From assembly GCA_951406725.2 (NCBI GenBank), contig OX597815.1, positions 214,644,001 through 214,708,000 of the forward strand: a stretch of 64,000 bases of DNA. Reading direction: 5' to 3'. Made by a program: the position numbers and the translations under genes. This DNA comes from Octopus vulgaris (lineage: Eukaryota). This document shows positions 1-64,000 of this stretch, piece by piece. How positions within the stretch are numbered: the first letter of the stretch is position 1; every line of letters begins with the position of its first letter. The notes beneath the pieces were generated by a model that was not told where the DNA came from, made no database searches, and was given only the letters and a program-made list of their open reading frames with translations.

Positions 1-223
1 ACCCAGATGGATACACATATACACATAATATATACTTGCAACCCCTTAGCTTTTCACAACTACACAATCCTTTGCATTGTGGCATAACCATAAATATAGA
101 ACCTATACATATGAGTACACATGGTAACAGAAGTGGCTGTGTGGTTTATATGTTTGGTTTTGCTTTTGCAACCACTTGATCTGAGGTTCAATTCTCTGTA
201 CAACCCTTTGGCCATGTGTAAGC

Positions 224-743
224 TCTATATATAAAAGGCTGGATGTGTGTGTGTGTGTATACATGAATGTAATTTATGCGCATCCACATGTCGCTCCAAT
301 TTTAGGAGAACATTCATTATGACCCTAGCTGTATTGTTGTCAGCTTATTTTTCCCAGAGGCACCATTGAATAGTAGTAAAAATAAATTTCCAACCAAAAC
401 TTTTAACAATTTTCAAGTCGGAGAAATCACCATTGTTTGCAAACTGGAGTTAAGTCCCCTTCTAGCAATGAGTAAGTTTTTGTTAAGATTTTTGGTGTTT
501 TTTTTTCCATCGAGGAAATAAGTGTTTTGTTGATATATGGGCAACACACATACGAACATGTATGCGTACAAAAAACATGTATGCAATAGGTGTATGTACG
601 TACATGTGCATGTGTGTTGCCATATATATATATATATAAACCAATTTCAACGGATTTTGTTACTTAGTTTGGTTTGGAATAAAGAACTTGATTAGCTTAA
701 TAATCCTAACTTAATCCCGGGCAAAGCCAGGTTATACTGCTAG
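224..743 (+). mobile_element. Non-autonomous Helitron-like element nested in a decayed SINE
   Basis: 5' TC(TATATATAAAAG) start; 3' GC-rich hairpin remnant cccgggcaaagccagg, then CTAG|T at 740-744; flanks (125-223, 744-850) join into one decayed family-A SINE. Confidence 0.65.
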
Positions 744-1759
744 TCTACAATAAACTTAAGTGGTTCAATGACTGGTATGTGGAATATGGCTGACAGAAAA
801 CTCTGTAGAATCCCATGGCATGTGTGTGTGTGTGTGTGTGTGTGTACATAAATGCATAGTGTTGTGATACAGTTGCCAGAAAACTTATAAAACAGGACAT
901 GCAAACTAGAAAGTAACTTGTGGTATTTAATGCATCCCAATTGCACAGATGCTCCATTGTCATTTTTGTTACCAGAAACACTAGGAATCAGTGATTGACC
1001 CCTTCACCCCCACTTTGGAAACCTATAATCAATGTTGCTTTTGTTCCCATATAAAATACAAAATAAACCTGCATACTGATATATTCATGGAAATTTATGC
1101 TGAAACTATCTTATGTACATGAATTAATAGATATTCACTGTGGAGAAGTCAGCTGGGCAAAAGAGGTGAGAAGCCTGCTCCTCCTTCTACATAAATACAT
1201 TGCTTAGTTTCCATCTTTGCTCAACGTGAGGCAGTGATAGAAGACTCTTGTCCCAACTGCTAAATTTCTCTGTCGTGTACTTACTTTCTTGTACTTGTGA
1301 CGGCATTCACCCAGGGTGGGTTGAGCCGGCTTCTTCTCTGGTCCAGACAGCATCACGAACCATGGTGGCTCACACTCGACTGTCTCCGTGTCATGGCATT
1401 AATATAAATTGACAATTTGCATCACTAGAAGGAGGAGGTGGAGGAGAAGAAGAAGAAGAAGAAGGTGGTGATGGTGATGTGATGGTGATGCATTCTATGA
1501 ATTTCTTCCAAGCTGTAACTGTTTTCTGTCTATAAAAAAATGTCTAGCGTCATTTCATTTAGAAAATGTTTAATTAATATTTTCAGAATGAAATGGTGCC
1601 ATATATGGTTACCTCAGACTGGAAGTTTTAAGAACATTGTAATAAGTAAACAACAACAAAAATTAAATATGTGTATTCTATGCATCTTCTTTCTTATTCT
1701 TTAATTTCAAATTGAAACTTCTAATTCCACCAAATATTATGAAGAAACGATTATCTTCC

Positions 1760-2465
1760 TTGTATTAACTTCTTCTAAGTGATACTAGAAATTTTATTGT
1801 GTTTTTTTTTTCCAATAATACCTTCTGGTTGGTGATCATATTTTCTGTCTGTTCTGAATGATTGCAAATTTCCTACTAACTTTCCAAGGCATCTCTTACC
1901 TCAGCCCCACTTTACCAATTGTTTAATATTTTTTTGTGCCAATGATGTATATAATATTGCTGATACTTTTATTTACATGGCCACGTATCCAACACTTGCC
2001 ATTTTGCTAGCTCTTTATATTCTTATCCAACTTAATGTTTCATTCCTTTCTATTTCACCTTTTCATCTTTCAACACATCAAAGCTTTATGTTTTCTTTCT
2101 GCTCCAGTAACTTAATTACCTAGTTTTTCTGGAAAGGTGAGACTATAAACCTTTACTCTTTTCCCTTCTTATTCAAAGTATGACACAGTTATCAATACCA
2201 AACTGCATCCAAATATTTCTGCAATAAATTCTTTCAAGCTGTATCAAAGAATCCAATGTTTCTGTTCTGCTTTCAAGTTTGAAAACATCTGTGAACATTA
2301 AAAGGCAGTTCTTTTTTGTCTTCCTCATATTTATGCCTTGTTAAACATTGAGTTACATCTCTTGCCAATATACATGAGACTTTCAGTCCAAAATCCATAA
2401 TATCCATTTAGGCTTTGTGAGTATCCATTCTGGAACCTTCTTTAGCTTCTTTCACTGCTGCATCC
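1760..2465 (-). mobile_element. Heavily decayed R4/Dong-like non-LTR retrotransposon fragment (CCHC/pre-REL region)
   Basis: Minus-strand remnants read KCW.RG...SISNII...LAQK..GKVG..PWKVSRKF...KYDHQPEGII, in the order of the C..C...E(T)I.HI...LAQ.EY..RHD.V...HW....WYEHQPE motifs of R4/Dong elements; many stops and frameshifts. Confidence 0.55.
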
Positions 2466-2480
2466 ATTGTGCGTCCATTT

Positions 2481-2699
2481 TCTACTTATCTTTTATCTTT
2501 CACAGGTTTCAGTCATTGGACTGCAGCCATGCTGGGGCACAACTTTGAAGAGTTTTAGTGAACTAAATTCCCCCCAGGACTTCTTTTTTTTAAGCTTAGT
2601 CCTTATTCTATCGGTCTCTTATGCCAGACCATTATGTTATGGGGATGTGAACACACCAACACTAGTTATCAAGCAGTGGTGGAGGACAAACACACACAG

Positions 2700-2738
<39 letters not shown>

Positions 2739-2922
2739 CATACAAACACACACACACACACAGCAAGCTTCTTTCAGTTTCCACCTACCAAATCCACTAG
2801 CAAGGCTTTGCTCAGCCTGAGGCTAAAGTAGAAGACATTTGCCCAAGGTGTCACACCATGGAACTGAACCCAGAACCATGTGCTTAGGAAACAAGCTTCT
2901 TATCACACTGCCACACCTGTAT
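2481..2922 (-). mobile_element. tRNA-headed SINE family A (CORE-like box, internal microsatellite)
   Basis: Reverse complement of the family seen full-length at 32987-33397 and 61141-61550. Confidence 0.85.
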
Positions 2923-3310
2923 CATGTTATATTTCATTATATTACTGGTACCTGTTTTTTTGATACTTTGAGGGTATGGAAGTAAAACGTACCCATGGAA
3001 TGCTTCAACTCAAAAAAATACAAAGCAAGATGATGAAATGCTGCTGAGGATTTTGTCTGCTGCCTTCCTACCATTTCTTTTGACTTGGCACCATACCTCA
3101 AACTATTTCAAAGAAAAAGGAAAGAGAAGCTTCATCTTTTTCCAAACTGGAAATGTAAACAATATGAAATGACTTTGAGGCCCAATTGTTACTGCTGGCA
3201 TCTGAGGGTCTTCTAAACAGAAGTAATCTAAACGTAAACAAAGAATTTGGCACATGGCAACAGACTGGCAACAACAGCTGGCTTTTAAGATGAAAACTAG
3301 CTGCTTCAAT

Positions 3311-3645
3311 TGTGGTTATTCAGTGGTTAGAGTGTTGGGCTCACAATCACGAGGTTGTGAGTTCAATTCCCAGACCAGTCTGTCTATTGTGTTCTTAAAC
3401 AAGACACATTATTTCACATTGCTCCAGTTCACTCAGCTGTAGAAATTAGTTGTGATGTCACTAGTGCCAATCTGTATCGGCCTCTTTACCTTTCCATTGG
3501 ATAACATCGGTGACGTGGAGAGGAGAGGCTGGTATGCATGGGTGAATGCTGGTCTTCCATAAACAACTTTGCCTGGACTTGTGCCACAGAGGGTAACTTT
3601 CTAGGTGCAATCCCATGGTCATTCACGACCAAAGTAGGTCTCTAC
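3311..3645 (+). mobile_element. tRNA-headed CORE-like SINE (family F)
   Basis: A/B-box-like head (cagtggttagag ... gagttcaattcc) and CORE-like ttcacattgctccagttcactcagctgtagaaat; homologues at 25575-25775 (+) and 45540-45885 (-). Confidence 0.75.
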
Positions 3646-3789
3646 TCTTTACTACTAATTACACATTGTGAAAGGTTGTCCTGAATGTATTATATTTGAA
3701 AATTAAATGTGAAGGTCATGGGATTGAATGCCAAGTGGCTGTCTTGTAAAAGAGATTTCATGTAAACCCTTAAGTGAATCTGGATGGAA

Positions 3790-3996
3790 AGGCGGCAAGC
3801 TAGCAGAACTGTTAGCGTGCCGGGCGAAATGTTTAGCAGTCTGTCTTTACATTTTGAGTTCAAATTCCGCCGAGGTCGACTTTGCCTTTCATCTTTTCAG
3901 GGTTAATAAATTAAATACCAATTGAGTCCTGGGGTCAATCTAATCGACTGGTCCCCTCCTTCGAAATTTCAGGCCTTGTACTAGAGTAGAAAAGAA
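3790..3996 (+). mobile_element. SINE family B with Meta-domain-like core
   Basis: ggcggcaagctagcagaa head; core gaggtcgactttgcctttcatcttttcagggttaataaattaaatacca resembles the MetaSINE domain; many other copies in the window. Confidence 0.75.
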
Positions 3997-5271
3997 TCTG
4001 GTAGATGGAAACTGAACAAAATCTGTCACCTCTTAATGTGTGTATTTGTATGATTATGTGTGTGTTTGTGAGCTTGTACCATTTTGTCTTCACATTGCAT
4101 GCTGTCTGTAAGTTAATATTCATACAAAAACAGTGTCATTTGTTTGAAAATTTCCATGAAGCACCAAGCATTGAGCTGCTTGTGTTAACAATGGAAAATA
4201 TCACCTTTCTTGGAAACAGTCAGGTGTTGGCAACAGGACCTCGTCCTGAGGCTATCTGCAGAAAATGTGCCCCAATGAATTTTGACTATTCCATGCAAGC
4301 AAGGAAAAGTACAAGCAAGGAAAAGTGTACATTTAAACAGCAGTGGTGATGGTGATGGTAATAGTGGTTGCAGTGGTGGAAGTGGTGGGGATGGTGTTTG
4401 AATAGATGTGTCTGTCTTTGTATGCACATGTTTTTGATGTGTATCTTCTATGTATAAATTTATGTTAATAAGAAAAAGAAAGCATTATCCATAATTAGAT
4501 TTCGTTCAGAACACACTTATTTGTTCTCATCAGTTATGACACACAACTGCATCTGTATACATACATACATACATACATATATATATATATATGTTCTAAG
4601 TATATTTGATGCCTACATCATGGTGAATTTTCTGAACAATATTGTACTGAATGCTAATCTAATCCTGTATCAGTGAGTCTAGTGGTTGTTTATTTCCAAC
4701 CTCCTACCCCCAGGCTAAATATGGTTGCATCCTATAATTGCAACACCCAGTCACATTATTATTTAAGTCAACAGCTGTTCAGCCTGACATTGAACTTGTG
4801 CTTAATAATAACTTGTCTGCTGAAAAAGCGATGCTACCACTCTATGAAGCAGACACTTATCTAGTGCAGGTATTTATTAATGAATTCATATAGAAATAAA
4901 ACCCACATATCTATTTGTCTAGCTATACGAATGTACGTACATGCATACATACATATCTGTGAGTGTGTACATATATATATTATCATCATCATAAATATTG
5001 ATGATGATGTTATGTAAGTATGTATTAGAATGTCAATATTCTTGAAAAACCAATGTGTGTGTATATACGTATATGTATGTATATACACACATATATAGGC
5101 GCAGGAGTGGCTGTGTGGTAAGTAGCTTGCTTACCAACCACATGGTTCCAGGTTAATTCCCATTGCATGGCACCTTGGGCAACTGTCTTCTACTATAGCC
5201 TCGGGTCGACCAAAGCCTTGTGAGTGGATTTGGTAGACGGAAACTGAAAGAAGCCTGTCGTCTATATCTAT

Positions 5272-6085
5272 ATCATCATCATCATCATCATTTAACGTCC
5301 GTTTTCCATGCTAGCATGGGTTGGACGGTTCAACTGGGGTCTGGCTGCACCAGGCCCAGTCTGATCTGGCAGTGTTTCTACAGCTGAATGCCCTTCCTAA
5401 TGCCAACCACTCCGAGAGTGTAGTGGGTGCTTTTTACGTGCCACCGGCACAGGTGCCAGAGGAGGCTGGCAGATGGCCACGATCAGATGGTGCATTCTAC
5501 GTGCCACCGGCACGGGGACCAGACGAAGCTGGCAACGGCCACGGTTGGATGATGCTTTTTATGTGCCACCAGCACAGAGGCCAGTCGGGCGGCGCTGGCA
5601 ACGGCCACGTTTGGATGGTTCTCTTACGTGCCACCGGCACTGGTATCACAGCTACAGATTCCATTGATGTTGATAGATTACGATTTTGATTTTGATTTTG
5701 ATTTTCACGTGCCTCAACAAGTCTTCACAAGTGGAGTTTTGTGTCCCAAGAAGGAAGGAATGCATAAGTCGACTGGCTACATACCAGGTAGAGGCCACGG
5801 GTTATGGTCTCACTTTTCCTGCAGGGTCTTCTCACGCACATCATACTTCCATAGGTCTCGGTCTCTAGTCATTTCCTCGGTGAGACCTAAACTTCGAAGG
5901 TCATGCTTCACCACCTCGTCCCAGGTTTTCCTGGGTCTGCCTCTTCCACAGGTTCCTTCAACCGCTAGGGTGTGGCACTTTTTCACACAACTATCTTCAT
6001 CCATTCTCGCCACATGACCATACCAGCGCAAACGTCTCTCTTGCACACCACAACTGATGCTTCTTAGGTCCAGCTTTTCTCTCAA
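5272..6085 (-). mobile_element. 5'-truncated RTE-clade LINE (ORF C-terminus 5810-6085, 3' UTR hairpin array, (GAT)n tail)
   Basis: ORF: RRLRWYGHVARMDEDSCVKKC...GRGRPRKTWDEVVKHDL...DRDLW; tail ...ggacgttaaatgatgatgat. Confidence 0.9.
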
Positions 6086-6149
6086 AGAAGCATCAGTTGG
6101 ACCTAAGAAGCATCAGCTGTGATGTATATATGTATATATATATATATGT

Positions 6150-6550
6150 CATCATCATCATCTTCATTGTTTAACGTCCGTTTTCCATGCTAGCATGGGT
6201 TGGATGATTTGACTGAGGTCTGGCGAACCAGATGGCTGCACCAGGCTCCAATCTGATCTGGCAGTGTTTCTACAGCTGGATGCCCTTCCTAACGCCAACC
6301 ACTCCGAGAGTGCAGTGAGTGCTTTTACGTGCCACCTGCACAAGAGCCAGTTTGGTGGTACTGGTAGTGGCCACTCTCAAATGGTGTTTTTTACGTGCCA
6401 CCTGCATTGGAGCCAGTCCAGCGGCACTGGTAACAACCTCGCTCCAACGTTTTTTACACATGCCACCAGCCAGCACAAGTGCTAGTAAGGCGACGCAGGT
6501 AATGATCACGCTCAAATGGTGTTTTTACGTACCATCAGCATGGAGGCCAG

Positions 6551-6551
<1 letters not shown>
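6150..6551 (-). mobile_element. RTE 3'-UTR-only copy (hairpin array plus (GAT)n tail)
   Basis: Same terminal ~190 bp and gtgccacc(t/g)gcac units as 5272-5640; no ORF. Confidence 0.85.
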
Positions 6552-6610
<59 letters not shown>

Positions 6611-6860
6611 TATATATATGCATATATATATGTGTGTGTGTGTGTGTGTGTATATGTTTGTGTGTCTGTGTTTGTCTTCCCAATATTGCTTGACAACCAA
6701 TGCTGGTGTGTTTATGTCCCCGTAACTTAGCAAAAGAGACCAATAGAATAAGTACTAGGCTTACACAGAATAAGCTCTGGGGTCGATTTGCTCGACTAAA
6801 GGTGGTGCTCTAGTATGGCCGCAGTCTAATGACTGAAACAAGTAAAAGAGAGTAAAAGAA

Positions 6861-6912
<52 letters not shown>

Positions 6913-6949
6913 GTGTGTATGAATAAAAGATGTGATCGTCATGTTTGGA

Positions 6950-7410
6950 ATGGTTTTGTGTCAGCTCTTTTGAGGCTGACCTAGGAATAAACAGCAAGAA
7001 CTTCATGTGGGAACATTAACTTCTGTTTGATAATTTTCTCAAAATTCAAGATGGAAGAGTTTAAACTCTTACAAAACCAACAAAGCTGACAGTTAAATGA
7101 AGAACGTCAGAAGAAATTGTAAAACATAAGCCACGATCCACTTGAAACCTGAAAATATTGGTACCACTCCAAAAAAGCTGTACTACACTGCTTCACTCTC
7201 ACTACCTCATAACACCACTTCCCTTTATCATATAAAATGCTACAAAATCTCTCCAAACTATCACATGTCAATATTTTGTCTGTCTTTCTCTTTTTTGCAT
7301 ATAACTTTTTAAAACAACTTCAGCTTCTTGAAAACAACTTGTTTAAGCTGTGAAATCCACAAACAGCTCACTTTTCCATTAAAGGCTTTTCACACTAATC
7401 TTATGTAATA
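6950..7410 (-). pseudogene. Fossil ORF fragment, unknown family
   Basis: Reads HKISVKSL*WKSELFVDF (7405-7352), colinear with YRISVNRLGSQATVYIDF at 37143-37090. Confidence 0.4.
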
Positions 7411-7507
7411 TGTTGTAAAATATGGTAAAGAAAAATAAATAAAATCTAGCATTCTGTCAGATGATATAAAAGTTCAGTTAAAAGCAAGTGGAATTTTTTC
7501 CATTTTA

Positions 7508-7676
7508 TAGGTGCTGGCATGGTTGTGTGGCAAAGAATTTTACTTTCGATCCACGTGGTTTTGGGTTCAGTCCCACTGCATGTATCACATTGGACATGTA
7601 TCTTCTGCAATCTATAGGTACAGGTTGAACAAAGCTTTGTGAGTAGATTTGGTAGATGGAAACTGAAAGGAGCCTA
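7508..7676 (+). mobile_element. Family-A SINE head
   Basis: Homology to 32987-33150; runs directly into the giant microsatellite. Confidence 0.75.
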
Positions 7677-7679
7677 TAA

Positions 7680-8281
7680 ATATATAAATATACATGTGTG
7701 TGTGTGTACATGTGTGTGTATGTGTGTGTGTGTGTGTGTGTATGTATATATATATATATATGTGTGGGTGTGTGTGTGAACGTGCATATATATATGTGTA
7801 TATATATATATATGTGTGTGTATATATGCATGTATATATGTATGTAAATGTATATATATGTGTGTGTATATATATGTCTATATGTATGTATATATATATG
7901 TATATATATGTATATATGTGTGTATATATATATATATGTATATATATATGTATATATATGTATATATGTGTGTATATATATATATATGTATGTATATATG
8001 TATATAAGAATATATATGAATATATATATATATATATCTAAGTTATCTAAGTTATATATATATGAATATATATTTGTATATATGAATATGTTTGCATATG
8101 TATATATGTGCTTGTGTATATATATAATATATGTGTATATATATATGTGCATATATATATATATATATGTTTATATATATGTATATATATATATATGTAT
8201 AAATATATATGTATTTATATATATATGTATAAATATATATGTATATATACATATATGTGTGTATATGTATATATATGAATA

Positions 8282-8353
<72 letters not shown>

Positions 8354-8585
8354 TGCATACATTTATGTGTATGTATATGTGTATATATAGATATGTATAT
8401 ATATGTATATATATATATGTATATACATATATATGTGTATATATAGATATGTATATGTGTATATATAGATATGTATATATATGTATATATATATATGTAT
8501 ATATATATATGTATATACATATATATGTATATATATATGTGTATATATATGTATATATATATATGTATATACATATATGTATATA

Positions 8586-8628
<43 letters not shown>

Positions 8629-8663
8629 GTGTATATATATATGTATATATATATATGTATATA

Positions 8664-8695
<32 letters not shown>

Positions 8696-8737
8696 GATAC
8701 ATCTATATATATGTGTATATATATATATATATATATA
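7680..8737. repeat. ~1-kb compound (TA)n/(TG)n microsatellite
   Basis: Seen directly; accounts for all YI/YM/CV-rich ORFs here. Confidence 0.97.
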
Positions 8738-8935
8738 AAATGTGACCGCATGTAAACCGTTGGCGATTTTTTTTTCCTCCGTCTTCCCTTCTCTGGATCT
8801 TTCCTTTTCCTATGTTTCTGACGAACAGCTCTGCGCGAAACATAAAATCCTCCTTCTTCCCTTCATTCCTGAACATCCAATAATAATATATTTGTTCCAT
8901 GTCCTCGCGTTGTTGTGTTTGTCATGTTTGGATTA
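8738..8935 (+). mobile_element. Penelope-pLTR-like fragment with decayed hammerhead-like motif
   Basis: gttt-ctgacga-acagctctgcgc-gaaac-ataaaat at 8814-8848; second copy at 49527-49740; flanked by (TA)n. Confidence 0.5.
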
Positions 8936-9447
8936 GTGTTATATATATATATATATATATAATAAATATTAGGGAATAAATCCAAATTAAGTCTTTCTTT
9001 GTTTGATTTGCAAAATAGTGGTTTTGTCTCTAATTAATATTATATATATATATATATACATTATATGTATATTTTATACATATTTTATATCCAACTCTTG
9101 CTAGCATGGAAAATGATCATTAAATGATGATGATGATGATGATGGTTCAATAACAATTTAACTCCAACATATAACTCCAACCAAAAGAGATTTCCTTGTT
9201 TATAAGGATTACCATTATATTTTAGTATGGCAGCAATTTAATCCTTCTCTAAAAGAAAAGTTAACTATTTTGGCTGTTTGGTGAGTAACACCTGTGAAAG
9301 TTCAAGGAAATTATTAATTATTTTGAATATTATATTATTTCATTCTTATGTGTTATATATTTTATATATCCCATTCCTGAGTATTATGTATAATTTATCC
9401 CCACTTAAATGTGGATGTTCTTTTAGTGCAGACTATACTGCAGTAGT

Positions 9448-9704
9448 GTGTGGAGGCACATGGCTTAGTGGTTAGGGTGTCAGCATCATGATCGTAAGAT
9501 TGTGGTTTCAATTCCTGGACCGGGTGACGCAGTGTGTTCTTGAGCAAAACACTTCATTTCACGTTGCTCCAGTCCACTCAGCTGGCAAAAATGAGTAACG
9601 CTGCGATGGACTGGCATCCCGTCCAGCTGGGGAACACATACGCCATAGAAACCGGGAAACCGGGCCCATGAGCATGGCTAGGCTTTAAAAAAGGCGCATT
9701 TCAT
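9448..9704 (+). mobile_element. Full-length tRNA-headed CORE-like SINE (family G) with 14-bp TSD
   Basis: TSD tatactgcagtagt at 9434-9447 and 9705-9718; A box tggcttagtgg, B-box-like ggtttcaattcc; close copy at 27924-28170. Confidence 0.9.
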
Positions 9705-9720
9705 TATACTGCAGTAGTTA

Positions 9721-9921
9721 CCCTGAGAGAAACCCTCATATTGGTTTTTGGTGCAAAATGCACTCTTGTTTATATTATTAAGGAGGAGATAAATACCCCC
9801 ATCCCCAATCACATGATCTGGGGATCTTGGTGCTGGTGGTAGTGGGGATTTATCTCCCTGCTAACAATATAAACAAGTGTGAATTTTGCACTAAAATCCA
9901 GTATGAAGGTGTCTCTCGTAG
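9721..9921. mobile_element. TA-flanked MITE with ~80-bp imperfect TIRs
   Basis: gagagaaaccctcatattggtttttggtgcaaaatgcactcttgtttatatt... is mirrored at 9845-9921; TA on both sides. Confidence 0.8.
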
Positions 9922-10320
9922 TATCTACCACAGTATAGATTGTTCTAAAAGAACATTAACGTTTAAGTGGGGATAAATATTACCTCTTGGTATTAAAACT
10001 GCCCTTGTCACTAATAAATATTCTTCTACCCATCCCTTTCTTGTTCTGCTCTTTTTTTTTTCGTGTGTGTGTGTGTGTGATAATAGTTTCTTTGTTTCAA
10101 TCTCCATATAAAGCCATTCTGCAAGTAATTTCACCTCTCAAAGTATAAAGTTAAATTCTCACATGCAGAGGAAATATTAGGAAGAATTATGGAGCCAGGG
10201 AAATAACATGCGGATGATTATTGTTTGTGTAAAATTGTTAAAATTTTCTCGTTTTTTTTTAATTTTTATTTTTTATATATTTTCATCAGGGAAGAAGGTA
10301 GAGCCCATGAGCCTTTAAAG

Positions 10321-10637
10321 CAGGGATCTGTGAACTGGGATAAATTACCCCAAGTAGGGTAAAAATGAAATTTTTGTGGGTAATGAGGACTCATTAGACA
10401 TAAGTAAAATTATATAAAAAAACGTGTTCCTTCTTATGACAGAAATTTTTTTCTGACAATTCTGCATCTGTCCAATGGCTGTGGAAATAGATTCGTATAA
10501 ATCAATTCAGGAAAATAGATTTAATAAACCTTTTGAATTCAAAGAATCTATGATTTTCTTCCTTTCAAACCAAGGGCGTTATGTCAGTAAAAAAAAATAT
10601 ATTTTGGGGTAATTGGTTAAAAGTTCCCCAACCCCTG
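10321..10637. mobile_element. hAT-like MITE
   Basis: Termini cagggatctgtgaact / agttccccaacccctg; 8-bp flanks ctttaaag and ttttaaag (7/8 match). Confidence 0.7.
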
Positions 10638-11039
10638 TTTTAAAGGGTCTCTGTAATATGTGGGAGGAAGGGAGTGAGAAATCTTCAAACCAAAGATTTG
10701 GCCAGAATGCTTGCATCAAAATGGACATCTATTGAAAGACATTCAAGAGTGATAGGTGCTGACATTAAAACTAAAAACCAGATTCAGTCTTCCATCCTGG
10801 TGGGATATAGCAGGATTTGATCTCAGAATGCAAATACTACAAGGTTCTTACCATTCTGCCTCTCCAACTCACTGGAGAAGTACTTTTTATTTTATCAACC
10901 CTGCAAAATAGATAAAAAATAAAAGGTTGTTACAAAGAGGCAGAAATAAAAATGAAGATACTTGGGATATGAATTTGTGACGATTTGTTTTCTATTTTTT
11001 TTTTGTCCTCAATGAATGAAGGTTAAAAATACATAGTAA

Positions 11040-11290
11040 TGTTAGTTATCAGGTCAATCATCTAACCCTTGTTTAAGTTCAGCTCATCAGGCAAAGAAAT
11101 CTTTTAAAAATAGCATGTTGCTATCGTGTCATTAAGAAAACTGACTGACACAAACCATGTCTGTCCTGCAACTTGTTCAAGCACACATTCGCTTTACTCT
11201 TCAGCAACAATCATTCCATTCTAACTCTTGGATGTTTGACATTCTTTACAGAATTTGCTTATCGTTCTAAATCCTAATGAAAATATTTAA
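11040..11290 (-). pseudogene. Fossil ORF fragment, unknown family
   Basis: Single frame SLGFRTISKFCKECQ...ECVLEQVAGQTWFVSVSFLNDTIATCYF*KISLPDELNLNKG with scattered stops. Confidence 0.3.
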
Positions 11291-12014
11291 TATACCCATC
11301 AAAGGCTACTATATAAATCGGCTTTATTTCTTTATATATTTTTCTAATCTTAATAATGTTATGTACCATGAAAAACCATTACAAAATAATAAAAGTAAAG
11401 TCTATCTTTGAACTGTTAATCTACAGAAGTGTAGAGTCTAAAATAACCATGAAATATTGTTTGTAAATACTTAACACCATCAATTTTTACCAAGACAGAG
11501 ATTATAAAGGGCTGAGCTGGCAGAATCATTAGCAAGTTAGACAAAATGCTAAGCAGCACTTCTTCCAGCTTTACAATCTAAGTTCAAATCCTACTAAGGT
11601 TAGCATTGCCTTTCACCCTTTCAGGATCAATAGAATATGTACAAACTGAACGTTGTTATTGTTTAGCTCCATCTTCCAACATTTCAGTCTTTGTGCTTAT
11701 AATAGGAAAGAATAATATGCAGAGATGAAAAGATGTGATGATAGTAACCCCAGACAGACACTAAGATACGTATATTTATATATGTATGTATGTGTGTGTA
11801 TATGTTTTTTTTGCCTGTGTCCCCCCAACATTGCTTGACAACAGATGCTGGTGTGTTTACGTCCCCGTAACTTAGCGGTTCAGCAAAAGAGATTAATAGA
11901 ATAAGTACTAGGCTTACAAAGAATAAGTCCTGGTGTCAATTTGCTCGACTAAAGGCGTTGCTCCATCATAGCCACACTCAAATGACCTAAAAAAAGTAAG
12001 TAAAAGAGTGTATA

Positions 12015-13425
12015 TATCTGCTATATATGTGGAAAATCTGTCTCTGTGTTTATTTGTGGCATTGTTAGCTAACTGCTCCTACATCATTTTATTGATTTTG
12101 ATGAAATGTGATACGTGAGTATAACTCATTTCTGGAAACCTCGTGACATACTTTGTTGAAAAAATTGATAATATGGCCCCTGGAAGGGATATTTATATCT
12201 ACCTCATATAACTATTTTTTTTAAACGCCCAAGGGAAATAACCCACAACATGTGCACAATACTTTTTTAACCACTCAAAGAAAATAATCCATTGCACCTG
12301 CACTTACAGTTGTTAGTTTTTATTGAAGCGATCAATATTTGATTCTCATGGTCAGCAGACCTAATTCTGCATTTCACTACTCACAGCTTTCAATGGCTAA
12401 ACCCTATTATTACACTTACTTGATGCATGTACACTTTTAATGCCCATAGCCCCAATAATTCTGCATTTTTCAGTTAAGCTTTTTCCGATGACAGTACATA
12501 AATTTTTGATTCCAGATTCAGCGAACCTGTTTCTGCATTTCACTACTCAAAGTTTTGAATTACTAAACCTTATTATTGCACTTTCTTGATGTACGTACAC
12601 TTTCAATGCCCATAACTTCGATAATTCTGCATTTTTCTAGTTAAAATTTTTCGATGACTGTACATAAAGTTTTGATTCCAGAACCTATTTAATAAGTGTG
12701 TCCCAATACAATGAACTCATACTTTGAATGCTGAAAATTCTTAAAAAATGAAACTAAACTTCCACACCACATTCAGTTGGGATGCTCTGTATCACTTATA
12801 CTTTTCAGTTGGGATGCTCTGTATCACTTATACTTACTTTAGAAATCGTAATATTTATTACTTATTTACAGTTCATACAACGTTTTCATGAAACTAATTG
12901 AGCCATCGAATTTTGAAATATTTTACAGGTTTCATTGTTTATGTTCGATTACTTTGAATATTGATTTTTTGAGCGTTCAATTTCTAATTTTTGCAGACAA
13001 TATCACTTTTATACTTTATTTGACATGTGAGTAGAACTGGAAACCTCGTGACATACTTAGATTGTCTGGAAACCTCGTGACATACTTAGATTGTTGAAAA
13101 AATCGATAATAGGGCCCCTCCAATGGATCCTTCTATCTACAACATATTACTAATATTTTATTTAAACAACCCAAGAGAAATAACTCATACCACCTGCAAC
13201 TTTTAGCAAAGCGACCAATATTTGATTCTCACAATCAGCTGACCTAATTCTGCATTTCATTACTCAGTTTTGAACTGCTAAACATTATTATTGCACATCC
13301 TTGATTTGAATCGTAAACTTTAAAGACTTCATTCATATATTTTTATGCATACGTATTTTTTTGAATGCACATTTCTCCGATAATTCTGCATTTTTACAGT
13401 TACACTTTTTCCATGACAGTAGATA
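12015..13425 (+). mobile_element. Internally duplicated AT-rich element, Helitron/HINE-like start
   Basis: Starts tctgctatatatgtggaaaatctgtctctgtg; 12130-12500 repeated at 13040-13420; ~170-bp subrepeat at 12358/12530; ~31-bp tandem duplication at 12773-12835. Confidence 0.5.
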
Positions 13426-13429
13426 ACTT

Positions 13430-14020
13430 TTTTCTTGCACAACGTATTTGTAGTGGCTTCATGCAGGCATAGCATGGATTCGATCCTTGATTGCCAAATT
13501 TCATTTAACACTTCAACCGTGCTTTTCTCATGGTAAAACAATAGTTTTCCTCTGAATGACAGCAGTTATACATTTCCCAGATGCCTTCGCTAAGCAGAAT
13601 AATGACTTTGCCACTTGACCCTTCTAACCTCTTCTAGGCCACCAGGGGCTGGAATGGAGATAACACATCTCCACTGAAATCATTTGTTCTCAACAATATG
13701 TCTATCCTTCTGGCTGCTTTTTGATAGTTATAAAGAAGAATATGTTCTCAAAAATTTTTGCAAACGCCAGAATGTATGTAACCAAGACAAATGAAAAGAG
13801 ACAAAATAGAGTAATTAACTCCATACCTTAAGATTTCACTATTACTGATCACTAACATGATCTTCTCTAGCTCTTCAGTGAAGTCATTCCAGGACACATT
13901 ATCATCAGAACCAGATACAATACATTCCTACGACAGAGAACATACATAAAGTTCCACCAGTTATGCATCAAAAACCACTCTCCAACCAATCGGCACATGT
14001 CAGTCAAATCTTACTACTAG
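13430..14020 (-). pseudogene. Fossil ORF fragment, unknown family
   Basis: One frame reads ECIVSGSDDNVSWNDFTEELEKIMLVISNSEILRYGVNYSILSLFICLGYIHSGVCKNF*EHILLYNYQKAARRIDILLRTNDFSGDVLSPFQPLVA*KRLEGSSGKVIILLSEGIWEM, then frameshifts to LFYHEKSTVEVLNEIW. Confidence 0.5.
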
Positions 14021-14338
14021 GATTTATAGAATATCAACGTCTTTTCAGACACTGCTATCACAAATAGCCAGTAGACTTGTTAAAAGTTGATTATTAGCAA
14101 CAAAAGCTGTATTAATACCAGAAGGTAATTGTTTTATCCAACTTAACATGGATACTCTGTTAGAACACTGAATGCTGCATTATTAGGCTTGAGAGACCCT
14201 CTCTTATAGGTATTTGTTATTTTCAAAAGTAATTGAAACGGAGAGTGTGTATTTCAAAAGAAATATGGTAACCAAAATGGTTTAAGTTATCTAAATTAAA
14301 CCCTTCCAAGTTAATTTATGTTCCAAACACTATCTTAA

Positions 14339-14833
14339 GCATTTAGCATTCATATCACTCTGTGAAATACAATACTTATTTATTTACATTATTTGAATTA
14401 ATTATGCTCAGTGATTAACCCTTTTGTTACCAACCCGGCTGTAACCGGCTCTGGCTCTGAGTACAAATGTCTTGTTTTCATAAGTTTTGAATTAAAAATC
14501 TTCCACCAAACCTTAGTCACAATTTATGTTCCTAACCTTTAGCTTAATGATAACTAAGTTATTTTACTAAATTCTTTATATTTAAAGTAATTGAAAGAAC
14601 ACAGACCATCTCAAAATAAATACAGTAATGAAAGGGTTAAGCATGGTCATGTAACTTAGAAGTTTCAGTGATTGTTTATTTTTTGAATGACCTTGTAGGG
14701 TAGGTGTGAGAGGCCACATCTGATTTGTTTGAACATAAAGCAGGTCAAATATTTAAGCCGGATTTGGCTGGTTTGACCATAAAATAAGTAGAAATATTCA
14801 GGCCAGATAAGACAGGTTTGAATTGCTAAATAG
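14339..14833. mobile_element. Middle piggyBac-like MITE
   Basis: TTAA on both sides; termini (g)catttagca / tgctaaatag; relatives at 40263-40440 and 63160-63263. Confidence 0.65.
14419..14636. mobile_element. Inner piggyBac-like MITE
   Basis: TTAA|cccttttgttac ... gtaatgaaaggg|TTAA; inverted copy at 48589-48812. Confidence 0.88.
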
Positions 14834-15797
14834 TTAATAATGACTAAAATATTTTATGAAATTCTTCATTATTGTTAAAATTGATTGTAACAAAGTTAGT
14901 GTATTTGAACAGAAATCTGGTAACAAAAGGGTTAAAAATACAACTGTTCATATTTATATTCAGTTACTTACATAATAATACAGTCGACAGGTAAATAAGT
15001 TAATCGCTTAGCTGGAGTATTCCTTAAAGAAACCAATAGCAATTCCTTTCCTTTCACATAGAGGTTATAGTTATGGTAACACAATGGAGTTATATAAAAA
15101 CTACTTTTACATGGTTGAAATTCTATTTCACATGCACAGACACCAACAGGATATCAGATAAACACACTCACTCACACACACTCTTTCTTCCTCTTGTGTC
15201 TGTATTTCTTTTCACTGTTTTATTATTCTTTTCTCTTTTCTTTTTTCGTCTCTTATGCACACATACATAAGCATTCACACCTTCTCTTGTTTTCTGCCTT
15301 CAATGCTTACAATCACACACACACACACTTGTTTTGTCCTTTACTTTCTCTTCTATGTTAATATAATATTTATTAAGTGTATATCTAATAATCTGCTTGT
15401 TCGTTCACCCATTATACTTTAGTTAATTAGAGAGGTGGAGTGAGTGAGAGGTGGAGTAAAATAGAGAGATTGAGGGGGAGAGAAATGTGAGCAGAGAAGA
15501 AAGAAGAGAGGAGTATAATAATAGACTCAGGCCAAATGCATCACGTAGTTAGTTGAAGAGACAGGCGAAGAGCAATAGAAAAAGGCAGTGAGAGAAAAGT
15601 GGGAGAGAGAAGTGTTAATGATGTGCTGTAGGGTGGAGAGAGAAAGGTGAAGAGAAAGAGAGAAATGTTAAAGGCATGAAGAGGGAGATTACATAGTTAA
15701 AAAGTTTGTTGCTAAAAAGTTTGGAAATATGGTTGAAACGTTTGTGAAGAAGAGAAATATAAAGTGCTTAGCAGAGGGAAATTCTAAAATCATGTAA

Positions 15798-16352
15798 TCT
15801 CTTCTATAAAATCCGTTCTGTCTGTCTGTTTGTGTGTCTTCTCGAATCTCGGGCATCCTCCAGCCAATTACGCTCAAATTTGATATGTAGATACCAACGG
15901 TATCAGGGCATGTACAAGTCTTGAAAAAATTACAAAAATTGATTCCAGGTGAGAATGCGATCGATAAAGCTGTTTTTGTCCTGCTTTTCTTCCGTCAACC
16001 TGTACATAACTGCACCTTCCATTTTTTGTTGTTTTTGTACTGCTTAAAGGCACGTTTCTTTCCTGCCAAGCTTACTGTTTAAACCACGTTTGTGTTCTCC
16101 CAGTCAGCAGCCTTATCATTACTGGTACTTTAAACTCTTCGGTTGCATATTTGTGTGAATAAAATCGTTTTTCTTTGGAATAGAAAAAAAGTCTATCTTT
16201 ATTTCTTCTTTTGCTGGTGTCTCAAATTTAGATTAAATCAGTGTTTCTCAAAGGGGAGGCCTATGGGACAGTCAGACAAGTTGTTTTGAGAAAATTTGGT
16301 TTAAGTGTTTGCCAACTCAGCACCGTCCAATGGACGGGAGGCGTTTTGCTTG
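15798..16352 (+). mobile_element. Non-autonomous Helitron/Helentron-like element
   Basis: A|TC start, (TCTG)n near the 5' end, perfect 3' hairpin ccgtcca-a-tggacgg (16323-16337), then CTTG|T; shorter copy on - at 50390-50750. Confidence 0.7.
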
Positions 16353-16803
16353 TATATTACTATGACTGGAAGTGAAATAACTGAGCAAAATACAAATAAA
16401 AATCATGCTTTCTTTCTTAAACAGCTTCTCTGAATCCTTTTCATTCTGTGGAATTTCCTCAGATCCCACCAGTATATATATTATGTAGGTGACAGGAAAG
16501 GCCCACAGTTATAGAAAATCTGCCTCAACAAATTCTCTACAACCCATGGTACTCATCATCATCAACATCATTTAACATCCATTTTCCATGTTGGAATCGG
16601 TTGGATGGTTTGACAATACATAATAGTTTATTGTTGCTTTGTTGGATTTACCTACAGTTCAAAATGCCTGGAATGGGGCCATGAAATGGAAATGAAGGAG
16701 CTGTAAAAGGATTACACTGGATTTTAAACTTGATGTTTTATGAAAGCTCAATTGGGAGAAAAACTTGATCATATTACCAAAATGTTAAAGCTTGCAACAT
16801 CTA

Positions 16804-17052
16804 TTAGGATGGTGCATAATTATTATGGCTTTTTTTTCAAAAAAATTTTATTCAACAAAAACAATAACATGTAACAAAAACATCTTTAAATGATTATTCC
16901 GGAGCATATTCACCATCTACTTCATTTACTGCTTCCCATTTGCTTGGCAGACGGTTAGACCATCATTTAAAGATGTTTTTGTTAAATATTGTTATTGCTT
17001 TTGTTGAATAAAATTTGTTGAAAATAGCCGCAATAATTATGCACCGACCCAA
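16804..17052 (-). mobile_element. Mariner-derived MITE retaining the transposase C-terminus
   Basis: TA TSD; ~90-bp inverted repeats starting ttaggatggtgcataattatt; minus strand 16956-16894 reads NRLPSKWEAVNEVDGEYAPE*, like the mariner LP.RW..V....GEY terminus. Confidence 0.88.
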
Positions 17053-17404
17053 TATAAATGGAAACAATACATGACATGACAACAGATAGAAAAGTGAGTG
17101 AAGTGCTCAAGAAGTTACTCCATTAATGGCTCATATGTTATTCATTTCATAGATGTTAGGGGATACTTAAAATGAGACAACTTTTATGTGTAGGCCTTCA
17201 GGATCAAACCTGATGCATTGTGCCAGTAGACATCACCATCATCATCATCATTTAATGTCTGTTGTCCATACTGGCATGGGTTGAATGGTTTGACCAGAGC
17301 TGGCAATCTGAGGAGCTGCACCAGTCTGATTTGGCATGGTTTCTACAGCTAGATGCTCTTCCTAATGTCAACCACTTCACAAAATGTCCTGGGTGCTTTT
17401 ACAC

Positions 17405-17703
17405 GTTCCTTCTCGAGCCATGCCTGGCTCATAAGGGCCAGTTTCCCGGTTTCCATGGCATATAGGTTCCCCACCTGAACGGGACACTGGTCCGTTGCAG
17501 GTGAACTGCAATGTGCAGGGGGAAAGAGTGAGAGAAAGTTGTGGTGAAAGAGTCAGCAGAAGTTCACCATTACCTTCTGCCGGAGCTGCGTGGAGCTTAG
17601 GTGTTTCGCTCATAAACACACACATCGCCCGGTCTGAGATTTGAAACTGCGATCCCTCAACTATGAGTCCGCTGTTCTAACCACTGGGCCATGTGCTTCC
17701 ACG
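17405..17703 (-). mobile_element. tRNA-headed SINE family D
   Basis: Reverse complement of 29175-29474 and 33719-34025. Confidence 0.88.
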
Positions 17704-17959
17704 TGTTTTTACATGGTACCACATGGGTGCTTTTACATGGTACTGCATGGGCATTTTTACATGGTTCCACACGAGCACTTTTATGTGGCCATTCTATGTC
17801 CATGAATCTTACAAGTTTTCCACAAGCAAAAAACGGTTTATATTCTGTGTAACTCTGGTCCCACTCTGTGACCCAAGATGCTACAGAGCAGGATCAAACC
17901 CGAAACTACTGGACTGTGAAATGAAATTCTTAATATCATTCATGCTGCATGTGTTTTTA

Positions 17960-18465
17960 TATATCACATGTTGCTTTTGTCTATGTCTGAAAGAGAACAT
18001 TATTCCTACGCAAGCAGTTTCATACAGTTTCATGTGCTTCGATAAAAGCTGGGTAGCTTCAATTATACACTGAATATTTTATATCTATATAACCAGAGTT
18101 TGAATCATTCAAAGTTTCCAAAGTCTTTTATTAGCAAAATCCATGTCATAGTTCAGCCAAAGAAAAACTCTTTGGAATTACTTGGAAATATGAGCCACTA
18201 AGCTAGATGCCATAAAGCATAAACTTCTGTGCACTAACATTACTACCAGAAAGAGCAGAAGTCAGCACTGTGCTTCTTCAATTCTTCAATTACTTTCATT
18301 GCTCAACAATAAAATATTTATATATCATACTTTCTGTGATATAACCTGTTTGAGATGTAAGAATTTGATGGAAGTTTAGCTTCATAGACGTTAGTTTCTC
18401 AAAGAAATTAACCAACAATGGTTTTCAAAAGTGCTGAAGAAACCACTTGTAGTTAAGAATCCTGA
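17960..18465 (-). pseudogene. Fossil ORF fragment, unknown family
   Basis: Contains YFQVIPKSFS (18190-18161), similar to YFRVPPTEFS (45365-45336); preceded by a strong pyrimidine tract plus CAG near 18465; stops and frameshifts. Confidence 0.4.
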
Positions 18466-18593
18466 AGATGAAAGAAAGAAAGGAAGAAAGAAAGGAAGAA
18501 AGAAAGAGTGAAATGAAGAATTTATTCTTGGAAATATTCCATACATAATGTTTAGTTCTTTGTCTGGAGTTATCAGTCGTGAAATAGTTGATC

Positions 18594-18634
<41 letters not shown>

Positions 18635-20173
18635 TAGTGGGGAGAGTGTCTGCCTGTTGGTAACTATGTATTTTTTGTTTGTAGGTTTTTTGTGAATGCA
18701 TATATACATCTGGTGTTTATGTATATGTACATTTATATATTAGTGTGTGTATTTGTGTAAATTCAGTTGCATAGTATTTGTTTGTGTATGCATGTATGTA
18801 TGTAGGTGTCTAAGAAGAGGTGTAGGTGTTTGCCTAGCATATCTGCATTCATCTCTACTACTACTACTGCTGCTACTACTACTACTACTACTACATAAAT
18901 TAAACATTTTATATTCATTGCCACATGCAGATATTACAAGCATGTTTGTTATGTAAGAATAAATTATGTATATTGTCTCTTGCCTAACAACACCTCATAA
19001 ATAACTTATCTTCCTCTCATATGGTATACTGTGAATTCTGCCATTCTGCTTTTCTTAAAAAAACATATTCCTCACATTTCCTTCTAAATCTTATATCTGT
19101 GAAACTTCACAAAACTATGACTTCTGTTAATTAAAGTTCTATTACTAAAAATCACCATTTTTATGTAATTAGCATCATGTGTCAAAGCAGGTATATCTGT
19201 GTGGTTGTGAAGCTTGCTTTGTAACCATGTGACTTGGTTCAGTCCCAGGGTGGAATCTTTCGGAAATGTCTTCTGTTACATAGATATTCACTATTGTAAT
19301 CAGATCTACTTATGATTGATTGCCTACATTTTCCCACTTCACAACTATTCTAAATAAACCTTTTGTTTTTTCTTTTCCTTGTTAGTCCAAAGAGGAAGGG
19401 TTATACTCACAGCCTGTGAAAACCTCTGGAATGAAAGGGCAGAAAAAAATTTGGGGGTGATGTTAATTTCCGAACTCCTACCAGTTATATTATACATGAT
19501 AAAATCCTGCCCCAAAAATCTTATATTATCAACTCCAACCACTGAAAAAATGTGCTTATTTGGTTTCTTTAAATTCTCCTATGGCACTCCCTAATTTTAA
19601 CTTTGCTCTCTTTTTTATTTTTTTTTTTGACATTTTAGAAAGAACTTAGACTGGCTCTTTTGTTAAGAAGTCAGCTTCTTTGCCCTGTGATCTCAGGTTC
19701 ACTTTATTGCATGGTGCCTTGGACAAGTGTCTTCTACCATAATAGCACCAAGCCAATCAAAGTCTTTCTGATGTGTGGATTTGGTAGATGGGAACTGAAA
19801 GAAGCCCGTCATGTGTCTGTGTGTGGATTTTTAAGTCATAGATTTTCTATAGAATTCAGTTCCAGCACTATAAGTTATAATGTTTCATGTGCAAAAATGT
19901 CTATGTAAACAAATCAGTCAAAAATAGGAAAATAGATAATAGTTGTATATACACATTTTGAGAGTTATTGCTCTTTCGTCAATACTACATTCACTCCCAT
20001 ATATATAAACACACACAAAGGGTTTACTTAGTTTCCACCTATTAAATTTAAGTCACTAGGTATAGATCAGCGTAAGGCTCTAATAGAAGACTTTGCATCA
20101 GATGCATGTAATGGGATGGAACCCAAAGCAAACTTCTTAACTGCACAGCAGTGCAGTGCTTGCACCTTCTATT

Positions 20174-20565
20174 CATCATCATCATCATCGTTTAACGTCC
20201 GCTTTCCATGCTAGCATGGGTTGGACGAATAACTGACGGCTGGTGAACCAGATGGCTGCACCAGGCTCCAATCTTGATCTGGCAGAGTTTCTACAGCTGG
20301 ATGCCCTTCCTAATGCCAACCACTCCAAGAGTGTAGTGGGTGCTTTTACGTGACACCGGCATGGGGCCAGTCAGGTGGTACTGGCAATGACCACACTCGA
20401 ATCTTTTACACATGTCACCGGCACAGGTGCCAGTAAGATGATACTGGTAACGATCACGCTCGAATGGTGTCTTTTATATGCCACCAGCACAGAGGCCAGA
20501 TAGCCACTCTGGCAATGATCACGCCCTGATGGTGCTCTTAATACCCTACTAGCACGGGGCGTGAG
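20174..20565 (-). mobile_element. RTE 3'-UTR-only copy
   Basis: (CAT)n-cgtttaacgtccgctttccatgctagcatggg start on +, with hairpin units. Confidence 0.85.
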
Positions 20566-20826
20566 TGTAAAATGTGATTCAGTAAACAGTATAGTGTGAG
20601 TGTGTGTGTATACGCACATGTAAAATCATTGATTTAACATTCACTTTTCCATGCTTGCATGGATCAAATGAAATTTGTTGAGACAGATTTTCTGCAAGAA
20701 TCTCCTTTTGTGATCAACCCTCTCTTGTTTTTCAAGGGAAGGTAATATTTTCCCCTAGTCTTTGAAACACAAACAAATCAACCGCCAGACAATATGTGCA
20801 CATGCATGCATGCGTGTGTGTGCATG

Positions 20827-20863
<37 letters not shown>

Positions 20864-22289
20864 ATGCACATGTATGTATCTCTGTGTGTCTTCCCATGGA
20901 CACCATTTCAAGTCCAGCAGTAGTTCAGTGTTCAATGATGTGGGATATAGGACCTTATTTGAGAGACAAGGCTTGGTATCAGGAGGACATGCAGCCATAG
21001 GATATTGTTGCAAGAAATCTCACCCAGTCCATGCGAGTATAAAAACAGAAAGGGAAAATTAATATAAAAACGACTACTACTACACCTACTATTTTTCTTG
21101 TTGTTCAAGGTAACCTGGCAAGATCGCTTGCGACCAACTTGTGTTCTGAGCTCAAATGCTGCTGCTGAGGTCAATTTTACTTTTACCCTTTCAGTGTTGA
21201 TGAAATAAGTACTTATTAAGCACGGGGGCGGGGTGTTCAATGTAGTTGATAAGCCCCACGACAAAGAAAATATCATGCCTTATGCCGATAGGAGGCACTT
21301 GCCTAAGGTGCCCTGCCGTGAGACTGAGCCTAGAACCCTGTGATTTGGAAACAAGTGTCTTATCACACAGCCATGTTTGCATCTATAATGTGAAAAATGT
21401 GCACATCTTCCATCTGGTCTCCATTAATGGACTTTAGACAGCAGATTTGTGAGTCTTTATTGAGTGTTTCAATGCTTTCTGTCCAACATAATGCTTCCTT
21501 TTCAGTTAACCTACTTCCATAGCCATTGTCTGTACTAAAATAGGTATTGTTTAGTGAGGTTTTCTTGTTGTATTTGTATTTGTTTTTGGTTTTTCCCTCT
21601 TCCTCACTTCCTTTTAGTCCTTACTGGGAATTTGCTGAAAGCAGATTTCAGATATGAAAATAATAATAATAATAATATTGGTTCCAAATGTTGGTACAAG
21701 GCCAGAATTATTCTAAAGGTGGGCTAAGTCGATTACATCAACTCCTCTGTTCAACTTGTTCTTATTTTATTGACTCCAAAAAGATGAAAGGCAAAGTAAA
21801 CTGCAGTAGGATTTGAACTCTGAACACAAAGACAGATGAAAGGCTGCTGAGCATTTTGTCTGATGTGTTAACAATTCTGGTAGAAGTATGATGGTCACTC
21901 TTATCGGTTTCAATGTATAAGTGTTTAATGGAGAGGATTTTTAAAAAGATACGAGAAAAAGAAAAAAAACAACTTTAAAAATAGAAAAGGCTGCACCTAT
22001 TTTATGATGAATGTGTGAATGTAATTTGAGTCCAGGTATGGACTTTGCTATGAAGTTACAATGGAGATATTGAGGATTTTGATTTTGCCTGGGATTGAGC
22101 AAATGTGTCAGTTGATTGCAAGATATAAATTCTTTTATTGTTCTGTTTCTTCAACTCAAATTGTTTTGATACATCATGAAACATTTTACACCAGCAGATC
22201 AATCCAGGCAATGACTTTCCTAAGATGTCAAATTAAACTGTAGACACTTTTGTGATTGCTTCAACTTATCCTTATACTTAAGGACGGGT

Positions 22290-22600
22290 CTTCCTTTACT
22301 GCAGCATCCTTCTACTTGTTGGCTATATAAAGGAATTTTCAGAATGTGGTCATCTTTTATTCTAACATGCTTCTGATACTGGAGATATCACATTTTCCTA
22401 AGATTTTAACATTTGATATTGCACAGACAGCACATGTGAAAGGTTTCATGTTTCTTTATTTGTCTGTAGTAGGGTGTCCATGCTTCTGACCCATACAAAA
22501 GTGTGCTCAAACTACAACATTTGTAGACACTTATTTTAGTTTTCACACTAACGCTGTGTTCATCCCACAAACTATTCTGAGATTTAACAATGTCCAAAAA
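22290..22600 (-). mobile_element. Decayed RTE (BovB-like) LINE fragment
   Basis: KTKISVYKCCSLSTLLYGSEAWTPYYRQIKKHETFHMCCLCNI. Confidence 0.8.
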
Positions 22601-22834
22601 ATAATAAAAGCTACTAGTTCTACTATTCACATATGTTTGTTGAGTGATTGTAAAATGTTGAGAATGAACATACTCAATCTGTCTGGGTTTCTGCCAAAAC
22701 TAAAATAAAAAAAAAAGAGGTAAAATATGAGAAGTGGTGACCCTCTCACTAAATAACAAGAATGGAATTCTAACTACAGAATGTTTGCTCAATGAATGTT
22801 GCTTTTGTACTTTGATAAGTAACCTAGTACAGTA

Positions 22835-23135
22835 TCATCATCATCATCATCATCATCGTTTAACGTCCGCTTTCCATGCTAGCATGGGTTGGATGATTTG
22901 ACTGAGGGCTGATGAACCAGATGGCTGCACCAGGCTTCAATCTTGATCTGGCAGAGTTTCTACAACTGGATGCCCTTCCTAATGCCAACCACTCCGAGAG
23001 TGTAGTGGGTGCTTGTACGTGCCACCAGCACGAGGGCCAGTCAGGCAGTACTGGCAATGACCTTACTCGAATCTTTTACACATGCCACCGACACAGGTGC
23101 CAGTAAGGCAATGCTGGTAACGCTCATGCTCAAGA
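22835..23135 (-). mobile_element. RTE 3'-UTR-only copy
   Basis: Close relative of 20174-20460, with two hairpin units. Confidence 0.85.
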
Positions 23136-23458
23136 TGTTTGCAATTTTCTGTGCACATGCACACACACACACACACACACACATGCACATACACACACAT
23201 AGACACAGGTATGGCTGTGGGATCAAGAAACTCCCTTTGCAAATATGTGGCTTTGAGTTCAGTTGTCTACTATAGCCACTGGCTGACCAATGCTGTACGA
23301 GTGTGGAAGCCCTTTGTGTGTGTTTGTGTTTATCTCCCTACCACTTGACAACCCGTGTTGGTTTGTTTACATCCCCTAGCATAGCAGTTCAGATAAACAA
23401 GGCCAATGGAATATGTATAAGACTTAAACAAAGGAAAATAAGTACTAGGGTCAATTTG

Positions 23459-23775
23459 GAGTAAAGATTATTTGCCAACATAACATGGAAATCTTGGTTT
23501 AGGACGAATGTTGCTGTAATTTAGCCCCAGGAGACATCATCTCCAGCTGGTTATAGACACGATCTGTGTCCTTATGTTTTCAAGCAAAGGAATCTAGCAC
23601 CGCCACTCAGCTCAAAACAATATCCGTGTATCACGATTTCTGGGTTATTTCTCTTTTCTGGGTTAATTCTCTTCATCAGCAGAGTCCTAAACCAGGACTG
23701 CCATGTTATGTTAGCAAATAATCTTTACTCCAAAGTACTGCTGCTGAATATCTCTTGTTGTGAGATTTACAGATG
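23459..23775. mobile_element. Inverted-repeat insert in a SINE tail, Penelope-like
   Basis: 11-bp TSD gggtcaatttg (23448-23458, 23776-23786); ~50-bp inverted arms with a one-sided extension; CTGATGA...GAAA on the minus strand at 23679-23655. Confidence 0.55.
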
Positions 23776-24366
23776 GGGTCAATTTGTTCAACTAAACCCA
23801 TCAAGGAGATATGTGTATATATACACATATACATAGACACACACGCACTCTCACACACACACCCACACAAATGCACTCACCTAAAAATGTATGCACTAAA
23901 ACTTTTTTCTATACAAAAGATTGAAGTAATATATGATTGCTTTTTTTATTTTCTCTCATTTTTACTTTTGTTATCCATTGTCAAGCTCACCTTACAAATA
24001 TATTTTTAGTTAAACTGTAATACAGAAGCATTCATTCTGAGGAAACTTCTTATATTTTTATCTTCATTCATAGAATTATGAAGAATAAACTATTCCCTTC
24101 TTATATTAAAAAGGTAGACGTTAATTTGTGTATATATATTTCGAATAATCTTTCGAATTTTTTCCAATAATAATATTGTATGACTTGAGATGTTTGCCTT
24201 GCTTTAATGTTTGTTGTCCTCTTTAACTGAAATCTGCAATGGTTCCATAACTATCATCTCGGCTATAGCCTTGCAGCCCTAGTAATCCGTTACAGCACTT
24301 ACATAGCGTATCTAATTGTTTAGATCACCTGTGAACTAAACCCCCATACTTTGTATATATATATAT

Positions 24367-24403
<37 letters not shown>

Positions 24404-24877
24404 TACATGCACACATACATACATGCATATATGTATATATTTATATATAACTGTACACAAACATCTTTATTTTAATGCCCACTTTACTATGCTTGCATCG
24501 GTCAGATGGAATTCATTGAGGCAGATTTTCTATGACAGGATGCCTTTCCTGTTGCCAATCCTTACCTGTTTCTAAGCTAGGTAATATTTTCCCTTAGCAA
24601 GAGATTCTTTTGCAGAATATTGGAAATGAATGACACCACTTGTGTGATGTCAATGTCTGTTGACAACTATCAAACCATGTCAAAACAAGGAAACACACAC
24701 ACACACATGCAATGAGTTTCTGTCAATTTCTGTCTACTGTATCCACTTTGAAGGTTTTGGTTGGCTCCCAAGACTATAAAAGAAAACACTTGCCCAAGGT
24801 ACCACACAGTAGGATAGAACCTTAAAAACATGTGATTGGTAAACATACTTCTTAACCACTCAGCCACAACACACACA

Positions 24878-24936
<59 letters not shown>

Positions 24937-26059
24937 ACACATGTGTTTCCTTGAGTCATCCCCTAACTTCCAAACTTTGTGGAGTGAACTTAGTAAAATA
25001 AAAACTGTACTGAAACTTGTTAGATTGTTTGTACTAGTTCACGTTTACTAGACTCAATTTCATGCATGTTTTAACACCACTATCACCTCCAATACCACCA
25101 CCACCACCACCACCACCACCACTACCTGTTTAGAATCGTTTGCCACTGTGCAATAAATGCATAATAAAATATTTCCCTGAGACCAGAAGTACTGGATTTA
25201 AAAAATAAACAAGTTTCACAATTGGTGCCTTGAGCAGAGTCCATTCTGTTGCAAACTGCTTCCTACTGCAGTAATACATGACTCATTATATCTTCTTTTC
25301 TTTCCCCACTCTCCATGTCATGCAGGTCCTGCAAGAAGGCACAAGTATTGAACTTCCTTTTCTTAGTAAGTCATAAAGGAAAGTCTCAAAGAGAATGGCT
25401 TTAGTTAAAGTTAAAGGTAGGAAAATTCAAATGAAATGTTAAGTTGCCACACTGCTATGAAAACTGGGTCATAGACACAATTTACTTGCAGCTTATCAGC
25501 ATTGAATGGTGGCACATTGAATATGAATGTCTGCATATATGTGTATGTGTCTGTGTGTGTGTATTATATTTAGTGAAAGCGCATAGCTCAGTGGTTAGAG
25601 TGTCAGACTCACAATCATGAGGTAGTGTGTTTGATTCCCGGACTGGGCCCTGTGCTGTGTTCTTGAGCAAGACACTTTATTTCACGCTGCTCCAGTTCAC
25701 TCAGCTGTAGAAATGTGTTGCAGCATCACTGGTGCCAAGCTGGATTGGCCCCTTTTGCCTTTCCCTTGGATAATAAAAAAATCATGCTATTTGTTACACA
25801 CTTGCAGCATGTTATCTACTGGTTCATTACATTTCTGAGGGCATCAGTGACAAGGGAGTGTCTTTAGCTCAGTGCTGAACAAATATTCTTTAAAACTTTC
25901 TTGCTATTATCTAAATCCTTTCTGAAATACTTTGGCAGAGGACACAGACACCCACATACACTCACTCATACATACATATATTGTTATATTCAATGAGCTT
26001 CTACACAGATTTTGTCTTTCAAATTCCTCTCATAAAGGTTTGGTCAAACTGAGACTATG

Positions 26060-26680
26060 GTACCAAGATGCAAAAATATTCTAGCAGTTTGAATAAGCCC
26101 CAAAACATATTCAGCATATACTAAACATATTTTCATCAACAAATTCCTAGAATTTCAACAGTTCCAAAATTTAGAAAATGTCTTTCTTGGAATGAGCAAA
26201 TATTGTAAATTATAGTATTTTAGGAACAATGAATCTCGAAGCAAAAAAGCTATAAACAATGCTTTGTAAAAACCTTTTACTTCTGTCCAAAGAGATTTTA
26301 ACCTGATATTTACATGCTATTGTTCATAGCTTTATTTTATTTGAGATTCACTGTTCCATAACAGAATTATTTCTCGTTCTTGAAGTTTCAAAATTCTTAT
26401 GATGTCAATATCATGTTTTATTTGTACAACACATATTCCTTTGTTACATTAATGTTTTTCACTTTTTAAAGTTTTCTCTACGGATATTCTATACAAGTTA
26501 AAGCCAGCACTAATTTGTTACAATGTTTTGTGTACAAATACATTTTTGTGATCAATGCGATCAAAGATAGAGGAATAGTCAATAGGTGTATTTGCATATT
26601 TCAAGAGTTGTGACTCCTTCTTCAGTACCACAACAAACCAATTAACCATCCATGAACACAGTGCTTAAATAGCCACCAAA
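26060..26680 (-). pseudogene. Fossil ORF fragment, unknown family
   Basis: One frame of ~185 codons with five stops by hand count; includes LYRISVEKTL (26493-26479) and GFYKALFIAF (26271-26245). Confidence 0.5.
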
Positions 26681-26687
26681 TATATAT

Positions 26688-26918
26688 ATTTCTTTACTGC
26701 CCACAAGGGGCTAAATATAGAGGGGACAAACAAGGACAGACAAAGGGATTAAGTCGATTACATTGACCCCAGTGCAAAACTGGTACTTTATTTATCAACC
26801 CCGAAAGGATGAAAGGCAAAGTTGACCTTGGCGGAATTTGAACTCAAAATGTAATGACAGACAAAATACCGCTAAGCATTTTACCCGGCGCGCTAATGTT
26901 TCTGCCAGCTCGCCGCCT
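26688..26918 (-). mobile_element. SINE family B, alternative-tail subfamily
   Basis: Meta-like core; tail ...tttagccccttgtgggcagtaaagaaata; sister copy at 35606-35832. Confidence 0.85.
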
Positions 26919-27923
26919 TATATAGCAGTGTAACATGATTGGATGTACCAATTTTACATATAAATACATTCTTGGCAACTGGTATGTACATATTAATTGC
27001 TAGTAGGGACACTGCATTTCATCATGCAACCATAATATATTACCAAGTATATTAAAAGTAAAAAGCATTGAGTCCACTCTACAGAGTGATTGGTGTCAGG
27101 AAGGGCATCCAGCTGTAAAAATCCTGCCAAAGAAAGCACAATAGCCTGGGGGTAGTCTTCTACCTGGCCAATCATCCTACTCATGCATGCATGGAGGACA
27201 GATGTTAAACATTGATGATGATTAAGAGCTTATAAGTCAATACTGTGCCCGCTTGTGTTAGCAGTGCTATTAATTAATATTTTTGTCAGTTTTCCAAGTT
27301 TTGTAAATTATTGCTTTTGAGATGAAATATAATTGTTATAGACTTTTCAGCTGTTGCATTTTCATTGCTTCTAATATCATCATCATCATCATCATCATCA
27401 TCATTTAACATCCGTTTTCCATGCTGGCATGGGTTGGATGGTTTGACTGAGGCCTGGCAAGCCACTAGGCTGCACCAGGCTCCAAAATACAATATATAAA
27501 TTTTTGAAAAGTGCATAACTTTCATCCTTGCTACTCTTATTTCTTATAAACATACCAACTTCCACCCTACAACCTCTTACACAGCTCCTTACCAAACATG
27601 CCATCTACTTTCAAATCCTCCCATGACCACTCTGCAAAATATAATCACGACTTTGAAGCCCAGTCTCAACAAATGGGGCAGCTCTTTATTCGTCAGGTTA
27701 CTCACCCTCTCACTCCAATCCAAGTTGTCCTCATCCATCTCCATCAAATCAACTGCACCTCTCTCTTTTCATCCTATGTCCATTCCAGTTCCAACAGCCT
27801 TTCCATCTCCCTCACCGACAATCCACCCATGCCACCCTACTCCCTTTTCCAGCACACTATCCTACAAGCCTTCTTCTCCACCAATCTAATCTTTCCTTTT
27901 CTCAACTCCTATTCCCTAATCCA

Positions 27924-28170
27924 TGGAGACACGTGGCTTAGGGGTTAGGGTGTCAGCACCATGATCGTAAGATTGTGGTTTCGATTCTTGGACCGGGTGA
28001 CGCATTGTGTTCTTGAGCAAAACACTTCATTTCACTTTGCTCCAGTCCACTCAGCTGGTAAAAATGAGTAATGCTGCAATGGACTGGCATTCCGTCCAGC
28101 TGGGGAACACATATGCCACAGAAACCGGGAAAACGGGCCCTTGAGCCTGGCTAGGCTTTAAAAAGGGCGC
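27924..28170 (+). mobile_element. Full-length family-G SINE with 13-bp TSD
   Basis: TSD attccctaatcca at 27911-27923 and 28171-28183. Confidence 0.9.
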
Positions 28171-28681
28171 ATTCCCTAATCCACTCTTATCCCTCTTTAA
28201 GTTTGCCTGCAACTTCTATGATTTCTTTGTAACTCCTTCCCATTTCCCAAAACCAGCCAGGACCCCCTTCTCTGTTCACAACTCTCTTGCTATGCCTGCA
28301 TGTATATCTATGTGTGTGTGTGTGTTTTTACTATTTGTAACCTCATTCAAAACTATTACATTATCTTCAGTACATGTTCCTGTTATAAAGACTAAAGGCA
28401 GATAATGCCACTTAGTAGTATTAGCCTTAAATAATTTACAGCATGTGTGAGTATGTATGTGTGTGTGGAGAGAGAAAGAGAGAACTAGGAATCAAAAGTA
28501 CAAGTATGTTGAGTTGTGGGTGGCAAAGATGGGGAATAATACTAAGTAAATATTTTTCTACACTAGATAAGCAATCATTACTTAGAGTATTGATCACCTA
28601 TAAATTATTGAAACAAAATGCTCCAGGTTTTATCATTCATATTATTCCCATTCTATAATATTTATGACGACATAGTGTTAT

Positions 28682-29055
28682 AGGGGCAGGCGTGGCCCCA
28701 TGGTAAAAAGCTTGCTTCCCAGCCACATGGTTCCAGTCCCACTCTGTGGCACCTTAGGCAAGTGTCTTCTACAATAGCCTTGAGCCAACCAAAGCCTTGT
28801 GAGTGGATTTGGTAGAAGGAAACTGAAAGAAGCCCATTGAACATGTGTGTGTGTGTTTGTCCTCCACCACCACCGCTTGACAAATGGTGTTCATTTGTTT
28901 ACATCCCCATAACTTAATGGTTTGAGAAAAAGAGTCCAATAGAATAAGTACCAGGCTTTTATAAAAAAAAGTACTGGGGTCAATTCATTCAACTAAAAGT
29001 TCTCCAAAATAGTGCCCCAGTATGGCCACAGCCTAATGACTGAAACAGATAAAAG
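28682..29055 (+). mobile_element. Family-A SINE, older copy
   Basis: Head, CORE-like box, (TG)n and ccagtatggccacagcctaatgactgaaac tail. Confidence 0.8.
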
Positions 29056-29174
29056 GCAATAGTTAAAGATAGTAAGGGTCTTAACTGATTACACACCCAC
29101 TGAGCTAATTCTTTCCCTTTGCTTTTGCTTTTCTAAGGAATGTATTATAGATTAAACCCTTAAATATATCAATG

Positions 29175-29474
29175 TGGAGGCACATGGCCTAGTGGTTAGA
29201 GCAGCAGATTCGCAGTCGAAGGATCGCGGGTTCGAATCTCAGACTGAGTGATGTGTGTGTTTATGAGTGAAACACCTAAGCTCCACGCGGCTCCAGCAGA
29301 AGGTAATGGCAAACTTCTGCTGACTCTTTCACCACAACTTTCTCTCACTCTTTCCTCCTGCATCTTGCAGCTCACCTGTGACAGACAGGCGTCCCGTCCA
29401 GGTGGGGAACCTATACGCCAAGGAAACCGGGAAACTGGCCCTTATGAGCCAGGCGTGGCTCGAGAAGGAACGAA
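29175..29474 (+). mobile_element. Full-length family-D SINE with 14-bp TSD
   Basis: TSD taaatatatcaatg at 29161-29174 and 29475-29488; A box tggcctagtgg, B box ggttcgaatct. Confidence 0.92.
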
Positions 29475-29739
29475 TAAATATATCAATGGTGTAGTGATAT
29501 ATGCATTGTTAACCCAAGTAAGATAACAGGCTAAACAGCCCACCTATGTTCTATTGGAAATTAAACTAAGAGAATGAGATATTTGAGTAGTTCTATAACA
29601 AAGTATTCTTTTTGAGGTTATTTTTACCTTCCTACTTTAAATTGACTTTATTTCTTGGATTATGGCCATGTTGTGGCATTAGCTTCAAGATTTTTCAAAA
29701 TGAAATATATTCAGCTAGTGCATGCATGCACACCTACAC

Positions 29740-30032
29740 GTGAGTACTGTCTAAATCTCCGACCAATCACATACAGCTAGCTGGCATTCAATTGGCGTAT
29801 CAAGTTTCAGGCATTTTAATTGGGTCTTGGATAGAAAATTCACAAAAAAGTCACTTCTATTGATTTTTTAATGGCTTTGCGGATTGACTGGGGAAATGTA
29901 AAGATGTGCACCACCAGTCTTGGACGGTTTTGAATGACCATAGAAAGTGTGAGCCCTCTAACTGAAAAATTGTGGATTTGTATAAAGGACACACACACAG
30001 ACAGACATTTTGCCATTTATATAAAGAGAGAT
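29740..30032 (-). mobile_element. Helitron/HINE-like 5' end
   Basis: Minus strand starts atctctctttatataaatggcaaaatgtctgtctgtgtgtg, same style as 224, 15798 and 39851; 3' end not located. Confidence 0.45.
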
Positions 30033-30107
30033 AATATCAACTTCTGAAAGATAAAAGGCAAAAATCAACTTGAGCAACTCTGGAACTCAGGATGTAAAGG
30101 AATGTTA

Positions 30108-30237
30108 CTCTACTACCACCACCACCACCACCACCACTACTACTACTACTACTACCACCATGAACAACACTACTACTACTACTACCACCATCACTACTAC
30201 TAACACAATACTACTATTATTACAACTACTACTACTA

Positions 30238-30274
<37 letters not shown>

Positions 30275-30292
30275 ACCAACACCACCACTACT
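30108..30292. repeat. Compound (ACC)n/(ACT)n microsatellite
   Basis: Seen directly. Confidence 0.95.
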
Positions 30293-31134
30293 TATAGTGC
30301 TGTAGCCCTAATTAGCTGAAGGGAATGATCTTAGTCTTTGGAGCTGCAAGATGACCTCACTAATGTTGGGGACTATGTAAAAAAGTACCCAATATACTCT
30401 GTAAAGTGGTTAGCATTAAGAAAGGCATTCAGCTACAAAAACTATGCTTAAGTAGACAGTGGATCCTCAGACCCTTTTAATCCTCTCAAACTGTAAAATC
30501 CCTACCAGCATGAAAGACAGACATTAAAAGATGATGATGATGATGATGATGGTGACATCAACCCCTATCTCCCAAATTAATTGGATAAGAAATTAATCCT
30601 CATCATAGATATAAAATTAAATCTGACTGTAGGTGTTTAATCTACAATGCTGACCATCATAAATTACTGGTAGGATTCAGTTAAGCCATCAAAGGAGCTT
30701 CTTTGTGGTCACTTGACCTGCTGTGAAATAACAGTCAAATTTCCTGCAAATCGCAAAAAGAAGAACACATTGAATAATGGATTCTAAGATACATCATCAT
30801 CATTGCCATTATCATTGTAACATCCACTTTTCTGTGCTTGCTTAGGTGAAATGGAATTCATTGAGACAGATTTTCTGTAACTGCATCTATTTTCTGTCAG
30901 CATCCCTGTTTCCAAGGAAGGTCGTATTTCCCGATGGTTTAAATATGTTTTCACAGAAAATTGGAAACAAACAATAGGTTGCCTGCACAATAATGAGTCT
31001 TGTTTATAGCCACTACACACTGTCAAGACAAAGAGCCACAGTCACACATATATGCATACCATTCTATTATCGTTTGCTTGTTTTACCCATTAGACTGTGA
31101 CCATACAGTCTAGTGGGTAAAACAGCCATGTATG

Positions 31135-31175
<41 letters not shown>

Positions 31176-31335
31176 ATATATATGTGTATATATATATATA
31201 TGTATGTGTATATATATATATATCTGTATGTGTATATTTATATATATATATATATATATGTATGTGTATATATATGTATGTATGTATATATGTATGTATA
31301 TATATATAATGTATATATATATAATGTATATATAT

Positions 31336-31595
31336 ACGCGGTTGTAGGATTGTAGTTTCGATTCCCATACCTGTGTTTATTGAGTGAAAACGCCTAAAAA
31401 AGCTCCACGAGGCTCTGGCAGGGTGGTGGGGGGTGACGATCCCTGCTGTACTCTTTCCTCACAACTTTCTCTCACTCTTTCTTCTGTTGGCCTGCTCACT
31501 TAGCCAGCGGTGTGGCATCATTTGAAAGCTAAAACAATGCGAAGCGCATTGTGACCAGCGATGTGTAGCAACATCTGATAGCCTGGTCAGTCACA

Positions 31596-31600
<5 letters not shown>
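31336..31600 (+). mobile_element. SINE family E (5'-truncated), related to family D
   Basis: Reverse-complement homologue at 59105-59430. Confidence 0.8.
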
Positions 31601-31633
<33 letters not shown>

Positions 31634-31662
31634 GGAGTAATTACTATGAAGCATTGTGTAGA

Positions 31663-32303
31663 ATATATTGTATAAAGGATTGTGGGTAAGGCCAGAACAA
31701 TGCGAAGTAAATGCAAGGCAAATCACAAGAAATGTAAACTAACTTTGCATTCAATATTTCAGGGTTATTTCAAGAAATTAGTGAATGTTGCCAACGTGCA
31801 TGTGGGGAGTGGACATGCGCAGAAAGGTGTTGCTACAGCAACCAGCTAGCTCCCTGTAACTCTCTTCTGTTGTTAATATTTTGATTTTCTTTGGCGTATA
31901 AGGATAGCCTTGGAGATTCTAAGGTCACCCCTGTTGTGCTGTGTTGCCCAGATGTGCACTGTGAATTCCCGGGTCTGGCATTTACCACAATTCACAGTGC
32001 ACATCAGGGCGACCTTAGAATCTCTGAGGTCATCCTCATACACCAAAGGAAACCAAATATCAACAACAGGAGAAAGTTACAGGAAGCCAGCTGGTTGTTG
32101 TAGCAGCCTTTCCATGCATGCCCACTCCACACATGCTCACACACACACACACCAGTAACATTCGTTAATTTCTTGAAAATGGGGTCATAACCTTAAAATA
32201 TTGAATGCAAGGTAAGTCTACATTAATTCATATATTTGTTTTCTTGTGATCTGCCTTACTTTGCATTGTTCTCGCCTTACCCACGACCCTTTATACAATA
32301 TAT
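31663..32303. mobile_element. ~640-bp foldback (long-TIR) element
   Basis: ~300-bp imperfect inverted arms from atatattgtataaagg to cctttatacaatatat; 21-nt loop at 31968-31988. Confidence 0.88.
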
Positions 32304-32749
32304 GTGTGTGCGTGTGTGTGTGTACATGTTGGGCTTCTTTCAGTTTCCTTCTACCAAATCCATTCATATGGCTTTGATCAGTCTGGTGCTATAGCAGAAG
32401 ACACTTGATCAACATTCCACTCAGTAGGACTGAACCTGAAACCCTGTGGTTGGGAAGCAAATTTCTTAACCACACACCGTTGCCTTACCCAAATAAATAA
32501 ATAAAAAAGATGGTATGGTCATGGCTGGAATTCCTTTGATCATTGTTCTGTTCGATCAGGACTGACCTGGGGCTAAAAACAGCTGTAACAAGTACTTTAA
32601 TATCAATCAATTTAATAGTATTAGAATATTATTTACTTAAACAACATCAGTATTAACATTTATTATTATTACTAATTCTCTAATTGAAGAAGTAATTATT
32701 ATAACTTGTTTTTTCTACTTAACTAATTTTACAATTTCATTAATCAGTA

Positions 32750-33695
32750 ATTGCTTTCTCGTGCTGAACAACAGCATGTATCAGATGTTACATTGTGGAG
32801 ACTCCTGCACCCGAACAGAGAACAAAAACCACCCAACTACGTTGATGTTTTTGGCAACGACATACAACACGGAATTGGTGATCTACCAAAGTTAATGGCC
32901 AATAGAGATTTCTAGCACAGTTGTGTGAAATACATTTCAGTTGCAGCTAATTTAAGAAGAAGCAGAGAAGAATTTCTTAAATACACTATAGGCGCAGGAG
33001 TGGCTGTGTGGTAAGTAGCTTGCTTACCAACCATATAGTCCCGGGTTCAGTCCCACTGTGTGGCACCTTGGGCAAGTGTCTTCTACTATAGCCTCGGGCC
33101 GACCAAAGCCTTGTGAGTGGATTTGGTAGATGGAAACTGGAAGAAGCCCGTCGTATATGTATATGTATATATGTGAGTGTGTGTGTTTGTGTGATTGTGT
33201 TTGTCCCCCCAACATTGCTTGACAACCGATGCTGGTGTGTTTACATCCCCGTAACTTAGCAGTTCGGCAAAAGAGACCGATAGAATAAGTACTAGGCTTT
33301 CAAAGAATAAGCTCTGGGGTTGATTTGCTCGACTATAAAGGCGGTGCTCCAGCATGGCCACAGTCAAATGACTGAAACAAGTAAAAGAGTAAAGAGTAAT
33401 TAAATAGGAAAAGCCTTGAGAGTAAACCCTGTGGAAAAGTGAGGAGTTGTTCTGGCAATTCTTGTGATGATGCTGGTGCCAAATTACATCAGCCCTACTA
33501 TTCTTTTGGACCAGTCTGTGACACAGAGAAAGGAGCCATGCTGAAAGGACAACAATCTGTCTACCATACGATACTGTCCAAGCTTGATCCTATTAGACAC
33601 CCTATACTGGGGACACAGAACTGAACAACACATTGGAGAGGATATTCTGGCCTTGCCTGTGCTGTTAACACAGCACAGTAACCAACAGTTACTGG
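32750..33695 (-). pseudogene. Fossil ORF fragment split by the SINE at 32987-33397
   Basis: YLRNSSLLLLKL...AINFGRSPIPCC resembles NYSINLF*MFRKL...IIMGRASPVCS at 45300-45225. Confidence 0.35.
32987..33397 (+). mobile_element. Full-length young family-A SINE
   Basis: ataggcgcaggagtggctgtgtgg head, ggttcagtccc B-like box, accttgggcaagt CORE-like box, central (TA/TG)n, tail cagtcaaatgactgaaac(aagtaaaagag)n. Confidence 0.92.
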
Positions 33696-33718
33696 TTATA
33701 AGTCATTATTATCATTAG

Positions 33719-34025
33719 TGGAGGCACATGGCCTAGTGGTTAGAGCAGCGGACTCACAGTCATAGGATTGCGGGTTCGAATCTCAGACCAGGCGATATGT
33801 GTGTTTATGAGCGAAAAACCTAAGCTCCACACGGCTCCGGCAGAAGGTAATGGCGAACTTCTGCTGACTCTTTCGCCACCACTTTCTCTCACTCTTTCCT
33901 CCTGCATCTTGCAGCTCACCTGCGACGGACCGGCGTCCTGTCCAGGTGGGGAACCTATACGCCAAGGAAACCGGGAAACCGGCCCTTATGAGCCAGGCAT
34001 GGCTCAAGAAGGAACAAGTAAACAA
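33719..34025 (+). mobile_element. Full-length family-D SINE
   Basis: High similarity to 29175-29474. Confidence 0.9.
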
Positions 34026-34614
34026 CTAAGACATTTATCCATGGTCATTAATGATAGATGACGGCTTCAGAAACAGATAAATAAATTCAGGTGGTGAGAA
34101 TCTTATAGACCCCTGCACTTTGTTTCATCATTGTTCTAACATCCAGCTTTCCATACTTTGCATAAGTCAGATGGAATTTGTTGAGGCAGATTTTCTGTGG
34201 CTGGTTGCTCTTCCTGTTACCAACCCTCAGCTGTTTCCAAGTAAGGTTCCATTTCTCCTTGACTGGACATGTTTTCATGGCAGTTTGAATATGAACGACA
34301 CCACTTGTATGATGGTGACACTCATTTTACAGCTATCACACAATGTCAAGACAAGGACAAAAACACACCTATGTATTATTACATATATGATTTGAAAACA
34401 CAACACCTAATAACCAAATGACATATCTTTTGTACCCCTCTGATGAGATTTTGCCTAATACAATGCTTTAATTATTGTAATTTAATATTTTAGGCTAAAT
34501 TAAATCAGGTGTAGGAGAATATGTTGGATTTTTGCAGATAATAAATTATATTAATGCTACATCTCCATTTTCTAATTTTTGTTTATATAATACGCATACT
34601 CACAAACTCGGTGA

Positions 34615-34866
34615 ATGGCATCCGTTGCTAGTGGAGCGCTAAGAGTACCATACGGGTGAGATCGTTGCCAGAGCAACAAGCTGGCCCTCGTGCCAGTGGC
34701 ACGTAAAAGCACCCACTACACTCTCGGAGTGGTTGGCGTTAGGAAGGGCACCCAACTGTAGAAACTCTGCCAGATCAGATTGGAGTCTGGTTCGCCAGAC
34801 CTCAGTCAAATCGTCCAACCCATGGTAGCATGGAAAGCGGACATTAAATGATGATGACGATGATGA
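34615..34866 (+). mobile_element. RTE 3'-UTR-only copy
   Basis: gtgccagtggcacgtaaaagcacccactacactctcggagtggttggcgttaggaagggc ... (GAT)n. Confidence 0.85.
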
Positions 34867-35265
34867 TATATATATATATATACTTTATAAAGTGGTTGGC
34901 ATTAGGAAGGGCATCTATAAGTAGAAACTGTGCCAAAGTAGACAGTAGAGCTTGGTATATACTTCTGACTTGCCAGCTCCTGTCAAACTGCCCAGCCTGT
35001 ACCAGCATGAAAGAAAGAAGTTAAAGAATGAGGACGTGATGATGATGCTGGGCTTCTTTCAGTTTCTGTCTACCAAATCCACTCACAAGGCTTTCGATGG
35101 CCTGTGGCTATAACAGAAGAAGTTGTTGCTTATTTGTATGCTATAAAATAACTAATATCATTCTTCAAGTTATCTCAATGAAATAGGATTCTAAGGAAGT
35201 AGAATTAGGTTTCTGACTCTGAGACACAATGAAATATGAGCAATAAGGATATATGTTCTGCGGTG

Positions 35266-35300
<35 letters not shown>

Positions 35301-35442
35301 GGGGGGAGCAAGAGAGAGGTGCAGGAGTGGCCGTGTGGTAAGGAATTTGCTTCCCAATTGCATGATTCCTGGTTGTCCAACTGCATGACACATTGGGCAA
35401 GTGGGTTTGGTAGACATAAACTAAAAGAAGCCCATCATATAT

Positions 35443-35490
<48 letters not shown>

Positions 35491-35605
35491 AGAGTTTAAA
35501 TGTACAGAAAACAAAGGACAAAGACAGGTGAGGGAACAACAAGCAGGTGTGTGTGTGTGTGTGTATGTATGTTATTGGTTATGGTCATGTAATAATTTCT
35601 TATTT

Positions 35606-35832
35606 CCTTATTGCCCACAAGGGGCTAAACATAGAGGGGACAAACAAGGACAGACAAAGGGATTAAGTCGATTATATCAACCCCAGTGTGTAACTGATAC
35701 TTATTTAATCGACCCTGAAAGAATGAAAGGCAAAGTCGACCTCAGCAGAATTTGAACTCAGAACATAACAGTAGATGAAATACCGCTAAGCATTTCGTCC
35801 GGCGTGCTACCATTTCTGCCAGCTCACCACCT
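35606..35832 (-). mobile_element. SINE family B, alternative-tail subfamily
   Basis: Sister of 26688-26918. Confidence 0.85.
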
Positions 35833-35990
35833 GTAATAGTCATGCAATAATTTGCATGAAACAGACATACTGCTTAGCAATATGGGAATATAACCACTGT
35901 ATTTTTCATATTAAGTGTACCTATTTCCTAACTTGCAGATGACTAACTAATAAAATACATGTGTATGTGTTTACATATATTGTCGGGTAA

Positions 35991-36123
35991 TATATTCCTG
36001 GTTATGGTACATAACCAGTCAGAAAGAGCACATCCGAAGGGTCGTCAGTATTGCCAAGTCCAATAGAAGACATGAAACCAAAGATAACTTTCTGACTAGT
36101 TATATCCCATAATGAGGAATATA
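35991..36123. mobile_element. Small palindromic element (MITE-like)
   Basis: 36-bp imperfect inverted arms tatattcctggttatggtacataaccagtcagaaag / ctttctgactagttatatcccataatgaggaatata. Confidence 0.65.
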
Positions 36124-36355
36124 CTACTTAACTGTATAAAAGTATAACAGAGCAAATTTTCTTACATCTGACCGATATTTATACACACACACACAAACAC
36201 ACTCTTACATGCTTTCTGACCACACAATAACATCAATAGCCAACCAATTTCTGGCACTTGGTGATTCTTTCATCTATGCACTCTCTTTTGTTTTGCTCTC
36301 CATTTTCTCCTCACTCTTTCCTGTTCATGTGGAAGTTGTGAGAATATTTTTATTC

Positions 36356-36441
<86 letters not shown>

Positions 36442-36522
36442 CGTGTGTGTGTGTATGTGCATATATATATGTGTATATATATATATATGTGCATATATAA
36501 TATATATATGTCAGTGCATATA

Positions 36523-36568
<46 letters not shown>

Positions 36569-36649
36569 GCATGTGCACACATACATGTTCACACACATGC
36601 AGACAGACATATTTAAAGCTAAGATTAACATGTTCAATCTCTATTCTAT

Positions 36650-37350
36650 TTTTGTACATTAGAAATTGCTGCAGACACTTCTGTCGCAGTGCACCACAAA
36701 CGTCACTTTGCAATCACCTCAACAGTTGATTTATTGATTTGCATTAAAGATAATATTAAACCAAAAGTTTGGTTGAAATTCTCAAGTATTAATTCTTCTG
36801 AGACCAAAGAGAAATGCACCAAAGAAATCATCTTTTTGTTTGTTTTGCCTTGTTTTTCTTTTTCCTTATTCCATTGTTATTACAAACTGCATTTGGTGCT
36901 GGTTGTGAATCAGGTGATCTCCTTTATGTCTGTCACCTGTGACAAGTGCAAGACAGATATCTGCCTGGAGATATTACTAGAGGCAGATAGATATTTGAAT
37001 TGCATTTAAGCCTGCAGCATGTTGATGTAACCTGTGGCATGTTGATATCAACAATAAAATACCATAATACCGTGTGATATCTCTTCATCAAAGTCGATAT
37101 AAACTGTAGCTTGTGAGCCAAGTCTGTTGACACTTATTCTGTATATCTGTTCTTGACAATAAAAATAAAAGCTGTTGTTCTAACTTATGTTCTCTTCCTC
37201 TTTAATTAATTAACAACAGAAGATAATAACCTTGATATAATCTGTAGCAAGATATCTATTTTGGTGAAACTGATAACACAATATTTGTCATCATATAACT
37301 TGTGACTGAGAGCATTATTGTGATATTGCTTGAGGCAGTAGATATTGATT
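36650..37350 (-). pseudogene. Fossil ORF fragment, unknown family
   Basis: IYRISVNRLGSQATVYIDFDEEISHGIMVFYC* ... INKSTVEVIAK* in one frame with scattered stops. Confidence 0.5.
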
Positions 37351-37571
37351 AAATATTGTATATGTGTGTTTATATACATGATGCAAGTGATATTTTAAGT
37401 TTAAGTATCGAGTTGTAAAATATTTTTAGTACACATATATATATACACACACACATATACCACAGACAATTTCAAACTGTACTGACTTCAGATAACAATA
37501 TCCACTCACTTAATTGTGAATTCTAATGATGTTGGTGGTGGGAGTGGTAGGGGTGGGTTATTATTACTGCT

Positions 37572-37605
<34 letters not shown>

Positions 37606-37837
37606 AGGTAGTGAGCTCGCAGCGCTTAACTGCATTTCTTCCAACTTTGTGTTCAGATTTCACTGAGGTTAACTTTGCCTTTCATTTTTTCAGGAACCGA
37701 TAAAATAAGTACCAGTTGAACACTGGGGTCAATGTAATTGACGTACCCCCTCCTCCGAGCTTGTTGGCCTTGTGACACATTTGAAACCACCACTACCATA
37801 ATAATAATAATAATTATTATTATTATAGACGTGGACA

Positions 37838-38355
37838 CTATAAAGGAGGCAAATGCGAGTACTTGACCAGTTCCACCTCCACTGCTTGCGAAAAATCATG
37901 GGAACTTCCTGGGAGGACAGAGTCTCCAACATTGAGGGTCTCCGCAGAGGTGAAATGCTCGTAATCAAAGCCCTCATCATGAAGGCCCAGCTCCAGTGGG
38001 TCGGACATGTAACCCGAATGGATGATCTTCTTCTCTGAGCTGGCTTCTGGAGCAAGAAACCCTGGAAGGCCACTGAGGCAATACAAGGGCAGCCTGAAAA
38101 CTTCCCTTGAGGCCTGTGGCATTTCAGCCCATGGCTGGGAATCGCTTGCCTCTGACTGCGGTGCCTGGCATCCAGCTGTCCAAAAGGGTGTTAGGCTGTT
38201 CGAGGAAAAGTGCCTGAAGAGCCTGGACCAGAAGTGACAAGCACTACTTCTGCTGTTACATGCCCAACATGTGGCCGTGTCTGTGCGTCTGCCTTTGGAT
38301 TCCGCTCCTACCTCCGGCATCACTGATGTCATTGTCGAACCCCAACAGACTTCCA
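37838..38355 (+). mobile_element. 5'-truncated RTE (BovB-like) LINE with terminal C2H2-like finger
   Basis: LDQFHLHCLRKIMGTSWEDRVSN..QLQWVGHVTRMDD / FSELASGARNPGRPLRQYKGSLK / TCPTCGRVCASAFGFRSYLRHH*; deletion and frameshift. Confidence 0.9.
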
Positions 38356-39345
38356 TTATCCCCTCCTCTAAGCTTGTTAGCCTTGTAACGGATTTGAAAC
38401 CACTTCCATCATCATCAAGGCTGTGAGTTGGCAGAATCGTTAGCAGAATCGTTAGCATGCCAGATGCAATGCTGAACAGCATTTCATCCGTCTTCGTGTT
38501 CTGAGCTCAAATCCCACCAAGGTCAACTTTGCCTTTCATCTTTATTGGATTGATAAAATAAGCAGCAGTTGAGTGCTGGGGTTGATGTAATTGACTTCAC
38601 CCTCCCCTCAAAAGCAAACACTAACTCTGAGATACATGCAATCCTATAAGCCATTCATCATCTTTATGTTGTTTTGGTTCCCTTGGAGAATTCAGAAATT
38701 CCCCTGCTCTCTCTCTCCCTACTCTCTCTTCCCTACTCTTTCAACTCTGCTCTCTCTTTCCCCTTCTCTTTCTTTCTCTCCCTCTCTTTCCTTCTCTCTC
38801 TCCAACACAACTCTGTGCATCTCTACACCCACAGCACCAGTTATTAACCACAACCTTATTTCTACAACAACCATACTTCTCTTTTCCTCAAAATAGCCAA
38901 GAACTCCATACTACTCATAAAACGTTGAAACCAATGAACAGTTTTGTTATGACAATAATGGGACTTTTCATTCTACTTATATTAATTTCATTACATCAAC
39001 CTTATGCATAACCTAAATATCATATTCCTCATTGGCCAATGTCTAACTGTATGGACATTCAGTTTATTGAAGAATTTGCCTGACAATACTTTTATCCAAA
39101 GCGTTTAAGTGTAAAGTTACACTTTCTCTTTCTCACACATCACATGGAACTAAAACCTTATTACGTTCATTCTGTGTATCAGCTTTTTTTTGTTTATTAA
39201 ACTTAATTTAAATAAATGTATAGTTTTCATTGAGAGAGAATGTTTGTTTCTTTGTGAAAGCTAGAAAGGAAAATGTTTGTTTGTAGATTATATATAAAAC
39301 CTCTTCATATTTGAATGATAAGATCAGGTCAGTTTTGTAATGTAC

Positions 39346-39382
<37 letters not shown>

Positions 39383-39850
39383 GTAATCCAGGAAAAGGGA
39401 GGGAGTGTTTATGGTGTTCATGCTTTTTGTGTCAGAAGTTTGAAATAGTGTTGTAATGTTTATATTTGCTACTTGTATGTTTGCCTTTTGGAGTGTTAGA
39501 TGGCTAAGTTGATAGGGTAAGGGTAAGCAGCCATTGAGCTTGGTGGTTCGTATGCTCTAACCAACTCTGTGTTCCAGCACTTAGCTCTCACATGGCCCAA
39601 TCCAATTCAAGTAGAGGTACAAAAACAACACATCTCTTGTAAGTAGTGACTGCACCATTAAATGGATAAGTGGTTTCCTGTGCTGAACCCATCTTTTTTT
39701 TTGTGAGTTTCACTTGAAAAGAGAAACATGCTAATAGGCTGGTCTGATTCAGTTGAACAATGTAAAAATAACATTTTCAAATCTTTCAATGCTTCAAACA
39801 GATCAAAACAAAGACAAAACCCCCACTTTTGTGAGAAGGAAAATGTATGT

Positions 39851-40243
39851 TCCTATATATATAAAGCTGAAGTTGTCTGTGTATGGCAGGTTTGGTAGCC
39901 TTCAACTAACACTATCTCCTCCGAGACCCTGCGGCACAAGTCGACCAAAATTGAGAGTATGATAGAAGAAGGCTTGCTCTTCCTTCAGTAGAAGAAAAAT
40001 TCTAATCGGACCATGTTAACACCAAAAGTTATTTATATCAAAAAGGTGCTTTTTTTTTCTATGAAAATCCCTATTTTTTACAATTTTTTTGACTGCTGTG
40101 TTGCCATTTTACAGTGTATTTCAACCAGAAAAATGTTCACTTAAAGAGAATAACAAGCTACATAATGCAAAATTTTTACTTTTCAAAAATTCCAATTCAA
40201 AAGGGTTGAAACAAACCCAACCAATGCCAGGCAATACTGCTAG
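39851..40243 (+). mobile_element. Non-autonomous Helitron-like element
   Basis: tcctatatatataaagctg start; end cccaaccaatgccaggcaatactgCTAG|T, same terminus type as 716-743. Confidence 0.7.
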
Positions 40244-40262
40244 TTTTAGGTTAAAAACAAAT

Positions 40263-40440
40263 TTAGCCCTTTAGCCCTTAAACAAGCCAGATCTGGCCTC
40301 TCACGTTTACTTTACAATGTCATGGTAAAAATAAACCATCACATCATTGAAATTTTGCAGCACAAGATAATGCATGATTAATTGAAATCAAGGTGCATAA
40401 ATAAGCATTACATTTGACAGAAGAGTCTGAATGGGGAAGG
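40263..40440. mobile_element. Decayed piggyBac-like MITE (family of 14339-14833, inverted)
   Basis: ccctttagc start; reverse-complement homology to 14339-14730. Confidence 0.55.
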
Positions 40441-40499
40441 AGCCAAAGGACTAATGTTTCATTGTACTCTCATACACTCAGTATTTCATCCACAATATA

Positions 40500-40870
40500 C
40501 TCTTTTCTTTTACTTGTTTCAGTCATTTGACTGTGGCCATGCTGGAGCACCGCCTTTTTTAGTCAAACAAATCGACCTCAGGACTTATTCTTTGCAAGCC
40601 TAGTACTTATTCTATCAGTCTCTTTTGCTGAACTGCTAAGTTACGGGGGACGTAAATACACCAGCATTGGTTGTCAAGCGATGTTGGGGGAGACAAACAC
40701 AGGCACACATATATATGACAGGCTTCTTTTCAGTTTCCGTCTAGCAAATCCACAAAGCTTTGGTCGGCCCGAGGCTATAGTAGAAGACACTTGCCCAAGG
40801 TGCCACGCAGTGGGATTGAACCCAGAACCATGTGGTTCGTAAGCAAGCTACTTACCACACAGCTACTTCT
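40500..40870 (-). mobile_element. Family-A SINE
   Basis: Reverse complement of 32987-33397; followed by an inverted copy of its own tail at 40873-40908. Confidence 0.9.
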
Positions 40871-41097
40871 TTGGTCAAATGACTGAAACAAGTAAAAGAG
40901 TAAAGAGAGACCCCAAAATGATAAAAGGCAAAGCCAACCTTGGTGAGTTTTGAACACTCAACGTAAACACAGATGAAATGCCACAAAGCATTCCACCTGG
41001 GATGCTAACAATTCTGCCAGCCCGTTGCCAAACTGAATTGTAAAATTAGGAGTAAATTATTTTCCTAATTCATTTACTTCTGATGAGAGTAAGTAAT

Positions 41098-41142
<45 letters not shown>

Positions 41143-41562
41143 TTATGAAAGGCAATTGTGTGTCAAGAGGGAAATGGATAAAGAAATGAATAATAATTGA
41201 GATTAATTTGCTGCTCACTCTTGGAGTGTAGGTAACACAGGGTAATTAACCTTGGAAGGTCCTTTTTCTTTGTAAAATCAATAATTAGCTGGAGATTATA
41301 GCAGTGCAGAGAGATATGTTCATCCTTGAGCAAATAATTAGTAAACTCTTGTTTAACATGCAACCAGCCATCTGTAAAACAGCCTCAAGTCTAAACAGTT
41401 GCATATAATTCTGTGGACGTTTTATTACAGCGTTGTTTTGCCTTAACTCTGAGGGACACTTTTATATGTGAGAGCTAATGAAATGTTCAGCACCTTTTAA
41501 TAATACATTGCTATAAGGCAGGCTAATTTAATCAGTGTCTTAAGAATTCTGATGATTTCTAC

Positions 41563-41674
41563 GATGATGATGATGATGATGATGAGTAGTAGTAGAAGTA
41601 GAAGTAGTAGCAGCAGCAGCAGCAGCAGTGGCAGTTGTAGTAGTAGTAGTAGTAGTAGTGACAGCAGCAGTAGC

Positions 41675-41706
<32 letters not shown>

Positions 41707-41727
41707 CATTTGTAGTAGTAGTAGTAG
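41563..41727. repeat. Compound (GAT)n/(AGT)n/(AGC)n microsatellite
   Basis: Seen directly. Confidence 0.95.
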
Positions 41728-42729
41728 AGTTTTGTTGCTGTTGGTAGGAGTAGGGTGAGAAATCTGTCAAGAAGACTATTTGTATGAAAACACTTGCTTT
41801 TGAGGTCAGAAAATGTCTGTCCTTCTAATCAACAAAAAATGATTACTTCACTGTGAATAAAACAAACCATTTGGTCATAAAATGTGCAAAAGCCTTGTGG
41901 TGTTTGGTGACACTGCATACTAAACAAATGAGAACTTTTGTTTCAAAGCAAGGACTGCTGTCCAGAATGAGTTTTTCTTCTATAATATGTCTATGTGTGT
42001 GTGTTTGGGAGTTTTAATGCTTAAGAATGACTTGGACACTCATGTCAAGCTGTCAAGCTCAGATTTAAACTTAAATGCTGTAAATGTCGATCACTTTTAT
42101 GTCTCTCCCACCCTATGTTATTGCTCCCTTTTTATCTGTTTTACCCTACATCTTTTCTCTATATTCACCCCGTATAATGTTGGGCAGCCCTTGAACCTCT
42201 CCCATATACAACCCACCCTGTCACGTTTTCACATTTGTCCATCTCTTTTTCTCAACCCTGTGACTACTCCCTTTCCACTCCCCTGTTTTCTGCCATGCTC
42301 TCCCATCCTCTTTTCTTACTATCTCTCACTCCTCCATCTGGGATCATCAACCAGTCTAATTTCTGTTCTCCTTCAATTATAAAGCCAGTTTATGCCTTTC
42401 ATGTTACCAGACTATCATCACTGGTGCAGGTGCCACAAAGAAAGCACTCAGTACACTCTGCAAAATGGTTGGCATCACGAAGGGTATCCAGCCATAAAAA
42501 CCGTACCATAATAGACATTAGTGCATGATCTAGTCCTCCAAATCATCAAACACTATCAAACCAGGATGGAAGCTGGACAATAAATGATGATGATGATAAA
42601 AAGTTTGAGCACATACATCTTATTCAAGTACTTGGCCATGTAATACTTACATCATCTGTGAAGTGGATTATTATCAGTGTAATCAATATTTTTCTCATTT
42701 ATGTTTTATTAATATATGGGATATATTTA

Positions 42730-43118
42730 AGATGGTGAGCTGGCAGAATTATTAGCATGCAAGACTGAATGCTTAGCAGAATGTTGTCCATATTTATGTT
42801 CTGAGTTCTAATTACGCTGAGGTCGACTGTACCTTTCTTCCTTTCAGGGTCAATAAAATAAGTACCAGTTGAGCACTGAGTTTCATGCAATCAACATGCC
42901 CCCTCTCTCAAAATTTCTGGCCTTGTGCCAAAATTTGAAATCAGTATTTTGGATATATAAGTTTATGTTCTGAGTTCTAATTACGCTGAGGTCAACTTTG
43001 CCTTTCAGGGTCAATAAAATAAGTACCAGTTGAGTGCTGTGGTCAATGCAATCAACAAATCTCAAAATTTCTGGCCTTGTGCCAAAATTCAAAATCAGTA
43101 TTTTGGATATATAAGTTT
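42730..43118 (+). mobile_element. Family-B SINE with tandem duplication of its 3' two-thirds plus flank
   Basis: 42792-42964 repeated at 42962-43118, including the flank tattttggatatataagttt. Confidence 0.85.
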
Positions 43119-43154
43119 GTGGTATTATCTCCGTGCATTTTTATTTTGACATAT

Positions 43155-43450
43155 TTAAATTTTATTTCCAAAAGTAAATTTAAACAATCTTATTAGAGGT
43201 TTTTCTTCAGCAATTTCTGCCCAAATCTCAGTTCTAAAAGGTAATTCTAAAACAGTGTCTCTGCTAAACTCTGTGATTGAGGAGCTGCTGACAAAAAAGA
43301 CCCTTGGATTGCAGTTTGCCCACAGACACTTGGGTTGCAGTTTGTTCACAACTGATGTAGAGCAAGAATAAGGAAGCCACTGGAAGCAAGGGAAATTTTG
43401 CCTGCCTTCAGATTTGAAACCATCCACTGCAAAAGTCTCTAAAATCTTAT
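43155..43450 (-). CDS. Candidate terminal exon or best-preserved fossil ORF segment, unknown product
   Basis: Long pyrimidine tract plus TTACAG acceptor (AG at 43452-43451); 97 uninterrupted codons KILETFAVDGFKSEGRQNFPCFQWLPY...FTFGNKI*; AATAAA just downstream. Confidence 0.4.
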
Positions 43451-45099
43451 CTGTAAAAAAAAAAGAACAGAGAAGAAGAGAAAAGAAATTTGAGCCTTAC
43501 AATCAAAACAATAATTTAACATAAGTAGCATAGCTATAAAAATATAAAATAAACGATTCATTAGTTTTCTCAGTACAGAAGCACTACAAAGATTGTTATG
43601 CATTGACAAGTGTCCCTTGCTAATAAAAAAGTTATCCTCCCTCTAATATAGAGGCTCTTGTATGCCTAACTAATTACTTTTGAATTCATTACATTTATCA
43701 CAAACTTAAAGTAAAAGTTGAGTTCAAGTATAATTTTCTTTTTAATGTTTGTATGCTACTCTCCACATCCTGCTCACGAAACTGTGACGTTTTCACTGGA
43801 ATAATTTCATTGTTACTTATTAGAACTGATGTATAAGAATACTCTGAGAAATAAGTGTGTGTGTATATATATATAATAACAAAATAATAATTAAAACATA
43901 TGTATATATACATACATATATGTACATACCTACATCTATATGTATATATACATGCTTATATATATATATATATATATATATAACCCATGCTAGCATGGAG
44001 AACGGACGTTAAACGATGATGATTATTTAATTATTTAATAATGGTCTGATTCAGCTCCACATAACTTGAAGTTTTGTAGGCTTATATATATATATATATA
44101 CATAAACACACACACACACATGATGATCTATCAGTTTCTCTACCATATCCACTCATTAGACTTTGATTGGCCTAGAGATATAGTGGAAGACACTTGCCCA
44201 AGGTGCCATGAAGTGGGACTGAACTTGGAACCATCTAGTTGAGAAACAAACTACTTACCACAGAGCCATGCCTGTGGTACTCTTATGAGTTGAATTTGTG
44301 AAACAAACTATGCTGAACCCCATTTTCTACACACACATGCACTCTACCCATCATCCTTATCTCCACCCCCATCAAGAATGCAGAGGCCTATTGATTAACC
44401 TATTAGAAAACTAAAATACCTGAGTCAGTATAACACTTTTTTGACTCAGCCAGCCAGAGTTCAATATCGGTAACATACTTAGTAATTCTTTTAAGTGTCT
44501 TCTACAGAACCACTCCACTGGAAAATTAATAAATATTCCAAGAATTATTGTCTGGTGTGTGGGGTGGGGAAGTGAAAATGGGAAGAATCAGACAGGGGCC
44601 AAAGTTTAGGAGAAAAGAATAATTATATTATGAAGCCAAGGATAAAATTAGATTTCTACTGTTAAGAAGTGAAATACTCTGACAATCTAGTTTTTTTCTT
44701 TCTTTTATGTGTGGGGTGGGACAAAAAGTGCAGGCTTGGCTTTGTACTTAAAACTTCACTTCTCAACTATGCGGCTCCAGATTCAGTCTGAATTAGCAAG
44801 GCTTTGGGAAAGTGCCTTCCACTTGAGGTCTGGGTGAATTTGGTACTTGAATCTATATGGAAGGTAATCATTATATACATGTGTGTGTGTTTGTCCCCAC
44901 ACTATTTGGAAACCAGTGTTGGTTTGTTTACATCCTTGTAACTTAGTATTCCAACAAAAGAAGCTGATAGAATAAGTACCAAACTCAAAAATAAATGCTA
45001 GGGTTGATTTGTTTGACTAAACCCTTCAAGGTAGTGCCCCAGCATGGCTGAAATTCAGTGACTAAAGCACATAAAAGAATATAAGATTATAAGAATAAA

Positions 45100-45480
45100 A
45101 GTGGGTAAGATCCAAGAACACATAGCTCTTAAGAGAAAGTAACTCTCTTCAAATTCTGCATCTTTATAACTACTAGGTTCATGGTACTTGTTGCACCAGA
45201 CCACTACAAGTTTGAAGAATGAGCAAACGGGACTGGCTCTGCCCATTATAATGATGTCTTTTGGGGTAATTTTCTAAACATTTAAAAAAGATTAATGGAG
45301 TAATTTTGTTGTGCCTTAATGGAATAAATCCCAGCAGAAAATTCAGTGGGTGGAACCCTAAAGTAGTTTTGTACGGTTATACTTAACCAATATCTGACAT
45401 CAGCAGCCCCATGGTTGCCATAAATGTATTGATTTGTCTTTTCTTCATGGCATATCCATATAAGGAAAGATGGTAAGTAT
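45100..45480 (-). pseudogene. Fossil ORF fragment, unknown family
   Basis: PSFLIWICHEEKTNQYIYGNHGAADVRYWLSITVQNYFRVPPTEFSAGIYSIKAQQNYSINLF*MFRKL, then frameshifts to MGRASPVCSFFKL. Confidence 0.45.
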
Positions 45481-45539
45481 ATTTGGCATTAGACTGTTGC
45501 TTCTAGAAACAAGCCAGGTACTTCAGAGTTGATTAAAAC

Positions 45540-45885
45540 CTCACCTAGACCATCTTTGGTTGTGAATGACCATGGGATGTGCACCTAGAAAGTTCCCCTC
45601 TAAGGCACAAGTCTGGGCATGGTTGTTTGTGGAAGATCAGCAGTCACCCATGCATACCAGCCTCGCTTCTCAATATCATCAATATTGTTCAAGAGAAAGG
45701 CAAAGGCTGATACAGCTTGGCACCATTGATGTCGCAAATCATTTCTACAGCTGAGAGAACTGGAGCAACATCAAATAAAATGCCTTGCTCAAGAAACACA
45801 GCACACAGCTTAGTCCAGGAATCAAACTTACAACCTCACGATCACAAGTCCAACACTCTAACCACTGAACCATGAACCATGCACA
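45540..45885 (-). mobile_element. Family-F CORE-like SINE
   Basis: Reverse complement of 3311-3645. Confidence 0.75.
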
Positions 45886-48199
45886 TGGTTAAATTATTGT
45901 CTCTGCAGTACCATTGGCCAACCATCTAATTTATTTTCCTATATTTCTCATCGAATTCATGCTAACACCAGTTTATCACTAGTTGGTTATTAATTCTAGT
46001 TATTATCAGTTCTTTCCAGCAGATATTTTTGCTGGCAAGGCAGGGGTGGTGGATGTAGCGAGTTGTGGGGAAGGTGTTTAGTTTTGTTTCACTATTTTAA
46101 TCAGATTAAAAAACTATTGATATTGAATTTTCTTTCACACTCTTTGCCTTATGCTTTCCTCATCGATTTAATAATTTCTTTGTCATCTGAACTTTTTATC
46201 TGTTTTTATTATTTATTTCTATTTCTATTATTTATTTATTTTTTTAATTTATCTATTTACCGATCTGGAATCTGATTTGGATTTTATATCAATAAAACCT
46301 ACATTAATCCTAGACATTTCATTACCATCATCTGACCAGGACTGGAGTTAGCTAATTAATGATGCAGCTAACACATTTTCCTGTGTGTGTGTGTGTGTGT
46401 GTAATGTGAGAGAGTGCATGTGTAATTCTTATTATGTGGATCAGCTATGTGCAAATGATACACAGGCTGCTGCCTCTAAAATACAGCTTGAGTGTGTGTG
46501 TATACTCACATGTGCATGTCAGTGTGTTTGCATAAATGCATTTGAATATGTATGTACATATGTGTGTATTTATCTATACAAGAGTGTATGTATGTCTGTA
46601 TATATGTGAATGTATAATACTTCATTTTCATATCTTTCATGTGGTCTGTTAAGAAGTCTGTAGTTACATTTAAAAAAATGCTGTTGTAGTCATAGGTTGT
46701 GCAAGTGGCTTAGATTACTAACTGCAAGGCCATGTGTTCAAATTTTCATTCAGCTACTGTTTCATTATTAGAGTAACTAAGTTGTTTATCCAACTTTTTG
46801 ATCTGGCAGCCAAATCTTCCTCAGTAACCTACCAACCTATCCTGTTTTTAATGAGCCAATATGGGAGGCCTCTGTGCAGTCAATCAACCTGCTAGAAACA
46901 GCAACCAAATTTCCCTAAAACATTAATCTACGGTAGTAAATGAATGCATAGGATTATGTCCATAATGGTCTTTGTATATTATGTCTAAAAATAAACATGA
47001 TGGCTATGGTTGGACTACATTTGGTCATTGCTTTGTTCAGTCAAAATTGAGCAACAACAATAACAACCTCATCTTGTTTATTAAAATGGTAATGACTTAT
47101 CTTTTACTTGTTTCAGTCATTGGACTGCAATCATGCTGGTGCCCCGCCTTGAAGGATTCAGTTGAACGAGTCAACCCCAGTATTTATTCTTTTAAACCTG
47201 GTACTCGTTCAATCAGTTTCTTTTGCTGAACTGCCAAGTTACAGGAATGTAATCAAATCAACACCAGTTGTCAAGCAGTGGAGGGGAGGGACTAAATCAT
47301 AAGATTTTGGTTGGCCTATGTCTATCGTAGAAGACACTTGCCCAAGGTGCTGTGCAGTGGGACTGAACCCGGAACTGTGTGGTTTGGAAACCAGCTTCTT
47401 ACCACACTTTTTAATTTTTAGAATTACATTCCTAATATAAAAAAAATATTTTAATAGTCTTTCTTCTGCAGGAAAAACAACCCCTTGAATTATCTAGGTC
47501 ATATTTTTTCCCCTTCCTTCAACTTTCAACAAATTTATCTGGATGCCCTCCACTCCTTCTCTCAGCTGAGTGATCCATGTCTTGCAGGCTCGTGGGTGCT
47601 TGTGCCATGTAAAAAGTACCCATTTCAGTGTCACATAAAAAGCACCTGTACCAATGCCTTGTGAAAAGCACTTGTGCTGGTACCACATAAAGATCACCCT
47701 TGCTAGTGCCTTGTCAAAGGTACCCAGTACACTCTGTAAACTTTTTGGCATTAGGAAGGGCATCCAGCCATATTGAAACAGACCATTGGAGCCTGGACAG
47801 CTTTCTGGCTGGCCGCCAATCCTCTCAAAGTGCCTAAAGCCCATGCCAGCATGGAAAACAGACATTAAATGATGATGATGATGTTAAAGATTCTAAACTA
47901 CTCATCTAGATTTTTCCAATATTTCATTCCAGGTCTGTCATGAGCCCCAGGGCTCATAATGCCAGACCGTAGCTCAGTTTACATGGCATATAAGTAACTG
48001 ACATCACAACACTGCCCCACCCCCAAACATAATACCAGTTTTTTGCAGGGTTAACTTCCCAGCTATTGTTGGAAATAATTGACAGCTGAGTGGACTGGAG
48101 CAATTTGAAATGAAGTGTCTTGCTCAAGAACGCAATGCACCACCCAGTCAATCAAAACCACAGCCTCATGATTATAAGTGCAGCACTCTAAACACTAGG

Positions 48200-49090
48200 C
48201 TACTTGTTTCCACAGTATTTCATCCTAACACAGTTTAAAAATGATTTGAACACCTCCTCCTCCTTATTTTTCTCCTCAGGATATCTCTTATTATAAAAGA
48301 AATATTTTCTGTATTCATTCATGTCTGCAAAATAAGAATTAGGATATGCATAAGTTTCAATATTGTTGTCACCAATGTGTACATGTCTATACAAGATTTA
48401 ACCTGATTATTTTTTAATTTCATGAATACAAGTTCTTACTCATTCAAAAATTTGGATAAAATCAAATCCATTAATCATTAATGCAAGTTTTTTAACAGTT
48501 TACATTATATGAAATAGCCTGTTTAATGCTTTCATTTGCTTGAAAAGCAAGAAATAAGCATTGGTAAATGAAGTCTACTGCTTATGAACCCTTTCATTAC
48601 TGTATTTCTGTTGAGATGCTCTGTGTTTCTTTCACTTATTTTAGATATAACAAAGAATTTAGGAAAATAACTTAGTTATCATTAAGCTAGTGTGACTAAG
48701 CTTAATGATTGTGACTAAGGTTTGGTGGAAGGATTTAACTCAAAACTTATGAAAACAAGATATTTGTATTACAAAGCCAGAGCCAGTTTCAGCCAGGTTA
48801 GTATTGAAAGGGTTAATCTCACTTACATGGCTGTCTGTTTATCCATCCATTCGTTTTCTTTATCTACTGGGCTTGTGAGGACAATCACGATAAGCTCCTC
48901 AGGCACTTCCTCCAGAGGGTCTTGCAAAAAGCAACTGTCATTAGATTTTCTACTTAGATCTCCAAACATGACCAACTGTGAGTATTGATATTATCCAACC
49001 ATCTAGTTCTTTGTTTACACATAGTTCTCCTGCCAGTCGGATAAGCTTGAAAAATCCATCATGCATTTCTTTCCTGTGACGTTCTAATTG
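48200..49090 (-). pseudogene. Fossil ORF fragment interrupted by a TTAA MITE
   Basis: RKEMHDGFFKLIRLAGELCVNKELDGWIISIL / FLQDPLEEVPEELIVIVLT / AVDFIYQCLFLAF (48572-48543) / YFADMNEYRKYFFY (48334-48293). Confidence 0.5.
48589..48812. mobile_element. piggyBac-like MITE (inverted copy of 14419-14636)
   Basis: tgaa|ccctttcattac ... gaaaggg|ttaa. Confidence 0.85.
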
Positions 49091-49095
49091 GATGG

Positions 49096-49316
49096 TTCTA
49101 CACACGCATCATACAGTCTGCCTTTCACTCTGTGCGAGAGGCCTTTTGTCACCAGCAGAGGTAAGAGCTCTCTGAACTTTGCCCAAGCTATTCTTACTCT
49201 AGCAGTTACACTTTCAGCACACCCACCCCCGCTGCTGACTTGGTCACCTAGGTAACGGAAACTATCAACTATTTCTAGTTTTTCTCCCTGGAAAGTGACG
49301 GAAGTTGGTCTCAGAG
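49096..49316 (-). mobile_element. Internal fragment of the PHD-RT RTE LINE
   Basis: FQGEKLEIVDSFRYLGDQVSSGGGCAESVTARVRIAWAKFRELLPLL. Confidence 0.9.
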
Positions 49317-49334
49317 CATTATATATATACATAT

Positions 49335-49928
49335 ACTCTTACTCTTTTACTTGTTTCTGTCATTTAACTGTGGCCATGCTGTAAGCCTAGTACTTATTCT
49401 ATCATTCTCTTTTGCCGAACCACTAAGTTACAGGGATGTAAACATACCAGCATTGGTTGTCAAGTGATGTTGAGGGTACAAACACAGACACACAAACATA
49501 TACACACACATATATATATAAATATATTTAAATGTGACCTCGTGTGAACCATTGGTGATTTTTTTCCCTCCGTCTTCCCTTCCGTGGATCTTTCCTTCTC
49601 CTATGTTTTCGACAAAGAGCTCCACTCGAAACGTTGAACCCTCCTTCTTTCCTTCTTTCCTGAGCGTCCAATAATACTATATTTGTTCCACATCCTCGCG
49701 TTGTTGTGTTTTTTTTTTGTGCTTTCTTGTTTGGATTAACTATATATATATATATACATATATACGACAGGCTTCTTTCAGTTTCCATCTACCAAATCCA
49801 CTCACAAGGCTTTGGTCGGCCCGAGGCTATAGTAAAAGACACTTGCCCAAGGTGCCACGCAGTGGGACTGAACCCAGAACCATGTGGTTCGTAAGCAAGT
49901 TACTTACCACACAGCCACTTCCACGCTT
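49335..49928 (-). mobile_element. Family-A SINE split by a Penelope-like fragment (49527-49740)
   Basis: Tail 49335-49500, head 49762-49928; insert homologous to 8738-8935 sits in the internal (TA)n. Confidence 0.8.
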
Positions 49929-49952
49929 ATATATATATATATATATATATAT

Positions 49953-49985
<33 letters not shown>

Positions 49986-50389
49986 GGGTTGTTGTTTTTT
50001 TAATTCATACATCAAACATATCTTTAAGCTCAATATCTTTGAAAAAAATTGAAATGAAAATCCTTAGACTTATAAGAACTGATTATTAGCAAACTTTCAA
50101 GCAGTTGCAATGGAACTGTGTAAGCAGCCATGTTACAATTGTGCAATGGTAGCTTTTGACATCATGTGAAATAAATTTGAAGTGAATTTAATAGTTTTGT
50201 GTGTTATTAAATGGGCTCTTCCATGATGTAGTTGCTTAATTCATTATGATTTATTAATGTTTTTTGAGTAATTTTTCTCAGATTCCATTTTGTAAATGAA
50301 TAAGCCAACTGCTTTTATAGTTATTAAATTTCATTTGGAGTCTTAAGCTGTGTTTTATATATTTATATATATATATATATATATATATA

Positions 50390-50742
50390 CGAGCAAAATG
50401 CTCCTAATCCAATGGACGGTGTTGAGTTGTCAAACATTTAAACCAAATTTTCTCAAAGCAACTTGTCCAACCATCTCATAGGTCTCCCCTTTGAGACCCC
50501 TGATTTAACTTAAATTTGAGACACCAGCAAAAGAAAAAATAAAGATAGACTTTTTTATTATTCCAAAGAAAAACGATTTTATTCACTTTATTGATCACAT
50601 TCTCACCTGGAATCGATTTTTGTAATTTTTTCAAGACTCACCCTGATATCGTCGGTATCTACATATCAAATTTGAGCGCAATCGGATGGAGGATGCCCGA
50701 GATCCTAGAAGACACACACACACAGATGGACAGAATGGATTT

Positions 50743-50750
<8 letters not shown>
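50390..50750 (-). mobile_element. Helitron/Helentron-like element (deletion derivative of 15798-16352)
   Basis: Reverse-complement homology at both ends; inserted in (TA)n. Confidence 0.75.
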
Positions 50751-50788
<38 letters not shown>

Positions 50789-51669
50789 TATCATATCATA
50801 TATATAGCAATTCATCAGTTACTTGTGTATCATAAGAAATTATGCTGAACATTATAACTTCATGCACCTCAATTACTTGCATGAAAATTTCATCATTCAT
50901 ATTTTAGATCGAACAAGCTTTTAATAAGAGATATTAATTTTTAATTTATGTGGTAGTGACATATGGAAAGTGCTAACCACTTTGCCAAATGGCAAACAAC
51001 CAAATCTTAATACAATGATGATGTTGTTCTCTTAGACAAAATACTTCATTCTACTTGTTTCAATCAGTTTATCTAAAAATATCTACCACTCCTATTATTT
51101 TCGTTTTGTCCATTTCAGCATTAATCTAGCAGACCTGTGATCATAGATCTTTCAGCTGGGGCCATCATAAAGCACTGCAATGTCCAGTATGTCCTTTCCT
51201 TGTTAAAAAAGTAGATTGTTTGTTGAAGTTTTGGCTGCTGTTTCATGCAGGTTAAATAACTCTGTTGAGGTCTTCTTGTTGGCTTACATACCATCCTTCT
51301 TTCTGAATTAAGTAGCTTACATCCATGTTTGATAGCAGCAAACTCTAAAATTTTTTATGAATGGATGATGTACGTTTTCATGTAACCTTACAACAACCAG
51401 AGATCCTCTACATGGTCGTTTGACTGTATAGAAACTACAACTAAATATCCCTCAAATCATACACCATCTTTTTAAGTAAGTAAGAACACATTTGTTATTA
51501 CAATGCCTGATATACAAAAATACAAGATGATTATGACTGGATTATTTTTGAACATATGTTTGCTCAATCAGGGTTAGCCTGGGGCTAAACAGCTACAGCC
51601 TATATCAGTGTAGTAAATGAAAGCATATTGAAGGGAAAATGAAATAAAAACTGCAATATTTATACCACA

Positions 51670-52703
51670 TAATTAAACTGGACAATTGATCAGCATACAT
51701 ATTTCATCATCCTACAGTCGTTAAGATAATCTTCAGTGCTCCGGATTGGTATTTTGCCAATATTCCATTTAACAGTTACATTCTTGCCTCACCAATTTTT
51801 ATATAGACTTCAGTTGCATAAATACATCTTGGTTTTTTTTTTTCATCCCAATGAGAAAAACACCTTTAGCTTCTTCACCAGGACAAGAATGAATCAAAAA
51901 TAAGTTGTAAAGACTGTTTTGGTTTTATGTCAAGATTTATTGGCAGGGAATCATTTTAAACATAAGTATTGAAATAATACTTAACCTTTTCAATTTGTTG
52001 TTCTTACAAAGCATAGAGAAGGATGTATTATAACAGAGCCAATATCTCTTCTGATTGTTCTTTTATTCTGTTCACCATCTTGAATTAAAAAATTTAAAAC
52101 AAAAGTTAAAGGTCATATTAGATAAGGTAGTCAGGTGTACACAACTCTGATTGGATGGTCATGGCTTTGAAGGCCTTTGATCATTGGTCTGCTTGGTCAA
52201 GTCACATCTGGGACCAAATGACTATGGAAAAATCATCTAAATTCATCAGTTTTATTGGTTGAAAGCTCTACTAGAAAGCTGACGGAAACTTGACATTTCT
52301 GCAAAATAAACAAAGTCTAGAAAATTAGGAATAATTTGGTCCTCAGTCTTTACAATAGTATCTTCATGAGAGTCTCATCTCTGAAATTAGATTGATCTTT
52401 GTATCATAGAAAAAAGTGACAGATGTCCTTAAAGTGAGCAAGGAACACATTGGAATGTAATTAAACTCCTGTCCAAAGCAGGTGTCCATGCTTTGGTCCA
52501 CTTCTGGTTCATAATCTCTTCACTTCATTTTAGTATCATCAGTGTAATTGTAATCTCCTCCTCCAGGCCAGCCATGATCAAGTGGATCTACTATCAAGGA
52601 TGTTCCAGCCATGCCAACATGGACTCATTAATGGATTTGGTGGATGAAAACTGAAAGAAGCCCATTGTGTGTGTCTGTGTGTGTGTGTGTCTGTGTGTGT
52701 ATG

Positions 52704-52734
<31 letters not shown>

Positions 52735-52767
52735 ATGTATATATATATATATGTGTGTGTGTGTGTC

Positions 52768-52816
<49 letters not shown>

Positions 52817-53460
52817 CTGTGTGTGTATGTATGTATATATATGTGTGTGTGTGTGTGTGTGTGGGTTTGTATGTATGTGTTACTGTCATCTTGCCTTGAT
52901 ATTGTGTAAAAGTTGTAAGCAAGTGTCACAGTCATGAAAGCTGTGCCCTTCATTTCCAATCTTCCATTAAAGCATATCTGGTCACAGGGAGCATATTACT
53001 TTGCTTGGAAACTGGTGAGTGTTGGTGACAGGAAGGGCATCCTGCCATAGAAAATCTGCCTCAACAAAAATTCCACCCAATTTATGTGATCACAGAAAAG
53101 TGGACATTAAACAGATAATGAAGATGATGATGATGGCAGTGGTGGTGATGATTATCATCATCATCATCATTATCAACAACAGAGCAATGACCAAAATACC
53201 TCCTAGTGTTTCATTCCATCTCTTATATTCTGAAATAAAACCCACCCAGGTCCACTTTGGCTTTCTGATGTTGATGTAATTGAAAACAGTCAAAAGGCAA
53301 TGCTGCCCCATCATCACAATCCAACTACTGGAACCTGTAAAAGATTGAGAGAATATATTCAGTACTTTTCCTCCCCCCACCATCTCCATTTCCCTTCAAT
53401 TTTCTTAGATAAATATATTATACCCACATTCATCAGGCAGCACAGATAGCCCCAACACAT
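51670..53460 (-). pseudogene. Fossil ORF fragments (51670-51950, 52230-52600, 53180-53460) separated by repeats
   Basis: IYSLNLLQV (53355-53341); FVYFAEMSSFRQ (52308-52294); LFLIHSCPGEEAKGVFLIGM resembles FLIWICHEEKTNQYIYG at ~45460. Confidence 0.4.
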
Positions 53461-53509
53461 ACTATGTCACCCAAACACCTATATATGTTATACTCATCTT
53501 TTTTTGTCA

Positions 53510-53792
53510 TCACCCTTTTCAAGCCTAGCCAGGTTTATGGATCTGGTTTCTGTGGCGTATGTGTTCCCCCCAGATGGACAGGACGCCAGTCCATCGCAGC
53601 ATTACTCAAGAAACAGGAAGAGAAAGTTATGGCGAAGGAGTACAACAGGGGGCCACCACACCCTGCCAGAGCCTCGTGGAGCTTTTAGGTGTTTTCGCTC
53701 AATAAACACGCACAACGCCCGGTCTGGGAATCGAAACCGCGATCCTCCGACCATGAGTCCGCTGCCCTAACCACTGGGTCATTGCGCCTCCA
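53510..53792 (-). mobile_element. tRNA-headed SINE related to families D/E
   Basis: tggaggcgcaatgacccagtggttagggcagcggac head, ggtttcgattccc B box. Confidence 0.8.
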
Positions 53793-54539
53793 CTATACAC
53801 ATCTATATTAAGATAATATCAAAATGACTGAGCCTCTTCATTGTCATCATCATCATCACCATCATCATTGCTGTTAATGTCATTTTTGATATCCATTTTC
53901 CCATGCTAATATCCATTTTTCCATGAGTTAGATGAAACTTATTAAGGCAAAGTTTCCAAGGCAAGATGCTCTTCCTGTTGCCAACCCTACCTAGTTTTCA
54001 AGTAAGATATTTTTACTCAATTAGTTCCCCACTCATGTCCTCCAAACTAAGTGACATAGGCTTAAAAGAGAATGTAAACAGTGTTACTGTCTTTGTGATA
54101 ATGAGGACATGTAGAGTCAACGTCCACACAGACTCACACATACTTACATACATGCATACATGCATACATGCATATATGCATGTATGCATGCATTCATGCA
54201 AACAAGCTTTTGTAAAGTTTTCATTTACCAACTTCACTCACAAGTTTTTGACTACTCTGAGATAATACCAGAAGACACTTGCCCCATATACCAAACAGTG
54301 AGACTTCATTGATATGAATTTAAATATCACTGGTGTTTGACTTTCTGTTTCGTTTGTGTAGTGATTGTTAAATACCAATAAGATATCAATGAGGACACTC
54401 ATGTGTGTGTGTGTGTGTGTGTCTGTGTAGTATATGTATATATATATGTATGTGTGTATATATGTATGTAGGTATATATATGTATGTATATATCTATATG
54501 TATATATATATTTATATACGTATATGTATATATATATAT

Positions 54540-55250
54540 CGTCGTTTAACGTCCGTTCTCCATGCTAGCATGGGTTGGACGGTTCGACCGGGGATCTGGG
54601 AAGCCAGAAGGCTGCACCAGGCTCCAGTCTTATCTGGCAGTGTTTCTACAGCTGGATGTCCTTCCTAACGCCAACCACTCCGTGAGTGTAGTGGGTGCTT
54701 TTTACGTGCCACCTGCACAGGTGCCAGGCGAGGCTGGCAACGGCCACGGTCGGATTGGTGTATTTTATGTGCCACCGGCACGGAAGCCAGATGAGGCGGT
54801 GCTGGCATCGGCCACGAGTCGGATGGTGCTTTTTACGTACCACCAGACCAGGGATCCTGGCTGGTTCACTTCGATTTCGCTTGCCCCAACATGTCTTCGC
54901 AAGCAAGGGGGTTGGCATGGGTGCCTGTCGTACGGTCAGATTGGTGTATTTTACGTGCCACCGGCACAGAAGCCAGTGGAGGCGGCGCTGGCATCGGCCA
55001 CGAGTCGGATAGTGCTTTTTACGTACCACCAGACCAGGGATCCTGGCTGGTTCAATTCGATTTTGACTTCGATTTCGATTTCGCTTGCCCCAACATGTCT
55101 TCGCAAGCAAAGGGGGGTTGGCATGGGTGCCTGTCGTTGGATGAGGTTCTATATCGACTTTGCTTGCCTCAACAGGTCTTTGTGTCCAAGGGAGGAAAGG
55201 CATTCATAAGTGGGCTGGGCTCACTTGTCCTGCCTGGTCTTCACACGTAC
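54540..55250 (-). mobile_element. RTE 3' end (last codons plus 3' UTR with ~186-bp tandem duplication)
   Basis: gtacgtgtgaagaccaggcaggacaagtga ORF end; 54751-54931 repeated at 54937-55138. Confidence 0.85.
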
Positions 55251-55286
55251 AGATATGTATATATATATGTATATATATATTTATAC

Positions 55287-55335
<49 letters not shown>

Positions 55336-55340
<5 letters not shown>

Positions 55341-55697
55341 CCTTAAATCCTTAAAAATGTTTTAGCCCGAAGGCCGCGGCCATGCTGGGGCACCACCGCT
55401 GAATGAGCTGCACTAGTTTGTGAATCCACCTCTGATACGTGGCACTTGATCAACAAGGGAGTTCGATGCTGCTGCCCGCATCCGTGTCTCCTGTCGTGAG
55501 GTAGGTTCATCTGGGACTCCCAACAAGAAGAGATCCAGTTTAGTTTTAAAGAAACCCACATCCACACCATGTAAGTCTCTCAGGCATTTAGGGAGGATGT
55601 TAAAGAGCTGTGGTCCTCTGAAACCCAAGCTGTTGCAGTATCTGGACCTGTATTTTGATGGTGATGTTGGAATCCTTGGCACCACGCAGCGGCGTGG
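55336..55697 (-). mobile_element. 3' end of a CR1/L2/Jockey-group LINE
   Basis: [48 protein letters not shown]; short 3' UTR ending (tttaagga)n. Confidence 0.8.
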
Positions 55698-55712
55698 TAT
55701 GTATATATATAT

Positions 55713-55760
<48 letters not shown>

Positions 55761-55766
55761 ATATAT

Positions 55767-55806
<40 letters not shown>

Positions 55807-55935
55807 ATATATAGATGTATATGTATGTATATATATAGATGTATATGTATGTATATATATAGATGTATATGTATATATATATATATATATGTATGTATAT
55901 ATATAGATGTATATGTATGTATATATATAGATGTA

Positions 55936-55984
<49 letters not shown>

Positions 55985-56170
55985 TTATATAGATGTATAT
56001 ATATATGTATGTATATATATATATGTATATGTATATATATATAGATGTATATATATTTATATATATAGATGTATATATATTTATATATGTATATGTATAT
56101 ATATTTATATATGTATATATATATATATATATATTTATATAGATGTATATATATTTATATATGTATATGT
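55698..56170. repeat. Compound (TA)n microsatellite with ~24-bp higher-order units
   Basis: atatgtatgtatatatatagatgt units visible. Confidence 0.95.
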
Positions 56171-56377
56171 CATCATCATCATCATCATCGTTTAACGTCC
56201 GTTCTCCATGCTAGCATGGGTTGGACGGTTCGACCGGGGATCTGGGAAGCCAGAAGGCTGCACCAGGCTCCGGTCTTATCTGGCAATGTTTCTACAGCTG
56301 GATGCCCTTCCTAACGCCCACAACTGATGTATATATATTTATATATATATATATACATGTATATGTATATGTATATA

Positions 56378-56425
<48 letters not shown>

Positions 56426-56429
56426 AATA

Positions 56430-56830
56430 TATAATTATAAACATATTATAATATGTCAGCTAATTGCTTCACCACATACGAATTTATATAAAATATATAC
56501 ATGCATATAATGCACTTTCAAATTTTATATTGGAAATGCTACACTGATGATTAGAAGTAAGTAATTAAACACTTTAATCTCGAAACACATCTGTGGCTAA
56601 TCAGAGTCGTATTGAGTCATTATTTTTCTCTTTACCTAAGTAAAATAAAGTGTGTTACTCTCTGGGAAATTCTTACGATAGTAGAAAAGGAATTTTTAAC
56701 TCCTAATTCTAAATTCGGTATGTGCTGAAGCAATTAGCTGACCCCTAATTATAGAATATTTGTATAATTTTACCTATAAAGGTTATTTTAACATACTGAT
56801 CTACTTGGTAAAATTATTAATTAATTAATT
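56430..56830 (+). mobile_element. Penelope-like inverted pLTR remnant
   Basis: Inverted arms ~56432-56487 and ~56709-56769 enclose a hammerhead-like motif; related arms at 58942-59078 and 59929-60066. Confidence 0.55.
56538..56597 (+). ncRNA. Decayed type-I hammerhead ribozyme motif
   Basis: gctaca-CTGATGA-(stem II)-GAAAC-ac-ATC-tgtggc; stem I gctaca/tgtggc pairs; gaaacacatc is the CpG-decay product of gaaacgcgtc. Confidence 0.6.
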
Positions 56831-56904
56831 TATTTGACCCTTTTATTATTAATACATTTATATATATATATGTATTTATATTTATATATATGTATATATA
56901 TATA

Positions 56905-58470
56905 TCATCATCATCATCATCATTTAGCGTCCGTTTTCCATGCTAGCATGGGTTGGACGGTTCAACTGGGGTCTGTGAAGCCGGAAGGCTTCATCAGGCC
57001 CAGTCAGATCTGGCAGTGTTTCTATGGCTGGATGCCCTCCCTAACGCCAACCACTCCGTGAGTGTAGTGGGTGCTTTTTACGTGCCACCCGCACAGGTGC
57101 CAGACAGAGCTGGCAAATGGTCATGAACGGATGGTGCTTTTACGTGCCACAGGCACGGGGGCCAGGCGAGGCTGGCAACGGACACAAGCGGATGGTGCTT
57201 TTACGTGCCACCGGCACAGAGGCCAGATGTGGCGGAGCCGGCAACGACCACGATCGGATGGTTTGCTTAACCACAGCTGCAATTTCCACTGATGTTGATC
57301 GACCTCAATTTTGGTTCTGCTTTCTGATTTCTGATTTGATTTGGTTTGATTTTGATTTTGATTTTGACTGTTCTCACTGGTCTTGCATACTTCCATAGGT
57401 CTCGGTCTCTAGTCATTTCCTTGGTGAGACCTAAACTTCGAAGGTCGTGCTTCACCACCTCGTCCCAGGTTTTCCTGGGTCTACCTCTTCCACAGGTTCC
57501 CTCAACTGCTAGTGTGTGGCACTTTTGCACACAACTATCTTCACCCATTCTCGTCACATGCCCATACCAGCGCAGACGTCTCTCTTGCGCACTACAACTG
57601 ATGTTTCTTAGGTCCAACTTTTCTCTCAAGGTACTTACACTCTGCTGAGTATGAGTACTGACATTACACATCCATCGGAGCATACTGGCTTCATTTCTTG
57701 CGAGCTACACATATCCTCAGCAGTCACAGCCCATGTTTCACTACCATGTAGCATGGCCGTTCGTACACATGCATCATACAGTCTGCCTTTTACTCTGAGC
57801 GAGAGGCCTTTTGTCACTAGCAGGGGTAAGGGCTCTCTAAACTTTTCCCAGGCTATTCTTACTCTAGCAGTTACACTTTCAGCACACCCACCCCCGCTAC
57901 TGACTTGGTCACCTAGGTAGCGGAAGCTATCAACTACTTCTAGTTTTTCTCCCTGGAACATGGTAGACGTTGGTCTCTGCACATTTTCAGTGTTTATTGC
58001 TCCTGAGCATCTGCCACAGACAAAAACTATTTTCCTAGTTAGCCTTCCTTTGACATTGCTACACCTCTTATGTGTCCATAGCTTACACTTGGTGCATCTT
58101 ATAGAGTTTCTACCTACACCTTTTCTACAGATCGAGCAGGGCCATCTACCTGAAGGCGTTTGTGACTTGTCTACTTTCCTACTTATTAGGACTTTGGTTT
58201 TGGCTAGGTTGATTCTAAGGCCCTTCGATTCTAAACCTTGCTTCCACACCTGAAACTTCTCCTCCAGTTTTGATAGTGACTCAGCAATTAGAGCAAAGTC
58301 ATCAGCATAGAGGAGCTCCCAGGGGCATCCTGTCTTGAATTCCTCCGTTATTGCCTGGAGGACTATGATAAATAGGAGGGGACTGAGGACTGAACCTTGG
58401 TGGACCCCAACCTCTACCCGGAATTCTTCACTGTACTCGTTGCCAACCCTCACCTTACTAGCAGCGTCTA
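56905..58470 (-). mobile_element. 5'-truncated RTE-clade LINE: RT (GVHQGSVLSP, LLYADD), PHD-like insert, C-terminus, 3' UTR array, (GAT)n
   Basis: ORFs 57635-58585 and 57267-57683 are joined by one frameshift near 57700; ORF sequence above ~58470 is microsatellite and flank. Confidence 0.95.
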
Positions 58471-58515
58471 GTATATATATATATATGTAAGTATGTATGT
58501 ATGTGTGTATGTATG

Positions 58516-58547
<32 letters not shown>

Positions 58548-58888
58548 AAGTGTTTTTCAAAATGGAGGTGGACACCTTTCTCCATGGGATCGCTTTGAAA
58601 ATTATTGAGACATTAGGATATTTTTCTACTTATCTTAACATGAAACCAATGGTAGCCTTAATTCCCAAACAAAGAAATCATATCCACCAATGCGGTGTTG
58701 AGCACTCATTTTCATAGTTCGGCATTTACATACATACACACAATTGCATCTTTCATTTATTTTGTATTTGCCATTTTTTTTTGTTCAACTGTCTTTTCTG
58801 CTTCCATATCTGCTCAACAAAGATCTTTCTTACAGCTGACATCCTGTCACGTGACCACCTATACCATGTTTTAGTATGTTTCAACACA

Positions 58889-58925
<37 letters not shown>

Positions 58926-58941
58926 TATATGTGTGTATGTG

Positions 58942-60066
58942 TTGGGAGTATTGCTGTTTGGGGATATCTTATGGTAGTGGAATAGTATTTAACTGCTATT
59001 TCTAAATTTCGGTAAGTGGTGAAGCAATTTTGCTGAACCCTAATTATAATCATGCTTATAATTATAGAATTTTTGTATGTATGTGTGTGTGTATATATAT
59101 CACCGTATGTATATATATATCACCATGATCACCGTGACTGACTGGGCTATCAGATGTTGCTGCACATCACTGGTCACAATGCGCTTCACATTGTTTTACC
59201 CTTCAAATGACACCACCCCACTGGCTAAGAGAGCAGGCCAACAGAAGAAAGAGTGAGAGAAAGTTGTGGCAAAAGAGTACAGCAGGGGTCGCTACCACCC
59301 CCTGCCGGAGCCTCGTGGAGCTTTAGGTGTTTTCGCTCAATAATCACTCATAATGCCCAGTCTGGGAATCGAAACCACGATCCTACGACTGTGAGTCCAC
59401 TACACTTACCAATGGGCCATTGGGCCTCCACACACACACATATATATATATTGTACTGGTAAGTTCAACAAAGTACTCCAATCTGGTGAGAGGTAAATAA
59501 TATTTAATAAGCACAATACATGTATTTATGTGCCACTATTAGTTTCATGTGATGAAAACATCTCAGGCAGCATTTTTTAACATGTCTGGTGCCTTGACAC
59601 AATTCTCAGGTTCTGCCCACATGATCTAACAAGCTAAAACAGGAGGATAGCGTGAGTTCTTTGCTTTTTCATTTTCCAGTTTTTCAACCTCCCACCTTTT
59701 ACATCCACTTCCTTTTCACCTTTTCTCATTTATTTCTCTCATCCTATCATCCTGTTTTAGCTTGTTATGTCACATAGGTGCAGCCTAAGGATTACAGAAA
59801 GGCACCAAACATGTTAAAAAATGCTGTCTGAGATCTTTTCATTGCATGAAACTATTAACAGGTCATAGAAATATATATTACCATATATTGCCTTTATTAA
59901 ATAATAATATATATATATATATATATATGTACAAAAATTCTATAATTATGAGTATAATTATAATTAGGGTTCAGCAAAAATTTGCTTTGCCACGTACTGA
60001 AATTTAGAAATAGCAGTTAAACTACTATTTCACTACCATAAGAAAATCTCCCGGACAGCAATACTC
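58942..60066. repeat. Inverted pair of ~135-bp repeats (58942-59078 and 59929-60066)
   Basis: gagtattgctgt...aactgctatttctaaattt...gctgaaccctaattata...atagaatttttgta is mirrored. Confidence 0.8.
59105..59430 (-). mobile_element. Family-E SINE
   Basis: Homologue of 31336-31600 with an intact head. Confidence 0.85.
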
Positions 60067-60855
60067 ATCAGCTCACGCAGGTAAAGAGAAATATATAACG
60101 AATCCACCCGGCTTTGATTAACTATATACGTGTATCAGAGTTAGAGAGATGGGAAAAATGTTAAATCATATTTCTACTCTCTCATTCTCCTCTTCAGTAC
60201 AGTAATTCAAGATTTCAAATTTGAGAGCACTGACAAATTAAACATATTATTATTTTATATAGGTGCTCCAGCATGGCCGCAGTCAAATGACTGAAACAAG
60301 TAAAAGAGAAAGAGAAAAGAGATATACATACAGTAGGCATTATATCATAAGGATTTATAAATTTTTTTAAATGAATGTGAAATAATTCTTTTCTGGAATG
60401 GATTTTGAAGCCCACTTAAAGATATAAAATAATATGTAAAACTGGGATGCAGAACCCTTTTGAGATAGAAAAAGTCAACGGCTGCCTTCAGCATTTTCTA
60501 GCCCAAAAATGTTTTTCAACATAATTTCACACACTATAATCTGTCACTTTATGTATGTTTTCAGATCCTTTCCAAAAAAGATATATATATGTATATATAT
60601 ATATATATATCCTCTATTTACAAAATAGTCCTTGCAACTAGCCAAAGGAAGTTTTATATTTCATTATCCAAGCCAAATTAGCTTAGAGTGCTAGAAGTTT
60701 TCTTTTTTCTGTAAAGTTACGCAGACTAGTAACTTTTCTATGAATGAGACAATAATTTATTGTTATTCTGACATAATTTTGGCATGATTTCAATTGAAGA
60801 CTGTGACATGAAAAGATTCAGTTTGTTCAGCACATCAATCTCAAATTATTTTCCT

Positions 60856-60904
<49 letters not shown>

Positions 60905-61106
60905 ATAATGGAAAAACAATGCACCAATATATTTATGTATGTATGAATATATATGTATGAATCTATATATGTGTGTATGTATATATATATATGTCTATGT
61001 ATGTATACGTATATTTGTATGTATATATATATATAAATATATAATATACATATATATATATTTACATATATGTACACATAAATATATACTTATATATATA
61101 AACACA

Positions 61107-61140
<34 letters not shown>

Positions 61141-61144
<4 letters not shown>

Positions 61145-61550
61145 CGCAGGAGTGGCTGTGTGGTAAGTAGCTTGCTAACCAACCACATGGTTCTGGGTTC
61201 AGTCCCACTGCGTGGCATCTTGGGCAAGTGTCTTCTACTATAGCCCCGGACCGACCAATGCCTTGTGAGTGGATTTGATAGACGGAAACTGAAAGAAGCC
61301 TGTCGTATATATATATATATATGTGTGTGTGTTTGTGTGTCTGTGTTTGTCCCCCTCGCATTGCTTGACAACCGATGCTGGTGTGTTTACATCCCCGTCA
61401 CTTAGCGGTTCGGCAAAAGAGACTGATAGAATAAGTACTGGGCTTACAAAGAAAAAGTCCCGGGGTCGATTTGCTCAACTAAAGGCGGTGCTCCAGCATG
61501 GCCGCAGTCAGATGACTGAAACAAGTAAAAGAGTAAAAGAGAGTAAAGAG
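61141..61550 (+). mobile_element. Full-length young family-A SINE
   Basis: High similarity to 32987-33397. Confidence 0.92.
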
Positions 61551-61557
61551 TATATAC

Positions 61558-61589
<32 letters not shown>

Positions 61590-61632
61590 GCATATACATA
61601 TATACATATACATATATATATATATATATGTC

Positions 61633-63150
61633 CTATACAGAGAGGCTGTCAGCAAGGTTAGGATTGGCAATGAATATAATGAAGAATTCCGGGTAGAAGT
61701 AGGTGTACACCAAGGCTCAGCCCTCAGTCCCCTTTTATTCATCATAGTCCTCCATGCAATAACAGAGGAATTCAAAACAGGTTGCCCCTGGGAGCTCCTC
61801 TATGCTGATGACCTGGCTCTCATAGCAGAATCACTACCGGAACTAGAAAAGAAATTTCGGGTGTGGAAGCAAGGGTTAGAATCAAAGGGCCTTAGAGTAA
61901 ATGTAGCAAAGACCAAAGTTATAGTAAGCAGAAAGGCGAACTCAGCACACACACCCTCAGGCAGATGGCCCTGCTCGATCTGTAGGAAAGGTGTAGGTAG
62001 AAACTCCATAAGATGTACCCAGTGTAAGCTATGGATGCATAAGAGGTGCAGCAACATCAAGGGAAATTAACTGATAAGATAGCTTTCATGTGCGGCAGAT
62101 GCACAGGGACAATAGACACCACAGATACTCAGAAAACAGATTCCATCACACTCCAGGGGAAGAAACTAGGAAGTAGTTGATAGTTTCCGCTACCTGGGTG
62201 ACCAAGTTAGTAGTGGAGGTGAATGCTCAGAGAGTGTCACCACTAGAATACGAATAGCCTGGGCAAGGTTTAGAAAGCTCCTACCCCTACTGGCGACAAA
62301 GGGTCTCTCGCTCAGAGTTAAAGGTAGATTGTATGACGCATGTGTGCAAACTGCCATGCTTCACGGTAGTGAAACATGGGCTGTGACTGCAGAGGACATG
62401 CTTAGACTTGAAAGAAATGAAGCTAGCATGATCCGCTGGATGTGTAATGCCAGTGTGTGCGCACGACAGAGGGTAAGCACCCTGAGAGAAATGCTGGACA
62501 TAAGAAGCATCAGATGTGGTGTACAAGAGCGACGCTTTCGATGGTATGGTCATGTACTGCGGATGGATGAGGAGAGATGTGTGAAGAAGTGCCTCTCCCA
62601 AACAGTTGAAGGTATCAGGGGGAGAGGTAGACCCAGGAAGACATGGGATGAGGTAGTCAAGCATGACCTCAGAGCGTTGGGCCTCACAGAGGCAATGGCG
62701 AAGGACCGAGATCTCTGGAGATATGCTGTGACTGCAAAGACCCGGGCTGCCCATTCAAAGTACCTTGGATTCCAGAACATCCCGCTGTGCTTGAGGAGAC
62801 CTTTTGAGTCAAGTACATGAACATCGAAAATAAATATCAATGGAAATAGTAGATGTGGTACCTGTGCCGGTGGCACATAAAAAGCACCATCCGTACGTGG
62901 CCGATGCCAGCGCCACCTCGACTGGCTTCTGTGCCGGTGGCACATAAAAAGCACCATCTGAACGTGACCGATGCCAGTGCCACCTTGGCTGGCTTCCGTG
63001 CCGTTGGCACGTTAAAAGCACCAACCGATCATGACCGATGCCAGACTCCACTGGCACCTGTGCCGGTGGCACGTAAAAGGCACCCACTACACTCGTGGAG
63101 TAGTTGGCGTTAGGAAGGGCATCCAGCTGTAGAAACACTGCCAGATCAGA
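61633..63150 (+). mobile_element. 5'-truncated RTE-clade LINE (second subfamily) with PHD-like insert and 3' UTR array
   Basis: GVHQGSALSP, LLYADDL, WPCSIC..C..C..H..C, RWYGHV, GRPRKTW; frameshifts near 62068 and 62170; terminal tail missing. Confidence 0.95.
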
Positions 63151-64000
63151 CTGGCAGATTAACATTGTGGAGTAAGTGTGAGAGGCCAAATCTGACCAGT
63201 TCTAACATAAACCAGTTAGAATATTTTGGTCAGATATATCCAGTTAAAATGTTAAAAGGTTAAGACTCAAAGCAGGATAGAAATAATCTATCAATACATT
63301 GGATAATTTCGAATTTGCAAAACACAAGAGGTGGATATTCACGTAATTGATTTGAACTATATTTTCTTCCATAATTTTCTTGTTGCTTAAACTAGTACCA
63401 CATTCAAACACACAGGTCTATGTCCCTATATGTGCGTGTAAATATTTCTAAATTTTTTTTAAAGCCAAATCAATGCTAGTTAAAACAAATAATATAAATC
63501 AAGGATTTGTACTTCTACCTTGTGTTTTGATATTTTGAGGTTAGGACCCTTCTTCAGGAAATCTTCAGAGATATGGTGTCGTGAGTTAAGAAACATGCAC
63601 ATACAATTTTGTGATTTGAATAACAATTATTCATTTTTTTTTTCACAGATAAAGAGGTGGTGTGGGGTGGGGAAAGGGGCTGTTCTCCTACTGAATGAGC
63701 TATGAACTCATGAAGCATGTCAAGACATTTTTTACTTTCCCCTGATATAGAGAATAACGTATTTACATCTGATGAAGTCCAACTCTAAAAGCTTTTCAAA
63801 GCTGTCGTTTAACTAGAAATTCACCCAGTTTTATACATATGTATTTATTTCCCATGCACACAAATGTATATGTGTATATTTATATATACATATATACATA
63901 TTTGTGCATCTGTGTGTGTGTGTGTGTGCACGTTTCTGAATTATGAGATGTGGTTCCGATTAATCCTTCTCCAATCTCTTTCTATGTTTGGCTTTAGATT

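What the first reader, a model, noticed from the sequence alone, without database searches (positions are those of the whole stretch)
62862..63135. Tandem array of double-hairpin units with variable loops immediately downstream of a reverse transcriptase
Seen: units start at 62862, 62929, 62996 and 63058 (periods 67, 67, 62). Each has a near-invariant palindrome GTGCC-ggt-GGCAC plus RTAAAAAGCACC, and complete units add a second stem GCCAG-(variable loop)-CTGGC. The same architecture, with different loops and 1-4+ units, occurs at 5425-5640, 6320-6550, 20340-20560, 23010-23130, 34690, 54695-55030 and 57070-57260, always just 5' of the block ggcgttaggaagggcatccagctgtagaaac. Stems persist across two clearly diverged RTE subfamilies while loops change, which suggests selection on RNA structure (RT/RNP loading sites, a monomer-like promoter, or a processing/ribozyme motif). 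From memory, and unverified, the aggaagggcatcc block lies next to self-cleaving ribozymes in UTRs of other animal RTE elements.
Basis: partly seen in the sequence, partly recalled or inferred. Interest (0 to 1): 0.7.

Follow-up and report, generated by a model that had tools for sequence, protein, structure and literature searches.

The report
Retrotransposon wearing its head behind
The repeats lie in the tail of a dead copy of an abundant animal jumping gene and match a piece that its relatives carry in front of their gene; they are predicted to fold into small RNA knots that likely help the element's own copying enzyme grip its RNA.

Summary
The array is real: four units (periods 67, 67, 62), and eight such arrays in the window, each just before the same block. 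It is the 3' UTR of a truncated, frameshifted RTE-type LINE (best protein hit Octopus, 87%). The last unit plus block is homologous over about 70 nt to sequence that related RTEs carry in the 5' UTR: the block sits directly before an RTE ORF in 9 of 37 distinct outside loci and inside a 3' UTR in none. Here it follows the ORF in 3 of 3 RT copies that reach the ORF end. The lineage thus seems to have captured a bipartite RTE module (5'-UTR piece plus 3' tail) behind its ORF and multiplied its front part. Stems are 88-100% identical between subfamilies whose fourfold sites are 53% identical; loops 24%. The unit core fits an H-type pseudoknot, with stem 1 compensated in two outside sequences, but covariation within the window is nil and folding energy unremarkable. 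A twister-like ribozyme fills the same slot in one relative, yet no known ribozyme is here. Most likely role: protein-loading site (inferred, untested). New variant of a known kind.

The parts
61633..62757 (+). 5'-truncated, frameshifted remnant of an RTE-type single ORF (second half of the RT and C-terminal region); starts in a (TA)n tract
   Evidence: tblastn to full-length homolog P0002 residues 723-1096; Pfam RVT_1 E 1.5e-13; frame breaks between 62070 and 62170
61972..62103 (+). PHD-like C4HC3 zinc finger inserted inside the RT
   Evidence: Pfam PHD E 1e-4, below cut-off; 116 of 120 listed homologs have it 30-90 aa after YADD; fold search of the sister copy's model returns PHD fingers, none at E<=0.001
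62758..62861 (+). poorly conserved spacer between ORF end and array; sister copies carry an (AAAATC)n/(GAAATC)n tract here, possibly the relic tail of the upstream LINE
   Evidence: 60 matches over 117 nt to the 5383 copy; alignment; relic reading is inference
62862..62928 (+). unit 1 (67 nt): core GTGC-N-GGTG-GCAC-A-rich-CACC, spacer, second hairpin GCCAG/CTGGC with long loop
62929..62995 (+). unit 2 (67 nt), same layout
62996..63057 (+). unit 3 (62 nt), short-loop type; GGTG changed to GTTG in this copy only
   Evidence: 63004 T>G in nearly all other copies (table 3)
63058..63084 (+). terminal core (predicted H-type pseudoknot), homologous to the 5'-UTR core of L028 and to L046, L053
63085..63102 (+). 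short hairpin between core and block (CACTC/GAGTG in sister copies; last base mutated here)
   Evidence: 63102 A>G in most copies
63103..63136 (+). conserved block GTTGGCGTTAGGAAGGGCATCCAGCTGTAGAAAC: an RTE 5'-UTR domain also found in SINE-like elements of other animals
63140..63155 (+). second-hairpin motif GCCAG/CTGG after the block; the copy is cut here and the family tail is missing
   Evidence: loose ends at 63154 in all four runs
5272..6091 (-). sister copy with ORF end, spacer, 4 cores, block, tail stem-loop and (TGA)n
5290..5327 (-). family 3' tail stem-loop; homologous to the end of the ORF in related RTEs
   Evidence: fold z -2.4; reads as [11 protein letters not shown] / PSNPC, matching C-termini of P0002 and P0006; aligns with the L001 ORF end
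56904..58468 (-). sister copy of a diverged subfamily: RT remnant, spacer, 3 cores, block, tail
   Evidence: 79% DNA identity to the focal ORF
54538..55245 (-). copy starting in the last ORF codons, with a duplicated [spacer + units] segment, 5 cores, block, tail
6150..6552 (-). 5'-truncated copy: 4 units (one lacking CACC), block, tail
20173..20568 (-). 5'-truncated copy with variant units, block, tail
22840..23140 (-). 5'-truncated copy, block, tail
34618..34867 (+). 5'-truncated copy: one variant unit, terminal unit, block, tail

Best explanation
The array lies in the 3' UTR of a dead copy of an abundant RTE-type LINE and matches a module that related RTEs carry in their 5' UTR; this lineage likely captured that module behind its ORF and multiplied its front part, and each unit is predicted to fold into a small pseudoknot plus hairpin that would act as a loading site for the element's own endonuclease-RT protein. 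Steps. Shown: (1) terminal unit + block are homologous to 5'-UTR sequence of other RTEs; (2) here they sit between ORF end and the RTE tail; (3) stems are kept while loops and silent sites drift; (4) unit number varies. Inferred: (5) the module arrived as a bipartite short element (5'-UTR piece + 3' tail) joined to a full LINE by template switching or read-through, the old tail decaying to the (AAAATC)n tract; (6) slippage or unequal exchange made the tandem units; (7) the fold is YGUGC/GCACR (stem 1) crossed by GGUG/CACY (stem 2) over an A-rich linker; (8) it works on the RNA by binding the ORF protein, and because the whole module lies in the last 400 nt, every 5'-truncated copy keeps it, which would explain the excess of short copies.
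For: Position in relatives: block directly 5' of an RTE ORF in 9 of 37 distinct outside loci, 27 with no RT hit in either tested position, 1 downstream of an ORF that proved to be a separate element beyond a complete tail; a further 5' case in L020. No array or block after the ORF end in 6 of 6 relatives inspected (L019, L020, L021, L022, L024; L042). In the window 3 of 3 RT copies reaching the ORF end continue into array and block, and a fourth copy begins in the last codons. The tail translates to the C-termini of related proteins, so the module was put between ORF and tail. Core homology: L028 (block before an ORF) has GAGA/TCTC with GGTG..CACT, L046 GTGA/TCAC with GGTG..CACT, at the same distance from the block; on that 12-sequence alignment 93.5% of cells pair (1 of 500 shuffles as high), two stem-1 pairs change on both sides, three of four GGUG/CACY pairs never vary. 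A pseudoknot descriptor fits upstream of 6 of 39 outside blocks against 15 of 780 shuffles. L034 has three 64-nt structured repeats before the same block in a 5' UTR. Constraint. Unit-number variation: joints skipping 64-75, 139-149 and 193-215 nt and back-jumps (table 5). For protein binding rather than promoter, translation or cleavage: the block is kept in tRNA-headed, non-coding elements (L014, L016, L023, L043, L048, L050; heads judged by eye, tRNA hit for L016 only at E 0.97). Precedent: R2Tg protein binds a pseudoknot with base triples in its 3' UTR (PMC12222951, passages); bipartite RTE derivatives and conserved RTE 5'-UTR domains in SINE bodies (PMC5786205). Summed contig depth at the block is about 20 times that on the ORF in run X1 (the tool warns this is no copy number).
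Against: No covariation above shuffles within the window: 123, 54 and 190 of 500 shuffles reach the paired fraction; RNAalifold picks another structure with covariation term +0.12. Sense-strand folding is unremarkable (z -0.82, -0.23, +1.31, -0.03) while the antisense scores -2.19. The GGUG/CACY stem is invariant, so it says nothing by covariation; double changes on the cross-species alignment are not above shuffles (134 of 500), and only 3 outside sequences carry the core, chosen because they resembled it. The simple 6-bp hairpin is 2.6 kcal/mol more stable than stem 1 alone and the outside copies keep a U-G there. Three copies share a unit that has lost CACC. Of the 6 descriptor hits only L028 and L046 are this fold; L053 lacks the first strand, L041 is the twister, L006 and L049 look unrelated. 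Block-stem pair counts are biased by the search pattern. No full-length element of this organism was seen, and no transcription, folding or binding data were obtained.
Confidence: 0.5

Rival explanations
1. Passenger repeats: only the block and tail matter; the units are slippage duplicates whose stems are kept by stem-templated repair, recent swapping of 3' ends between subfamilies, or slow decay.
For: No covariation or folding excess within the window; unit number is free (1-5); blocks without arrays are common; a CACC-less unit spread in one subfamily.
Against: A recent swap would keep loops too, yet loops are 24% and spacers 67% identical beside 88-100% stems; the core survives with compensated stem 1 in unrelated hosts; long-loop and short-loop unit types keep their order in both subfamilies.
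Confidence: 0.2
2. The pseudoknots block 5'-to-3' exonuclease decay, so LINE transcripts are trimmed to stable short RNAs (units + block + tail) that are then retrotransposed as SINE-like copies.
For: Three of five truncated copies of this family examined (6275, 20296, 34741) begin 6-11 nt before a stem 1 (read by eye); L046 appears to start at the core and L053 inside it; large excess of module over ORF; in relatives the slot can hold a ribozyme, and 5' ribozymes of R2 are thought to protect uncapped RNA (PMC12222951, passages). Tandem exonuclease-resistant knots in flavivirus 3' UTRs are recalled, not checked.
Against: Five copies only; RT pausing in the GC-rich second hairpin predicts the same truncation points; the other two copies start elsewhere; a 9-bp knot is small for such a block; no RNA ends were observable (table 6 empty, no raw RNA reads).
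Confidence: 0.12
3. The units are internal promoter monomers on DNA, like tandem monomers of mouse L1 (recalled), moved to the 3' end so that truncated copies stay transcribed.
For: 5'-UTR origin; tandem repeats before the block in a 5' UTR in L034; Kojima speculates that conserved RTE 5' domains bind transcription regulators (PMC5786205).
Against: Stem 1 changes sequence while keeping pairs; the block lies 290 nt or more inside the 5' UTR in L001 and L028; it is retained in elements that have tRNA-like heads of their own.
Confidence: 0.1
4. The unit or the terminal module is an undescribed self-cleaving or processing ribozyme.
For: Same slot as a twister-like match in L041; twister variants sit at the 5' end of the RTE Perere-3 (PMC8501958, passages); hairpin followed by an A-rich strand resembles the first domain of pistol (recalled).
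Against: Rfam: 0 hits at gathering in the window, none over the array at E<=10; no hammerhead, twister L4, pistol or HDV motif recurs across 8 modules; cleavage in a 3' UTR would cut the ORF from the tail, yet 3 of 3 ORF-bearing copies run through the array; truncated copies do not share one 5' base.
Confidence: 0.07

Closest known systems
Bipartite non-autonomous RTE derivatives (Bov-A, RTESINE, WALLSI3; Kojima 2018, PMC5786205)
   Same: A 5'-UTR piece of an RTE joined to an RTE 3' tail with microsatellite end; the 5' piece is strongly conserved across distant animals and reused in SINE bodies.
   Different: Here the bipartite module is the 3' UTR of ORF-bearing LINEs and its front is tandemly repeated; this block was not found in that paper's supplement text (its Fig. 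S4 alignment was not readable).
R2Tg 3'-UTR pseudoknot (PMC12222951)
   Same: Pseudoknotted RNA with an A-rich tract in the 3' UTR of a non-LTR element, bound by the element's protein: what this may work like.
   Different: Other clade, single copy, contiguous with the 3' end, structure and binding shown; here repeated, 150-400 nt from the end, derived from a 5' UTR, untested; no sequence comparison made.
Twister variants at the 5' end of Perere-3 RTE (Liu 2021, PMC8501958)
   Same: Structured RNA in an RTE 5' UTR; a twister-like match abuts the same block in L041.
   Different: No twister features in the window; module is on the 3' side.
TART terminal repeats / mouse L1 monomers (both recalled)
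   Same: 5'-UTR sequence repeated in the 3' UTR (TART); variable-number tandem units in a LINE UTR (L1).
   Different: Different clades; whether this element still has the module at its own 5' end is unknown; no promoter evidence.
RTE-2_OV of Octopus vulgaris (Petrosino 2022, PMC9115989)
   Same: Single-ORF RTE in the likely host genus.
   Different: Described with a terminal C2H2 finger and a 3' UTR mostly of microsatellite; this family has a PHD-like finger inside the RT and a structured 3' UTR.

Membership tests
RTE-clade non-LTR retrotransposon | single ORF with AP endonuclease and RT | tested here: inconclusive
   Met by full-length homologs (about 1030-1100 aa, PF03372 + PF00078); all window copies lack the N-terminal half.
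RTE-clade non-LTR retrotransposon | 3' stem-loop followed by a microsatellite tail | tested here: met
   14 of 15 blocks lead to a tail with (TGA)n or a short relic; the focal copy is cut before it.
RTE-clade non-LTR retrotransposon | RT groups with reference RTEs in a tree | not tested
   No named reference set at hand; the clade call rests on architecture and on recalled C-terminal motifs.
Bipartite RTE derivative | 5'-UTR piece joined to 3' tail without the ORF between | tested here: met
   Block is 5'-UTR in 9 of 37 outside loci; tail is the ORF-end of relatives.
Bipartite RTE derivative | moves as its own unit with a defined 5' end and target duplications | tested here: inconclusive
   Short copies have varied 5' ends; target duplications were not sought, flanks are microsatellite.
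Ceph-domain SINE (RTE-5' half) | shares the Ceph RTE-derived sequence | tested here: not met
   Printed SepiaSINE, OegopSINE, IdioSINE2 sequences lack the block and core motifs.
Twister ribozyme | P4/L4 motif, UAA cleavage loop, GAGGG strand; Rfam RF03160 match | tested here: not met
   No Rfam hit; L4-like motif in 1 of 8 modules at 2 mismatches.
Hammerhead ribozyme | CUGANGA and GAAA core at a three-way junction | tested here: not met
   CUGANGA in 1 of 8 modules in sense, 1 of 8 antisense, not conserved; no Rfam hit.
Pistol ribozyme | P1 hairpin, A-rich strand, then P2, pseudoknot partner, P3 and cleavage junction (recalled) | tested here: not met
   The partner follows the A-rich strand directly; pistol pattern absent in 8 of 8 modules; no Rfam hit.
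HDV-like ribozyme | nested double pseudoknot with catalytic C in J4/2 | tested here: inconclusive
   No Rfam hit and J4/2-like motif not conserved; no full descriptor search was run.
H-type pseudoknot | two interleaved stems, 1-nt loop 1, A-rich loop 3 | tested here: met
   Complementarity in 85% (stem 1) and 93% (stem 2) of cells over 28 cores.
H-type pseudoknot | covariation in both stems | tested here: inconclusive
   Stem 1 has double changes in outside copies; stem 2 is invariant.
Exonuclease-resistant RNA | halts XRN1 at a fixed position | not testable with these tools
   No raw RNA reads among the runs offered.
LINE with terminal repeat (TART-like) | same module at both ends of one element | not testable with these tools
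   No whole genome held, no full-length copy in the window, none in collections.

The most novel reading that the evidence does not exclude
An RTE lineage moved an undescribed, cross-phylum 5'-UTR pseudoknot, which occupies the slot held by a twister ribozyme in relatives, into its 3' UTR as a tandem array, where it stops 5'-to-3' decay and cuts LINE transcripts down to stable short RNAs that retrotranspose: a LINE that manufactures its own SINE.
Probability: 0.1. Interest if true: 0.82.

Novelty: new variant of a known kind. Interest (0 to 1): 0.45.

Why it matters
It points to a small, testable RNA motif (core + block) shared by RTE 5' UTRs and SINE-like bodies in distant animals and absent from Rfam, which bears on the open question of what conserved SINE bodies do. 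The 3' placement is a natural experiment: it argues against cleavage and translation roles and offers a reason why this repeat reaches about one copy per 4 kb in this window (15 blocks in 64 kb). RTE proteins are of interest as gene-insertion tools, so a cis element that improves loading or stability would be useful. If the units are passengers, it is an ordinary repeat-family detail.

Tried and rejected
Ceph-domain identity (my first recollection): rejected on the printed sequences. Known ribozymes and other Rfam families: none. tRNA genes in the window: 0. Whole-genome survey: no genome held. RT search of metagenome contigs with the single protein and of viral contigs with the alignment: no relatives. 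Block in viral contigs: 0, then 2 hits inside what read as coding DNA, dropped before the counts (L061, L062). Core-only or core+block patterns: 0 in genome contigs, 0 and 6 in viral contigs, the 6 without a block and taken as chance. Covariance models R1, R2 found no new outside cores beyond L046 (in the model) and L028 (E 0.47, not in R2); an L013 hit lacks the A-rich linker and block; ten MAG genomes added nothing new. Raw-read run X22 laid only 41 reads, and the RNA-labelled runs are contigs, so no start, end, strand or expression could be read. The sigma-70 scan does not apply to an animal genome. Earlier findings: none. Paper searches for the block text, RTE + ribozyme + pseudoknot, tandem 3' UTR repeats, xrRNA, octopus SINE/RTE, PHD in RT and captured 3' UTRs found no description of this array; Repbase, Dfam and subscription papers could not be searched, and the family itself is very likely in repeat libraries.

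Full report
Observation. The four units are at the stated places with periods 67, 67, 62. A loose core pattern gives 31 hits against 0-1 in each of 10 Markov shuffles; 27 belong to these arrays. The seven other arrays exist, six of them on the minus strand, and all 8 lie just 5' of the block. The block itself occurs 15 times at up to 2 mismatches: 8 with this array, 3 with an older form (runs of 24-26 nt units at two, a single core at one), 4 with none or a trace.

The element. Upstream lies a reverse transcriptase remnant (Pfam RVT_1) that starts at residue 723 of a 1102-aa homolog and is broken by frameshifts. The best of 771 hits is an Octopus bimaculoides protein at 87%; full-length hits are single ORFs of about 1030-1100 aa with AP endonuclease and RT, so the host is likely an octopus and the element RTE-type (no tree was built). 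Sister copies end in a stem-loop (fold z -2.4) and (TGA)n. The focal copy is cut at 63154; in all four runs laid, loose ends there continue with the sequence that leads to the tail. Three of three RT copies that reach the ORF end run on into spacer, array and block, and the copy at 54538-55245 begins in the last codons; a fourth RT fragment is internal.

Where the block belongs in relatives. Scans of MAG and metagenome contigs returned loci that read as animal retroelement DNA carrying the block. Of 37 distinct loci, 9 have it directly 5' of an RTE ORF, 27 have no RT hit in either tested position (many are tRNA-head + block + tail or block + tail elements), and 1 lies 590 nt after an ORF; that one is a separate element beyond a complete (GTT)n tail. 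L020 adds another 5' case. In L001 the match runs to 42 nt with 3 differences and an in-frame ATG follows shortly. Six of six relatives inspected at the ORF end have no array or block there. The window's tail translates as [11 protein letters not shown] and PSNPC, the C-termini of P0002 and P0006 (5 of 57 full-length proteins match such a pattern, one of them doubtful), and aligns with the ORF end of L001. So in relatives the tail overlaps the ORF end and the block precedes the ORF; here a 5'-UTR module stands between ORF and tail. This is the bipartite layout described for non-autonomous RTEs (PMC5786205, parts 1-4 of 5 of the text read), now fused behind an ORF. Capture by template switching or read-through is inference; the (AAAATC)n tract in the spacer of sister copies may be the old tail.

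The unit core is part of that module. A pseudoknot descriptor fits the 120 nt before 6 of 39 outside blocks against 15 of 780 shuffles. Two are the same fold as here: L028, whose block precedes an RTE ORF (GAGA/TCTC, loop TGGTG, A-rich linker, CACT), and L046 (GTGA/TCAC); L053 keeps GGTG, TCAC, linker and CACT but lacks the first strand; L041 is a twister-like match; L006 and L049 look unrelated. Aligned with nine window copies, these agree over about 70 nt at the same spacing: 93.5% of cells pair (1 of 500 shuffles as high), covariation score 11 of 500, double changes 134 of 500, GGUG/CACY invariant in three of four pairs. The three outside sequences were picked for resemblance, so this is support, not proof. 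L034 carries three 64-nt repeats of an analogous hairpin-TTAAA-partner design before the same block in a 5' UTR, so a tandem array before the block is itself a 5'-UTR arrangement.

Constraint. Between the focal and 57027 subfamilies fourfold sites are 56 of 106 identical (53%). Across three focal units and five units of the 5383/57027 group stem 1 is 100%, GGUG/CACC 88%, the second hairpin 98%, the A-rich linker 78%, spacer 67%, second loop 24%; the block region matches four sister copies at 62-64 of 70. Against structure: within the window no measure beats shuffles, for knot or hairpin; RNAalifold prefers another pairing; sense-strand z-scores are -0.82, -0.23, +1.31 and -0.03, the antisense -2.19 (these programs cannot score knots); the 6-bp triloop hairpin beats stem 1 alone by 2.6 kcal/mol; three copies share a unit without CACC. 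Unit number is fluid: contig joints skip one, two or three units or jump back.

Ribozyme question. Rfam gives 0 hits at gathering in the window and none over the array at E<=10; recalled hammerhead, twister, pistol and HDV motifs do not recur across 8 modules. In L041 a twister-P1 match (41 bits, E 7e-6, under the gathering score) ends in the first bases of the block (1 of 20 loci scanned), in line with twister variants at the 5' end of the RTE Perere-3 (PMC8501958, passages). So the slot before the block can hold a ribozyme, the knot, or a third motif (L009, L025, L030, L034). Cleavage in a 3' UTR would part ORF from tail, and ORF-bearing copies run through intact, so I rate a ribozyme low.

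Mechanism. I commit to an RNA cis element that loads the ORF protein (origin about 0.8, this function about 0.5 overall). The block persists in non-coding, tRNA-headed elements, which need neither an RNA polymerase II promoter nor translation; R2Tg protein binds a 3'-UTR pseudoknot (PMC12222951, passages). With the module in the last 400 nt, truncated copies keep it; summed contig depth at the block is about 20 times that on the ORF in run X1 (not a copy number, and other families share the block). Rivals: passenger repeats (0.2); an exonuclease block making short mobile RNAs (0.12; 3 of 5 truncated copies begin 6-11 nt before stem 1, equally explained by RT pausing); promoter monomers (0.1); new ribozyme (0.07). 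No expression, RNA end or binding data were obtained.

Literature. Ten searches found no account of this array or block. Seen as passages only: PMC9115989 (plus section 8; four supplement files not searched and two too large, which may hold transcripts of this family), PMC4758252, PMC6765202, PMC8501958, PMC6007223, PMC13282606 (plus its supplement search), PMC8967140, PMC12222951, PMC3747384. Of the PMC5786205 supplement I read part 1 of 15 and ran term searches; its Fig. S4 alignment is held as three lines only. TART repeats, L1 monomers, flavivirus xrRNA and pistol layout are recalled. Repeat libraries could not be searched and very likely hold the family.

Verdict. Real feature; new variant of a known kind: an RTE-type LINE whose 3' UTR is a captured and partly multiplied RTE 5'-UTR module with a candidate pseudoknot. 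Interest 0.45.

Noticed in passing
window 61972-62103 (+) and about 58140-58010 (-): A C4HC3 PHD-like finger sits inside the RT, 30-90 aa after YADD, in 116 of 120 listed homologs, 113 with Trp two residues before the His; the model's top fold matches are PHD fingers, many bound to H3K4me3, none at E<=0.001. A chromatin reader inside an RT palm could steer insertion; one paper search found no description.
   Followed up: partly
L041 86-162 (-): Twister-P1-like match, below gathering score, whose last bases are the start of the block.
   Followed up: partly
L034 9-200 (+); single copy in L045: Three 64-nt structured repeats in an RTE 5' UTR, hairpin then TTAAA then a partner for the loop; similar hairpin-TTAAA motifs appear in the printed HaSE1 and EbuSINE2 bodies.
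   Followed up: partly
L009, L025, L030, L034, L036, L005 upstream of the block: A third recurring motif (GTCG-TAARAGG-CGAC type) occupies the slot before the block; no Rfam match where scanned.
   Followed up: no
window tails at 5272, 6150, 34866, 54540, 56171, 56904: 6 of 14 tails are followed by a (TA)n-like run and the focal copy starts in one, while (TA)4+ runs make up 3.6% of the window: possible preference for TA microsatellites.
   Followed up: partly
window 17707-17783 (-), 47593-47720 (+), 42421-42452 (+), 30358-30456 (+): Older relatives with 24-26 nt core-only units, lacking the second hairpin, before a diverged block.
   Followed up: partly
window 34110-34217 (-), 53028-53130 (+), 24512-24603 (-), 53938-54026 (-): A separate short family shares block and tail but has no array.
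   Followed up: no
window 20545-20568 (-) and 34618-34650 (+): A variant first unit keeps a hairpin with a shifted register and different sequence in two copies (read by eye).
   Followed up: no
L001-L024, L051-L060: Contigs filed in bacterial and archaeal MAGs hold what reads as animal retroelement DNA, often at contig ends: contamination or chimeric contigs.
   Followed up: no
window 61143-61545 (+) and many copies: Abundant tRNA-like-headed SINE with a (TA)n middle; part of its antisense strand loosely matches the core pattern (6705, 11850, 40645).
   Followed up: no
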